Shown: piece by piece, positions 1-64,000 of the stretch | Layout: the number at the start of each line of letters is the position of its first letter | Numbering within the stretch: the first letter of the stretch is position 1 | Assembly: GCA_038143065.1 (NCBI GenBank) | Contig: JAYQLI010000035.1 | Span: forward strand, 2,112,894-2,176,893 | Direction: 5' to 3' | Source: Rhodospirillales bacterium | GTDB taxonomy: Bacteria > Pseudomonadota > Alphaproteobacteria > Bin95 | DNA: 64,000 nt | Program-made: the position numbers and the translations under genes | The notes under the pieces: model-generated | What the model was told of the DNA's origin: nothing | The model's database searches: none | What the model saw: only the letters and a program-made list of their open reading frames with translations

Positions 1-263
1 ACCATGCCATATCGAAGCCCTATCTGTACTGTTTTGGTATGATGTCCCTGATGTTCGCCTTCTCGAACGACATCGCGCCACCAGCCAAACATCACGCCTA
101 CTACGCAAAGTACTCCAATGATAAGAAGCCAATATGACTCAAGTCGCATTACCATGAGAGCACCTGCTGCAAGAACTAATCCTGCAAAAGCACCCAAAAA
201 TGGCCATGGGCTTGGGTCAACTAGGTGGAATGGATGTTTGGGCGCGGCGTGGCTATCGGCCAT
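1..263 (-). CDS. ctaE: Cytochrome c oxidase subunit III, 5' part (runs off window)
   Basis: Manual translation MADSHAAPKHPFHLVDPSPWPFLGA...WWRDVVREGEHQGHHT...GLRYGM; last visible gene of the cox operon. Confidence 0.95.
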   Translation of the reverse strand, partial: MADSHAAPKHPFHLVDPSPWPFLGAFAGLVLAAGALMVMRLESYWLLIIGVLCVVGVMFGWWRDVVREGEHQGHHTKTVQIGLRYGM

Positions 264-288
264 TTTTAAGCTCCTCGGCTAGTGCCGG

Positions 289-865
289 TTAATTCAACAG
301 CTTAGCCTGGACATTACCAGAGGTGACATCACGGGCTGGGAAAAAGTATAAGAAAGTGTTATCGATTTAACATCATCTAAATTGCGATCTTCTGATATCT
401 CAGGATCAATAAAGAAAGATACGGGAAAGTCCATAGTCTCCCCGGATTGGAGAACCTGCTCCTCAAAGCAGAAGCATTGTACTTTATTGAAGTAGATACC
501 TGCTTTTTGTGGGGTAACGTTGAAAACAGATGTACCTGTTAGCGCTTGGTGAGAGGTATTCGTCGCTTGGAAGAACACCAGATGCTCTTCGCCAGCCTTC
601 ACTGATATAGCGCTGCCAGATGGACGGAAAGACCAGTCAAGTTCTGGACTAATGTCAGTATTAAATCGGACTGTAAATTCACGGGCATCTTGCGGTGCAC
701 CTGGTGCCGCTTCAGCTCTTTGGGTTGTTCCACCATACCCTGTCACCCTGCAGAACAGGTCGTAAAGCGGTACGGACGCGTAAGAGAGCCCAATCATTCC
801 AACGACTACCCCAGCAAGAACTACAGCTAGTCGTCGGTTTTTTTGTTAGGCGCACTCTCAACCAT
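289..865 (-). CDS. ctaG: Cytochrome c oxidase assembly copper chaperone CtaG/Cox11 (two apparent homopolymer frameshifts)
   Basis: VPLYDLFCRVTGYGGT and YFNKVQCFCFEEQ motifs; ATG at 865 joins the ORF if one A is added to an A7 run; C-terminus also shifts at a T run. Confidence 0.93.
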
Positions 866-1035
866 CAACCTGCCCCTAGGCCGGCCTGAATCCGAACAAT
901 TGTCACGAGATAAAAGGTTGCCATCAAAGCAACAAGAGCCCCAAGAATTGCAAGGTTGCGAACACGTTTTCGACGATGCAATGCGCTGTTCCTAGGAGAA
1001 ATATCTGAACGCTTAGACGGACGAGCTAGAGGCAT
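865..1035 (-). CDS. Small membrane protein of the cox operon (CoxF-like), 56 aa, absent from ORF track
   Basis: MPLARPSKRSDISPRNSALHRRKRVRNLAILGALVALMATFYLVTIVRIQAGLGAG; basic patch plus TM helix; stop overlaps ctaG start; position between ctaB and ctaG is typical of Alphaproteobacteria. Confidence 0.8.
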   Translation of the reverse strand: MPLARPSKRSDISPRNSALHRRKRVRNLAILGALVALMATFYLVTIVRIQAGLGAG

Positions 1036-1037
1036 AG

Positions 1038-1949
1038 TCAACCACCTAGAATGGCGTGATCCGCAATTAGACCACCAAGAAGCAAGAAAAGATAAAGGAT
1101 CGAAAATCCAAAGAGACGTTTTGCATCCCGATCATCGTCGCTCTGAAACAGCCGATACGCCATTCCAACAAACAGTGCCCCTAATATAGCCGCAAACCCA
1201 CCGTATGCGATGCTAGACAGGCCAACTGTCGTAGGTGTTATACCGATTGGCGCTAGAATAAGACTGTAAATAAGAATTTGTTTTCGAGTTTCCGTCCGAC
1301 CAGCAACAACTGGTAGCATTGGTACACCAGCGGCAGCGTAATCATTTGCCCTGTAAAGGGCCAGTGCCCAAAAGTGTGGGGGTGTCCAGAAAAAGATAAT
1401 CAGAAAAAGTACGAACGAGCCTACTGTTACATCTCCAGTAACAGCAGCCCATCCAATCATTGGTGGAAAGGCACCCGCAGCCCCTCCGATAACAATATTT
1501 TGAGCCGTGCTGCGTTTCAGCCACATTGTGTAAACAAAAATATAGAAGCCAATAGTCAAAGCTAATAAAGCAGATGCTGCCCAGTTCACTGCTAATCCCA
1601 TCAAAGCGATGGAGCCTACTGCAAGAATGCAGCCAAATCCTAGGGCTGTTGTCTTATCAATGAGACCGGCAGGAATTGGGCGTCTGGCCGTTCGTGACAT
1701 TGTGGCGTCGATATCTGCATCGTACCACATATTAATTGCGCCAGATGCACCAGCGCCAATTGCAATGCATAGAATTGCTACGACAGCCAACACAGGGTGG
1801 AGTGACCCAGGTGCAACGAACAGCCCGGCTGCTCCGGAAAATACGACCAGAGACATTACGCGAGGTTTTAGCAAAGCCAGAAAATCCCGAACGCTGGGGT
1901 CAGCGCTCGGGGTTTCGGTTAAGGCTGAGACAACTGTCGCTTCGGCCAT
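1038..1949 (-). CDS. ctaB: Protoheme IX farnesyltransferase (heme O synthase)
   Basis: [44 protein letters not shown] motifs. Confidence 0.97.
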
Positions 1950-1985
1950 TGGCTTTCGTCTGAGCTCGCTTAGCTCCGCGGCGCG

Positions 1986-4524
<2,539 letters not shown>

Positions 4525-4629
4525 ACGGTCTGCCTCACTTCCACAACTGTCCGTACAAGATCAACCTAACGGGACATACGATTTTAATAACCTATTCGCT
4601 ACACTATTCAGCCACTTTTTGGAACCTAT

Positions 4630-4644
4630 GCGACTGGTTGTCGC
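4630..4644. promoter_or_regulatory. Putative RegA/PrrA/RegR-type binding site upstream of cox operon
   Basis: Inverted repeat GCGAC-TGGTT-GTCGC matching GCGNC-N5-GNCGC, about 105 nt upstream of ctaC. Confidence 0.6.
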
Positions 4645-4746
4645 TAAAATTTCGGCACACATTAAGTCTCTACAAATTCCATCTATGGTTAGAGATGTAT
4701 CTGCATTTCAGAGTCGTCAATGCTTACCGACTTAGGAGGGGATATA

Positions 4747-6180
4747 ATGAACCCTACTTTAGAAACGAACCGGCTTTTTTTTGATGAGACCGAGCTAACG
4801 AATGAACAGGCACGCCAACGTTTGTCAGAGGGAATCGCCGGAGCGGATGACGGCGAGCTGTTTTTGGAGCGGCGCACGACAGAAAGCCTAGTTTTTGATG
4901 ATGGACGACTGAGATCGGCCAATCATGACATCTCGCAAGGTTTTGGAATGAGAGCAGTTGCAGAAGAGTTTGTAGCATATGCTCATGGGGGAGAGTTATC
5001 TGACGCTGCGCTTGCAAAGGCTGCCGAGACAGCCCGAGAGGCAGGTAAGGGCCGAGAGGGTAGTAAGAATTTTGGCCCCGCCTTAGTTAATCATACCCTT
5101 TATGGACATAGCGACCCCACTGTTCAGCCCAAATTTGCCGTCAAAGTTGGGATTCTTGAGCAAATTGATGCTTATTTACGCGCCAAGGACCCCGCAGTCG
5201 TTCAGGTTTCAGCTTCAATTACTGCCGAATTGCAAGCAATTAAAATTCTTAGAGCAAATGGCGACGAAGTATCCGATGTACGCCCGTTAGTTAGAGTCAA
5301 TGTTCAGGTGACTGTCCGAAAAGGTGAACGAATGGAAATTGGTTCAGACGGTCGTGGTGGTAGGCTTCCACTTGCTGAATTTCTTGAAGCCAATTCTTGG
5401 CGCGCTTCCGCTGATGAAGCACTTCGTCAGGCCCTTATCAAACTTGATGCCATCCCTGCTCCAGCAGGAGAAATGACGGTAGTTCTAGGACCAGGTTGGC
5501 CAGGTGTTATGTTGCATGAGGCAGTCGGCCACGGTCTTGAAGGAGATTTCAATCGGAAGGGTTCATCCGCATTTTCCGGACTTATGGGTGAAATGGTGGC
5601 GGCGAAGGGCGTTACAGTAGTTGATGATGGAACGATTGAAGCGCGCCGTGGATCCTTAAACTTTGACGATGAGGGCACACCTACTCAGCGTAATGTTTTG
5701 ATAGAAGACGGCCGCCTTGTAGGTTACATGCAGGATCGGATGAATGCTCGGCTTATGGGAGTTCATCCAACAGGCAATGGCCGGCGTCAGTCCTATGCGC
5801 ACCAGCCAATGCCTCGCATGACGAACACCTTTATGGTGGGCGGTAATTTGGACCCAGAAGACATCATCGCTTCCGTTGATAGGGGCGTTTACGCTGTTAA
5901 CTTTGGTGGTGGCCAGGTCGATATCACCAGCGGTAAATATGTCTTCTCTGCTTCTGAGGCCTATATGATTGAAGGTGGCAAGGTAACTGCACCTATCAAA
6001 GGCGCTACGCTGATTGGTGACGGTCCTGAATCGATGAAGCGCGTGTCCATGATAGGTAACGATATGGCTTTGGATGCAGGCATTGGAGTGTGCGGTAAGT
6101 CTGGGCAAGGTGTGCCAGTAGGTGTTGGTCAGCCAACCCTAAAAATGGACGGTGTTACGATAGGCGGAACAGCGGCCTAA
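4747..6180 (+). CDS. tldD: Metalloprotease TldD
   Basis: GWPGVMLHEAVGHGLEGDFNRK, PMPRMTNT, CGKSGQGVPVGVGQP; RBS AGGAGG before ATG 4747; divergent from ctaC. Confidence 0.97.
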   Translation: MNPTLETNRLFFDETELTNEQARQRLSEGIAGADDGELFLERRTTESLVFDDGRLRSANHDISQGFGMRAVAEEFVAYAHGGELSDAALAKAAETAREAGKGREGSKNFGPALVNHTLYGHSDPTVQPKFAVKVGILEQIDAYLRAKDPAVVQVSASITAELQAIKILRANGDEVSDVRPLVRVNVQVTVRKGERMEIGSDGRGGRLPLAEFLEANSWRASADEALRQALIKLDAIPAPAGEMTVVLGPGWPGVMLHEAVGHGLEGDFNRKGSSAFSGLMGEMVAAKGVTVVDDGTIEARRGSLNFDDEGTPTQRNVLIEDGRLVGYMQDRMNARLMGVHPTGNGRRQSYAHQPMPRMTNTFMVGGNLDPEDIIASVDRGVYAVNFGGGQVDITSGKYVFSASEAYMIEGGKVTAPIKGATLIGDGPESMKRVSMIGNDMALDAGIGVCGKSGQGVPVGVGQPTLKMDGVTIGGTAA

Positions 6181-6186
6181 TTGTTT

Positions 6187-7296
6187 TTAAAGCCCTTTCA
6201 AAGAATCCAGGGTCTGTCTCGTGGTTTCAATGATTTCGCTAAAGATCTCTGCAGCTGGTCGTTTGCTTTGTATACCCCCGGCACCCTGACCTCCAGCATT
6301 CATGGTGATTTCAAATCGGCCTGCAGTCATGGCGGCTTCTTTAAAATCTTCCATTAATACCCTTTGGTGTGGGGTTGGGAGTGCGGGAAGGCCACTATCA
6401 CTCCAGGCTTGTGACACTGCATTGTGAACGGCGCGGATGGGTTTGCCTGTCCAGTAGGGTGATATGCGCATATCACCCGTTGATGCATTGACCAATTGGT
6501 CTTTCAGCGACTCGGGCAATCCTCCTTCATTCGCAACAAGGAAGGCCGTCCCTATCCACGCACCTTGCGCCCCAAGAGCTAAACTCGCCGCAACCCCTCT
6601 ACCGTCATATATTCCACCCGCCGCGAGCACAGGAATATCTCCCGCAGCATCAACAACCTGAGGTAAAAGCGCAAAATTGGCGATTGCGCCGGTATGGCCG
6701 CCCCCCTCTGTGCCTTGAGCAACAATCACGTCAACACCCGCCTTAACCTGGCGAATGGCATTGCGTGGTGATCCGCAAACACCCATTACTTTCATGCCGA
6801 CCTCGCGGGCTTCTGGCACGACAATTGCCGGGTCACCAAGTCCTGCAGCGAAAACTGGCACTCTCGCATTTAAGGTAACTTCAATCTGCTCCTGGATGAG
6901 TTTGGTGGAAATAACGTGATCTTCTTGGAATGGGCGCTCTGGAAGTCCGAATGTTTGATGTAATTTAGTGAGAAATGCCCAATGTTCGGGATGTTTTTCT
7001 CTTATTTCTCTCCTTACTGCCGCTCGACTGCCTGAAGCCTGAGCGAGGGAAGCAGGAAGCAGAAGGTCGACGCCAAAAGGTTTATCTGTCAGTAAACGCA
7101 CAGCAGCTATCCGGCGATCAATTTCCGCAGCTGGAAGATTGGAGCAGCCAAGGACCCCCAAACCACCTGCATTTGAGACAGCCGCTACGAGCTCAGGTGG
7201 CGTTCCCATACCCCATGAACCCATCCCAGCTAGAACGATTGGGTACTCAATCTCGAGAAGGTCGCATATGGGGGTGTGGAGAATGGTCATTATCAA
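6187..7296 (-). CDS. Nitronate monooxygenase/FabK-like flavoprotein
   Basis: PIVLAGMG, AVSNAGGLG, AQGTEGGGH, PVLAAGGIYDGRG, GAWIGTAF. Confidence 0.85.
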   Translation of the reverse strand: MIMTILHTPICDLLEIEYPIVLAGMGSWGMGTPPELVAAVSNAGGLGVLGCSNLPAAEIDRRIAAVRLLTDKPFGVDLLLPASLAQASGSRAAVRREIREKHPEHWAFLTKLHQTFGLPERPFQEDHVISTKLIQEQIEVTLNARVPVFAAGLGDPAIVVPEAREVGMKVMGVCGSPRNAIRQVKAGVDVIVAQGTEGGGHTGAIANFALLPQVVDAAGDIPVLAAGGIYDGRGVAASLALGAQGAWIGTAFLVANEGGLPESLKDQLVNASTGDMRISPYWTGKPIRAVHNAVSQAWSDSGLPALPTPHQRVLMEDFKEAAMTAGRFEITMNAGGQGAGGIQSKRPAAEIFSEIIETTRQTLDSLKGL

Positions 7297-7457
7297 AATC
7301 TCGAAAACAATCTAAACGACAGATTAATTGTCGCTGACTTTTTAATGTAAGCAAATTAACAATTTTTTGAGCTTGAATAAATGTGCAGCGCAAATGCAGA
7401 ACCTTCTTTGCCACATTTATCCAATTAATTTCCCCAAGCTTGCAGTACTGATTGATT

Positions 7458-8279
7458 TTACCCGTCTAGCCGAGCGCGAATGGCGCGAAGATCCTGCCAG
7501 GCTTGTTTTTTGCGCCGGCTGACGCAGCAGGAATGCAGGGTGGAATGTAGGCAAGGCTGGGATAGATAGGCCACTAGGTTCATCGCGCGTTTGGAAATCA
7601 ATCCATCGACCGCGGAGGCGAGTTATGCCAGTCGTCTCATTCAGTAAGCTTTGAGCAGCTGGTCCACCAAGAAGCACTAGCACTTTTGGACCAATCAGCT
7701 CAATTTGTCTCAACAAGAAGGGTAGAGTCGCATTTCGTTCTTCTGGTGTAGGCGTTCTGTTTCCAGGTGGACGCCAGTACAAGGTATTGGTCACGTACAC
7801 TTCTGACCGATTAAGGCCGATAGAGGCCAACATTCGGTCGAGTAATTTTCCACTAGGCCCAACAAATGGGATTCCTTGACGATCTTCTTCAGCGCCAGGA
7901 GCTTCGCCAATCAACATTAATTTTGCTGCCAGTGCTCCATCACCAAAAACTGTATTTGTAGCAAAGCGCTTGAGCGTCCCACCGTCAAAACCTTCAAGGC
8001 ATTGGCGAAGCTCTTCTAGAGTTGATACGCTTTTAAGGTCTTCGAAAGAGGTTTTTAATTGCCCTGAGTCGGCTAGCCTTACCGGGGAGTGGAATCGTTA
8101 AAACGTGTTTGGGCCAGTGATTTAGCCCCAAGTTTTTCCGTAGCTGGTGGATCTGAACTTTCAAAACGGTTCCAAGGAACCTCTTGAACGACGTCGGTTG
8201 CTCCTGCCTCAACTTGCCAACGCAACATTGAAAGCAACGTTTGCCGGTCTAGTCCGTCTATTGATTCGTTCGCCACCAT
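7458..8279 (-). CDS. Uracil-DNA glycosylase family 4 (two apparent frameshifts)
   Basis: IGEAPGAEED, PFVGPSG, WRPPGNRTP, TFHPAFLLR; alphaproteobacterial N-terminal LRWQVEAG segment. Confidence 0.9.
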
Positions 8280-8379
8280 GGCGCTGTTATAACTCCTGCC
8301 CTATCTTTAAAACATATGTATACTTTAGGTTGATGCGTTAGCGTCGCCAAGTAACTGTACTGGGAGAGATAGGAGCGTC

Positions 8380-10024
8380 ATGGAACGGGAGAGTATGGAG
8401 TTTGATGTCGTCATTGTTGGTGGAGGGCCCGCGGGACTGTCAGCAGCAATCCGTCTAAAACAACTCGCGGCCGAGTCAGGTAGTGACATTAGCGTTTGCT
8501 TGCTCGAAAAGGGCTCTGAAATCGGTGCGCACATTCTTTCTGGTGCTGTGCTTGATCCGCGCGCATTAAATGAGCTTTTACCCAATTGGAAGGAATTAGG
8601 AGCACCGCTTAACACGCCAGTGAAACGCGACAAGTTTTTATTCTTAGATAAGAAGGGTGGCTTTCGGGTTCCTGAGTTCGCAATGATGCCAGCAATGAAA
8701 AACCATGGGAATTTCATTGTCAGTCTAGCAAACGTTTGCCGCTGGCTGGGTGAGCAAGCAGAAAGCGTTGGAGTTGAGATTTATCCGGGCTTCGCAGCCG
8801 CTGAGGTGTTATTTCACAGCGATGGCTCAGTCAAAGGCGTTGCCACCGGGGATATGGGAATAGGAAAGGATGGAGAGCCTAAGGCTGGTCATGAACCAGG
8901 CATTGAACTCCATGCTAAATATACTTTCTTTGCCGAGGGGTGCAGGAGGCCATCTTGGCAAGCAGCTCATGGAAACATTTAATCTTCGAGATGAAGCCCA
9001 GCCACAAACCTATGGAATAGGTATTAAGGAGTTATGGGAAGTAGATCCGGAGAAGCATGAGCAAGGTCTAGTCATGCACACCGCTGGGTACCCCATGGAT
9101 CGAAATACGTATGGGGGATCATTTCTTTACCATCTTGAAAACAATCAAGTGGCATTAGGATTTGTAATTGGCCTCGATTACGAGAACCCATACCTTTCAC
9201 CCTACGATGAGTTTCAACGCTGGAAATCTCATCCAGTTATCAAGCAAACCTTAAAAGGAGGTAAGCGCATAGCTTATGGTGCGCGTGCATTAAACGAGGG
9301 TGGCGTCCAATCTCTTCCAAAATTGGTATTTCCGGGAGGTTGTTTGATCGGATGTGATGCAGGCTTCCTAAACATGCCCAGGATCAAGGGAAGTCATGCC
9401 GCCATGAAGACAGGCATGCTGGCGGCAGAGGCTGCTTTTGAGCGTGTTTCAAAGGGTTCAGAGGGCCGAGATGAATTGACAGAATACCCAGAGGCTTATC
9501 GGGCTTCTTGGTTACATAAGGAACTTTGGTTGGCTAGAAATGTTCGACCAGCATTCAAGTGGGGCCTGATTGGTGGTACCCTGTATGCAGGGATTGACCA
9601 AGTGCTCCTGCGTGGTCGTGCTCCTTGGACATTGTCGCACCACGGTCCTGACCATGCTGCGATCAAGCCAAAATCAGAATTTAAACCAATTGATTATCCG
9701 AAATATGATGGTGAGATTACTTTCGACAAACCATCTTCTGTGTATTTGTCTGCGACCAATCATGAAGAGGATCAGCCAGTACACCTGACCTTGAAAGATC
9801 CATCGGTACCAATTCAAACAAACCTCGAATTGTATGATGCGCCAGAACAACGATATTGCCCGGCGGGGGTGTATGAGATTGTTGCTGACAATGGAGAGCC
9901 GAGATTGCAGATAAATGCTCAGAACTGCGTTCACTGCAAAACCTGCGATATTAAGGACCCAACTCAGAATATTGTTTGGGTAACACCAGAAGGTGGTGGA
10001 GGACCAAATTACCCTAACATGTGA
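8380..10024 (+). CDS. Electron transfer flavoprotein-ubiquinone oxidoreductase (one frameshift near 8945)
   Basis: GGGPAGL FAD motif, GAHILSGA, 4Fe-4S motifs CPAGVYE and [13 protein letters not shown]. Confidence 0.96.
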
Positions 10025-10031
10025 TCGTTCT

Positions 10032-11714
10032 ATGGGACGTTTACTTTTTCTCTATTCTTTTTGGCCTTCGGCGTCGCGACGCAAACAATTTGTTCTGCTT
10101 CTGCGGCGCCAGCGGGGTTTGCTTCTGCTTATCTCTCCGGATTAGTAGCTGAGCAAAGAGGAGAAATCGGCAGAGCCTCTACTTACTTCGCACACGCTCA
10201 AGAGACTGCACCAGAAACACCAATGCTCCAAAGGCGTGTTATGCGTTTGCAGCTTTTGGAAGGCCAATTTGATTCGGCAGCGGAAGCAGCCCGTCTTATG
10301 GCCAAATCAGGTGACGATAACTTTCCTACAACACTTATTCGTTTAGTAGATTTCCTTAGAGATGGAAACTTTAAGGGTGCCCTCAATCTCGTAAACAGGC
10401 CAGGGTCTAATGGTCTTTCCCCTGTGGTTACGGTTCTGGCAACGGCTTGGTCACAAGCGGGAGAGGGTAAGGTTGATGAAGCGATTAAGGTCCTTACTGA
10501 TTCAGCTAAGGAAAATCCGGATTTACAAACATTATTTTTATTGCACGCTGCTTTTTGGCAGAACAAGCCACTCGTTTAGATATTGCTCGATGGCTGTATG
10601 AAGAATCCCTTTCAGCAGCCGAAGCTAAGAAACAGACTATTTCACCTCGATTAATTCATGCTGTTTCCGGATTCTTTGATAGGAGGGGCATGTCAACAGA
10701 AGCGGCAGAGGTGCGCGCAAAAGGATTTTCTTCCCTCGACATTATGTCACCAGCACAGTCAATTGTTACATCTCCTACTGAAGGCTTCGCAGAAGCGTTA
10801 TTCAATATTGCTGGAAGTCTCTATGGAGACCGGCAATACATACAGGCTCTGAGCTATACTAGATTATCGGAAGTTCTTCGGCCGAATGATCCATCTGTGC
10901 GTTTTACAACAGCGCAAATTTTAGAAGCTTTAGGCAGATATATGGACGCGGTTAAAGCTTATGAATTGGTTCCAAAAGTAGGGTCATACGGCTGGCAATC
11001 TAGGCTGCGTCTGGCGGAAAGTCTTTCAGACGCCGGCGATAGTGAAGGCGCTATAAACGCGATGCGCCATCTGCTCGATATGGAGCCAGATGAGCCTCAG
11101 GTAGCGTTAACGCTTGGAAATATCCTGCGCGCCCATAATTACTTTCCTGAGGCTGTAAAAGCTTACGATGAGGCTGTTCGTCGTCAGGCAAAACTTGGTA
11201 AAATTGATGCGTGGCTTCACTACGCGCGAGGTGTTGCGCTTGATCGTTCAGGTCGTTGGCCTGAGGCAGAAAAAGAATTTCTCGAATCTCTCAAGACGCT
11301 ATCAGAAGAGCCATTGATATTGAATTATCTCGGCTACAGCTGGATTGATCGTGGAGAAAATATAGAGCGTGCATACGGCATGGTTTCTCGCGCAGTAGAA
11401 TTAAGACCGGATGATGGTTTCATTCGTGATAGCCTTGGCTGGGCAGAGTTCGAACTGGGAAATTTGAAAAGGCGGTTATTACGTTAGAGCTGGCCATTGA
11501 AATGCAGCCTATTGATCCCGTCATTAACGAACACTTGGGCGACGCTTATTGGCAGGTAGGTCGCTTCCGTGAAGCTCGCTTCCAATGGAGGCGCGCACTC
11601 TCGTTTGAGCCTGAGGATAAGCAAGTTTCAATAATCGAAACAAAATTAAAGTGTGGAATCGATGGCTGTCCAACCCCTATCGATGCCAGTAACAAGAGCG
11701 ATAATGGTAACTAA
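10032..11714 (+). CDS. Exported tetratricopeptide-repeat protein (three apparent frameshifts)
   Basis: Signal-like N-terminus; LNYLGYSW, DSLGW, EHLGDAYWQVGR; conserved ETF-QO/TPR/ispE order. Confidence 0.88.
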
Positions 11715-12578
11715 AGGCAGTTGGCAAATTTCACGGGCTCCTGCAAAGGTAAATCTTAGTCTTAAGGTTGTGGGGCGCCGAGCTGATGGCTATCACTTGC
11801 TTGATAGCATCGTCGTATTTTCAAATTTTGGAGATCATCTGGCGCTTAAGCCTACACTATCTGCGCCAACTCTAAGTATTAGAGGGCCATTCGCGGCTAA
11901 CCTTGAAAGTTCCCCAGAGAATAACTTGGCCTTCTTAGCAGATCGTGCATTTGCTGAGGCATTTGGCGGCACTCGTTGTGACATACGACTCTGGAAACGC
12001 TTGCCAACGGCAGCAGGCATCGGTGGTGGCTCTGCCGACGCTGCAGCGGTCTTGCGCTTAAAGGCCAAGCTAGCTGGAATACCTTTAAATGATACCGACC
12101 TTAACATGGTTGCTCTTTCATTGGGCGCTGATGTTCCAATGTGCTTGCGGGGTAGATCGGCGCGTGTGGGGGTGTTGGGGAAACACTGATTGAAGCCCCT
12201 ATGATGCCTGCGCTTCCTTCAGTATTGGTGAATCCAGGAGTGATGCTTCCAACACCGTCGGTCTTCAAACTGCGATCTGGTCCTTTTTCAACTTCAACAA
12301 CGCTGCCCGAGGCTTGGAATGATTTGTGTGAGGTTTCGGAAGCCGTTAATGACCTTGGGAATGACTTAATGCAGGCGGCTATTCACATAGAGCCTGTCAT
12401 AAAAGAAGTTTTGTCAAACCTCAAAGCAATGGCAGGCCTAAATGTGGCCTCAATGAGCGGCTCCGGTGCTACATGTTTTGGTTTATTTGATGATTTAAAA
12501 TCTGCACGCCAGGCTGCACGCGCACTTAAACGTCGATGGCCAGGCTGGTGGGTTGCTGAGATGGTATTGAATCCATAA
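11704..12578 (+). CDS. ispE: 4-diphosphocytidyl-2C-methyl-D-erythritol kinase (frameshift in G run near 12170)
   Basis: APAKVNL, GYHLLDS, AAGIGGGSADAA, LGADVP, MSGSGATCF. Confidence 0.95.
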
Positions 12579-12616
12579 TACTTACTTCGAGATTCTTTAA
12601 GGTAGCAGTAAATTAG

Positions 12617-14353
12617 ATGGAGGCCTCTATGGAGAGAGAAGCAGCCTTATGGCCTAGAGGTGCGAAAGCGGCTGGAGCCAAGCCGCTCGCAAAGCGCCTA
12701 GATAGTCTTGAAGGCAAAACTGTTGCCTTTCTTTGGGATTATATGTTTCGCGGCGACGAAATTTTTCCACTTATAGAACGTGAACTGTCCTCCAAGTATT
12801 CTGGCATTAAATTCATTGGATACGACCATTTTGGCACCACGCATGGAGGTGGTGAAAGAGAGGTTATTCGCACTCTTCCAGAGCACATAAAAACACTTGA
12901 GATAGACGCAGTCGTCTCAGGTATGGGTTGTTGAGGTAGCTGTACGCCCGCCGTGTTGCGGGCGAGTGCAGCTGCTGAAGCCGCCGGCATTCCAACGGCA
13001 AGCTTAGTTTGCGATGGTTTCCTCGGTCAGGGTCGATCTACAGCAGCCGGTATAGGTATGCCAAATATTCCTCTGGCGCAGGTTACTGGTCATGTCGATG
13101 TCCAGACAACTGATGAGTTAGTCTCAAACATAGTTGGTGTTACCATCCCAGCAGTAATCAAGGCTCTTACCGAAGATCCACCGCCTGTTGCTTCTCCTAC
13201 TGAGCCAAAACCAACAGATGTTGTATTTCAGGGTACGTTCGAGGAAGTGAACCAGTATTTCTACGAGAATGGCTGGACTGATGGGCTTCCCATAGTGCCG
13301 CCTACGCTAGAGCGGGTCCAAGCATTTTTGAAGTTTACTGATCTTCCTCAAGATACGGTGCTCGGCCAGGCACAGCCCGACAATAGAATTGCGACCGTTT
13401 GGAATGCAGCAGTAAACGGCGTTATGGCGGGATGTAAGCCAGAATATATGCCGGTGATGGTAGCCGCCATTCAGGCAATGTGTGATGAGGAATATGGGGT
13501 TGAGCACTCTGGAAATACACCAGGGGCGGAAACTTTGCTGATTCTTAATGGCCCTATAGCCCAAGAACTTGGATTCAATGCAGAGCAGGGCGTACTTCGC
13601 GATGGCATTATGGCCAACACAGCTCTTGGGCGTTGGTGGAGGCTTTGCCTGAAAAACATTGCTGGTTTTCGCCATCAACAAACCGACAAAGCAACCTTTG
13701 GGGGAACCTGGAAGGTTGCTATGGCGGAAAATGAGGACGTTTTGCAAGAAATTGGCTGGCCACCAATGGCCGCAGAGTTTGGATTTAAACTTGGCGAAAA
13801 TGCTATCTCTATCGCTCGATTTACTGGTGGAGATGTTGTTACTAGTGTTTTTGGGGATAAGGCGGAATCTATTCTCCCCTATTTGGCAGATGCGCTTGCA
13901 CGTATATCGGCATGGCAACTTGTTTTCACTGTTGGCATGTCGACGGGGACTTATCGTCCTCTGCTAATCATTTCTCCAATTTTGGCACGAACTATCGCTA
14001 AGTCTGGGTGGTCTAAAGATCAGGTGAAAGACTATCTGTTTGAGAACGCTCGAATTCCAGCTCATAAGTTCGAAAAATACATGGGTGAATATACTAACCT
14101 AATTCCAGGACGCCAAACTCTCTATGACATGGCGCAGAAGGGAGAGGCACCACCAGTTTTTGGCGTGTCAGATGATCCAGAAAGATTGGTACCTATCGTT
14201 TTTGAGGCTAAAGATTTTCTGATTGCAGTTTCAGGAGATCCGGGACGAACAAATGCCTATGTAATGAGCCATAATGGGCAGCTTGGTTATACTGTTGGGG
14301 CTGGTATTAAGACCCCACAGAATTGGCCAGCTTTGCTCGACGATCTGGACTAA
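12617..14353 (+). CDS. UGSC-family selenoprotein fused to a conserved domain of unknown function; 578 aa with Sec at codon 106 (TGA 12932-12934)
   Basis: ORFs 12617-12934 and 12953-14353 share a frame; read-through gives AVVSGMGC-U-GSCTPAVLRASAAAEAAGIP; SECIS follows; C-terminal GWTDGLPIVPPT and NGVMAGCKPEY motifs. Confidence 0.88.
12935..12976 (+). promoter_or_regulatory. Bacterial SECIS element
   Basis: GGUAGCUGUAC pairs with GUGCAGCUGCU (11 bp including GU); upper stem GCCCGC/GCGGGC; apical loop CGUGUU with G at position 2, 17 nt after UGA. Confidence 0.8.
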
Positions 14354-15557
14354 GTATTTGAACTTTGTGTTGTTGCTGGTGATGCTATCAATACAAGGGC
14401 CATAAAAAGTGCTGGGATAGCTATAAGTGCATAGCCAGCTATATAGCTTCCGCTGGCTAGACCCAGTCCGAATAGCATCGGGTAAAATACTTGACCTGCT
14501 GAGCCAAAAGCGAGCACCCCACCCGTCATGCGTCCTGCTTCTCCAGGCTGTGCTAGGCGAGCGGCTTCAGATAACAGAACACCATGCCAAGAAAGAACCG
14601 ATAGGCTTATAAGACCCATCACGCCAAAAATCTGCCAATCTTCCCATCCAGTTCCGAAGAACCCCATGGTTATGGTTGAGATTGCCATCATCGCTGCTAA
14701 ACAGGCTAGCAGCATTTTTGGTTTTATAAGGGTGCTACCAACCCAACCCCAAAGTATTCGGGCTGGAACGGCTATTAGTGCTGCAGCGCCAAAAAGAGGA
14801 CCAGCCTCCTCAACAGTATAGCCCAGGGCCTCGTGTAAGTAGGTTACGCTAAAGCCCATGAAAATTGACTGCATTCCCACAAAGCAAAAAGCTGCCATGG
14901 CTAGTGAACGCATTTCAGGGGCATTTAGCACTTGTCGAATGGTTAAAGGGAAGTCTGAAAATTTTGGACGCGCTATTGGGTCTCGGTCTGCGTCAAATTC
15001 ATCGCGCAGGGGCTGTAATGCTACCGCGATTAAAATGCAAACACATGCAAGCCCGAGAAGAGCTGGCCTCCAGCCCAATGAAGCTGCAATTGGAGCCAGC
15101 ACCATACCAGAGATGGCTAGCCCTGCGGGCACGCCGGTTTGCTTAATTGAAAAAACTAGTGGTGCCCATTTGGGGGTGCATATTTGGCAAGTATCTGTGA
15201 GCTTGCGGGAGTTGCAACGGTTGAGCCTGCACTGTTCAAGAAAATACCTAATATCAGTGGAGGAAGCGCTAACCAGGGCTGCGCTAGCAAAGCCGCAGCT
15301 GCAAGACCAATTGCCATAGCTAAACAGCCAATTTGGCTTGTGCGGAGCGCACCCCAGCGACGCAAAGCTCCACCGCACCCTGCCATCACCAGGATAGCAA
15401 CAGCTGCGTAGCTCCAAGTGTAGCCGAGGACTACCTTGGGATCGATTCCTAAGTCAGCGGCCACAGTTGGAAACATTGCGGGCATCCCAAGCTTCGCAGT
15501 AGTCGCTATAGTCTGCTGGATTAGCATAGCTACGATGGCAATAATTAAAATTGGCAT
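14350..15557 (-). CDS. MFS transporter (frameshift near 15170)
   Basis: Hydrophobic two-halved pattern; FSIKQTGVPAG and ARILWGWVG motifs across two overlapping ORFs. Confidence 0.85.
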
Positions 15558-15607
15558 AGGCCAGAAAGCTCAGGTTGAATTAGGTTAGTGTCAACGGAGA
15601 CTGTGAG

Positions 15608-16762
15608 ATGTCAGATTACAAGACTTTTGGGTTCACGCCAGAACAGGTAATGATCCGCGACAATGTGCTAGGGCTACTTCAGGATGTCCTCCCACAGCAA
15701 AAAATCACAGAGCTTGATCTCAACAAAACTGAACCTCAAGAGGCTTATGAGGCGCTAGCTGACGGAGGATGGCTGGCTCTACCTTTTGGCGAAGAATGGG
15801 GCGGGGCTGCTGCTACAAATAAAGACATGGCGATATTCATCGAAGCGATAGGCTACTGGCATTATGGAATTCGATCCGCTTACATGACTACAGTGATTTA
15901 TGGCGGAGGACATTTGCAACATCATGCTTCGCCCGAATTACGAGCTGAAATGTTGCCTAAATTGATAGAAGGCAAACTGCGCATGGCTATTGCCTATTCG
16001 GAGCCAGAAAGTGGGTCTGACGCTGCTGGCATCCGAACCCGAGCTACTAAAGTTGGCGATGGGTATAAAATTAATGGCCAGAAGATTTATACTACTAATG
16101 CCCATGTTGCCGACTATCTGGTGGTTTCAGTCAAAACAGATATTGAAGCAGGACGGAGAGGCCTATCTTTAATTATTGTAGATACCAAGGCTGAGGGCGT
16201 TAATATTCGCCCGATGGATTCACTTGGGACACGAACCTCGCGCCCCAATGAGGTTTTTTTCGACGATGTTTATGTGCCCAAAGAACATCTTTTAGGAGAA
16301 GAGGGCTCGGGCTGGCCTATGCTCATGCGGGGACTTAACCAGGAACGATTGTTGTTGGCTGCAAATGGTGGGGGTGCTTCTCTTCGTTGTATCGATGTTT
16401 CTCGGGCTTTTGCGAGGGAACGTTCCGCATTTGGTAGCAAAATAGCCAACTATCAGGCCATTAGTCACAAATTTGCTGATATGCATGCTTTAACGGAGGC
16501 TGCACGACTGGTTACATTCCATGCCGCCGAGATGCTCGATGCGGGGGAAAATGCTGTTTCTGAAACCACAACGGCCAAGATAGTGGCAACTGACAATAAC
16601 TATCGTGTTGCCGATCTTGCTATGCAGGTAATGGGGGGCGCGGGTTATGTAGATGGTGAGATGCAGCGTCTCTTTAGAGAAGCCCGCCTTGGCCCAATTG
16701 GTGGCGGATCGAATGAAATTCTTCGAAATGTGCTTGCAGCAAGAATGGATTTGCGAAGTTAA
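15608..16762 (+). CDS. Acyl-CoA dehydrogenase family protein
   Basis: AYSEPESGSDA, INGQKIYTTNA, ERSAFG, QVMGGAGY, IGGGSNEI. Confidence 0.93.
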   Translation: MSDYKTFGFTPEQVMIRDNVLGLLQDVLPQQKITELDLNKTEPQEAYEALADGGWLALPFGEEWGGAAATNKDMAIFIEAIGYWHYGIRSAYMTTVIYGGGHLQHHASPELRAEMLPKLIEGKLRMAIAYSEPESGSDAAGIRTRATKVGDGYKINGQKIYTTNAHVADYLVVSVKTDIEAGRRGLSLIIVDTKAEGVNIRPMDSLGTRTSRPNEVFFDDVYVPKEHLLGEEGSGWPMLMRGLNQERLLLAANGGGASLRCIDVSRAFARERSAFGSKIANYQAISHKFADMHALTEAARLVTFHAAEMLDAGENAVSETTTAKIVATDNNYRVADLAMQVMGGAGYVDGEMQRLFREARLGPIGGGSNEILRNVLAARMDLRS

Positions 16763-18240
16763 TCCAAATAACGGCGCTTGATATGTGTTTCAAATGCATC
16801 TGTTGAAAGAGGTCTACCGGTCACTGCTGCGATTAGGTCATTGCTCGATGCGTGCAGGCAGCCTTGGCTATGGATTTCCCTTGCCATAAAATCTTGGAGG
16901 CTACTGTAGTCACCATTTCCAAGTTCAATTGCTAGCTTTTCCTTCCCTATTTTCTTTTCTGCTGTTTGGAAGAGCTGTGCGGCAGTAAGAGCGCCAAGAG
17001 TATATGTTGGAAAATAGCCAACTGCTCCGTCGAACCAATGTATGTCCTGTAAACAACCCTCTACGTCGTCCGGTCCTGGAAGACCTAGATGAGTTTCTAG
17101 ATGGTCATTCCAGGCGGTTTTGAGATCCTTAGGTTGAAGGTCACCTGATACCAGACCTTGCTCTAACTCAAAACGGAGGATTATGTGGATTGGGTATGTC
17201 ACTTCGTCTGCTTCAACCCTGACATAGCTTGGTTGAACAGACTGCAAGGCACGCCGAACGGAATCTGCAGATGTTCTGCACCCAGCCTCATTCAGAATAC
17301 CTGCGAGGAAACTGCTCATTTCCAGGGAGCGCCCTGCTTGCATTTCGAAAGTCAGTGATTGGCTCTCGTGCATTGTCATCCCCGCGGCAGCACCCACAGG
17401 CTGGTTCCGCCAGACTTTTGGTTGGCCTCGGGTATAGGCGGCATGACCAGCTTCATGAAGGACTGCCATTAAGCCAGAGAGAGCATCATCCTTATCCCAA
17501 CGTGCAGTAATTCGGGCATCTTCAATGGTGCCTGTTGAGAAAGGATGGAGGCTCTCATCCATTCGACCATGTTCAAAGTCAAAACCTATAGTTTTAAGCA
17601 ATCGCATGCCCATATCTCGCTGATCTGTAACATCAGCTTTAATGGCTGGTTCTGATGGCCATTTTGCCTGTTTTTCAATGATCTCTGGAATTGTTTCAGC
17701 TAGGAACTGACTTAGACGATCAAAAATGGCCTCAATCTGATTTGCCTTGCGGCCGGGGTCATATTGATCGAGTAGAGCATCATAAGGCGAGAGAGCCTTT
17801 GCATTCCCTAAGGCCGCGGCTTCTTCTCGTACAAGATTAACTAGTGAGTCAAATGCTGGTAGCACCACATTAAAATCATTCTCATTGCGCGCTAGCCGCC
17901 AAGCAGTTTCGGACTTTGCCTTAGCGCGAGCAAGGGCAGTTACTAGATCTGGAGATACTGCTGTTGCAGCCGTATGCATCCGCTGCATTTCCCGGAAATT
18001 TGCTTGATACCAAACATCATCTTTCACTGTAGCCGTTGCCAGGAGGTCCCCTATCTCTGGGTTGGATATGATTGCATGCGACGCTTCAGCAAGCACAGCC
18101 AATTGTTCGCTGCGATCCAGGATTCCTCCTTTTGGCATAGTTACGCTTTGATCCCAATGGAGCCAGCTGGCAGCCTCGTCAATGCGAATTGCGCGAGCAA
18201 AACGTTTTTCCAGTTCCTGCAGTGCAGTCAAGATAGCCAA
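16759..18240 (-). CDS. Carboxypeptidase, M32 family
   Basis: HPF, HEAGH, HESQS, RVEADE, QDIHW, GYFPTYTLG. Confidence 0.95.
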   Translation of the reverse strand: MAILTALQELEKRFARAIRIDEAASWLHWDQSVTMPKGGILDRSEQLAVLAEASHAIISNPEIGDLLATATVKDDVWYQANFREMQRMHTAATAVSPDLVTALARAKAKSETAWRLARNENDFNVVLPAFDSLVNLVREEAAALGNAKALSPYDALLDQYDPGRKANQIEAIFDRLSQFLAETIPEIIEKQAKWPSEPAIKADVTDQRDMGMRLLKTIGFDFEHGRMDESLHPFSTGTIEDARITARWDKDDALSGLMAVLHEAGHAAYTRGQPKVWRNQPVGAAAGMTMHESQSLTFEMQAGRSLEMSSFLAGILNEAGCRTSADSVRRALQSVQPSYVRVEADEVTYPIHIILRFELEQGLVSGDLQPKDLKTAWNDHLETHLGLPGPDDVEGCLQDIHWFDGAVGYFPTYTLGALTAAQLFQTAEKKIGKEKLAIELGNGDYSSLQDFMAREIHSQGCLHASSNDLIAAVTGRPLSTDAFETHIKRRYLD

Positions 18241-18255
18241 GTTCTCCGATTATTT

Positions 18256-19572
18256 TTAATTTAGCCGGACTTGCGGGGGTGTAACTCGGATTTGAGCAAT
18301 CTGGTTACGTGCACGGCGTAGTATACGGAAACGGTACCGGTGGAATTCGAAGGTTTGCCCTACTTCAGGGAGCGTTCGCGCTTCATGCATAATTAGGCCG
18401 GCCAGTGTTGTCGCATCATCGTCTGGCAAGTTCCAGTCAAACTCACGATTTAAATCCCTAATGTGAGTAGCTCCTGGCACCATATAACTTCCATCAGGCT
18501 GTCGCCGAACTCCTGCAAGTGGAAGGTCATGCTCATCGGCAATATCACCAACAATCTCTTCGAGTATGTCTTCAAGGGTAGCCACTCCCATGAATGCTCC
18601 ATACTCGTCAACAACAAGAGCAAAATGCTCTCTCCTTCGACGGAACTCCTGAAGTTGGTCCAACAAAGTAGTAGATTCAGGAACGAACCAAGGGGGAGAG
18701 GCTACTTTGTTGATATCAATTCTGGCTGGATCACCGCCCGCAGCTTGGACTGCACGCAGCAGCGCTTTAGCATGAAGAACCCCAACGATATTTTCAGCGG
18801 ATTCCTGCCAAATAGGAATTCTAGTATATGGGCTAGAAAGGACTTCGGTTACAATTTCTTCTGAAGGCCGACTGCCATCTACCATCACGACTTTGCTTCG
18901 GTGCGTCATCGCCTCACCTACTTCCAACTCTGCCAGCTCTAAGATGCTGTGTAGCATCTGACGTTCAGACTGACTTTCTTCATCACCGTGATGCATATCA
19001 ATGGCGCCGCGAAGTGCTTCCTGTCTTTCCTCTACTGCCTCGATGGCGCGATTATCAATATTTTTACTTTCACCAAAAATACGAAGAACGCAGTTAACTA
19101 TCCACTGGATCGATCGCGAAATTGGTGCCAGGAAGCCCACGATGAATCGGACTACTGGTGCTACTGCGAGAGCGGCTCGGTCTGAGTGATTTATAGCGAA
19201 AGTTTTTGGTGCAACCTCAGAAAAAATTAAAACAAGCAGTGTCATCCCTAGAGTCGCATAGGCCACACCAGCTTCTCCAAAGAGTTTTATTAATGCATTT
19301 GTTGCAATGGATGCGGCTAAAATGTTGACGAGATTGTTACCAAGCAGGAGGGCACCTAACAAATCTTCCTTGCGGTCACCTAGCCTGCGAACCATCCGCG
19401 CGCGTTTGTCTCCCTTACGAGCAAGATGATGCATCCGGGGTCTGTTAACAGCAGTGAGTGCTGTTTCAGAACCTGAGAAGAATGCTGACAATAACAAAAG
19501 AAATAGAATTGTAAGGATTGAAAGCCAAAATTCCCAATCCCAATCGATTAGGAAATTTGTTTGCTCGATCAT
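18256..19572 (-). CDS. HlyC/CorC (CNNM + CBS + CorC) transporter
   Basis: [38 protein letters not shown]. Confidence 0.93.
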
Positions 19573-20683
19573 GGGGATAATGCCTCGCTCAGAGTCGCTT
19601 TAATAGCTGCTAGTTCTGAATTAGGACATACAAAGGCTTTTCCAATTCCTCGGACGAGAATGAGTGTTATATTGCTATCGACCGATTTTTTATCAGCTTT
19701 CATTCTTTTTAAAAGCGCCTCTATCGTTGGTACAGATTGGTTTCCGGTTAAATCAGGGCGCACAGGAAGGCCAACAGCTTCTAAGCTTTCAGAAACTCGG
19801 TTTGCCTCTTCTTTACTGATCAACCCTAAGCGAGCGGAATGATGGAACGCCATCGCCATTCCTATTGAAACAGCCTCTCCGTGTAATAGGCTACCATCAT
19901 ACCCCGCTTCTGCCTCGAAGGCGTGACCGAAAGTATGCCCGAGATTTAATAGGGCTCGTTGCCCGGCTTCCCGCTCATCTGCAGCGACAATCTCTGCTTT
20001 GGCATGGCAGCATTCGGATACAGCACTTGCCATTAATTCGAGGTTACCGGAAAGAGCTGCAGCGCCATTTGATTCCAGCCATTCGAAGAAATTAGGCCGA
20101 TTTATTATACCATATTTGATAACTTCAGCATATCCTGCGAGCAAATCGCGTCTGGGTAATGTTTGTAGAACGTCAAGATCCGCTAGAACTAGTTTAGGCT
20201 GATGAAAGGTGCCTACCAGATTTTTGCCAGCGCCCAGATTGATAGCGGTTTTCCTCCAACGGAACTATCTACCTGGGCTAGCAAAGTGGTGGGTATCTGA
20301 ACAAAATCCAGACCGCGTAATAACACTGATGATGCAAATCCTGCCAAATCACCTATGACCCCACCGCCCAACGCTATAATTGTTGTGCGTCGGTCGATAC
20401 CAAGTGAGAGGGCCTGTTCTAACAGGTTAGAAAACGTATTAAAGGATTTACTCGCTTCGCCGGGAGCTATCTTAATTAGCTCAGTACGGAATCCGCAGAC
20501 TTTTAGGCTCGCAGAAAGTCGGGGCCAATGAAGGTCAGCGACGCTTGCGTCGGCTACGACAATAAGTCGATCATGACACCCAACGGCACGTATGTGTTCC
20601 CCTGCTCGATCAAGAAGCCCAGATCCTATAAGGATGTCATAGCTTCGTTCATCCAGATCCACGCAAACAGTTTTGTAGCTCAT
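19569..20683 (-). CDS. aroB: 3-dehydroquinate synthase (frameshift in A run near 20250)
   Basis: GGGVIGDLAGF, PTTLLAQVDSSVGGK, LNLGHTFGHA, LHGEAV. Confidence 0.96.
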
Positions 20684-21276
20684 TTGGGCTCCACTGGTGC
20701 GACTACACCAATTTCAATCAGCTTTGCTTCAGCAGTACTTGCTGTGGTGTCGACCGACGAATCATCACTACTAATAACGATATCAGCTTCAGAATACGAT
20801 GAAATTCGAGCATTCAGGAGTTTTTCTAATTCTGCTCTAGGATCTGAGACGTACAGCATTGGCCTGTTTTTTCTGCGTGAGACGCGCTGAAATAGCGTGT
20901 CTAAATCAGTATTGATCCAGATACTCGCGGCTCTCTCTTTGGTTTTTTTTCGTGTGGTTGGGTCTGCAAATGCTCCTCCACCTAACGCGAGGATATGAGG
21001 AGGGTCATCCAGAAGGCGAGATATTACTCGACGTTCACCTTCCCGAAATCCCGCTTCACCTAATGAACGGAATATCTCTGGAATTGTGCATCCCGCGGCA
21101 CGTTCAATTTCTGTATCCGCATCTGCAAATTTAGCTTCCAAGCGCTGCGCAAGTGTTCGCCCAATAGTGCTTTTGCCGGCTCCCATCATTCCCACGAGGA
21201 CGACAGTGCGGTTAAGTCGGCAAGGTTTTTTTATTTTGGCGTCTTTGGAATTCATTTCGTCTCGACAATCCGTCAT
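20680..21276 (-). CDS. aroK: Shikimate kinase
   Basis: GMMGAGKSTIG, GEAGFREGE, ALGGGAF. Confidence 0.96.
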   Translation of the reverse strand: MTDCRDEMNSKDAKIKKPCRLNRTVVLVGMMGAGKSTIGRTLAQRLEAKFADADTEIERAAGCTIPEIFRSLGEAGFREGERRVISRLLDDPPHILALGGGAFADPTTRKKTKERAASIWINTDLDTLFQRVSRRKNRPMLYVSDPRAELEKLLNARISSYSEADIVISSDDSSVDTTASTAEAKLIEIGVVAPVEPK

Positions 21277-21378
21277 GGAATCGCCATGGTTTTCATTTTA
21301 TATTAACACATAGCGTAAGCAGGTCCTTCCAGAGGCTGCTTCGCCGCTTATAACGGCCTCGTGCTTAGGAGAAGATTT

Positions 21379-21522
21379 GTGATCGGCCGAGTTTTGGGGT
21401 TTTTAGTGTTATTGATAATAGTGGTATTGCTTGGTGGCGCTGTCTTCCTTGCTTACTGGGATATTCCAGCTCCGACTTCAACAGTAGAGAAAGTGCTGCC
21501 GAATGAGCGTTTCCCGGACTAG
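21379..21522 (+). CDS. Small single-TM protein, 47 aa, absent from ORF track
   Basis: GTG start after AGGAG; MIGRVLGFLVLLIIVVLLGGAVFLAYWDIPAPTSTVEKVLPNERFPD; overlaps start of next gene. Confidence 0.75.
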   Translation: MIGRVLGFLVLLIIVVLLGGAVFLAYWDIPAPTSTVEKVLPNERFPD

Positions 21523-23110
21523 ATTCATCGTAGCATTAGCATTCGTTTTAACGTGTGGCTCGGCGATTGCCCAGGATGAAGTTAAAACAAGCCAAATCGC
21601 AGAAGGTCTTGACGTTGCTGCCGTAGGAGCCTTTGGCTCTGAAGAGGCAAGAATGCCAAGTAATATATGGTCTGGTTCGGATAGGGCGGTTGTTGCACAG
21701 CTGGTATCCGATTTGCCGGTCCGAATAAGCTCGCCCACGCTTGCAGATGTAACGCGGCGTGTATTGGCAGTGGCAGCGGAGCCGCCTGCTGGTGACCAGT
21801 TAGTTCCTAATTTTGCTTACGTCCGAGCAAACGCTTTACTTCGTATTGGGCATGCCGATCTTGCCGCTCGTATAATTTCTGGTCTCCCAAGAGCAGGTCG
21901 CCAGGAAGAAAGTGATATTACTCTTGTTAAAGCAAATCTTTTAACTCGAGATGTAGCGGGTTCTTGCGAAGTGGCACGCGAGCGGGTAGGCAGAGCCAAG
22001 TCTTCCATATTTGCAAAAGTAAACGCTTTTTGTGATGTTTTATCTGGCGATATAAGTCGCGCACATTTTAGTGCCGCTCTTGTAGCTGAACTTGCACCGG
22101 AAGATAGTGCCTATTTTGAGCTTCTGGGACTGCTCTCCCATGAAGGCGCAAAACCAGGTCCTGCAATTGGAAATTTAATTAATCCTTCTCCTTTACACAG
22201 AGCTATGCTGGCCACAGCAGGTTTATCGTCCGAAATCTTGCCTGCAGGCGGCCTCCCTGACCCGTTTTCTGAAGATGCAGTTGCAGTTGAGATGCTTTTG
22301 GCGACGGATCCAATAGCAAGCCCGACTTTACGACAAGAAGCTGGCCAGTACTCAATTCTGGCGAATGCTTTAAAGATTGAGGATGCTCGCCAACTTGTTA
22401 TGGTTGCTGGCACACCCAATGCACCTTTTGGGCTTGCTGAAGTTGTTAGGATATCTAGTGGTCCTGAACGCGCAATTGCGATGGGTCAGTTTTTGGATAT
22501 AGCAAGAAATTCGGCAGCAGCGGCAACGATGGCAAAACTTGCCTTGCCAATACTGACTAATCTTCCAATGACCGATATCAGTCCTGAAATAGGCGGAAAA
22601 GTTGCTCGCGGTCTCGTCTTAGCCGCGGCACCAGATATGGCAAAAGGTTGGTTGGATCAGCTGGAGGCAGATTCTGCAAGTGAAGAATTGGTCAAGTTTT
22701 CGCAGGTCTTCGCGATCGCTGCTGGCAGAGATTTAAAACCTTTTACTGGGGAAGAGGCTCTCGTCTGGGTGAAAGCAATGGACCCTGCGTCTATAGCTGA
22801 AAAAGCCTCTCTGCTTGGGCTATTGCGTCGATCAGTTGGCTTAACCACATCACCAGTACTTGAGGCTATTGGATTAGTAACAGACATAAAATCAACCATC
22901 CCACCTTCTGATTTAATGCCCTTAGAGGTGGCAGGGGCCGAGAAGCTTGTTGGGGAAACCATTTTGCGCGCGGTAAAATTTGTTAGCAGCGGAACTCAGT
23001 CAGACCAGCCTTTGCGTCTGGCGGCTGCTTCAAAAGCTCTGTTTGAGGTTGGGCTTATAGAAGAAGCTCGTTTGATAGCAGCGGAAGCTGCTGTTATGGG
23101 TGGCTTGTGA
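21503..23110 (+). CDS. Conserved exported hypothetical protein upstream of xerD
   Basis: 535-aa ORF with signal peptide, Ala/Leu-rich, two Cys; abuts xerD. Confidence 0.75.
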   Translation: MSVSRTRFIVALAFVLTCGSAIAQDEVKTSQIAEGLDVAAVGAFGSEEARMPSNIWSGSDRAVVAQLVSDLPVRISSPTLADVTRRVLAVAAEPPAGDQLVPNFAYVRANALLRIGHADLAARIISGLPRAGRQEESDITLVKANLLTRDVAGSCEVARERVGRAKSSIFAKVNAFCDVLSGDISRAHFSAALVAELAPEDSAYFELLGLLSHEGAKPGPAIGNLINPSPLHRAMLATAGLSSEILPAGGLPDPFSEDAVAVEMLLATDPIASPTLRQEAGQYSILANALKIEDARQLVMVAGTPNAPFGLAEVVRISSGPERAIAMGQFLDIARNSAAAATMAKLALPILTNLPMTDISPEIGGKVARGLVLAAAPDMAKGWLDQLEADSASEELVKFSQVFAIAAGRDLKPFTGEEALVWVKAMDPASIAEKASLLGLLRRSVGLTTSPVLEAIGLVTDIKSTIPPSDLMPLEVAGAEKLVGETILRAVKFVSSGTQSDQPLRLAAASKALFEVGLIEEARLIAAEAAVMGGL

Positions 23111-24005
23111 GTGTTACCCGGCCATCTTGAACAGTTTTTTGAGATGCTTCTTGCAGAGCGGGGAGCAGCCAAAAACACAATAGAGGCCTACCGCCGCGAC
23201 TTAGTTGCCGTTACTGAATATCTCCAACCACAAGCTTTAGATACTATCACCTCTGTTGGACTTACAGATTACTTAAGTTCGATTGCTGAGGGGGAATGAG
23301 TCCGCGTACCAGTTCTCGGCGGTTATCAGCTTTGCGTCAGTATTTTGGGTTTCTCGTTCAAGAAGGTATCCGGACCGACAACCCAACCATTAAAATTGAC
23401 AGGCCAAAGCTTGGGCGACCTTTGCCAAAATACCTAACAGAATTTGAAGTGGGTGCCTTGCTGACAGCTGCACGCTCACAGCGCGGACGAAATGGAAGAC
23501 GATTAACTTTAATTGTGGAGCTGCTTTACGCAACTGGGCTGAGGATATCTGAGCTCGTGACATTGCCAGCTAGTGCGGCAAAGGCACAGGATGCGTTGAT
23601 AATTTATGGTAAAGGGGAAAAGAGCGCCTAGTGCCGCTTGGAAGCCAGGCAATCTCAGCAATGCAATATTATGAAAAAGACAGAAACTCGTTTTCTATGG
23701 GCCAAGGTGACAGCCCGTGGTTATTTCCATCGCGAGGAAAGGGTGGTCATATATCAAGAAGACGAGTTGGGCAGATGCTTGATGAGTTAGCGGTTGAGGC
23801 TGGTATCGAGGTGCAAAAAGTGTCGCCTCATGTCCTTCGTCACGCTTTTGCAACTCATCTACTGCATAATGGGGCAGATTTGCGAACGGTGCAGGAGCTT
23901 CTAGGACATGAAGACCTCTCAACCACAGAAATATACACTCATATTCTAGACGAAAGAATGAAAAGCCTTGTTCTGCAAAAGCATCCCTTAGCCACTGAGG
24001 AATAG
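23111..24005 (+). CDS. xerD: Tyrosine recombinase XerD (two apparent frameshifts)
   Basis: [52 protein letters not shown]. Confidence 0.92.
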
Positions 24006-24066
24006 AGCAGGATTTCTAATCTCCACCGTTACGGCCAAGATAATCACCATTTTCGAGATGTAGAAA

Positions 24067-24933
24067 TTAAGTCAATAATTCCTGTGGGTTGCTGAAAGAG
24101 CTTCTAAACCGTTCACGCAATTTGTTCAGGGCTCGTTTTTCAAGTTGGCGAACACGCTCTTTACTCACACCCAACTCTGCCCCAAGAGCTTCGAGAGTCA
24201 GTGTGTCTTCCTCTAATAACCTGGCTTGAATTATGCGTGCCTCTCGTACCGGTAAGTCTGAAAGAGCACTCTGCACCCAATCAGATCGTATTTCGGCATC
24301 TTTGGCTTCTATTGTAACAGCTTCTGGAGTCGGGCGGTCATCTACCAGGTAGTCTTGCCAAGAAAGATCAGTCTCTTCTCCCACAGGAGCATTCAACGAT
24401 TGGTCCGACGCAGATAATCGGGCCGACATACCATGTACATCACGCTCTGGTACCTTTAATTCCGCTGCGATTTCTTTGCGCCCCGCGTCATCAAGTAACT
24501 TTCCTGTACGACCCTCAATCCTGGCGCGAAGCCGACGGAGATTGAAGAAAAGGGATTTTTGCGATGATGTTGTTCCCGTTCTTACTATCGACCAGTTTCT
24601 CAGAATGTAGTCTTGCATTGCAGAACGCACCCACCAGGAAGCGTAGGTAGAAAATCTAATATCACGCTCTGGTTCAAAGCGCGCGGCTGCCTGCATAAGA
24701 CCAACGTTGCCCTCTTGGATCAGATCAGCAAGTGGCAGTCCATAATTGCGAAACTTAACGGCCATACCAGCTACAAGACGACCATAAGAAGTAATCAATT
24801 CGTGTAGGGCTAGCTCGTCTTCTTCGTCACGCCAGGCCTTAGCTAAGGAAAGTTCCCGCTCTCGAGTGAGCAGAGGAGTGCTCATCGATGATCGGACCAG
24901 GCGCATTCCGTTGTTTTGCGATATATGGGTCAT
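24067..24933 (-). CDS. rpoH: RNA polymerase sigma-32 family factor (RpoH2-like)
   Basis: DLIQEGNVGLM, RFSTYASWW, RpoH box QKSLFFNLR, SKERVRQLE. Confidence 0.9.
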   Translation of the reverse strand: MTHISQNNGMRLVRSSMSTPLLTRERELSLAKAWRDEEDELALHELITSYGRLVAGMAVKFRNYGLPLADLIQEGNVGLMQAAARFEPERDIRFSTYASWWVRSAMQDYILRNWSIVRTGTTSSQKSLFFNLRRLRARIEGRTGKLLDDAGRKEIAAELKVPERDVHGMSARLSASDQSLNAPVGEETDLSWQDYLVDDRPTPEAVTIEAKDAEIRSDWVQSALSDLPVREARIIQARLLEEDTLTLEALGAELGVSKERVRQLEKRALNKLRERFRSSFSNPQELLT

Positions 24934-25046
24934 ATGAAGTCCCTTCCTGGAGCAACATTATTTGCAACTCATAAAGAGATACGATGCTTTTAGCTTTGCG
25001 GATCACCCGCATACACATTTTGAATTTAAATTTAAAACCAAAACGC

Positions 25047-25074
25047 AAAAAGCAGCTGACGGTTAGCCAGCTGC
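25047..25074 (-). terminator. Intrinsic terminator after carD
   Basis: On minus strand GCAGCTGGC-TAACC-GTCAGCTGC followed by TTTTT. Confidence 0.7.
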
Positions 25075-25102
25075 CCTTCTAAATCACAGTCGCTTTTTAG
25101 GT

Positions 25103-25606
25103 TTAAGCTGCAGCTGATCGCAATTGGGCTACGATTTTTTCTTCTGCTGCCGCTTCATCAATTTTATCAATGGCAGCTACCTCACGAGTAAGCCTCTCCA
25201 ATGCAGATTGATAAATCTGACGCTCACTATATGACTGATCAGGTTGGTCAGCGTTTCTATGAAGGTCTCGCACTACTTCGGCAATCGACACTGGATCGCC
25301 AGAGTTAATCTTAGCTTCATACTCTTGCGCCCGACGGCTCCACATCGCTCGACGAACCCGAACCTTTCCAGTCAGAGTTTTCATTGCGACTTGAATATCT
25401 TTTTTAGAAGAGAGACTTCTAAGGCCCGCAGACTCAAGCTTGTCTAATGGAATCCGTAAGGTCATTTTCTCTTTTTCAAACTCTACAACTAGTAATTCTA
25501 GCTTTTCGCCAGCAATTTCTTGAGTTTGAACAGCTTTCACCTGACCGACCCCGTGTGCCGGATAGACAACGTAATCGCCAGTGCGATGTTTAGCAGCTTT
25601 GCTCAT
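25103..25606 (-). CDS. carD: CarD family transcription factor
   Basis: VVYPAHGVG, MWSRRAQEYEAKINSG, QSYSERQIY. Confidence 0.96.
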   Translation of the reverse strand: MSKAAKHRTGDYVVYPAHGVGQVKAVQTQEIAGEKLELLVVEFEKEKMTLRIPLDKLESAGLRSLSSKKDIQVAMKTLTGKVRVRRAMWSRRAQEYEAKINSGDPVSIAEVVRDLHRNADQPDQSYSERQIYQSALERLTREVAAIDKIDEAAAEEKIVAQLRSAAA

Positions 25607-25969
25607 CAGTAATGTATAAGCCTCGATTTTAATATGGTCAGATTATGATATGTACACGAAATGGTGAGGAAACACCTGTTTCACACGTCTAGATCTTAAC
25701 GGTCTGTACTACAAAATTATGATAAAAAAAAGATAAATGTGAAAACGATATGATTAGAAGGTCAAAAATAAAAAGTATATAAAAAACAATTTCTACAACA
25801 CAAAACAAAAATGAAATCTAAATCTAATAAAAAATTACAACACTCTAGGTTTTAATTTTTGTACGATTTTATAATTGAATTTTAAATTTACGGATTCATT
25901 GTTTTAAAGTTTAATTTATAATTAATCACAACAGAATTTTTCCAAAATATTTTTTTAAATACACTATTA

Positions 25970-27058
25970 TTATTTGCTCAATACTTTTCGGATACCTTCT
26001 AGTCCTGAATAACTAGCATCGATAATACCAAACTCGGTAATAAGGCCAGAGATGAGATGTGCCGGTGTAACATCGAAGGCATCATTGCGTGCATGGCTGC
26101 TAGTGGGGGTTAAACGCACCTTTTGACGACTCCCATCATTGGCTTGGCCCCAAATATGGGTGACCTCGTCTTCTGCTCGTTGTTCGATCGGGATTTGCAA
26201 TCCGTCTTCGAGTGTCCAGTCAATGGTTGGGGTTGGTAGAGCTACATAGAAAGGGATTTGATTGTCTTTGGCTGCAATGGCCTTGAGATAGGTTCCTATT
26301 TTGTTGCAAACGTCACCGTTCGCTGTTGTTCGATCGGTGCCAACGATGCATAGATCCACCAGTCCCCTTTGCATCAAGTGACCGCCAGCGTTATCTACAA
26401 TTACATGGTGCGGAATTCCGTGAGCGCCTAGCTCCCATGCCGTGAGTGCTGCACCGTGATTTCGGGGGCGGGGTTCATCAACCCAAACGTGTACATCAAG
26501 TCCTGCCTCATGGGCTTTATAAATTGGAGCAAGCGCTGTGCCCCAGTCTACAGTGGCAATCCATCCAGCATTACAATGGGTCAATATATTGACTGGAGAG
26601 TTATTCTTTTTACCCGAAGCAATACTGCGAATAACTTCAAGCCCATGGTTACCAATGGCCTCATTAATAGCTACATCCTCATCGGCAATGGACGCAGCCT
26701 CGGACATTGCAACTGACGCACGGTTCGAAACTAACTGTCCAATAAGGCGACTGTGCATGCGCTCCAATGCCCAGCGAAGGTTGATTGCTGTTGGTCGAGT
26801 AGACAAAAGGGCTTTGAATGCCTTCTCAAGGTTGGTATCGCTGGGATTTTCTTTGAGAGCTATCGCTAAACCATAAGCGGCAGTAGCTCCAATCAATGGG
26901 GCACCCCGCACTTGCATGTCGCAAATCGCTGTGATTACCGAAGTGAGGTCTGCCAGTTCTTTTATTTGGACTTCATGTGGAAGCAACGTCTGATCTATAA
27001 TCCAAATACGGCCATCATTCTCCCAAATTGAGCGATAACTCTTTCCGTCGATTTTCAT
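25970..27058 (-). CDS. mtnA: S-methyl-5-thioribose-1-phosphate isomerase
   Basis: [42 protein letters not shown]. Confidence 0.95.
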
Positions 27059-27944
27059 TTATTAAGCACCCTGCCCGCCACTGCATCGAGCATACTGATT
27101 AACTGTGGGTTTCGCTTTTCGGGCGGCGTAACTATTGCAACATCCAACGCTGTTTGACAGCCAGCGTGACAGGTCTGTGTGCGTTTGCCTAAGGCTGGGA
27201 CAATATTTTTAATAATAGAACGAGCTTTAGCTGCATTTTCATGCAGGACTTTGATTACAGCATCGACCGTAACGTCATTGTGTCCCTCATGCCAGCAATC
27301 ATAGTCTGTCACCATTGCGACGGTGGCGTAGCAAAGTTCGGCCTCACGGGCGAGTTTTGCTTCGGGCATGTTGGTCATGCCAATAACATCACAGCCCCAA
27401 GCTCTATACAGTTGTGACTCTGCTCGTGTGGAAAATTGAGGTCCCTCCATTGCCAGATAGGTACCACCTCGGGTCACCGTTACTCCTGAAGCTGCGGCTG
27501 CAGCCTCTAGCGCATCACCCATTCGGGTACAAACGGGGTCACCTAGCGCAACGTGTGCGACGCAACCCTCGTCAAAAAAACTTTTTTTCCTGGAAAATGT
27601 CCGATCGATAAACTGATCAACAATCACAAAATGCCCTGGAGGAAGTTCTTCCTCAATGAACCTACCGCAGAAAGCGAGAGAAGCTCTGTGGCGCCGGCAC
27701 GCTTGAGAGCATCAATATTAGCTCGATAGTTTACAGCGCTCGGGGGGAGATGATGGTTGCGCCCATGCCTAGGCATAAATAAGACGGCCTGACCGTCGAG
27801 GACGCCTTCCATGATCTCGTCGGAAGGTGTTCCGAATGGAGATTCTATTTTTCTCCAACGTCGCTCCTCAAGCCCATCAATATCATAAAGCCCACTGCCG
27901 CCGAGTATCCCAATTACTGGTGGCGTGCCAGGTTTTGCCGTCAT
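27055..27944 (-). CDS. mtnP: S-methyl-5'-thioadenosine phosphorylase (frameshift near 27650)
   Basis: [50 protein letters not shown]. Confidence 0.95.
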
Positions 27945-27969
27945 GTTTTCGCCCCTACCCAGAAAACCA

Positions 27970-28002
27970 AAAGGCCGTTGCAATACATTTACAACGGCCT
28001 TT
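27970..28002. terminator. Hairpin/terminator after petC
   Basis: AAAGGCCGTTG-N11-CAACGGCCTTT inverted repeat. Confidence 0.65.
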
Positions 28003-28026
28003 GTACAACGTTTTAAACGTAGTTGG

Positions 28027-28839
28027 TTAGTGCACTTTTCGCCAAACTTCACGCTTCGCGAGGTACAGTAGAATGGTTAATATCACTAAGAAGATGATAA
28101 CTTTAAAACCAGTCTGTTTCCGTTCTTCTAACTTTGGCTCTGCAACGAAAGCAAGAAAATTGTTTATGTCAGTCGTCATTTGTTCGACTGTTGCTGGTGT
28201 GCCATCATTGTAAGTGACTGCATCTGGTGACAGAGGTGGCGCCATACTAATTTGGTAGCCTGGGTAATAGGCATTGTAGTAACGGCCTTCCCCGACTTCA
28301 CACCCTGCAGGTGCATCCATGTAACCACCAAGAATTTTTGGAATATGGGCCTCAAAATCAGGGCGAGCTTTCACTATTAGGCTAAGGTCAGGAGGATAAG
28401 CACCTCCGTTGGCCGCCGCCGCTGCTTTTATGTTCGGAAAAGGATTTGGAAATTTATCCGATGGAAGCGCTTTTCTTAATACAATTTCGCCCTCGTCATT
28501 AGGCGCAGCAGGGACTTCGTATTCCAACGCTACCCCTTTGATCTCGTCTTCAGTCGCGCCAAGCGCTGACAAGTTCCGGAATGCAAAAAGGTTGAGGGAG
28601 TGGCATGAGGCACACACTCCTCTGTAAACCTCAAAACCACGAAGGGCTGAATCGTGGTCATAGTGTCCAAAAATCCCCTGAAAAGACCACTTTTGCTCTG
28701 GAATTGTGGGAGGATTTTTTGGAGTGCAAGCAGTTTTTTTTCCAGCTCCCGCTGCGTTCGCAGCGGATAAGGTAATGCTTGCAGACGCAAGAACAATTAG
28801 ACCTGCAAACAAGCAGGAAGAAATTTGTTTAAGGGTCAT
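28027..28839 (-). CDS. petC: Cytochrome c1
   Basis: RGFEVYRGVCASCH, PPDLSL, ISMAPPL, C-terminal TM helix. Confidence 0.96.
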   Translation of the reverse strand: MTLKQISSCLFAGLIVLASASITLSAANAAGAGKKTACTPKNPPTIPEQKWSFQGIFGHYDHDSALRGFEVYRGVCASCHSLNLFAFRNLSALGATEDEIKGVALEYEVPAAPNDEGEIVLRKALPSDKFPNPFPNIKAAAAANGGAYPPDLSLIVKARPDFEAHIPKILGGYMDAPAGCEVGEGRYYNAYYPGYQISMAPPLSPDAVTYNDGTPATVEQMTTDINNFLAFVAEPKLEERKQTGFKVIIFLVILTILLYLAKREVWRKVH

Positions 28840-28874
28840 TTTCCTTCGTTCCTTCAAGCGCTGGAGCCGGATGG

Positions 28875-30073
28875 CTACGGATTTGAAATACTCAAATGAA
28901 GATCAATCGGCCGCTCATATAAGCCAAGAAGGGGCAGCAGGATGATGAAGTGGGCAAAATAATAGACAGTACCAAGTCTAGACAACACAACCCAGATACC
29001 CTCTGCGGGCATTGCTCCACAGAAGCCTAATAAAATACAGTCTGCTAACAGCACCCAAAACAGAACGAAGTATACGGGGCGGAATTTCGCTGACCGGATT
29101 GGTGAACGATCCAACCATGGGAGCACGAAGAGCACTGCAATTGCGGCAAACATTGCAATAACACCACCCAATTTATCTGGCACAGCTCTTAGGATTGCGT
29201 GAAAGGTAAGAAATACCATTCGGGAACAATGTGGGCAGGGGTCACTAAAGGATTTGCCTCAACGTAGTTGTCAGGGTGACCCATATAATTAGGGGCAAAA
29301 GATACCACTGCCATGAAGATCGTAAGAAACACTCCCAACCCAAACATATCTTTGATTGTGTAATAAGGATGGAAGGGAATCGTATCACCCTTGTTTTTTA
29401 TATCGATTCCGAGGGGATTGTTTGAGCCGTGCTGGTGCAACGCTGCTATGTGCAAAATAACCACCCCAGCAATCACAAACGGTAGGAGAAAATGCAAAGA
29501 GAAGAAGCGGTTTAGAGTTGGGTTGTCCACTGTAAAACCACCCCAAAGCCATGTGACGATGTTTTCACCAATCAATGGAATAGCCGAGAACAAATTGGTG
29601 ATAACGGTGGCGCCCCAGAAACTCATTTGGCCCCATGGTAAAACGTACCCCATAAAAGCAGTTGCCATCATCAATAACAAGATGACAACACCAAGGATCC
29701 AGAGCAGCTCTCGTGGTGCCTTGTAGGACCCATAATAAAGTCCTCTGAAAATGTGAATGTAAACCACAATGAAGAAGAACGATGCTCCGTTCATATGAAT
29801 ATATCGGATCAGCCAACCAAAATCGACGTCTCGCATAATTCGTTCTACTGAGGCAAAGGCGTAATCCACATGCGCTGTGTAGTTCATCGATAGCACAATG
29901 CCGGAGACAATCATTATCACCAGACAGAAGCCGGCAAGACTGCCAAAATTCCACATGTAGTTAAGATTTCTCGGCGTAGGATACTCATGCAATTCGTGAT
30001 TGAGCATGGAGAACACCGGCAAGCGATACTCAATCCACCGGACGATTGGATTAGAAAATTCAGGTGAGCTCAT
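28875..30073 (-). CDS. petB: Cytochrome b (frameshift near 29200)
   Basis: [36 protein letters not shown]. Confidence 0.97.
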
Positions 30074-30085
30074 CGATTAAATGCC

Positions 30086-30655
30086 TTATCCGATCTTAAT
30101 AACGTTTTCAGATAAGAATTCGTAAGGAGGGACAGCCAAATTATATGGGGCTGGCCCCTTGCGAATTCTGCCGGAGGAATCGTAATGGGAACCATGACAA
30201 GGACAGAACCAGCCATCGTAATCCCCTTTAACATCTCCGGTCTTTTGGCCAAGGGGAATACATCCTAGATGGGTGCAAACCCCGATGATAACAAGCCATT
30301 TGGCTTCACCGGGCAAAACACGCTCTGCATCAGATTGAGGATCTGGTAAATCATCGAGGCTAACACTTTGTGCTTCCTCTATTTCCTTAGAAGTCCGGTG
30401 CCTAATGAAGGTTGGCTTTCCTCGCCAGACCACGGTTATAGATTGCCCCTCAGCAACTGAAGCTACATTTACCTCAGTAGAAGCTAAAGCAAGAGTATCC
30501 GCTGCGGGCCGCAGGTTTGACAGGAAAGGCCAAACTGCAGCGACTGTTCCAACGGCTGCCATTGCGCCTGTTGCCATAAAGAGGAAGTCGCGCCGTCCCT
30601 CATCCATGCCAACATCAGCGTCATGGTTTCCGGCGGCGTGTACCGGCTCCGACAT
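30086..30655 (-). CDS. petA: Rieske iron-sulfur subunit of the bc1 complex
   Basis: Tat motif GRRDFL; CTHLGC and CPCHGS boxes. Confidence 0.98.
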   Translation of the reverse strand: MSEPVHAAGNHDADVGMDEGRRDFLFMATGAMAAVGTVAAVWPFLSNLRPAADTLALASTEVNVASVAEGQSITVVWRGKPTFIRHRTSKEIEEAQSVSLDDLPDPQSDAERVLPGEAKWLVIIGVCTHLGCIPLGQKTGDVKGDYDGWFCPCHGSHYDSSGRIRKGPAPYNLAVPPYEFLSENVIKIG

Positions 30656-30740
30656 AAACTAATACCTCGCAAAAAGGGAAAAAATTACGACTAACACTTA
30701 GCCCAGCCGCACGTGTGAACCCAACCCGTTTGAGGTCCAA

Positions 30741-30755
30741 GCGTCATTATGACGC
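30741..30755. promoter_or_regulatory. Putative RegA/PrrA/RegR-type binding site upstream of petABC
   Basis: GCGTC-ATTAT-GACGC, same GCGNC-N5-GNCGC form as the cox site. Confidence 0.6.
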
Positions 30756-30814
30756 GCGATTTCCGTAACGTTTAATATGTCTAAGATTTTTCGAGAAAGA
30801 AGTCATTATAAGAT

Positions 30815-31264
30815 ATGCGAATTGCTCTAATCCAACCTGAAATTCCTCAAAACGTTGGGTCTGTAATCCGACTTGCCGCCTGTCTTGACGTGAATGTTGA
30901 TCTTATCGGTCCTTTAGGTTTTGTTTTGACCGACAAAAAATTGAGGCGAGCTGGCATGGATTACATTGACCTTGCAAAGATTCGCCGCTTTGACAGCCTG
31001 GAAAACTTTATAAGCATGATGACAGGAAGGCTTATTCTCTTCACCACAAAGGGTGACATTGGGGCCTATAGTTTTACCTATAAAGCAGGAGATGTGCTGG
31101 CTTTTGGTTCGGAAACATCTGGTGCACCTGCTTTAGCTCATTCATCAGCCGCCGCCCGTTTGGCGCTGCCAATGACCGAAGGCGCACGCTCAATGAACTT
31201 AGCCACTGCTGCCGCTTTGGCGCTTGGGGAGGGACTCCGCCAAATTGGTGGATTGCCTCAGTGA
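30815..31264 (+). CDS. trmL: tRNA (cytidine(34)-2'-O)-methyltransferase
   Basis: PEIPQNVG, LRRAGMDY, FGSETSG, RSMNLA. Confidence 0.94.
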   Translation: MRIALIQPEIPQNVGSVIRLAACLDVNVDLIGPLGFVLTDKKLRRAGMDYIDLAKIRRFDSLENFISMMTGRLILFTTKGDIGAYSFTYKAGDVLAFGSETSGAPALAHSSAAARLALPMTEGARSMNLATAAALALGEGLRQIGGLPQ

Positions 31265-31286
31265 ATTCGAAAGGCTCAAGCTAGCT

Positions 31287-32171
31287 ATGATAAATAACGA
31301 AGCACGGAAATCAGAAACGAAGGCTTGGTCTGAGGCGCTGCGAGATAGGATTTGCAACGCCTTCGAACTTATTGAGGAGGAGTTTGCCAAAGGCGCTAAT
31401 ATAAACTTGATGCCAGGCCGGTTTGAACGAGATGCTTGGACCCGCACAGCCAAGAATGATGATCCTGAGTCAGGTCCAGGCGGGGGCGGGGTGATGTCGG
31501 TGATGCGTGGTAACGTATTTGAAAAAGTAGGTGTGAACGTTTCAACGGTTTATGGGGAATTTTCTGACTCTTTCAGAGGTCAAGTTCTTGGCACAAAAGA
31601 TGATCCAACTTTTTGGGCGAGTGGCATCTCGCTCGTTGCTCATATGTGCAACCCTCATGTCCCCGCAGTTCATATGAATACTCGTCATATTGTGACTTCC
31701 AAGGCCTGGTTTGGCGGTGGAGCGGATCTAACACCAATGTTTCCTGAAAATCATCACGATGATGGTGTTCGTTTTCATTCAGCCCTTAAAGCCGCGTGTG
31801 ATAGGGCTAATCCAGATTATTACGAGCGATATAAGGAATGGTGCGATAAGTACTTTTTTCTTCCACATCGGAATGAACCCCGTGGTCTAGGGGGAATATT
31901 TTTTGATGGCTTAGATAGCGGTGAGTGGAAGGCAGATTTTGCATTCGTGCGTGACGTTGGTGAGACATTTTTGGAGGTTTACGCCCATATTGTTAGGGAT
32001 CAAATGAAGCGGGAGTGGACTGACGAAGAAAGGGAGCGTCAATTAATCCGGCGAGGACGTTACGTGGAATTTAATTTGCTCCACGATCGCGGCACTAAGT
32101 TTGGCCTTATGACAGGCGGAAATACCGAGGCCATCTTAATGTCGATGCCACCGGAGGTAAAATGGCCCTGA
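31287..32171 (+). CDS. hemF: Oxygen-dependent coproporphyrinogen III oxidase
   Basis: FEKVGVNVS, NPHVPAVHMNTR, WFGGGADLTP, RGRYVEFNL. Confidence 0.97.
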   Translation: MINNEARKSETKAWSEALRDRICNAFELIEEEFAKGANINLMPGRFERDAWTRTAKNDDPESGPGGGGVMSVMRGNVFEKVGVNVSTVYGEFSDSFRGQVLGTKDDPTFWASGISLVAHMCNPHVPAVHMNTRHIVTSKAWFGGGADLTPMFPENHHDDGVRFHSALKAACDRANPDYYERYKEWCDKYFFLPHRNEPRGLGGIFFDGLDSGEWKADFAFVRDVGETFLEVYAHIVRDQMKREWTDEERERQLIRRGRYVEFNLLHDRGTKFGLMTGGNTEAILMSMPPEVKWP

Positions 32172-32300
32172 ATTAAAATACCAGTATCAAGAGTTCAAAC
32201 TTTTATGCCAAAAATATCATAAGTAACGATTTTATTAAGGCCGCAAATTAAACGCCACCTGGGATCGATGGGATGCTCCTTAAGTTCTTCTCACTATCCC

Positions 32301-33158
32301 TTATCTATTGGACGTCTGCGATGTTTTTTGAAACACAAATCGCCGAAATATGCCATCCAATAAGATCATGTGCGGCACAGTCAGCGCTGCAAGACCAATG
32401 AAAACTACTCGTAGCAGAGCTGATTCCAAGGTCATCACGGAGGTGCACCACCAAAAAACGATGCCACCTATACCCCAGCTAAATGAGGTAAGAAGCAGCG
32501 CTTGTGTGTAAAGCTCGCCCCGAGGCTTGACTGATCTAACAAAGCACCAAATCTGCCAGACATGTCGAGAAGAATGTACAAGGCAAAAATAAAAAGCGAA
32601 GCCGACAAGAGGCGGTGCTTGGGAAAATAAGAAGAGGAGTAGTGAGAGTTCTACTAATCCCGCCCGCCAATGGCGGTCCCGTAGTGCCTTCCACGCATAG
32701 ATTGCTATCGACAGCACAACAATTAGTGAAATGCTATCGATAACAACCCAAACAGGGGCAGCTGAACCACCAGAAAGATAAGCAAAAATCCGGTCAACCT
32801 CGGATCTGTGAAACTGGCTAATACCAGCTACAACCACGCCTCCATGGGCAAACGCCTGCACCCACCGAAGCCAACCACCACTTAGTCGGGCATCACCAAA
32901 ACCAAAGTGCAGAATGCTAATAACTAAAAAAACCATCAACGACATGACTGGGAACTGCAGCCACAGATAAACAACCAAAGTAGCAAGGCCAATATACGGC
33001 AAAGTAAAACGCAATAACGAAGCTAATCGTTTAGAGTAGCCCAAATAGATTGCAATTGCCCCGTCAAAAGCACCGTGCGGCAATCCGATTAACACAACCG
33101 ACAATAAGGCGATTAGATTGGCTAGACCAAGACCTGTAACCAGCGCGTCTACTGCCAT
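32301..33158 (-). CDS. blh: Beta-carotene 15,15'-dioxygenase (Brp/Blh family)
   Basis: GLPHGAFD, ILHFG, LVHSSRH, ALTVPHM His ligands; last gene of PR cassette. Confidence 0.93.
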   Translation of the reverse strand: MAVDALVTGLGLANLIALLSVVLIGLPHGAFDGAIAIYLGYSKRLASLLRFTLPYIGLATLVVYLWLQFPVMSLMVFLVISILHFGFGDARLSGGWLRWVQAFAHGGVVVAGISQFHRSEVDRIFAYLSGGSAAPVWVVIDSISLIVVLSIAIYAWKALRDRHWRAGLVELSLLLFLFSQAPPLVGFAFYFCLVHSSRHVWQIWCFVRSVKPRGELYTQALLLTSFSWGIGGIVFWWCTSVMTLESALLRVVFIGLAALTVPHMILLDGIFRRFVFQKTSQTSNR

Positions 33159-34338
33159 CAAGCATGTCCTGAGGGCGCCTTGTGGCGTGAATAGTTTGGA
33201 ACAAATCCAAATTGGCCGAGTATGAGCAGGACTACTGCTTTCAAAAACACCCATTTTGGCATCGAAAGAACTACTTTTGCTCTTAGCTTCGAGTTGGCTT
33301 CCCCACTAAGGAACAGGGCAAACTCATCGCCACTTAGGGCGCGAGCCATTCGGAGAAATAACCCAGTTGCCACACTAGGCCAATGGCGCAACACAGTGAC
33401 AAACACTTCATCCATCCAAAGATCAAATGTTTTATGAGGACGCTTCACTACCAGCGGTGATCCATGCTTATTGCCCGCAGATTTTGCCAAATCGATGGTC
33501 GCTGCAATTTGTTTTTGGATAAACGTAAATGCATAACCACTGGAAGGCCGAATCGCCCCACCATTGCTACCAATCCCGGTAGTACCCTTTTTATTTGGTG
33601 GTAATCGCCCAAGGGGTATAGCCCCAGCTTCAGTATTGATAATTTGAAAGTCATCAATCCCTAATTCTACCAACAAATATTCACGAATGGCGGATTCAAA
33701 AAAAACATCTGGCTCGCGATGCTGGGCAAACATCGTCGATTCAACTAGCGCTGAGCTGGACGAAAATGGCAATAGGTAAATAAAGTGGATGCCGTGGGAC
33801 TGATCACACCTAAAATCCATCAAGATAGCGGTGGTTGGATCAAAGCTACCTGTTGCCGCATGTATCTCCCAGCCGACGAAATGCTGGATCATTTGGCCTT
33901 TGGGTATCTGCGGGGGCGACTGTCAAGGATCTGGGCCGTCGGATCAGGTTTCACGGTATTTTGGTCAGCAAATATCACGCCACTATTTTTGGCTTGTTGG
34001 CGGCAGTAGGTTTCCCATTTGCTACGGCGCAGAGCGTGATAGCAATGGCTTTCAGATGTCATAACAACACTGCCCTCTGATGTTTTAATACACCAGTTTG
34101 ACCATTTACAATGGGCCAGACCAGCCGCTGTCTCCAACCCTTTAACCTGCCAAAAACCCCAAATGTGGTCTAAAGAGACTGGCGCGTTTTCAGGTCTGAG
34201 GATCATAATTTGGTGGTTAGGCAAAGCATCTGCCTGAGCGGCAAGTGATAGGCCCGCGCACCCATCCCCAATAACATGAACTGATTGAGCGCGATTAGAG
34301 CGCTTCTGCCTAGCTGACTTAGCCAGCTTACCCTGCAT
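33158..34338 (-). CDS. crtY: Lycopene beta-cyclase (frameshift in C run near 33912)
   Basis: IGDGCAGLSLA, LMDFR, FIYLLPFS, ALVEST, RPSSGYAF. Confidence 0.9.
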
Positions 34339-35248
34339 GTGGCAAGCCTTGAAGGTGGACATGTAACGCCTGACTATGGGATCTGGGCTTCGGCAACACT
34401 CGTGTCAAAAGAGTGCTCACGGCAATCAATGAACAGCGCAACTTTGAGGCTTTGCTGGTGACTTGGCGTCCCTGATGCCAGGCATATCCATGATTAGCTA
34501 GCTGCACTCCAATTTGACGGTAAACGCGTCCTGCTACCGCGATAGCCAGATGCGCACGCCAGGGTAAGAATCGATATCCCCGCGCTCCACTGATATAGAA
34601 TTGGTCTGCTAAAACCAGCAACCGCTTTACTGCTGCGCGGACATGCTGTGCGGCCGGTTCATCTGGTGCATCTGCAGCAGCGCGGATTGCCTCTGGTGGC
34701 AAACCACCAACCCATTCTCCAGGAATGTATCTTCTACCCATATTGGCGTCTTCTAAAACGTCACGGGCAATATTTGTCAATTGCATCCCAATCCCTAGGT
34801 CAATGGCATATGCTTTGGCATTTTCATTAGCGCAGTTCAAAACCTCACACATAAGCAAACCAACGGTCCCGGCAACCCGATAGGCATAGATCACCAGCTC
34901 TTTTTCGCTAACAAGACAAACGTTATTTGCGGAGTCTTGAAGCAACCCATCTATTAAGGCTGTGAGGACATTTTTTGAAAAGTTCATGTCACGCATAAAG
35001 GATTGGAAGCTGGCAAAGGCTAGATCAGTGCTGGATTTATTTTGGATAAGATCGGCGTGAATACGAGCTAGACGTGCAGGCCCATCAGGAATATCACCGT
35101 CTGCCATGTCATCCAAAAGGCGACAAAAAGCATAGAGCCGTGCTGCATTGTCTCCCATCTGGGCACCGAGAAATTTGCTCGCCCAGTAAAAGCTCTTGCC
35201 ATTCGCCATCAGCGAATCTTGAGGTTTTAACATTTCATTACAGGTCAT
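34328..35248 (-). CDS. crtB: Phytoene synthase
   Basis: GKSFYWAS, LYAFCRLLDD, YAYRVAGTVG, MQLTNIARDVLED. Confidence 0.96.
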   Translation of the reverse strand: MTCNEMLKPQDSLMANGKSFYWASKFLGAQMGDNAARLYAFCRLLDDMADGDIPDGPARLARIHADLIQNKSSTDLAFASFQSFMRDMNFSKNVLTALIDGLLQDSANNVCLVSEKELVIYAYRVAGTVGLLMCEVLNCANENAKAYAIDLGIGMQLTNIARDVLEDANMGRRYIPGEWVGGLPPEAIRAAADAPDEPAAQHVRAAVKRLLVLADQFYISGARGYRFLPWRAHLAIAVAGRVYRQIGVQLANHGYAWHQGRQVTSKASKLRCSLIAVSTLLTRVLPKPRSHSQALHVHLQGLPHAG

Positions 35249-35295
35249 CCCTTCATCCCCTAACTAAGATGGATGCTAAAACAATTATCTCTTAG

Positions 35296-36853
35296 TCACT
35301 TGTCCTCACGCGCCCGCTCTTCTTCATTAATGAGTGCTGCGACCACCTTAGCAGAACACAGGACGCCTGGTATTCCCGCTCCTGGATGAGCGCCAGCAGC
35401 GGAAAAATAAAGATTTGGGATATGAGGGTCGCGATTGTGATACCGAAACCAAGCCGATTGTGAAAAAATTGGCGCAATTGAAAAGCCAGCGCCGTGCATG
35501 GATCGGTAATCAGACTCAAAATCTTTGGGTGTCATCCAGAAAACATCGCTAATTACGTCTTCTAGTCTGGGCATTATGGTCTCACTTAACGCCTCTACAA
35601 TTCGGGTGCGCAATTCTGGACCTTTAACTTTCCAGTCTACATTTCCAAGCAGATTGGGCACGGGACACAAAACGTAAAAACTATCACAACCTTCTGGTGC
35701 AAAGCTGGTATCGGTCGCAGTCGGTCTATGCAGATAAAGAGAAAAATCATCCGCCAGCACCTTTCGGTCAAAAATATCGGAGAGCAATTCCTTGTAGCGC
35801 GGCCCCATCCAAATGGTGTGATGCGCCACATTCGAATAACGCTGACGAGTCCCGAAAAACAACACATACAAGCCCATCGAATACTGGGTCATCGCTTCGG
35901 GGAGTAAACGCTTTCTTTTATTTACACCGGGTAACATCTGTGCATAGACCGTTGGCGGATCGCTATTGCAAATAATCCGTTTGGCGCTGAAAACCTCGCC
36001 ATTGGCGGCGCGAGCGCCCGTTGCGTAGCCCCGATTAAGGGTAATTTCCGTAACATCTATGCCTAATCTTACATCTACCCCTACCCGTTCCAGCAGGTTA
36101 TGCAATTCAGCCACCAGTTTGCCAGTACCCCCCATACAAAAGAACACGCCCCAGCGGCGTTCCAGATAATGGATAAGACTGTAGATAGAGGTCGTAGTGA
36201 ATGGATTTCCTCCGACCAGCAATGGGTGAATGGAAAACACCTGACGTAACAATGGATGCTGGATATGCTTATTAACAATACCTGCAACTGTCCTGAAGCT
36301 ATGTAACCGCAATAGCGATGGTATCTGCGCTGCCATCGTCCAGAACTTCACAAATGGCCTCGCGGCAAGCTTCTCAAAACCAACCTCAAAAATGTCCTTT
36401 GAGATTTTCAATAACCTAGCGTAGCCCGCAACGTCTGGGGCATGAAAACGCCTAATTTCAGCGTTCGTATCCTCAATTGATGGACGATAGTCAAACTGTT
36501 GGCCATCATGAAAATAAAATCGATACCATGGATCAAGAGGTCTGAATTCAAGATGATCTTCTCGACGTTCTCCAAACAGCGCAAATAACTCATCAAACAA
36601 AAATGGTGCGGTAATAACTGTGGGCCCGGCATCATGGCGAAAACCGCCTTTTTTCAAAAACCTGAGCGCGCCCACCTATAGCTTGAAGTCTGTCAACCAA
36701 TGTAACTGAATAGCCTTTGGCTCGCATTTGTAGGGCGGCTGCAATTCCTCCAAAACCGGCACCAATTACCAAAACATCGCTCTTTGGCCTAGGCGAGCAG
36801 TCAGTGGGGTCGTTTAGAAAATATGTGGTTTCTTCTTGCCACTTCTGGGACAT
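35296..36853 (-). CDS. crtI: Phytoene desaturase (frameshift near 36650)
   Basis: IGAGFGGIAAA, DAGPTVIT, LLVGGNP, YLHRPTATD, HPGAGIPGV. Confidence 0.96.
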
Positions 36854-36867
36854 GGTTGTCGCACTTT

Positions 36868-37908
36868 TTAAGAAGATGTGACTAGATGAGGTGCTAATGC
36901 AGCGACTGATTTTTGGCAAATTTGCTGCAGCAGTAGTTGAACCGGCATAATAACCTCGGTTATTTCGGCAGGCAGAGTTGCAACCAGCTGTTCGCTCTCC
37001 CTTAGCATTGCGTGCATTTTTTTAGCTGCATCATGCATAGCAAATGATTTTATGATTTCACGTTGCCTTATTTCCAGGTCAACATTGCAACCAGAAACGT
37101 ACCAGCTGTCAAAATCGACTTTTTCTTGCTCATCCAGCGCCTCACGATATAGCACAATAACCGCGTTCGGTGCGCGCCGTTTAAGGTCAGAACCAGTGGC
37201 CTCGGCGCCATCTTTACCCATGAAATTGAGAATATCATTAGCGACCTGGTAAGCGCTGCCAAGACATCGGAAATAAGCGTCTATGCTGGCTGTCGCAATG
37301 CCATGTAGCCCCATGGTTAAGACCCCCTCGAGCGGTGCGGTTAACAAAGGAGCAGTTTTATCGGCAGAAATTTGTAAATAGACTGGCCAGCTGCAAATGT
37401 GGGGGGTGCCGAATTCACATGCTTCTCCAAAAGCTGTTGTTTTCATGTGACTAGCTAGTATTTTGACCAGCATTGGAGACTGCGAACGTTGGGCCGCCTC
37501 GGCTGCTAGTTCAAATGACAAGGCAATCATCCAGTCACCCAGCGCTAATGCAACATTATGCCCGTATTTTGCGCATACAGTAGGGTGCCCCCGACGGAAC
37601 TCGTCACCGTCGCAAATATCATCATGGACCAATGAAGCATTATGCAATATTTCAACTGCGACTGCCCAATGTAATGCGGCCGCTTGGTCAACATTTAGCA
37701 AATGCGCGGCCCTTAGCGCCATTCTCGCTCGCAGCATTTTGCCAGTCTTTGCAAAGTGATGCGCAGCTGCTTCGGCCAGAGGTCGTCCAGGCTTTGGCAG
37801 ACGCGCTGCGATAAATTTCACTAATTGATCATTGGTAGACGTTCGAATGAAAGAGGCTTGTGCGTTGCTGGCGATATTGTCACTCGCTATTGGCGACAAA
37901 TCCTTCAT
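36868..37908 (-). CDS. crtE: Geranylgeranyl diphosphate synthase
   Basis: GKMLRA, HNASLVHDDICDGDEFRRG, KTAPL, YQVAND. Confidence 0.9.
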   Translation of the reverse strand: MKDLSPIASDNIASNAQASFIRTSTNDQLVKFIAARLPKPGRPLAEAAAHHFAKTGKMLRARMALRAAHLLNVDQAAALHWAVAVEILHNASLVHDDICDGDEFRRGHPTVCAKYGHNVALALGDWMIALSFELAAEAAQRSQSPMLVKILASHMKTTAFGEACEFGTPHICSWPVYLQISADKTAPLLTAPLEGVLTMGLHGIATASIDAYFRCLGSAYQVANDILNFMGKDGAEATGSDLKRRAPNAVIVLYREALDEQEKVDFDSWYVSGCNVDLEIRQREIIKSFAMHDAAKKMHAMLRESEQLVATLPAEITEVIMPVQLLLQQICQKSVAALAPHLVTSS

Positions 37909-38041
37909 GGTGACTTGCCCTCGCTATCTAACTGAACCTTTTTGGTTTGACGTCGTTTGGTCCTCTGCGGAGAGTTTGAGACTTAATCGAAGTTACCAAA
38001 ACAGCTTTAGAGGGAATGTTCGCAACAAACTCAAGGTGATA

Positions 38042-38065
38042 GGGGCGGCACAGATAGGCCGCCCC
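38042..38065 (-). terminator. GC-rich hairpin immediately after proteorhodopsin (stabiliser or partial terminator)
   Basis: GGGGCGGC-N8-GCCGCCCC; no U tract on the coding strand. Confidence 0.6.
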
Positions 38066-38072
38066 AATCGTA

Positions 38073-38858
38073 TTATTTGGACGCTTCACTTTCGGTGACA
38101 GCAACGTTCCAAATGATTACACCAAACGCAATCTTATTCAGCACATCAGCTAGATTGTAGATCACGTTAAGTGAGTTAGCGGCAACTGACGGATCACCGG
38201 ATGCAAGATATCCGTAGAAGTAGCCAAGTGGGTAAATCGCCCAACCAATGGTCACAATCCAGCGCATTGTAGAGAATGCGGACTTAACCGAAGCGGGGGC
38301 CTGCTCTGCTGACATCTTGCCAGCTTCGCCCATGAAGATTTCATAAAGGATATATGCCCAACCAGCCATACCGATAACAAAGCCAAGCCATACATTTATA
38401 TAGCCAACTTCACCTGCATAACCGCCTATGAGCATGACTAAAGTGCCAATCATCAAACGCCAGAATATTCCACCTGACGCGCTTCCGACAGCACGAAGGA
38501 TCAAATAGAATTCGACCATAAGCAACGGCACGGTGATCAACCAGTCAATGTAGCGATAGACTGTTGGTGTATCGCCTGTGCTTACCCAAACGTCACGCAT
38601 GTAGAAATAGTGTACAGCCGCAACCAAGGTTACTAGACCTGACACGGTTAGTGACGTTTTCCACTTTGCAGAAACACGCTGTGTTTCAAGAAAGAAAAAC
38701 GCTGTCGCTGCGACAAGCGCCATAGATATCAGCCAGAATGAAATTCCGACATAGTCGTCGGCTTTAAGATTTCCACTTGCTGCAAACGCCGTGGCTGGTG
38801 AGGCGACTATTGTTGCTGCTGTCAGAGCAGCAAATTTTCTGCCGAAGATAAATTTCAT
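38073..38858 (-). CDS. Proteorhodopsin, DTE proton pump, green-absorbing (Leu at position 105)
   Basis: RYIDWLITVPLLMVEF (D97, T101, L105, E108 in GPR numbering), AVHY (H75), DVLNK retinal-binding Lys; signal peptide. Confidence 0.97.
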   Translation of the reverse strand: MKFIFGRKFAALTAATIVASPATAFAASGNLKADDYVGISFWLISMALVAATAFFFLETQRVSAKWKTSLTVSGLVTLVAAVHYFYMRDVWVSTGDTPTVYRYIDWLITVPLLMVEFYLILRAVGSASGGIFWRLMIGTLVMLIGGYAGEVGYINVWLGFVIGMAGWAYILYEIFMGEAGKMSAEQAPASVKSAFSTMRWIVTIGWAIYPLGYFYGYLASGDPSVAANSLNVIYNLADVLNKIAFGVIIWNVAVTESEASK

Positions 38859-39219
38859 AAGGTTCCTCCCCTTATTATTCCTAAATCGGTTGTTTTTGAA
38901 CGTCCATTGGTACTTAGAATTCCACTACCATAATCAAAAATTCAAAAATACCAATAACAAAGTAATTTTAAATTTCTAGGTTTAAATTGTGCGACTGATA
39001 AAGAGCTAAGTATTTAAGTAAAAAAAGAGAAAGTTTGCGGCCCATTTTGAGACAACGAAGGTTATACTAAGAGCGGAATAATCATTTATATTTTGCAAAA
39101 CGATCTATTGCGACAGCTGTCTGTAAACTTTTGTTATGGAGGCAAAAATTTGCTGATTTGATGTGGTGGCGAAGTCCAAGGAAGTGAGGATATAGTTTTT
39201 GGACTTCGATGATTTTTTT

Positions 39220-39312
39220 CCATAGACCCTCTTAAAATCATGAAGTTCGCTGCTTACGCAGCATCTGCTATGGAATTGATAGTTACTATCGAACTTTGAT
39301 TTTAGAGGCTAT
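39220..39312. repeat. Multi-stem palindromic element overlapping glmS stop (MITE/REP-like or structured RNA)
   Basis: Outer arms CCTCT(T)AAAATCA(TG)AAGTTCG and CGAACTTTGATTTTAGAGG enclose GCTGC-TTAC-GCAGC and GATAG-TTA-CTATC. Confidence 0.55.
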
Positions 39313-41134
39313 TCGACAGTTACCGATTTTGCGAGATTTCGGGGCTGATCAACATCTGTTCCTTTAGCAACGGCTGCAAAATAAGCCAGAAGTTGCATGG
39401 GAATGGAATAAAGTATTGGCGCTACAAATGGGTCACATGCCGGCATTTCTATGGTGTGGGCGGCATACTCTCCCGCTTCATTTATTCCTTGAGCATCAGA
39501 CACGAGAATTGCTTTACCGCCACGAGCAACCAGCTGGTGAAGGTTCGACGCTGTTTTTTCAAATAAGTTATCATATGGTGCTACGACGACTACAGGTACG
39601 TTTTCGTTAATTAGAGCAATGGGCCCATGTTTCATTTCTCCCGCCGCGTAACCTTCGGCATGGATATAAGAGATTTCTTTTAGTTTTAGGGCTCCTTCCA
39701 TGGCAATTGGGTGTGATGATCCTCGACCAAGGTAAAGCACATCCCTAGCTTCAGCTAAAACAGCTGCTACTGACCGAATTTGATCTTCGTTTGCTAAGGC
39801 TTGAGCTAATAGTGCCGGGGCAGATATCAGTGCGTTGGTAAGGCTTGCAGCTTTTGCTGCAGTGATTGCTTGTCGCCGGATAGCTGTTTCGATTGCAAAA
39901 GCAGCAAGCACCACTAATTGCGTAGTGAATGCCTTTGTAGAAGCCACGCCGATTTCTGGGCCGGCTAAGGTTTGAAGGGAGGCATGACTTTCCCGAGCAA
40001 TAGCACTTTCACATACGTTAACAACGGAAAGGATCGTTTGATCCTGAGATTTTGCGTAGCGGAGCGCTTCTAATGTATCGATAGTTTCTCCAGACTGAGA
40101 AACACAGATAAAGGCTCCGTCTTTTGGCATTGGAGCTTCGCGGTAGCGAAATTCACTTGCGATATCTATATCCATCGGTAATCGAGCGATTTGCTCCATC
40201 CAATATTTGCCCACCGCGCAGGCATAGAATGCGGTTCCGCACGCGCTAGCTGTAAATCTTGATGTTTTTCAAGCTCTATGGGTAGCTTGGGCAACTCAAC
40301 TGACTGAGTTTTATATGAATACAGCGCCCTCAACGTGTCACCAATAACTGTGGGCTGCTCGTGTATCTCCTTTTCCATGAAGTGACGATATTCACCCTTA
40401 CCAATCATTGCTCCCGAAATGGCCGATTGTTTAAGCTCACGCTTAACAGTTTGACCCGTTCGGTTCATGATTTTTACGTCTTGGCCCTCGATGATGACCC
40501 AATCTCCTTCCTCTAGGTATGTGAGGGTAGAAGTTAACGGGGCTAAAGCTAATGCATCGGAACCTAAATAAACCTCTTGGTTGCCGTATCCTAGAACCAA
40601 TGGGCTGCCTTGACGCGCTCCTATCATAAGACTTTCGTGGCCGCTGAACATGATCGCGAGCGCAAAAGCCCCGTCCAACATTTCTAAAGCACGATGTGTA
40701 GCGGCTTCTGGCGAAAGGCCGAGAGTTTCAAGATTGTAAGAAATGAGGCGTGCAACTACTTCTGTGTCAGTCTCTGTTTCAAAAGTAACGCCTTCAGCTT
40801 CCAACTCTCGGCGCAACGATCTGAAGTTTTCAATGATACCATTGTGAACAACAGCTACGTGATCCGTCGCGTGGGGGTGTGCGTTTAGTTCTGAAGGGGC
40901 ACCGTGCGTTGCCCAGCGGGTGTGACCAATACCAATTTTGCCATCAATTGGAGCGTCCTTTAAATGCGTAACTAAATTTGAGAGCTTTCCTTCTGCTCGG
41001 CGGCGTTCAATCGAGCCGTTAAATAAAGTGGCAACCCCTGCTGAGTCATACCCCCTGTACTCAAGTCGCTTGAGGCTCTCGATAAGGTTTGGAACCACAT
41101 CCTCTTGACTAACTATTCCAATAATACCGCACAT
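39309..41134 (-). CDS. glmS: Glutamine-fructose-6-phosphate transaminase (frameshift near 40220-40270)
   Basis: MCGIIG, LEYRGYDSAG, HTRWATHG, SQSGET, GEMKHGP, DQPRNLAKSVTVE. Confidence 0.98.
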
Positions 41135-41167
41135 TCAGATTATGATCTCCACATTAACCTAGGGCCG

Positions 41168-42557
41168 TTATTTATCTTTTTCGTGAGTTTTCCGAGAACG
41201 AAAACGTAGTGCCCATTTGGGGTGGTTTGATTGAGATGCTCTTTCAAGGCTCAAGGCATTATCTTGAACATCTTTGGTTATAGTGCTTCCTGCCCCAACA
41301 ATAGCACCATCTCAATCTTTACCGGGGCCACCAAAGCACTATTTGAGCCAATAAAGGCTTCCCTTACCTATATCAGTAAAATATTTATCAAAGCCGTCAT
41401 AATTACAGGTTATGGTGCCCGCCCCGATATTTGCTTTGGTGCCAACTCGCGCATCTCCTATGTAAGCTAAGTGATTTGCTTTAGCGCCGGCTTCAATAAT
41501 GGATCCTTTAACTTCAACAAAATTCCCAATTCGAGCGGATGCTCCAATTTCGGTTCCAGGGCGAAGCCGAGGCATACGGTCCTACTATTGCTCCGGACGC
41601 GATATTGGCGCCCTCAATATGGCTAAATGCGCGAATGGTTGCGCCTTTTTCTATGATGGTACCAGGACCCAAAATGACATTTGGTTCGATAACGACATCT
41701 TGTCCAACTTTAACATTATGGCTGAAAAACACAGTTTCAGGCGAAATCATCGTCACTCCAGCTGTCATGGCAGCCAATCGAGCCTGATTCTGAAAAACTG
41801 CTTCTGCAGCAGCTAAATCAATCCTATCGTTAACTCCCTGTAATTCGCTTTCTTCGCCTTCAACCACCGCAGCTAGACCTTTGTCAGCACGTAAAAGTGC
41901 TACGATGTCAGTCAGATAGTACTCACCCTTAGAGTTTTTATTTTCAACCTGTTCCAACAGTTTACAAAGTTTTGGGCCATCAACTAGCATGACACCAGAA
42001 TTACAGAGATTGTTTTTTCTTTCTTCTACATTGGCGTCACGAACTTCGACGATCCGATCTAGATAGCCATTTTGATTCAACATCAAGCGGCCGTATGCGC
42101 TTTCTTCCCTAGTTCTCATTCCCAGGACTACGATGTCAGGCGAGTCTTCTGCCATGCGTCGGTCAAGCATTGCTTGCAACGTTGATTGACGTATCAATGG
42201 TGTGTCGCCGAAGAGGATAAAGATATCACCATCAAAGCCTTCATAGAGGGATTTAGCTGCTTTAGCTGCGTGAGCTGTACCAAGGGCTTCTTGTTGAATG
42301 GCCGTAGCGAAAGGGTGGACGGCCTCGATTACTTCGCTGTCACCGGGAGCTACGACAACACAGATTCGTTCAGCATTGAGGCCATTTATCAAATCCAGAA
42401 CATGATTAATCATAGGCTTACCGCCTATTTGGTGTAAGACTTTGGGGAGGCTGGACTTCATTCTTGTGCCCTGACCAGCGGCAAGCAGAATAGCGCCAAG
42501 TGATTTTTTTGATGAATTTATTTGTTGGTTCAAGATGCGATCCAGACTTTCAAACAA
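41168..42557 (-). CDS. glmU: Bifunctional UDP-GlcNAc pyrophosphorylase/acetyltransferase (three apparent frameshifts)
   Basis: [39 protein letters not shown]. Confidence 0.96.
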
Positions 42558-42709
42558 AGTGTTGCTAGAGGCCTTACTTAAGAAATCATGTGATAATTAT
42601 CATTCGCATGTAATTTCCCCAAATTATTTGAAAATCAATGCAACCAAAGGTGTGAAATTTCAAAGACAAGACGAACTTTGTGTTCTTAATATCATTGGAA
42701 AAACGAGCG

Positions 42710-43382
42710 ATGAATAGCCCGCGTGCACTTATATTTGATCTTGATGGGACGCTAACTGATAGCGCTCCTGCTATTGGCCGTGCGCTCAATCGTCTTTGGG
42801 CCGACATGCAGCGGGCGCCGATACCTCAGGTGGCTATCAGGGGATATATTGGCGATGGTCCAGCAGCACTGATCAAATGTGCCCGCAGAGACAGTGGCCT
42901 AGAGCCTGACCCATTAGCCGAACAGGCTGAGGCTAATGAGTTTTTGAGAATTTATGCTGAAGATGGGCCAGGCGGAGAGGTCTTCCCAGGTGCAATTGAG
43001 GTTTGTGAAGAATTAGTTTCAGCTGGTTTAGAGTTGGCAGTTTGTACAAACAAACCTCAAGATGCCGCGTGGCGTTTGCTATCAATGCTAGGGCTTGCTC
43101 CTTTTTTAGTTGGGTGCGTGGGTGGAGATGCAGCGCCATTGCGCAAACCTGACCCTGCCCACGTTTTTGAGACTCTGAAACTTTTCAATAATATTGCGCC
43201 GTCGCAGGCTCTGATGGTTGGAGATGGTTTGCAGGATGTGGCCGCAGCAGAGGCGGCCGGAGTGAACGTGATAGTGGCTTCGTATGGTTACGGGGGTTTC
43301 AACTGCACGCCCTGACTTGCCAAGCATCAAAACGATTAGGGATCTCCCAGAGCTTCTAGAGCTAAAAAGAGATAAACCCTAG
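42710..43382 (+). CDS. Phosphoglycolate phosphatase-like HAD hydrolase (frameshift near 3' end)
   Basis: FDLDGTLTDS, CTNKP, KPDP, MVGDG; divergent from glmU. Confidence 0.88.
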
Positions 43383-43441
43383 ATAATTGTTCAATGTCAA
43401 AAAGCGTAAGGTTTAATTAGCCTTTTGTGTAGATGCTTACG

Positions 43442-43654
43442 TTATTGTTTTTGCTCAGCAGTGATGCTGCTTCGGGCTTTGTCAATGGTGGTTAAAACTT
43501 GATCTAAGTCGCCAACAAGGTTCGCGAGAAGTAATATCAACCTACTGTTCAATTGGCGGCTTTCTGAATCGGTGAGATTTTCATGAGCGTCTACCAAAGC
43601 TTCAAAGAGATCATCAGGCTGCGAAACACGGATCTCTTTAGGATACTGTGTCAT
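43442..43654 (-). CDS. DUF2783-like small protein
   Basis: PDDLFEALVDAHENL...LNSRLILLLANLVGD pattern. Confidence 0.8.
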   Translation of the reverse strand: MTQYPKEIRVSQPDDLFEALVDAHENLTDSESRQLNSRLILLLANLVGDLDQVLTTIDKARSSITAEQKQ

Positions 43655-43903
43655 TAGTGTCTCCCGGTAGATCGTGCTAGTGCAGCGTTAAGCCATTCGA
43701 GCGACTTGACTAACCTGATGTGTTCGTGCCGCGATATGTTGGTCGGGGTGGAAAAGATAAGTTGTTCCTTTCCGCATATTATAACGTTCTTTGATTAGAC
43801 CGTTTGGGTCATTTTCCGGTCCAATCTGGATCACAAATATGTCAGTAGGAATATTAGGAGGGGGAGGGGCTATAAATTTTGGATGGGTATAACCTTTAGG
43901 CAT
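43654..43903 (-). pseudogene. C-terminal remnant of an FAD-dependent monooxygenase
   Basis: DPNGLIKERY...TYLFHPDQHIAAR then, in another frame, AALARSTG; only about 80 codons of space; precedes DUF2783 as intact homologs do. Confidence 0.65.
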
Positions 43904-43977
43904 GGATATAAAAATTTGTGAATGCGACGGCGTTTAAATGGTTTCGACGATAACACCTATCATCTGAAGGTACCCCC

Positions 43978-44516
43978 TCACCCTTTGGCCGCACTTGGTG
44001 TCATTAATAACCGAAACGGTCCAAGCATGGCTAAGGCTATAGCAACCTTAACAAGAAAATCTCCAACCAGAAGAGTAGTCCATGGAACCGAGGTGCCATA
44101 GAACGCCAAGCTGAAAAATAGAGCCGTATCAAGGGCAGAAGCTGCGGTGGTTGACACCAAAGGAGCTCGCCACCACGAACCAACCCTGAGTTGGTCAAAG
44201 ATTTTAACATCCAAAAGCTGAGCAGCCATAAAAGCTGTTACCGAAGCCAAGGCTATTCGTGGACCTGCAAGAATAATGGAAACAACTGCCGCAACACCGA
44301 AGCCAACATACACAACTCGGCGAGCTACTTTTGGTCCGTCTGCACGGTTTATTAAATCAGTTACTAAAAATGTAATTGGGTAAGTCAGTGCGCCCCAGGT
44401 GAGCCATTCATTGATTGGATGTTGAACCAAAATATTGGAGGCAACAATAAGTGATACCATGGCGGCAATCGCAGCAATAAAGCGTTTGTTGCCCCAAGTT
44501 TTTGAGAAAGAGGCAT
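43978..44516 (-). CDS. Queuosine precursor transporter (VUT/YhhQ family)
   Basis: ASNILVQ, TWGALTYPITFLVTDL, RIALAS, AQLLDV, DTALFF. Confidence 0.88.
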
Positions 44517-45215
44517 CAGTGAATGTCCTTAGGGCCCAGCATGGCATTTTTTTAATTTTTCAAAGCTGAATTCTTGGGACTTACACAAATCAAGGATTAT
44601 TTTTTCCTTATCTGCCACTCGTCCAGCTGCAGCTACAACTTCTCCCGCCACTTCTTTTGGCACTACGACAGCACCGTGCTGGTCAGCATGGATAAGATCA
44701 TCATGCTCGACGACCATACCTGAAACTGTTACTTGGCAACCAAAGTCGAGCATATGAACGTGAGCGTGGCTCGGTTTAATTGAACCGGCGAGAGCCTGGA
44801 AACCTTCTGCCCAGTCTGGGATGTCTCGAATACATCCGTCGGTGACAACGCCAATAGCACCTAGTGCTTTGTGCACATTTGAATTCACCTCGCCCCAAAA
44901 AGCTCCGTGGCCTGCATTTGGGCCGTCTAAATCTTGCAAGATAGCAATTCTTGGCAACTCGCCTTTGGATACATACTCGTAGTAGGAGACCCGCTTATCG
45001 GCTCCAATAGATTTATTTGGACGAACCGACCTGATCATGCCTGTTCGGGCGACGCCTACTATAGGTTTAAGATTAGGAAACGGACAGACTAAAGGTTCCG
45101 TTGTAAAGCCCTGATCTCGAAATTTGTTATCAATTTCTTCCAGAGCATTACACACAGTAGGTGTATCGAGCGCCGCAAGATCAGAAAGTAATTCTGCAGT
45201 AATAACCGTCATCAT
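44516..45215 (-). CDS. RraA/HMG-aldolase family protein (frameshift at 3' A run)
   Basis: DTPTVCNALE, AFWGEVN, VTDGCIRD, DLIHADQHG. Confidence 0.88.
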
Positions 45216-45318
45216 GAGGTTCCTATAAAACTAGCTTTAACAATTCTGTTAGCTTGGCTGATTTAGATAGCCTAAAGGGCTATTTTTAACGAAAATCGGT
45301 ACGTATCCCTTAGGCTGA

Positions 45319-46116
45319 TCATAGACCCAAGACATCATTCATTGTGTATAGACCTGCGGGCTTGCCGTGTATCCAACTGGCAGAACGGACAGCCCCCCGC
45401 ACGAAGAGCGAGCGGTCTGTGCATCTATGAACTAGTTCTAGACGTTCACCTGCGCCTGCAAACATAACGGTATGCTCGCCGACCACATCCGCTCCTCTAA
45501 GGGTTGCGAACCCAATTGCCCCATCAGGCCTTTCTCCTGTCTCACCCTCTCGTGACCAAATTGCTACATCATCTAAGTTCACACCCCTGCCTCTAGCTGC
45601 TGCCTTTCCGAGGCCAACCGCTGTGCCTGATGGAGCGTCAATTTTATGTTTGTGATGCATTTCCATAATCTCGATGTCGTACTCAGGGTCTAGAATGCTA
45701 GCCACACGCTCAACAAGATTCATGAACACATTCACAACAACGCTCATGTTTGGAGCGTAGACAATGGGAATTTTTTTGCCGGCTGAAGCAAGCTCAGCCT
45801 CTTGATTGGCATCTAAGCCAGTAGTTCCTGTCACGTAGGCGGTGTTATGCTTTGCCGCTAATTTAGCATGTTGGGCAGTAGCGGTTGGGATGGAGAATTC
45901 AATTGCAACGTCCACTGTTTGAATGACGGTTTCTGCATCTCCACCAACGATTACCCCAATAGATCCAATCCCTGCAAGTTCACCTACGTCTTGTCCAATG
46001 AGTTCTGAACCAGGCACTTCAGAGGCTGCTGCAACTTCCATGTTATTTGCTTCATGGCAGAGTTTTACGATTAGCCTGCCCATGCGCCCACCCGCACCAA
46101 TAACCCCTACTCTCAT
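45319..46116 (-). CDS. dapB: 4-hydroxy-tetrahydrodipicolinate reductase
   Basis: GAGGRMG, GTTG, EMHHKHKIDAPSGTA, VGEHTV. Confidence 0.97.
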   Translation of the reverse strand: MRVGVIGAGGRMGRLIVKLCHEANNMEVAAASEVPGSELIGQDVGELAGIGSIGVIVGGDAETVIQTVDVAIEFSIPTATAQHAKLAAKHNTAYVTGTTGLDANQEAELASAGKKIPIVYAPNMSVVVNVFMNLVERVASILDPEYDIEIMEMHHKHKIDAPSGTAVGLGKAAARGRGVNLDDVAIWSREGETGERPDGAIGFATLRGADVVGEHTVMFAGAGERLELVHRCTDRSLFVRGAVRSASWIHGKPAGLYTMNDVLGL

Positions 46117-46281
46117 TTGCTATGCTCCTTGCAATCGCAAAAAAACTCAACTTATTCTATCTCATAAAAAGGGTATTGCAGGGATTAAAAATCCCTAGGG
46201 TGAGGAACGTAGAATTTTTAAGCACTTCTGAGTGCGAATTACCGTCCCTCAAAACCAACCATTTTTTTTATTGGGTGGAAG

Positions 46282-46358
46282 TGGCGGGAGTGACGGGGCT
46301 CGAACCCGCGACCTCTGGCGTGACAGGCCAGCGCTCTAACCAACTGAGCTACACCCCC
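46282..46358 (-). tRNA. tRNA-Asp(GTC)
   Basis: GGGGGTGTAGCTCAGTTGGTTAGAGCGCTGGCCT-GTC-ACGCCAGAGGTCGCGGGTTCGAGCCCCGTCACTCCCGCCA. Confidence 0.98.
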
Positions 46359-46440
46359 TTAAGAGGTTTAATTTTTCAAACTCTCTGGATACGGCGGTTA
46401 ATACGGACCACCGTCGTTTTCGTCAATAGGTACTCTTCAC

Positions 46441-47217
46441 TTAGGTTAAGTACACCCCGCCATTTACATGGATTGTTTGCCCGGTGGTGTAGGCCCCCTC
46501 TGGCGTACATAACAGTCGAACCATGCCGGCAATCTCATCAACTGTTCCCATTCTATTCAGGGGAATGCCACGATCATTCATTCCTGGGCGAGCGCCGGCC
46601 GATGCACCGCGGGTTGTGTCAATCATCCCCGGTGCGACGGCATTTACATTAATTCCATGTGGAGCCATTTCTCGAGCTAGCCCCCGCGTGAAACCTTCTA
46701 AACCAGCTTTGGCCGCGTTCACATGGATTCGGTTTAATGTTCCCACGCGATTAGAAATGCCACTAAGAGTAACTATTGCGCCCCCTTCGCCATTTGCAAC
46801 CATATGCTTTGCACAGGACTGGCAAACATTAAAAGCACCATCAAGCGCAACGCTGATTACGCCTTTCCATTCATCAAAGGACATATCTAGGAATGGAGTC
46901 TGTTTACGATGGGCTGCATTTGATACTGCCATATCTATACGGCCAAATTTTTCCATTGCAGCTTCAACCATAGCATCAACAGCAGCGCGATCTGTGACAT
47001 CGGCAAGGAAAGGCAAAGCTTGGATGCCGTAAGTTTGCTCAAGCATCGCAGCTGTTTCATCTACTGCAGCCTGATCAAAGCGACCATTTACAACAATATT
47101 GGCGCCAACAGCTGCTAGATGTTCCGCTATTCGCTGACCAATATTTTTTCCAGCGCCTGTAATTACCGCAGTTTTGCCCGCTAGAATTTTTGCTCCTGGG
47201 TCGATCATCAAGGTCAC
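46441..47217 (-). CDS. Short-chain dehydrogenase/reductase with atypical active site
   Basis: TGAGKNIG, SNAA, NAVAPGMIDT, TGQTIHVNGG; catalytic YxxxK reads VNAAK. Confidence 0.9.
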   Translation of the reverse strand: MTLMIDPGAKILAGKTAVITGAGKNIGQRIAEHLAAVGANIVVNGRFDQAAVDETAAMLEQTYGIQALPFLADVTDRAAVDAMVEAAMEKFGRIDMAVSNAAHRKQTPFLDMSFDEWKGVISVALDGAFNVCQSCAKHMVANGEGGAIVTLSGISNRVGTLNRIHVNAAKAGLEGFTRGLAREMAPHGINVNAVAPGMIDTTRGASAGARPGMNDRGIPLNRMGTVDEIAGMVRLLCTPEGAYTTGQTIHVNGGVYLT

Positions 47218-47232
47218 CTAGCTTCTGTAGTT

Positions 47233-47258
47233 AAAAAAAACGCCGCTCTAAAGCGGCG
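47233..47258 (-). terminator. Intrinsic terminator after tRNA-Val
   Basis: On minus strand CGCCGCT-TTAG-AGCGGCG followed by T8. Confidence 0.85.
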
Positions 47259-47259
47259 A

Positions 47260-47335
47260 TGGTGGGCGATGACAGACTCGAACTGCCGACATCCTCGGTG
47301 TAAACGAGGCGCTCTACCAACTGAGCTAATCGCCC
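47260..47335 (-). tRNA. tRNA-Val(TAC)
   Basis: GGGCGATTAGCTCAGTTGGTAGAGCGCCTCGTT-TAC-ACCGAGGATGTCGGCAGTTCGAGTCTGTCATCGCCCACCA. Confidence 0.98.
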
Positions 47336-47399
47336 GAAATGCTATAACCTTTTAGTGATAGGCGGCATACACAAGTGTAAGCCGCCTAACAACTAAAAA

Positions 47400-47672
47400 T
47401 TAATTTAAAGCGTCTTTAAGGCCTTTGCCTGCCTTGAACTTAGGCTGCTTTGACGCCTTGATTTGGATGGTTTCGCCGGTGCGTGGGTTGCGACCAGTTG
47501 TTGCCGCACGGCTTGCTACGGCAAATGTGCCGAAACCAACAATGCGCACATCATCACCCTTTTTAAGGGCGCCCTCGATAGCATTAAAGACGGCATCAAT
47601 GGCATTTCCGGCATCTGCTTTAGTGATACCAGCTTCTTCCGCTACTGCGGCGACGAGTTCATTTTTATTCAC
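47400..47672 (-). CDS. hupB: DNA-binding protein HU
   Basis: GTG start, MNKNELVAAVAE...VGFGTF...GRNPRTGE...PKFKAGKGLKDALN; followed by tRNA-Val. Confidence 0.95.
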   Translation of the reverse strand: MNKNELVAAVAEEAGITKADAGNAIDAVFNAIEGALKKGDDVRIVGFGTFAVASRAATTGRNPRTGETIQIKASKQPKFKAGKGLKDALN

Positions 47673-47862
47673 TTGCTGCTCCCCTATTCTGAGTCCATTC
47701 CCACTGGTGGGGTGAACAAAACCAGGTGTTTCTAATAAAGAGCAGAATACAGGCGATCGAGCTGCCGTCAACGCGATAGTGCATTGGATTATCAACAGCC
47801 AACAAAACAAGGCCTCGCAAAAAATTTGTGAGGGGAGCAACATGGTATCTCAGGAGAAGAAT

Positions 47863-48783
47863 ATGAGTGAGCAAACAAAGCGCTACCGGGATGGCCTTGG
47901 CTATGACCATGAATTATATCCTTGGAGCATGCTTAGTGGCCGGAAATCATTAGAATGGCCAGGGAGGCGCTAGAATTGCACTTGCCTGCTTTGTGCACCT
48001 GGAAAATTTCGAAATTGACCCTCCAAGTGGAGCAATTGCCGATCCACGGTTTGGTGGAGCTCTAGGGTCTTACGACCCTGATTACCAAAATCACACTAGG
48101 CGATTACATGGATTGCGTGTTGGGTATTTTCGTGTGTTGGAAATTCTGGAGAGGTACGGGGTTAAGGCAACAATTACCTTCAACTCTTCAGTAGCTGAAA
48201 GTTATCCTTACCTAGTAGAGCGGGCCCTTAAGGGCGACCATGGTTTGGTAGCTAGAGGTGTTTCTGCTCGCCAGATGATTTCTCAAAGCATGAGCGAACA
48301 AGAAGAAAAAAAACACATCAGCATAGTATTGATACCCTTGAGAGGATTTCTGGTCGTTCAGTCAAAGGCTGGGCTGGTCAAGATATGGGAGAAAGCGATA
48401 GGACCCCGAGGATACTCAAGGAGTTAGGATTAACTCACGTTATAGATTGGCCGAACGATGATATTCCATATCCTATGGATGTATCAGGAAAAGGTGATGC
48501 TCCCCTCATTTCTATTCCTAATCAGACAGAATGGGATGATGCTGAACTTTTCGCTGTGCGGCATGTGGATCCCTGGAGATATCCTGAAATATTTCGAAGC
48601 GCCTTTAATCATCTCTACAATGAAGGCGGTCAGATGTTTGGTTTTGGCGTCCATCCATGGATTTTTGGGCAGGCTTTTCGCATTAAATACCTAGAAGAGG
48701 CAATTTCTGCCACCGAGGACATGCCTGGTATTTGGAGGGCCACTTCAGACGAAATTGCAGAATGGACAATTTCAAACCTCTAG
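47863..48783 (+). CDS. Polysaccharide deacetylase (PuuE-like) family protein (two apparent frameshifts)
   Basis: WPG..RIA, HGLRVGYFRV, DWPNDDIPY, VHPWIFGQAFRI. Confidence 0.8.
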
Positions 48784-48792
48784 GATTTACGC

Positions 48793-49903
48793 TTAAGCAA
48801 GCCGCATTTTAGTTTTTGAACGGATCATGTCGAAGTCGATATCGGCGCCTAGCCCAGGACGTTCCATAGCATGAACGTGCCCGTCTACGATCTCTATGTC
48901 AGGGTTGAGGCCATATTTTTGAGCGCCAGCAGGTAAGAGTACCTCAAAGAAAGACGTGTTGGGGATGGCCATTGCAAGATGAAGGTTTGCTACATTGTTC
49001 AGAGAATTACCTCCATGGTGGATTTCGTAATTCATTTTAAAAGCCTCGGCGAGGTGGGCTGCTTTTAAGCAGCCAGTAAGCCCTCCTTTCACAGCCACAT
49101 CGCCTCTTAAATAGTCCGTCGCCTGCATTATCAACCAAGGAGCATACGAATAGAGTCCGCCAGGCGAGTACTCAGTTGCCATCAAAGGAATGGAGAGTTT
49201 TTGGCGAAGTTTTGGATAATTTAATAAATCTTCCTCGTCGAGAGGATCCTCAAACCAGTGGAAGTTTAAGTCTTCGATAACACGACCAACCTTAAGAGCC
49301 GCTGGATAGTCATAGGCCCAAGTGCTATCCAACATTAAGCGATAATCATCGCCCACAGAGCGTCTAACTGCATTGCAAACCTTGATGTCCAGATCGGGGT
49401 CAGTGGGGGTGGATTTTGTAGGCGGCCCAGCCATCCTCCATAAATGTGAGTGCTTCTTCAGCATACGCTTCTGGAGTGTTTAGAACGGCAGAAGATGCAT
49501 AAGCAGGGATTTTATCTCTGAACTGGCCAATAAGCTTGGCGATGGGTAACCCAGCAATTTTGCCTGCTATGTCCCAAAGTGCAATGTCGCATGCGCCAAT
49601 TGCACGGAGAGTAGTTGTGCGATTTTTACGATATAGCTTTTTGTAAATGAGCTCTCGGTCTAGTGGGTTTTGACCCATCAGAACAGGCTTCAAATAATGG
49701 ATTAGGCTCTCCCCATCCATCTGGGCGCCACGGTTTGCAGAGCCAAGAAAGGCATGCCCTTCGACACCATCGCGCGTTTTTACTGTTAGTAAGCCAAGTT
49801 GGCTGGCACCAGCAAAAGTGCCTGTATGATTTCCATACTGAGTTGGTGGAATATCGTCCCAGGCAAAGAGGTCCAGGGTAACATCAACTATTACGTCAGC
49901 CAT
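48793..49903 (-). CDS. Mandelate racemase/muconate lactonizing enzyme family protein (frameshift near 49405)
   Basis: DIALWDIAGK, IPAYAS, YKIH, LMLD, WFEDP, RPGLG. Confidence 0.9.
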
Positions 49904-49940
49904 TTGCCCCCCTAATTACTGGGTCCTGCTTTGCCAAGTT

Positions 49941-51899
49941 TTACTCAAAAGTCATGATGGTTTCGTCGGCTTTGAGGCTAACACCAGCCTCTACTACCAC
50001 GCCAGAAACCGTGGATGATTTCTCAGCTCGAAGCACGTTTTCCATTTTCATGGCTTCAACGATCGCGAGAGCTTGGCCAGGTTCAACCGTATCGCCTTCA
50101 GAAACAAGAACTGTCTTGAGCAGGCCTGGCATAGGTGACAACAAGAGGTTCGAAGTGTCCGGTTCCTGCTTCTCAGGCATCAGGTGGTAAAGTGCCGCCA
50201 CACTAGGAGACAGAACAAGCGCCCTCGACTCTGTTCCTCGATGGGTTAGACGGTAGCCAGCACCGTCACGATCGATTTGAATGGTGACACGGGTGCCGTC
50301 AATTTTCCATCAAAAATTAGAGATGCGGGATCAAGATTGCCCTCAAGCCTTATCGGACGCTCACCCAAGTTTACGGTAGCCCCGTCTGCTTCCAGACTAA
50401 CTTTTACATCTCTTCTCTCATCTCCAATGCATACGGTGAACTCTAACTCGTGAGAGATCTCTCTCTCTCGTCGAACTTGGGCCGCATGGCGTGCAGCAGA
50501 GACTGATGAGAGAGCATCCATGCGTGTTGGAACCAGTTCCGTCTCTATAAAACCATCCCTGAACTCTTCATCAATGAAGGCTGTAGAAATTTGGCCTTCC
50601 CGAAATCGATTGTGGTCAACCACAGCCGATAGAAAAGTAAGATTGTGGCGTATTCCCCTGACCTGGAATTTGTCTAGTGCGAGACTCATACGATCTATGG
50701 CCTCTGTGCGATTGGCACCATGGGTAACCAACTTCGCCAGCATAGGGTCATAGAACATCGATACTTCACCGCCCTCGGCGACACCGGTATCTACACGCAC
50801 ATGATTCGTCTCTGCAGGCGGACGATAGCGGGTAAGGCGTCCAATCGATGGCGCAAAATTGCGCGTGGGGTCTTCAGCATACAACCGACACTCGAGTGAC
50901 CAACCGTTGATTCTAAGGTCTTCTTGACCAAAGGATAGGTTCTCACCATTGGCAACACGGAGCATCTGCTCAACAAGATCCAGCCCCGTAATCATTTCAG
51001 TTACTGGGTGCTCCACCTGCAGTCGAGTATTCATTTCCAGAAAATAGAAATCGCGGTTGGGGCCAACAATAAATTCAACCGTTCCTGCAGATTGGTAGCC
51101 CACGGCTTTCGCAAGTGATACGGCTTGAGCACCCATTTTATTCCGAGTTGCTTCATCCAAAAACGGGCTGGGGGCTTCTTCAACAACTTTCTGATGACGC
51201 CGTTGGATAGAGCACTCACGCTCGAACAGATGGACAACGTTACCGTGGCTGTCAGCCAGCACTTGAATTTCAATATGTCTTGGCTCTACTACAAATTTTT
51301 CAATGAAGACGCGATCATCACCAAAACTCGATTTTGCTTCTGAGGCAGCGCGTACAAGCCCATCACGCGTTTCTTCGTCATTAAATGCAATTCGCATCCC
51401 TTTGCCACCGCCACCAGCTGATGCCTTTAGCATTACTGGGTAGCCAATTTCATTGGCTATTTTCACTGCTTCATCGGGATCGGAAATTGCGTCTGCGGAT
51501 CCGGGTACGGTTGATACACCCGCTTCTTTAGCGAGACGTTTTGATTCGATTTTATCGCCCATTGCATCGATGGCATTGGGTGGTGGTCCAATGAATACTA
51601 ATCCTGCCTCTGCAACCGAGCGGGCAAAATTTGCATTCTCAGAAAGAAATCCCGAAGCCGGGATGAATGGCTTCTGCTCCCGTATCCTTTGCGGCCTGAA
51701 TGATCTTGTCTGCGAGCAGATAGCTTTCTGCTGCAGATGGTGGTCCGATATGAACCGCCTCATCAGCCTGCAACACGTAGGGACTATCGATATCTGCATC
51801 TGAGAAGACTGCTACTGTTTTCACACCCATACGCTTCGCCGTTTTAATTACGCGACACGCAATTTCGCCGCGATTTGCGATTAGGATCTTGGAAAACAT
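49941..51899 (-). CDS. pccA: Propionyl-CoA carboxylase alpha chain (biotin carboxylase + biotin carrier; two frameshifts)
   Basis: [45 protein letters not shown]. Confidence 0.88.
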
Positions 51900-52088
51900 G
51901 CTTGCTCTCTCACTTATGGAACTGTTTTTTTCTTTATACCAACAAAGTTTCCTGCAGCCGCTTTAGCATCGAGAAATAATGGCAGGCCGCGGGGGTCTCT
52001 GTGATTTTTGCCGATCTTAAATATCGACTTGGTCAGAATTTGTCATCTGCTTGGAGAGATCCTTATTAGCTACCTCTCCAGAAAAAAT

Positions 52089-53716
52089 TTAAGCTGTAAT
52101 GCCTGATTTGCTATCAGTGAGAATCATTTCAGCACCCTTTTCTGCGATCATTAAGGTAGGAGAGTTGGTGTTGCCTGAGGTTATTCTTGGCATCACTGAA
52201 GCGTCTGCAATACGAATATTAGCCAATGCTTTGAGGCGTAGTCGCGAGTCTACAGGAGCATCGGAATCCTCTCCCATACGGGCAGTCCCAACGGGATGAA
52301 ATATTGTAGTGGCAATATCGCCTGCAGCACGCGCCAATTCCTCATCACCATCAATGCGTGGTCCAGGCTTAAACTCTTCAGGCTGGTAACGTAGCATTGC
52401 TGGCTGACTGGCGATGTGACGCGTCAGACGAACGGCTTGGGCCGCCACAATGCGGTCAGCTGGGTCAGAAAGGTAGTTTGGGTGAATTTCTGGGGCCTCT
52501 CTGAAATCAGAGGAGGCAGCTCTTACTTCACCACGGCTCTCAGGGCGAAGGTTGCAAACCGAGGCTGTGAATGCAGGAAATGGATGTAGTGGTTCTCCAA
52601 ATTTTCAAGGCTCAGAGGCTGCACGTGATATTGCAGGTTTGGCGTCTCACGAGATGGGTCAGATTTCGCGAAGCAACCGAGTTGGCTTGGGGCCATAGTA
52701 AGGGGCCCACGCCGAAAAAGCGCGTAGTTTAGGCCCATTCCCATCTTTCCCAAAATAGAGTTAGCCTGTTCATTCAATGTTTTTACGCCATTCACTTTGT
52801 ATGCAAGTCGTACCTGCAAATGGTCCTGCAGGTTTCGGCCCAAGCCATCAACATTTGCAACCAAACTGACGCCGATTTTTTGCAGCCACTCGCCAGGTCC
52901 TATTCCAGAAAGTTGAAGGATGTGGGGTGTTCCTATGGAGCCAGCTGCTAAAACAACTTCCCCTGCAACATTCGCCTGCTTAGAAACTCCATCCTGGTTA
53001 AACAGAACGGCAGTAGTTTTCGCTTCTTTGATTTCTAGTTTCTCGACCTGGGCATTGGTAGCGACAACTAGGTTTTGCCTGCCAGCAATAGGTTTCAGGA
53101 ATGCTTTAGATGCGTTCCATCTTACACCACGACGCTGATTTACATGAAAGTAACCAACGCCCTCATTATTGCCGCGGTTGAAATCTTTGACCGCAGGTAT
53201 TCCTGCCTGGACAGCAGCTTCGCGGAAGGCGTCTAGAATTTCCCATGAGAGTCGGGGTTCCTCTACCCTCCATTCTCCTCCTGCTCCGTGCAGGTCATCA
53301 GCACCGCCTTTAAAATCCTCCGTTTTCCGAAAATAAGGAAGGACATCATCCCAGGCCCAGCCCACGGCGCCCAGCTGACGCCAGCCATAATAGTCCCGAG
53401 CCTGACCGCGCATATAAATCATACAATTGATTGATGAGCACCCTCCCAAAACTTTCCCTCGTGGGTAGTCAAGCACGCGGCCATTGAGACCTTCCTCTGC
53501 CACTGTTTTGTAACACCAATCCGTGCGCGGATTCATCATTGTGTACAGGTAGCCAACCGGAATATGTATCCAATGCCAGTTATCTTTTCCGCCTGCTTCA
53601 AGAAGCAAAACGCGATTTTCTGGATTCGCCGAGAGACGGTTAGCAAGTAAACATCCAGCGGTCCCAGCACCTATGACCACGTAGTCGAATAAGCCGATAC
53701 TTTGGCGATCTTTCAT
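52089..53716 (-). CDS. GMC family oxidoreductase (choline dehydrogenase-like; frameshift near 52590)
   Basis: GAGTAGCLLANRL, PRGKVLGG, NLQDHLQ, FHPVGTARMG, SGNTNSPT. Confidence 0.92.
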
Positions 53717-53793
53717 GCCATTACCCTCTTCGCGCAAGATACTTTTACAGGCATATACTTATTTTACAAAAATTCTAAGGGGAAAGCGGCGTG

Positions 53794-54584
53794 ATGGAGT
53801 ATGTGGAGGCTAATGGAGCAGTTTTCGAACCGAGAGGGTTGGGGGTGGTTCAGGTCATCCATTACTGCTGATCCATGAGCTGGGCGGTGACATGATGAGT
53901 TGGGATCCCGCAATTGCAGCGGGTTTGGTAAGTAATCGACCTGCACTACGCATGGATTGGCGTGGTGCAGGTATGTCTGAAAAAATTCGCGGACCATTCG
54001 ACATCGATATTATGTGTGCAGACATCATGAACGTTGTGAAGGAAACAGGTTTTGGTGGTGTTGGACCTATTGATGTACTCGGCATTGCGTTAGGCGGGGG
54101 CGTAGCTATTGGGCTTGCAATTCGCTATCCGGAGCTAGTGCGTCGGATGATTTCTACCAGCTCTGCAATCGGTGGAGCAGGTGCCAGAGACCGCATGTTG
54201 CAACGGGCTGCAGGCGTAGAAAAAGAGGGTATGCGACCTTATTGCGAATCTAGTCATGCTGTTTCTTTCGCTGAACCTCTGCGAACAGATCCAGAATTGT
54301 ATGCTTGGTACCGTAAAAAATGGATATCCCAAGACCCGGCAAGCTTCGCAGCCCATAACAGGATGCTAGCTAATATGGACGAAACTCTAAATCTTGGGAA
54401 AATTAAGGCGCAAACTCTTATCCTCTCGGGTACTCATGACCCCTTGAGGACCCCTCAAGCTGTTAAAGAAATTGCAGATGCTATTCCGGGATCTCAGTAT
54501 GAGGAGTTGGATACAGGCCACTTTATGCATGTACAGACACCGAATCTGTGCGCTACTCGCATTCCGGCATTCCTCGACGCATAG
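53794..54584 (+). CDS. Alpha/beta hydrolase, enol-lactonase-like, with Ala at the nucleophile position (5' frameshift)
   Basis: LIHELGG, DWRGAGMS, GIALGG, GTHD, TGHFM. Confidence 0.82.
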
Positions 54585-54609
54585 AATTTTACTCGAAAGG
54601 ACTTGATCA

Positions 54610-55417
54610 ATGAACGACGTCTATGAGTTATACGCCATAAAATATGGCGAAACTGAAAACCGACCTATGAGTGAAAATTACATAGGTGGAGATCCTCACG
54701 ATACCAGTCAGAATTTGGCTTATTTCATCTGGGTGGCTACGAACAATGAACGGACGTTTGTTATTGATACGGGTTTTAACTACGAAGTAGCAGCCGCGCG
54801 AAGGACGGAAATTAGATCGTTTGCCGCGGGAAGGACTTGACCTGATTGGAATTGATGCAGAGAAAGTTGAGCAGGTTATCATAACACACCTCCATTATGA
54901 TCACGCTGGAACATTTACAGATTTTGGCAATGCTCGGCTGCATTTACAGGACAGTGAAATGGCGATGGCTACGGGGCGGTGTATGTGCCATGCACCCCTG
55001 AGGCTTCCGTATCATGTTGACGACGTATGTGAGATGGTTCGTAAGGTTTATGCCGAGCAAGTAGACTTTCATAATGGCGATCAAGAAATTGCTCCGGGCA
55101 TAAGTTTACATCTCTGTGCTGGTCATGCTGCAGGTCTTCAGTCAGTTAGAGTAAAAACTCGCCGTGGTTGGGTCATGGTTGCTTCAGACGCAACCCACCT
55201 CTACATGAATTTTAAGGACAAAAAGCCGTTTCCGATAATGGTAAACATGGCAGAGATGATGGAGAGTTGGGGAAAGCTAATCCGGCTTGGTGATAGTATT
55301 GATCACGTTGTGCCTGGCCATGATCCTAAGGTGCTTGAATATTATCCAGCAGCGGACCCTAAACTTGAGGGAATTGTTGCTAGATTGGATGTGGCGCCAA
55401 AGGTGTCTATCGCATGA
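54610..55417 (+). CDS. N-acyl-homoserine-lactonase family metallo-beta-lactamase-fold hydrolase (one frameshift)
   Basis: VIDTG, THLHYDHAG, GHAAG, SDATH, VPGHDP. Confidence 0.88.
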
Positions 55418-56276
55418 CTGACTGGTCAGAGCGCCGTAAAGCCTTCCGGCAAGTAATCGAAGGTCAAGCATGTGTTCATCCAGCATCTATTTTTGATCCA
55501 ATGTCAGCCCGAATTGCTCAGTCAATTGGATTTGAGATAGGGATGCTGGCTGGATCTACGGGATCACTGACTGTCTTAGGTGCCCCTGATTTGATTGTAC
55601 TGACCCTAACAGAATTTGCAGACCAGGCGCTTCGTATTAACCGGGCAGCAGAAATTCCATTGATGGTTGATGCAGATCATGGTTATGGCAATGCATTAAG
55701 TGTTATGCGTACCGTACAAGAACTAGAGACTGCCGGTGTTTCTGGAATGTCGATTGAAGATACGGAGCTACCCCAACCGTTTGGTGAGACTAAACAGCGC
55801 CTTCTTTCCATCGAAGAGGGAGTTGGAAAGATGAAAGCGGCGATGGCCGCCAAGCAAGATCCAAAGTTAGTCGTCGCTGGGCGCACAAGTGCGATCCAAA
55901 TTTCTGGGCTGGAGGAATGTTTGCGGCGAGCAAAAGCCTACGAGGCTTGTGATGTCGATATACTCTTTTTTGTTGGGGTAAAGACGCGGGCAGAATTAGA
56001 TGCGTTGTCTGCTGCTACGACATTACCAATAATGCTGGGGGGGCGACGCCTGAACTTTCGGACAAAGAATACCTCGCTAGTCGGCGCGTACGAATTGCTC
56101 TTCAAGGTCATCAGCCTATCATGGCGGGCATAGAGGCGGTAAGAGCCACTATGCAGGCTCTTCGTGATGGAACCTCACCAAAAGACTTAACTGGCTTGCC
56201 GTTGGCCGAAACTGTAAAAGTTGCTACGCGATCGGCTGATTATGACCGTTGGAGCGCGGATTTTCTCGGCCAATGA
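55414..56276 (+). CDS. Oxaloacetate decarboxylase-like enzyme (isocitrate lyase/PEP mutase family; frameshift in G run near 56040)
   Basis: FDPMSARIA, DADHGYGNAL, IEDTELPQPFG (no KxCGH loop), like Pseudomonas PA4872. Confidence 0.85.
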
Positions 56277-56554
56277 CACCAGAAAATCTTCGCCTCTCTG
56301 CGGAAGAAGATGCACCGCCAGCAAATCTTTCGCCGCTGCTTTGTGCTCTTTGGTTCGCTGCTAAGAACCAATGGAATGTGGCACATGAGATTGTTCAAGC
56401 AGAAGACGGCAAGGATGCCGCCTGGGTCCATGCCCACTTGCATCGTATTGAGGGCGACCTTGCTAACGCTAGTTATTGGTATCGTCGTGCTGGAAAGGTG
56501 GAACGTTCGAGCTCTTTAAGTGATGAATGGGAAGAGATCGTAACGGCACTATAG
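56273..56554 (+). CDS. Conserved hypothetical protein
   Basis: WNVAHEIVQ, AWVHAHLHRIEGDLANASYWYRRAG; ATGA overlap with upstream gene. Confidence 0.8.
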   Translation: MTPENLRLSAEEDAPPANLSPLLCALWFAAKNQWNVAHEIVQAEDGKDAAWVHAHLHRIEGDLANASYWYRRAGKVERSSSLSDEWEEIVTAL

Positions 56555-56649
56555 TTCCTCAGTCTAAGGGTAATAGCCGTAGCTCCATCTGGATCGGTTT
56601 AAGCCCTCATCCAGGTGTTAGCCTAAGAGACGGTTTGTGCTTTAGCGGT

Positions 56650-56759
56650 TCTGGAAAACCTTTTTTGCTTCAAAGTATTGAGGCCTATTTTCCAAGGCGT
56701 GAAAGCGCATTCGCCATAGCGAGCCCCCCAATGTTGGCAATACGAATATCTTTAATCAT
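56650..56759 (-). pseudogene. Degenerate N-terminal remnant of an FAD-dependent oxidoreductase
   Basis: ATGA-coupled to MFS stop; MIKDIRIANIGGLAMANALSRLGK*ASI(fs)FEAK resembles a Rossmann FAD-binding start with internal deletion and stop. Confidence 0.45.
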
Positions 56760-57973
56760 ACAGATTTGCCGCGCTGGGCACGCCCTACCATGGCGAGCGC
56801 GCAGATAGATATAACTCCCAAGGCTGCCAGCGCCGCTGTTGCTGAAATGACTACCCCGTAACCCCCTAACTCCCAAATCAGAGCGCCCATGTGGGGTGCA
56901 AATGCAAATGCAGCCAAATATGGCAATGCTAGCCAACCAGCTATTGATCCAAAATTATCACGCCCAAGAAATTCAGCTGTCAGCGCCGGTTTTAATATGC
57001 TGGTGAGGCCGTATGCGCCGCCCTGCAATACTGCGAATAGGAAGGCTAACTCAGGTTCTCCGCCAGCTGTTAACAGCACCACAGAAGCTATCATCACGAT
57101 TAAAAATGCTGAGCCTGACATGGTTAGTGATTGCACACGCTTCTCGAACAACATCAACATAACCCGACCAAAAACTTGCATCGGTCCAATAGTCGAGGCG
57201 ACAAGGATTGCTGTTTCTCTTGTTATTTGACGCTCTGTTAGGATAGGCATGATGTGGTTGAGTAGGATGCCGTGGTTCAGCGCCATAAAAGGAAATGCGA
57301 TAGCCAACATCCAGAACTGTGGCCGGCGGATTGCTATTTGGACAGCAGCCGTATTCAACGCCTTGACTTCGCTACTGGGTCTATTTCTTGGCTTATCCTT
57401 TTCCACCAAGGCCGTGCCATAAAAAAGGGATGGCACAGCAACAATGGCGGCAATGATGGCAAAGACTAACAGACCAGTCCGCCAGTCAGTCTGCTTAAGC
57501 ATCCAGGCCGTAGTTAAGAAGCATAATGTGGACGCTAAGCCGGCTATCAAGGTGATTTTGGTAATTGCTGGCCTAGCTTTTTCACCAAACGCCCGAGTGA
57601 CTACAGAAAAACATGGCTCATAGAGGCAGCAACCTTGTGCAGCTCCGATTACAGCCCAAACGGCAAGGAATGTCCAAGGGTCACTTACGAAAGAAAGCCC
57701 AGCCAAGGCCAGGCAGCCAATAAAAGCGCCGCCTCCCAGGACCCAGCGACCCAGCCCTTCATCAATCCGGCGACCAGCCCAAGGCGAGACCAAAGCTGCG
57801 GTCAAGATTGCTACGGTTAGTCCTAGTGTTAAATCTGCCTTTTGCCAACCAAGCGTTTCCTCCCAGGTCAGTAGAAGGCCCGCAAAGATGTAGAAGATGT
57901 AGGCCCAGATAACTGTCTCGCCTAGGCCGAGCAGCCATACCCCTAACAATCGTTTATGGCTTGCATCAGTCAT
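56756..57973 (-). CDS. MFS transporter
   Basis: About 12 hydrophobic segments, GRRID motif A, LYEPCF, ITLIAGLAST, IGPMQVFGR. Confidence 0.9.
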   Translation of the reverse strand: MTDASHKRLLGVWLLGLGETVIWAYIFYIFAGLLLTWEETLGWQKADLTLGLTVAILTAALVSPWAGRRIDEGLGRWVLGGGAFIGCLALAGLSFVSDPWTFLAVWAVIGAAQGCCLYEPCFSVVTRAFGEKARPAITKITLIAGLASTLCFLTTAWMLKQTDWRTGLLVFAIIAAIVAVPSLFYGTALVEKDKPRNRPSSEVKALNTAAVQIAIRRPQFWMLAIAFPFMALNHGILLNHIMPILTERQITRETAILVASTIGPMQVFGRVMLMLFEKRVQSLTMSGSAFLIVMIASVVLLTAGGEPELAFLFAVLQGGAYGLTSILKPALTAEFLGRDNFGSIAGWLALPYLAAFAFAPHMGALIWELGGYGVVISATAALAALGVISICALAMVGRAQRGKSV

Positions 57974-58082
57974 TAGAACTGCTAAGCCTGAAAAACTCTA
58001 AGGAACCAGGGTGAGACATAGCGAAACCAAACAAAAATGTTTCGCCATAATCGAAGTCATGGTGATCCAGCGCAAGCCCCTC

Positions 58083-58526
58083 TTATACCAGCCCTAATTC
58101 TTTCAATTCAGCTAGCATCGAGGCTGGCATCGCTGGGTCGATTTCACCTGAGAGTTCGTGAAGATCTTCTGGCGCATCTTTGGCGTCAAGATATCTCCAG
58201 CCTTGGAATGGCCGAGTGGCGCGGGGGACGACTGGGATCAATTCTGGTGCCAGTAAAATGCCACACCGTCGTATCCCATCTTCACCATACACTTCTTCAA
58301 AGTCCAAAATAATTTGGCGAGCTTGCATAACGCCCTTGATTACCCAGAACATGCTCCCACTATTGGCAAGCAGTTCATTGGCTCGCTTTGGCCACATGCG
58401 TGTCACGTGACGGCTGATAGCTGGCTCACCACGTTCCTTGCGTTGGGAGCGGCGCATTGCCTGGATTGTAGCAAGATTATCGATGCTATCTGTGCCTACA
58501 GAGAGTTTTCGGAGATGTAGCGTCAT
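58083..58526 (-). CDS. DUF1489 family protein
   Basis: LHLRKLSVG, TRMWPKR, GSMFWVIKG, RPFQGWRYL. Confidence 0.9.
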   Translation of the reverse strand: MTLHLRKLSVGTDSIDNLATIQAMRRSQRKERGEPAISRHVTRMWPKRANELLANSGSMFWVIKGVMQARQIILDFEEVYGEDGIRRCGILLAPELIPVVPRATRPFQGWRYLDAKDAPEDLHELSGEIDPAMPASMLAELKELGLV

Positions 58527-58633
58527 GAGGTAAACTTATAGTTATGATGATGCTCGTCTATGGGATGGATTGTGGATTGTCTAACGGTTAGAGTTTTGTG
58601 GTACATCAATTTTCTTTCAGAGGAGCTCTTCCC

Positions 58634-59250
58634 ATGTCGATAACTCTTTACGGCATAGCTGCCAGTCGCGCGTCGCGCTGCCTTTGGGCGCTAGAAGAAA
58701 CTGGTTTGCCTTACCAACACGTTAAAACAGTGATGCGCAAGGACACTGGGACACCAGAGTTTCTGAAAGTTAATCCTAATGGACGTATACCAGCCCTTGT
58801 TGATGGTGAGGTAGTAGTGTTCGAGTCTTTGGCCATAAATTCTTATATTGCTAGTAAGGCTGGAGGAGACTTGGCGCCTAAGAATTTAGTGGAAAGCGCA
58901 GCTTTAATGCAGTGGTCGCTTTGGGTGATGACGGAAGCTGAAAAGGCCTTGCTCGATGCTATGTTCCATACTCTGGGTATCATGGGTAGAGAGAAAGACG
59001 TCGATAAGGTTGCCGAAGCAGTTTCAATACTGGAGCGTCCATTTAAGGTATTGAATCTAGAGTTAGAAAAAAAGAATTGGATTGTGGGAGATCGCTTCTC
59101 AATAATCGACCTAAACGTTGCCAGCGTTCTCTCGTGGGCAAAGACTGCAAGGTTAGATCTATCTGCGTTTCCTAATATTGAATGTTGGCTTACGGCTTGC
59201 TTGGGACGGCCAGCTTTCGGACGTGTGAGGAAATGCAGAAGGCGGGTTAG
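58634..59250 (+). CDS. Glutathione S-transferase
   Basis: SRASRCLWALEE, NPNGRIPAL, FESLAI, FSIIDLNVA; 3' end shifted by one base. Confidence 0.92.
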
Positions 59251-59253
59251 CAA

Positions 59254-60390
59254 TTACTGACGGAACTGTTTTGACAGCTTCAGGCCCTGACTTTGGTAGT
59301 TGGAGCCCGCACCTTGGCCATAGAGGAGATCCGTAGCGCTAGTAAGGCGCTCAATTGCTACAAAGCCGGCGACCTGCCCGTCATCAACCATAAAGGGCAC
59401 CTCATGGCTGCGGACTTCCAGTACTATTTTTGCACCTATCCTCTTATTGCCCTGATAGCCAAAACCAGGGTCAAAAAAGCCCGCATAGTGGACCCTAAAT
59501 TCCCCTACCAGAGTATCGTAGGCAAACATGTCCGCAGCCCAACCATCGGGAATTGCGACGGTTTCTTTTGTTGCAAGAATATGAAAATGGTCTCTTTCTA
59601 GAATTAGGCCCCTGCCTTCAGGCCGATAAAGTGTTTCCCAGAAATCAGATGGCTCGTAGGCAGCTTTTTGATCCACATCTATAGGTTGATCAGTAGTTCG
59701 GGATTTGTAACCAACAACTCCCGTGTCCAGATTGCCTATAACGTCTACGGAAAGTGCAATTGCTCCATCCCGGACAATGGCATTGCCAACCTCTGGGAGA
59801 ATTACACCATAAGTTTCGTTAAGCTCTCGAACGGCCCGACTTCCAATACTGGGTGTTCCGGTTCGGAAGCGTAGCTGAGCTAGTCTCGAGCCAGGTCGCA
59901 CTATTATGTTAAAAGACCTAGGAGCAATTTCTAACCAAAGTGGCCCAGTGTAACCTTCTTCAACGGTATCAAATTGAACACCAAAATCTGTAATGAGCCG
60001 CGCAAATATATCTAATCTTCCTGTCGAACTTTTAGGATTTGCGAAACCAGACTCGCGCCGTCTTAAGTCTACTGTCTCTTGCAAACGAACTATGTAGATT
60101 GATCCTGTTTTAAGCTCTGCGCCCCCTGATAGATCGATGCGCTTGGCGTCAACAGATTTGAGCTTGTCCGCCATAGACCAATCGCGGCCCGGTAGGAAGC
60201 TGGCGGGCACTTCGTAACCTTGGGCTGACAGCCGAAGGTCTAAACTTGCGGGTTGAATTTGATCGATATCGAAAGGTGTCTCGGCACGAATTCGACCAAC
60301 TTCAGCGACTTGGCGAATGCGTTGCGCAGGCCAAACACCAGTTCCGCCTTCATGTTCGCGAGGAATTTCTGGAAATATTGGTTGCTTCAT
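59254..60390 (-). CDS. dcd: dCTP deaminase (long alphaproteobacterial type)
   Basis: QIQPASLDLRL, ANPKSSTGRLD, EFRVHYAGFFDPGFG, SNYQSQGLKLSK. Confidence 0.93.
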   Translation of the reverse strand: MKQPIFPEIPREHEGGTGVWPAQRIRQVAEVGRIRAETPFDIDQIQPASLDLRLSAQGYEVPASFLPGRDWSMADKLKSVDAKRIDLSGGAELKTGSIYIVRLQETVDLRRRESGFANPKSSTGRLDIFARLITDFGVQFDTVEEGYTGPLWLEIAPRSFNIIVRPGSRLAQLRFRTGTPSIGSRAVRELNETYGVILPEVGNAIVRDGAIALSVDVIGNLDTGVVGYKSRTTDQPIDVDQKAAYEPSDFWETLYRPEGRGLILERDHFHILATKETVAIPDGWAADMFAYDTLVGEFRVHYAGFFDPGFGYQGNKRIGAKIVLEVRSHEVPFMVDDGQVAGFVAIERLTSATDLLYGQGAGSNYQSQGLKLSKQFRQ

Positions 60391-60471
60391 AGTCAGGGTA
60401 TTTTTGGATAAAGTAGATAACCAATAGACCCGGAATCTGCTCTGAAGCAAAGGCCGGCCTATCCACAGGCG

Positions 60472-60499
60472 CTTGACCTAACCCTGCTTTATCCCACAT
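60472..60499 (+). promoter_or_regulatory. Putative sigma-32 promoter of hslVU
   Basis: CTTGAC-N15-CCCACAT resembles the alphaproteobacterial RpoH consensus, 35 nt before hslV. Confidence 0.65.
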
Positions 60500-60533
60500 G
60501 CATGCAGGACAACACATAAAGTTCGGATTCACG

Positions 60534-61093
60534 ATGGCTGATAATGACCCTTTACTTTGGCACGGTACCACTATTCTCGCAGTTAGAAAGAATGGCCGAG
60601 TAGCCATCGCCGGGGATGGGCAGGTGAGCTTAGGCCATACTGTTATTAAGGGTACCGCTAGAAAGGTCCGTAGACTCGCAGGTGGGACAGTGATTGCAGG
60701 TTTTGCTGGTGCCACTGCTGATGCATTCGCTCTTTTTGAAAGACTCGAAGCCAAACTTGAACAGTATCCAGGCCAGCTGGGCGCGCTGCGGTGGAGATGG
60801 CAAAGGAATGGCGCACCGACCGATATCTCCGAAGGTTAGAGGCGATGATGGCGGTTGCTGACGCCTCTACTTCTCTCACCTTGACGGGTGTGGGCGATGT
60901 GCTGGAGCCAGATGATGGTCTAATAGGAATTGGGTCAGGAGGCGGGTATGCTCTTTCAGCTGCTCGTGCACTTTTACCGCTTGAAGGAATGGATGCTGAA
61001 ATGATTGCGCGTCGTAGTCTTGAAATTGCATCAGAAATTTGCGTTTACACTAATAACAACATCGTCATCGAAGCTATGGACGCGGAAGTATAA
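60534..61093 (+). CDS. hslV: ATP-dependent protease peptidase subunit HslV (frameshift near 60780)
   Basis: [44 protein letters not shown]. Confidence 0.97.
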
Positions 61094-62405
61094 TGACCAG
61101 CTTTTCCCCCGCGAAATCGTATCAGAACTCGATCGTCACATAATTGGACAGAAAGATGCAAAGCGCGCCGTCGCGGTGGCATTGCGTAACCGTTGGCGTC
61201 GGCGTCAATTGCCCGATAGCCTTAAAGATGAGGTCCTGCCGAAAAATATTTTGATGATAGGGCCTACAGGAGTTGGCAAAACTGAGGGTGCGCGGCGCCT
61301 TGCTCGGCTTGCCGAGGCGCCTTTTATAAAGGTTGAAGCAACGAAGTTTACGGAATTTGGATATGTTGGCCGTGATGTAGAGTCTATCGTGAGGGATCTT
61401 CTTGAAATTGCAGTGCATGCGGCCCGAGAAAAACAGAGAGCGACATTACTTCCGAAAGCAGAGATCGCTGCGGAAGAACGAGTTATAGATGCATTGGTGG
61501 GTGAGGCAGCATCTGAGTCTTCGAGACAGACTTTCCGAAAGAAGCTCCGCGAAAATGAGTTGAATGATCGAGAAATAGAGATCGAACTTCGAGATGGTCC
61601 TGGGGGACCAAAAATGCCGAGCTTTGAGATACCTGGCATGCCGGGAGCTCAAATGGGAGTGATGAACCTAAACGATATCTTTGGTAAGGCGTTTCAGGCG
61701 CCGACCAAGAAGCGCCGCATGACAGTGGGTGAGAGTTATGAGGCTCTTGTTCGTGAAGAGAGTGAAGCATTAGTGGATGAAGATGCTGCTGCTCGCGAGG
61801 CTGTTGAAGCTGTTGAGGAGAATGGCATCGTTTTTCTCGATGAAATCGACAAAATTGCAAGTGCAGCTAACCGCTCTGGTGCCGACGTTTCAAGGGAGGG
61901 TGTTCAGCGGGATTTGCTGCCTCTCATAGAGGGAGCAACGGTGCCTACTAAGTATGGAACCGTAAAAACTGATCATATACTTTTCATTGCCTCCGGCGCT
62001 TTCCACCTGGCGAAGCCGTCGGATTTATTGCCTGAGCTTCAGGGGCGTTTACCTATCCGCGTTGAATTAAAGGCCCTCGAAAGGGATGATTTTGTGAGAA
62101 TTTTACGAGAGCCTGAAGCATCTTTACTCGTGCAATACAAAGCGCTCATGGAAACTGAAGGTGTGACCTTAGACTTTACTGACGATGCGATCGAAGCACT
62201 TGCGGACCTAACAGCGGAAATAAATGCTAGTGTTGAGAATATTGGTGCCCGGCGTCTGCATACTGTTATGGAGAGATTGCTGGAGGAAATAAGTTTTGAT
62301 GCATCTGACCGAAAGGGTGAGTCGATTAAAATAGATGGTGAGATGGTTAGAGACCGTGTCGGAGAACTCGCTAAGGACACTGATCTTTCAAAATTTATCT
62401 TATAA
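61093..62405 (+). CDS. hslU: ATP-dependent protease ATPase subunit HslU (frameshift in C run at start)
   Basis: [44 protein letters not shown]. Confidence 0.97.
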
Positions 62406-62444
62406 ACTTTTGGTTTAATTCAGCCTCTTTAGGGGACCAGATCC

Positions 62445-63327
62445 ATGTCCAATTCCCAGATTGCTCAAATTCCTGGGGTATATCATCGCAAGATTGGCGA
62501 AATCATTGTGACTGCAGTTTCAGATGGCTATCTGGATGGTGATGTAAGCGTTTTGCGGAATATTGATGAAAACGACGCTATGGCAATGCTCAAGGCGAAC
62601 TTTAGAAAGGGTCGCCGAACTTTCGTTAATGGGTTCATTATCCGTTCAAAAGGGCGCACAGCTCTCGTTGAAACGGGTTCAGGTAATTACCTCTTGCCAA
62701 CTGCGGGAAAGCTTTTGTCAAACGTAATTGCGGCAGGGGTAGACCCAAAAGAGATCGATACTGTCCTTTTTAACCCATATGCACCCTGATCATTCCGCTG
62801 GGTTAACCAATATGGCGGACAACTCGCTTTACTTCCCGAATGCTGAACTTGTCGCTCACGAGAATGAGCCGAAGCATTGGCAAGATGATTCAGCTATGGC
62901 CAGGGCTGATGATCGCGCGAAGAAGTTGTATTTTCAGGCGGCGCGAGAGCAAATCACTCCATATGCAAAGCAAAGCCGTTTCTTCCAAAAAGATGAGGAG
63001 GTTTTCCCTGGCGTGACCGCTCTTAGGGCCCATGGTCATACGCCAGGCCATACCTGCTATATGATTGAATCTGGTGGTGAAAGTCTTTTGATTTGGGGCG
63101 ATATCGTGCATGTGCCCGAGATACAAACCGCACGTCCGGAAGTCGCAATAGCTTTTGATACAGATATCGAAGCGGCTATTGCATCACGCCGCCGGATTTT
63201 TGACATGGCTGAGCAGGATGGCCTTTTGGTTGCGGGAATGCACTTACACTTTCCAACTTTTAGCCACTTGGTGAAAAGTGGGGAAGGTTACAGCTTAATT
63301 CCAGAACCTTGGGCCCACGATATGTGA
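62445..63327 (+). CDS. Metallo-beta-lactamase-fold hydrolase (methyl-parathion-hydrolase-like; one frameshift)
   Basis: VSDGYL, THMHPDH after frame repair, GHTPGH, IWGDIVH, AGMHL. Confidence 0.88.
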
Positions 63328-63374
63328 GGCGGATATGCTCGTGCCTTGACGATACAGGGCAGCGGGCATCTCAA

Positions 63375-63656
63375 TCAGTCAGTACGGCTGGTCACTTCCA
63401 ACAGATGATAGCCAAATTGGGTCTTAACCGGGCCTTGTACTTCGTTGACTGCTGCGCTGAACACAACCCTATCAAACTCTGGAACCATCTGGCCTGGACC
63501 GAATGATCCGAGATCGCCACCACTCCGACCAGATGGGCAGGATGAGTGCTGTTGCGCCAGCTTGGCGAAGTCTTCGCCGTTGGCAATCTTGTCCTTGAGC
63601 TCCTGGCAAAGCTCCTCGGAATCGACCAAAATGTGTCTTGCTGTGGCGCTCGCCAT
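63375..63656 (-). CDS. ppiC: Parvulin-type peptidyl-prolyl isomerase
   Basis: ARHILV, HSSCPSG, GGDLG, GQMVPEFD, KTQFGYH; 93-aa single domain. Confidence 0.93.
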   Translation of the reverse strand: MASATARHILVDSEELCQELKDKIANGEDFAKLAQQHSSCPSGRSGGDLGSFGPGQMVPEFDRVVFSAAVNEVQGPVKTQFGYHLLEVTSRTD

Positions 63657-64000
63657 GGATCTTCCTTTTGAACTTGGAATTGGGTGAAGGATTAACTTCG
63701 GTTGAGATTTGAGATCGTGGATACAGGGTTCTACGTTGTCAATCAACGATAAACAGTTTCTCGTCTATATTGGTGAGCCATCGCTGCACCACGAAATTAT
63801 AGGCGGCCTGGTGCCCCATTTCTGGTTTCAGGATGAATTTGCGGCCATCCTTCTGTTCAGTTTGTAATTGGCCTTACATGCAGAAGATAATCTGAATTCC
63901 ACGCACTAAAGATCAGTCAGATGTCAGGGCAAGTTTTCCAGCATCCGCATATCTGTGTGTCCGAAATCACAAAAAAGATGCGGCTGAATGAGATAGTCAA

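Follow-up and report, generated by a model that had tools for sequence, protein, structure and literature searches.

The UGSC family, catalogued since 2007 (PMC1976440), ranks among the selenoprotein families most abundant in surface waters, with 255 selenocysteine (Sec) sequences in 37 samples (PMC2398784). Hyphomonas neptunium is named as one UGSC carrier (PMC1976440). A likely thioredoxin-like fold has been proposed for UGSC, and the Global Ocean Sampling metagenome yielded a 'UGSC/Unknown_1' fusion, described in 2008; in the available text of that paper, the fusion is given no fold, no gene linkage of the unfused form and no link to thioredoxin (PMC2398784). As far as the accessible parts of these two papers and of reviews from 2022 and 2026 extend, UGSC is given no function, and the 2026 review calls the biological functions of this selenoprotein group largely uncharacterized. 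The original prediction for the gene described here traced UGSC-containing proteins to marine metagenome selenoproteome surveys and regarded them as lacking an assigned function, and this literature is consistent with it on both points.

Selenoprotein B reductases (GrdB, GrdF, GrdH, and PrdB) pair with another polypeptide that binds the substrate, and they are reduced by a dithiol or by thioredoxin. Another Sec site used for comparison in this study is that of mammalian thioredoxin reductase, whose C-terminal redox center is the tetrapeptide Gly-Cys-Sec-Gly. The spacing between a bacterial UGA codon and its SECIS hairpin follows an 11-nt rule derived from E. coli fdhF.

Here we describe a UGSC protein encoded in a 64,000-nt stretch of DNA from a Rhodospirillales bacterium (the window) and compare it with these systems. 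The best explanation of the data as a whole, to which we assign a probability of roughly 0.85, is that a single gene encodes a Sec-containing protein of 578 aa in which the UGSC domain is fused to a C-terminal partner domain (Table 1).

Table 1. Location of the selenoprotein gene and its features in the window.
Feature	Positions	Strand	Remarks
Selenoprotein gene, whole	12617..14353	+	578 codons and stop; Pfam UGSC match across TGA; Cys homologs aligning end to end
UGSC domain, residues 11-185	12647..13171	+	PF24696; five beta-alpha units predicted
G-C-U-G-S-C redox motif, residues 104-109 (Cys105, Sec106, Cys109)	12926..12943	+	U-x-x-C with vicinal Cys-Sec
In-frame UGA, most likely selenocysteine, residue 106	12932..12934	+	TGA in related loci; Cys in homologs; unchanged in contigs
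Candidate bacterial SECIS hairpin	12935..12976	+	Upper 6-bp GC stem with loop CGUGUU, 12946-12963
Partner domain, residues 195-578, ~385 aa	13199..14350	+	Family without catalogue entry
Cys273 in AVNGVMAGC(K/R)PEYMP	13433..13435	+	Codon TGT

The letters at 12926-12943 read GGT TGT TGA GGT AGC TGT, and the open reading frames (ORFs) at 12617-12934 and 12953-14353 lie in a common frame with this single TGA intervening. Both the sequence and the ORF list thus bear out what had been described as two ORFs joined by a G-C-U-G-S-C motif, and with TGA read as Sec the joined product has 578 aa (~62 kDa). Table-11 ORF calling splits the gene in two, and the supposed second ORF opens with GTG 12953. This codon lies within conserved A-V-L codons, and no Shine-Dalgarno sequence is seen in the sequence upstream of it, in line with the earlier remark that the second ORF has no clear ribosome-binding site. 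At the other end of the gene, GGAGG (12619-12623) stands 5 nt upstream of an alternative ATG at 12629, which, judged by this sequence, may be the real start rather than ATG 12617.

Codon 106 is an invariant Cys in 12/12 full-length homologs, all of which align across the stop, and it is TGA in 16/16 related loci of other genomes (50-98% identity); these are the two forms, Cys or TGA, that had been foreseen for true homologs. Two orthologs from the class sample (L055 and L056) have TGA at this codon too, and over all orthologous loci examined, which come from several phyla, TGA is retained in 18 of 18. The Cys directly ahead of Sec, likewise singled out at the outset, occurs in every one of the 16 related loci with TGA, and most Cys-forms have Ala at position 105. 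Short-read contigs of other samples, RNA libraries included, show TGA as well, where presence in an RNA library is not proof of transcription or read-through. The contigs of DNA run X1 show five differences and those of RNA-library run X15 show 32, all of them listed and none at 12932-12934; for X5, none of the 17 listed differences out of 20 falls there; and record 6 of X16 differs at one position only, 12883. Among the differences listed for the contigs from other samples, there is no indel.

These data bear on two simpler accounts of the TGA. It might be a misread TGT, TGC, or TGG introduced in sequencing or assembly, and this assembly does contain several frameshifts relative to a near-identical genome; its errors, however, are indels and not substitutions, and the same TGA is found in independent contigs of other samples and in every one of the 16 related genomes, which renders an error exceedingly improbable. 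Alternatively, UGA might terminate translation, leaving separate proteins of 105 and 466 aa or a broken gene. The two ORFs obtained by Table-11 calling, the entry of the 466-aa fragment in databases, and the splitting of other genes in the window all favor termination, but the stop would then fall about halfway along a Pfam domain and at a codon that is TGA in all orthologous loci examined, the GTG that would start the second protein has no ribosome-binding site and sits inside conserved codons, and the locus has a hairpin and the genome the Sec machinery (see below). Moreover, the other breaks in the window are frameshifts that are missing from the 98%-identical locus L013, so that the original prediction was right to set this clean in-frame stop apart from them. 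We therefore consider termination very unlikely. Because of the span of the domain, the Cys homologs, the TGA-bearing loci, the contigs, and the poor second start, the gap between the two ORFs is more than chance, and 12617-14353 is confirmed as one gene with TGA as its sole interruption.

The upper stem of the candidate SECIS hairpin begins 11 nt past the UGA, and the spacing is equal in three standalone UGSC genes of this genome; the stem-loop thus lies, as a prediction, at the distance typical of SECIS elements. The hairpin is GC-rich, with a fold energy of -40.8 kcal/mol (z -2.5). The upper stem and loop are kept in 15 of 17 sequences, the window included, the exceptions being L025, which does not keep them, and the L015-type sequences, in which one stem end is unpaired. 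Of the cells, 79.6% are paired, sliding the partner lowers this to 25-48%, and three pairs are changed on both sides; the conserved T-P-A-V-L-R codons are a confounder of this conservation, and the covariation is modest. An Rfam scan of 12000-15000 at E<=10 returned three chance-level matches and no SECIS or other relevant family. As the original prediction had anticipated for selA, selB, selC, and selD, the genome carries selA (468 bits), selB (435 bits), and selD (280 bits), all over their cut-offs, together with tRNA-Sec. In selA, a TAA interrupts the frame close to the 3' limit of the region matched by Pfam, and the remaining ORF has 429 aa; frameshifts are numerous in this assembly. Three more UGSC genes and two PrdB-like genes of this genome each have one in-frame TGA, located in U-x-x-C. 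The gene thus shows what is expected of a bacterial selenoprotein, namely UGA where homologs have Cys or UGA, in a genome with selA, selB, selD, and tRNA-Sec. Because a conserved G-C-U-G-S-C lies in the UGSC domain and is accompanied by the hairpin and by this machinery, the UGA is most likely decoded as Sec by the SelB-SECIS route.

The expectation that standard annotation would give two hypothetical proteins holds in part: databases mostly store the post-TGA fragment (454-471 aa), but NCBI names some of these fragments 'UGSC family (seleno)protein'. Most close homologs are stored as such post-TGA fragments; reading the gene through the TGA puts right a splitting that is common in public databases.

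The UGSC domain matches PF24696 with E 1.6e-29 and 103.7 bits (cut-off 25) over profile positions 3-171 of 172, and the match extends across codon 106; the U/C-G-S-C motif that marks the family is present in G-C-U-G-S-C at 104-109. With the NCBIfam equivalog model NF041046 (UGSC_fam), the score is 49.5 bits, and the cut-off of 125 is not reached; on profile scores, the protein is a domain-level UGSC member and not an NF041046 equivalog. The domain, U-G-S-C, UGA with a hairpin, and an aquatic bacterial host are common to this protein and to the family as presented in its models and in the available text of the two surveys (PF24696; NF041046; PMC1976440; PMC2398784). In contrast to the family, the member described here has a fused 385-aa domain, a Cys before Sec, and a score below the NCBIfam cut-off; the standalone UGSC copies in this genome have Asp directly before Sec.

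The full-length AF2 model (pTM 0.83) shows five alternating strand-helix units over the UGSC domain and places the motif between strand 98-104 and helix 109-122. For this region, the fold search gave Rossmann- or flavodoxin-like proteins, and no thioredoxin appears among the matches listed; a whole-protein fold search against the PDB gave nothing at E<=0.001, and a sequence profile search against the PDB gave nothing at E<=10. The UGSC fold is thus predicted to be Rossmann-like, not thioredoxin-like, and a thioredoxin-type topology of the Sec domain is not seen in the structure, which is an AF2 model and not a solved one.

In the GrdB/GrdF/GrdH/PrdB proteins (PF07355, TIGR01918, TIGR04483), as in UGSC, U-x-x-C follows a beta strand and precedes a helix and 'E-x-A-G-I-P-T'. 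Comparison of the UGSC profile with the PrdB-like Sec region by hhalign gave Prob 94.9 and E 4.3e-8; the alignment covers 67 columns and pairs the two Sec residues as well as the two Cys residues. In single-sequence runs, Prob was only 19 and 27. Reciprocal HMM matches were weak (PrdB, TIGR04483: E 0.082, 12.3 bits against a cut-off of 300; UGSC_fam: E 0.0049), Pfam GRDB (PF07355) had no match in the protein at E<=1, and the protein lies outside the GrdB/PrdB family models (PF07355, TIGR01918). Taken at the level of profile alignment, the UGSC Sec region is a distant relative of the GrdB/PrdB Sec site, with U-x-x-C in the same structural element. The two systems differ in several respects: the aligned stretch is only ~67 columns, the partner domain found here is not PrdA/GrdE-like in Pfam or fold searches and has no Pfam match to a pyruvoyl-bearing partner, and the hosts here are aerobic-type aquatic bacteria, whereas those of GrdB/PrdB are Stickland fermenters. 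With mammalian thioredoxin reductase, the protein shares the tetrapeptide G-C-U-G and its vicinal Cys-Sec; in contrast to that enzyme, G-C-U-G is internal here, lying where a strand meets a helix, with the cysteine of U-x-x-C after it, and a Pfam search found no homology to pyridine-nucleotide disulfide oxidoreductases.

The fusion of UGSC to a domain of ~390 aa, as initially proposed, was confirmed, with the partner domain measuring 385 aa. None of the Pfam and NCBIfam models matched it, and 4275 clusters (50% identity) match it at E<=1e-3; thousands of database proteins share the UGSC-partner architecture. Cys273 is its single near-invariant Cys, present in 13/13 sequences and at least 90% conserved in 73 sequences, which also display numerous polar residues that hardly vary, as is typical of an active site. 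The AF2 model of the partner domain is of high confidence (pLDDT 94.1, pTM 0.93), and a PDB fold search with it yielded no close fold (best TM 0.23-0.25), the best match being a class I (4Fe-4S) fumarate hydratase (Foldseek E 1.9e-4, prob 0.90, ~410 columns, TM 0.23, rmsd ~17 Å). The domain is probably the 'Unknown_1' of the 2008 survey, the available text of which agrees with the fusion seen here (PMC2398784); the fusion itself is not new, and the selenoprotein has already been described in kind.

The two domains are linked well beyond this gene. All five UGSC domains of this genome are fused or adjacent to a copy of the partner domain, as are 32 of 33 in 16 other Alphaproteobacteria according to coordinates compared by hand, the exception being cut by a contig end; for the sampled Alphaproteobacteria, the five modules here included, the total is 37/38. 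Pfam UGSC is present in 55 of 73 partner-domain homologs. Judged by this linkage, the partner domain is a near-obligate companion of UGSC, either fused or neighboring. Some fused homologs have lost the redox motif (P0132, P0260, and the stop-free fusions of C36, a paralog in this genome, and G098, from which it is wholly absent); the partner domain can therefore exist without a redox-active UGSC. Around the fused form (17 loci clustered), an MFS transporter occurs in four loci and an acyl-CoA dehydrogenase in three, with no neighbor among the 17 loci common beyond close relatives. The five modules of this genome lie among MFS transporters, acyl-CoA dehydrogenases, Rieske dioxygenases, a cyclase, and F420 genes.

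A link to thioredoxin comes from the unfused partners, since 10 of 11 such ORFs begin with a ~150-aa CPTC...VPTL extension. A profile of this extension (10 sequences) matched thioredoxins in the PDB with a best E of 4.6e-6, and all 60 listed matches are thioredoxins; the N-terminal extension of L041 alone gave nothing meaningful against the PDB and only a weak TraF match in Pfam (E 0.036). In this genome, a thioredoxin reductase-like gene (TIGR01292, 190.7 bits, below cut-off) lies 14 nt downstream of a UGSC-Cdom-Cdom cluster. A direct fusion of the partner to thioredoxin reductase is unsupported, the very long open frames (1160 and 1025 aa) that surround partner genes in two high-GC genomes having no Pfam domain. 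The fused form described here has no thioredoxin domain.

Analogy and gene linkage point to a thioredoxin-driven two-part reductase composed of UGSC and its partner as the most likely function, a model that we consider to have an even chance of being correct. The UGSC module would give the selenol/thiol couple Sec106-Cys109 at a helix N-terminus, with Cys105 as an extra resolving thiol, and the partner domain would hold the substrate in a pocket formed by its conserved residues, Cys273, Arg339, and Glu371 among them. Thioredoxin would then re-reduce the selenenylsulfide so formed, and the fused form, which lacks a thioredoxin domain of its own, would rely on free thioredoxin. Small organic molecules are suggested as substrates by the multiple paralogous modules found per genome in the company of transporter and catabolic genes. 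Points that weigh against the model are the shortness of the GrdB/PrdB alignment, the lack of a thioredoxin domain and of a widely conserved neighbor in the fused form, and the fused homologs that have lost the redox motif.

The same residues could serve another chemistry, with C-U-G-S-C and Cys273 binding a metal or an iron-sulfur cluster and the partner domain acting as a non-redox enzyme, e.g., a hydro-lyase. Three chalcogen residues within five positions and a conserved partner Cys would fit such a site, as would the 4Fe-4S class I fumarate hydratases found as the best PDB folds of the partner; however, TM of just 0.23-0.25 and rmsd of ~17 Å speak against this relationship, and Cys105 is replaced by Ala in most Cys-forms. 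Membership in the class I fumarate hydratases or other Fe-S hydro-lyases was rejected, as hhalign against the genome's own class I fumarase subunits gave Prob 0.4 and 1.6 and the partner domain has one conserved Cys and no three-Cys cluster site. The thioredoxin domains on unfused partners likewise argue for thiol-disulfide chemistry, and metal binding thus appears unlikely. Slightly more doubtful again is the view of UGSC as a thioredoxin-like protein with a general role as antioxidant or disulfide oxidoreductase, the fused domain being its client or regulatory appendage. It draws on the U-x-x-C motif, on the thioredoxin-like fold proposed in the part of the 2008 paper that is available (PMC2398784), and on the names 'thioredoxin family' and 'thiol-disulfide oxidoreductase' in the ESM Atlas; those names, however, are automatic, with no Pfam match behind them, and the Atlas clusters of a standalone homolog are either unnamed or named only automatically. 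The five predicted beta-alpha units with their Rossmann/flavodoxin-like matches, the near-constant company of the partner (37/38), and its many active-site-like polar residues also speak against this view.

The selenoprotein call itself is routine, and the wider value of the locus lies in the clues to function that it offers. Three results provide such clues: the fixed partner domain, the thioredoxin domains of the unfused partners, and the Sec site related to that of GrdB/PrdB. For functional work, the fused form is the simplest construct because both parts are on one polypeptide. Extending the two-part reductase model by analogy, we tentatively propose, at somewhat less than even odds, that UGSC and its partner may constitute an unrecognized class of thioredoxin-driven, Sec-dependent reductases, with a Sec module related to protein B and a catalytic subunit whose fold has no solved relative, the modules being substrate-specific paralogs that would reductively cleave small organic molecules in aerobic aquatic bacteria. 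If true, this would give a role to one of the most abundant aquatic selenoproteins.

Positions 12926-12943 read GGT TGT TGA GGT AGC TGT, and a single TGA separates the ORFs at 12617-12934 and 12953-14353, which lie in one frame. Taken as selenocysteine (Sec), this TGA yields a 578-residue protein, residues 11-185 of which match Pfam UGSC (PF24696; E 1.6e-29), so that the stop falls in the middle of a domain. No ribosome-binding site precedes GTG 12953, where the second ORF appears to begin, and this GTG falls among conserved codons for Ala-Val-Leu; the original prediction likewise saw no clear ribosome-binding site there. The true gene start may be ATG 12629, 5 nt ahead of which GGAGG is found, rather than ATG 12617.

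Homologs were sought among 5.8 billion proteins, giving 4930 matches among the 8000 candidates scored. Among the 120 matches listed, 12 are full-length (578-607 aa), and most others comprise the post-TGA part only (454-471 aa). Codon 106, predicted to be Cys or TGA in homologs, is an invariant Cys in all 12 full-length proteins, with the alignment running across the stop, and TGA in all 16 related loci from GTDB genomes (81-98% identity in Alphaproteobacteria, 50-60% in a Comamonadaceae MAG, Acidimicrobiales, and other Actinomycetota); the Cys noted directly before Sec is present in each of these 16 loci. Two further orthologs from a sample of Alphaproteobacteria genomes also carry TGA. Together with the domain match across the stop, these data support the proposed hidden selenoprotein formed by UGA read-through. 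Standard annotation had been expected to give hypothetical proteins; database entries are indeed mostly post-TGA fragments, but some homologs are already named 'UGSC family (seleno)protein' at NCBI, their entries still being of post-TGA length.

Several genes at window positions 8000-12600 and 14350-15417 are split or shortened compared with the 98%-identical locus L013, by frameshift as originally described; they look, by sequence comparison, like assembly indel errors rather than pseudogenes. Four public runs on other samples yielded contigs that span the gene with no indels, and none was seen in them within 12400-14400. Those of X1 (a DNA run), X15 (an RNA library), and X16 keep the TGA at 12932-12934: every difference of X1 and X15 lies elsewhere, and X16 record 6 crosses the TGA with its sole difference at 12883. 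For X5, the check covered 17 of the 20 differences. Contigs from RNA libraries are no proof of transcription.

The genome (4.63 Mb, 52 contigs), in which selA, selB, selC, and selD were to be expected, contains selA, selB, and selD above cut-offs and a tRNA-Sec approximately 32 kb past the window end. The selA match crosses a TAA near its 3' end (ORF of 429 aa) and is directly followed by selB; the TAA could be an assembly indel, or selA could be slightly short. Three standalone UGSC genes and two PrdB-like genes of this genome each have one in-frame TGA within U-x-x-C, the PrdB-like pair being another selenoprotein family in an aerobic-type alphaproteobacterium (GrdB and PrdB are the protein-B selenoproteins of glycine and proline reductases). 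A Sec codon in a split molybdopterin oxidoreductase was rejected, its ORFs lying in different frames, as in a frameshift.

RNA 3' of the UGA is predicted to form a hairpin (-40.8 kcal/mol, z -2.5), whose 6-bp GC stem and CGUGUU loop start 11 nt past the UGA, the same spacing as in the standalone UGSC genes; no Rfam family matches it. Most relatives keep the stem-loop core, in which loci L018 and L019 replace a G-C pair with A-U. Across 19 sequences, pairing holds in 79.6% of cells vs 25-48% with the partner slid, and three pairs are changed on both sides. This conservation lends the candidate hairpin modest support, because the codons there encode a conserved T-P-A-V-L-R. Given the domain, homologs, related loci, hairpin, Sec machinery, and contigs, a sequencing error or split gene is very unlikely as the cause of the TGA.

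Features of the window, of the rest of its genome (C35 and C36 being contigs), and of one other genome (G025)
Feature	Position	Strand	Remarks
UGSC::C-domain fusion	window 12617-14353	+	
Second UGSC::C-domain fusion	C36:11552-12991 (L045 7349-8998)	minus	no stop
Three standalone Sec-UGSC genes			each beside 1 or 2 standalone C-domain genes, same strand
UGSC-C-domain-C-domain cluster (L043)	C35:1734000-1751000		
Orphan C-domain copy			adjoining Rieske dioxygenase genes
PrdB-like (GRDB family) gene L046	C35:2092875-2093273		one in-frame TGA in U-x-x-C
PrdB-like (GRDB family) gene L047	C35:1681335-1681730		one in-frame TGA in U-x-x-C
selA Pfam match (L001)	C35:594757-595869		
Molybdopterin oxidoreductase	L042 10650-12964 (C35:918649-920963)		226-aa + 522-aa ORFs
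Fused homolog L054	G025:C2:2981025-2982614		U-S-T-C-C replacing U-G-S-C
ETF-QO	window		200+384 aa vs 547 in L013; frameshift
TPR protein	window		172+310 aa vs 574 in L013; frameshift
GHMP kinase	window		178+125 aa vs 298 in L013; frameshift
MFS transporter	window		355 aa vs 402 in L013; shortened by frameshift

When the whole protein is modeled with AF2 from a 13-sequence alignment (pLDDT 79.4, pTM 0.83), residues 35-185 form five alternating strand-helix units, with Sec106 between strand 98-104 and helix 109-122; the folds that match across this part belong to Rossmann- or flavodoxin-like proteins rather than to thioredoxins. NCBIfam PrdB matches the window protein weakly (E 0.082), and a PrdB-like protein of the same genome matches UGSC_fam weakly in return (E 0.0049), the two being locally alike (D-A-V...U-x-x-C...E-x-A-G-I-P-T). 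Comparing a profile with a single sequence gave only Prob 19 and 27, and hhalign of 22 UGSC N-domains with 22 PrdB-like proteins gave Prob 94.9 (E 4.3e-8, 67 columns), Sec aligning to Sec and the second Cys to Cys. From these alignments we conclude that the Sec sites of UGSC and GrdB/PrdB are distantly related; UGSC itself stands outside the GrdB/PrdB family, because Pfam GRDB has no match in the window protein.

The large second domain to which UGSC was said to be fused is joined in one frame. This C-domain matches no Pfam or NCBIfam model, and its family comprises 4275 clusters at 50% identity with E<=1e-3 (625 at E<=1e-30). Pfam UGSC is found on 55 of 73 long-coverage homologs, on which no second recurrent Pfam family was found. 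The conserved residues include W220-x-D-G-L-P-x-x-P-P-T230, N267, C273, R339, and E371. The best PDB fold matches of its AF2 model (73-sequence alignment; pLDDT 94.1, pTM 0.93) are class I fumarate hydratases (E 1.9e-4), a relationship we rejected on TM values of 0.23-0.25 and a negative profile comparison with the genome's own fumarase subunits. The modeled fold is treated as having no close solved relative.

The genome holds five UGSC domains and seven C-domain copies. In a sample of Alphaproteobacteria with one genome for each genus (121 genomes, this one among them), 17 carry UGSC (38 matches, 36 with one in-frame TGA). A C-domain on the same strand within approximately 0.5 kb, coordinates being compared by hand, is beside or fused with UGSC in 32 of 33 matches of the 16 other carriers, the lone exception being cut by a contig end, and in 37/38 with this genome's 5/5. 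The two domains recur in three arrangements: a C-domain followed by UGSC, UGSC followed by two C-domains, and both fused as UGSC::C-domain. The sequence comparisons show a predicted Sec-containing two-domain protein whose parts are near-obligate partners. The second fusion on C36, whose end is overlapped by a cyclase (PF04199) gene, has both the redox motif (U/C-x-x-C) and Cys273 replaced; together with the similar copy L052 of genome G098, it may represent a non-redox subfamily. The database proteins P0145, P0191, and P0196 are large and secreted-looking (845-1254 aa), each with one UGSC (C-G-C-G-L-C) and two C-domains, one of them also bearing copper amine oxidase N-terminal domains.

Of 11 partner ORFs in the order C-domain then UGSC (one in this genome, ten across seven others), 10 open with an approximately 150-aa extension bearing CPTC and V-P-T-L. 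Its profile matched thioredoxins in the PDB (best E 4.6e-6; each of the 60 matches listed is a thioredoxin), CPTC aligning with the C-x-x-C of the active site and V-P-T with the cis-proline loop; the window's fused form has no thioredoxin domain. Cluster L043 has, 14 nt downstream, a gene resembling thioredoxin reductase (TIGR01292, 190.7 bits, below cut-off); next in the same orientation come CofC-like, luciferase-like, and CofG/H-type radical SAM genes of F420 biosynthesis or use. Other neighbors of the five modules (MFS transporters, an HlyD-type protein, acyl-CoA dehydrogenases, a LysR regulator, dienelactone hydrolase, cyclase) hint at small-molecule catabolism and name no substrate; those of the fused form showed no conservation beyond close relatives.

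By analogy with protein B of glycine and proline reductases and from gene linkage, we give a probability of about one half to the UGSC/C-domain protein being a reductase. In the analogous mechanism, the C-domain would hold a substrate near Cys273 for attack by Sec106 and Cys109, which lie where the helix begins, Cys105 would be an extra thiol in the window protein's subfamily, and thioredoxin would then re-reduce the Sec106/Cys109 couple. Loss of the redox motif in some fused homologs argues against this model.

A 2007 paper (PMC1976440) calls the UGSC-containing protein a selenoprotein without known function, and the 2008 Global Ocean Sampling survey (PMC2398784) places UGSC among the most abundant families (255 Sec sequences, 21 Cys homologs) and describes a 'UGSC/Unknown_1' fusion, Unknown_1 probably being the C-domain. 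Consistent with the stated lack of a known function, the relevant passages of 2022 and 2026 reviews assign UGSC none, the latter describing its selenoprotein group as functionally largely uncharacterized, and a full-text literature search found no functional study of UGSC. Family and fusion are both already described, and the window gene is a new member. The observation and its interpretation as a selenoprotein are supported.
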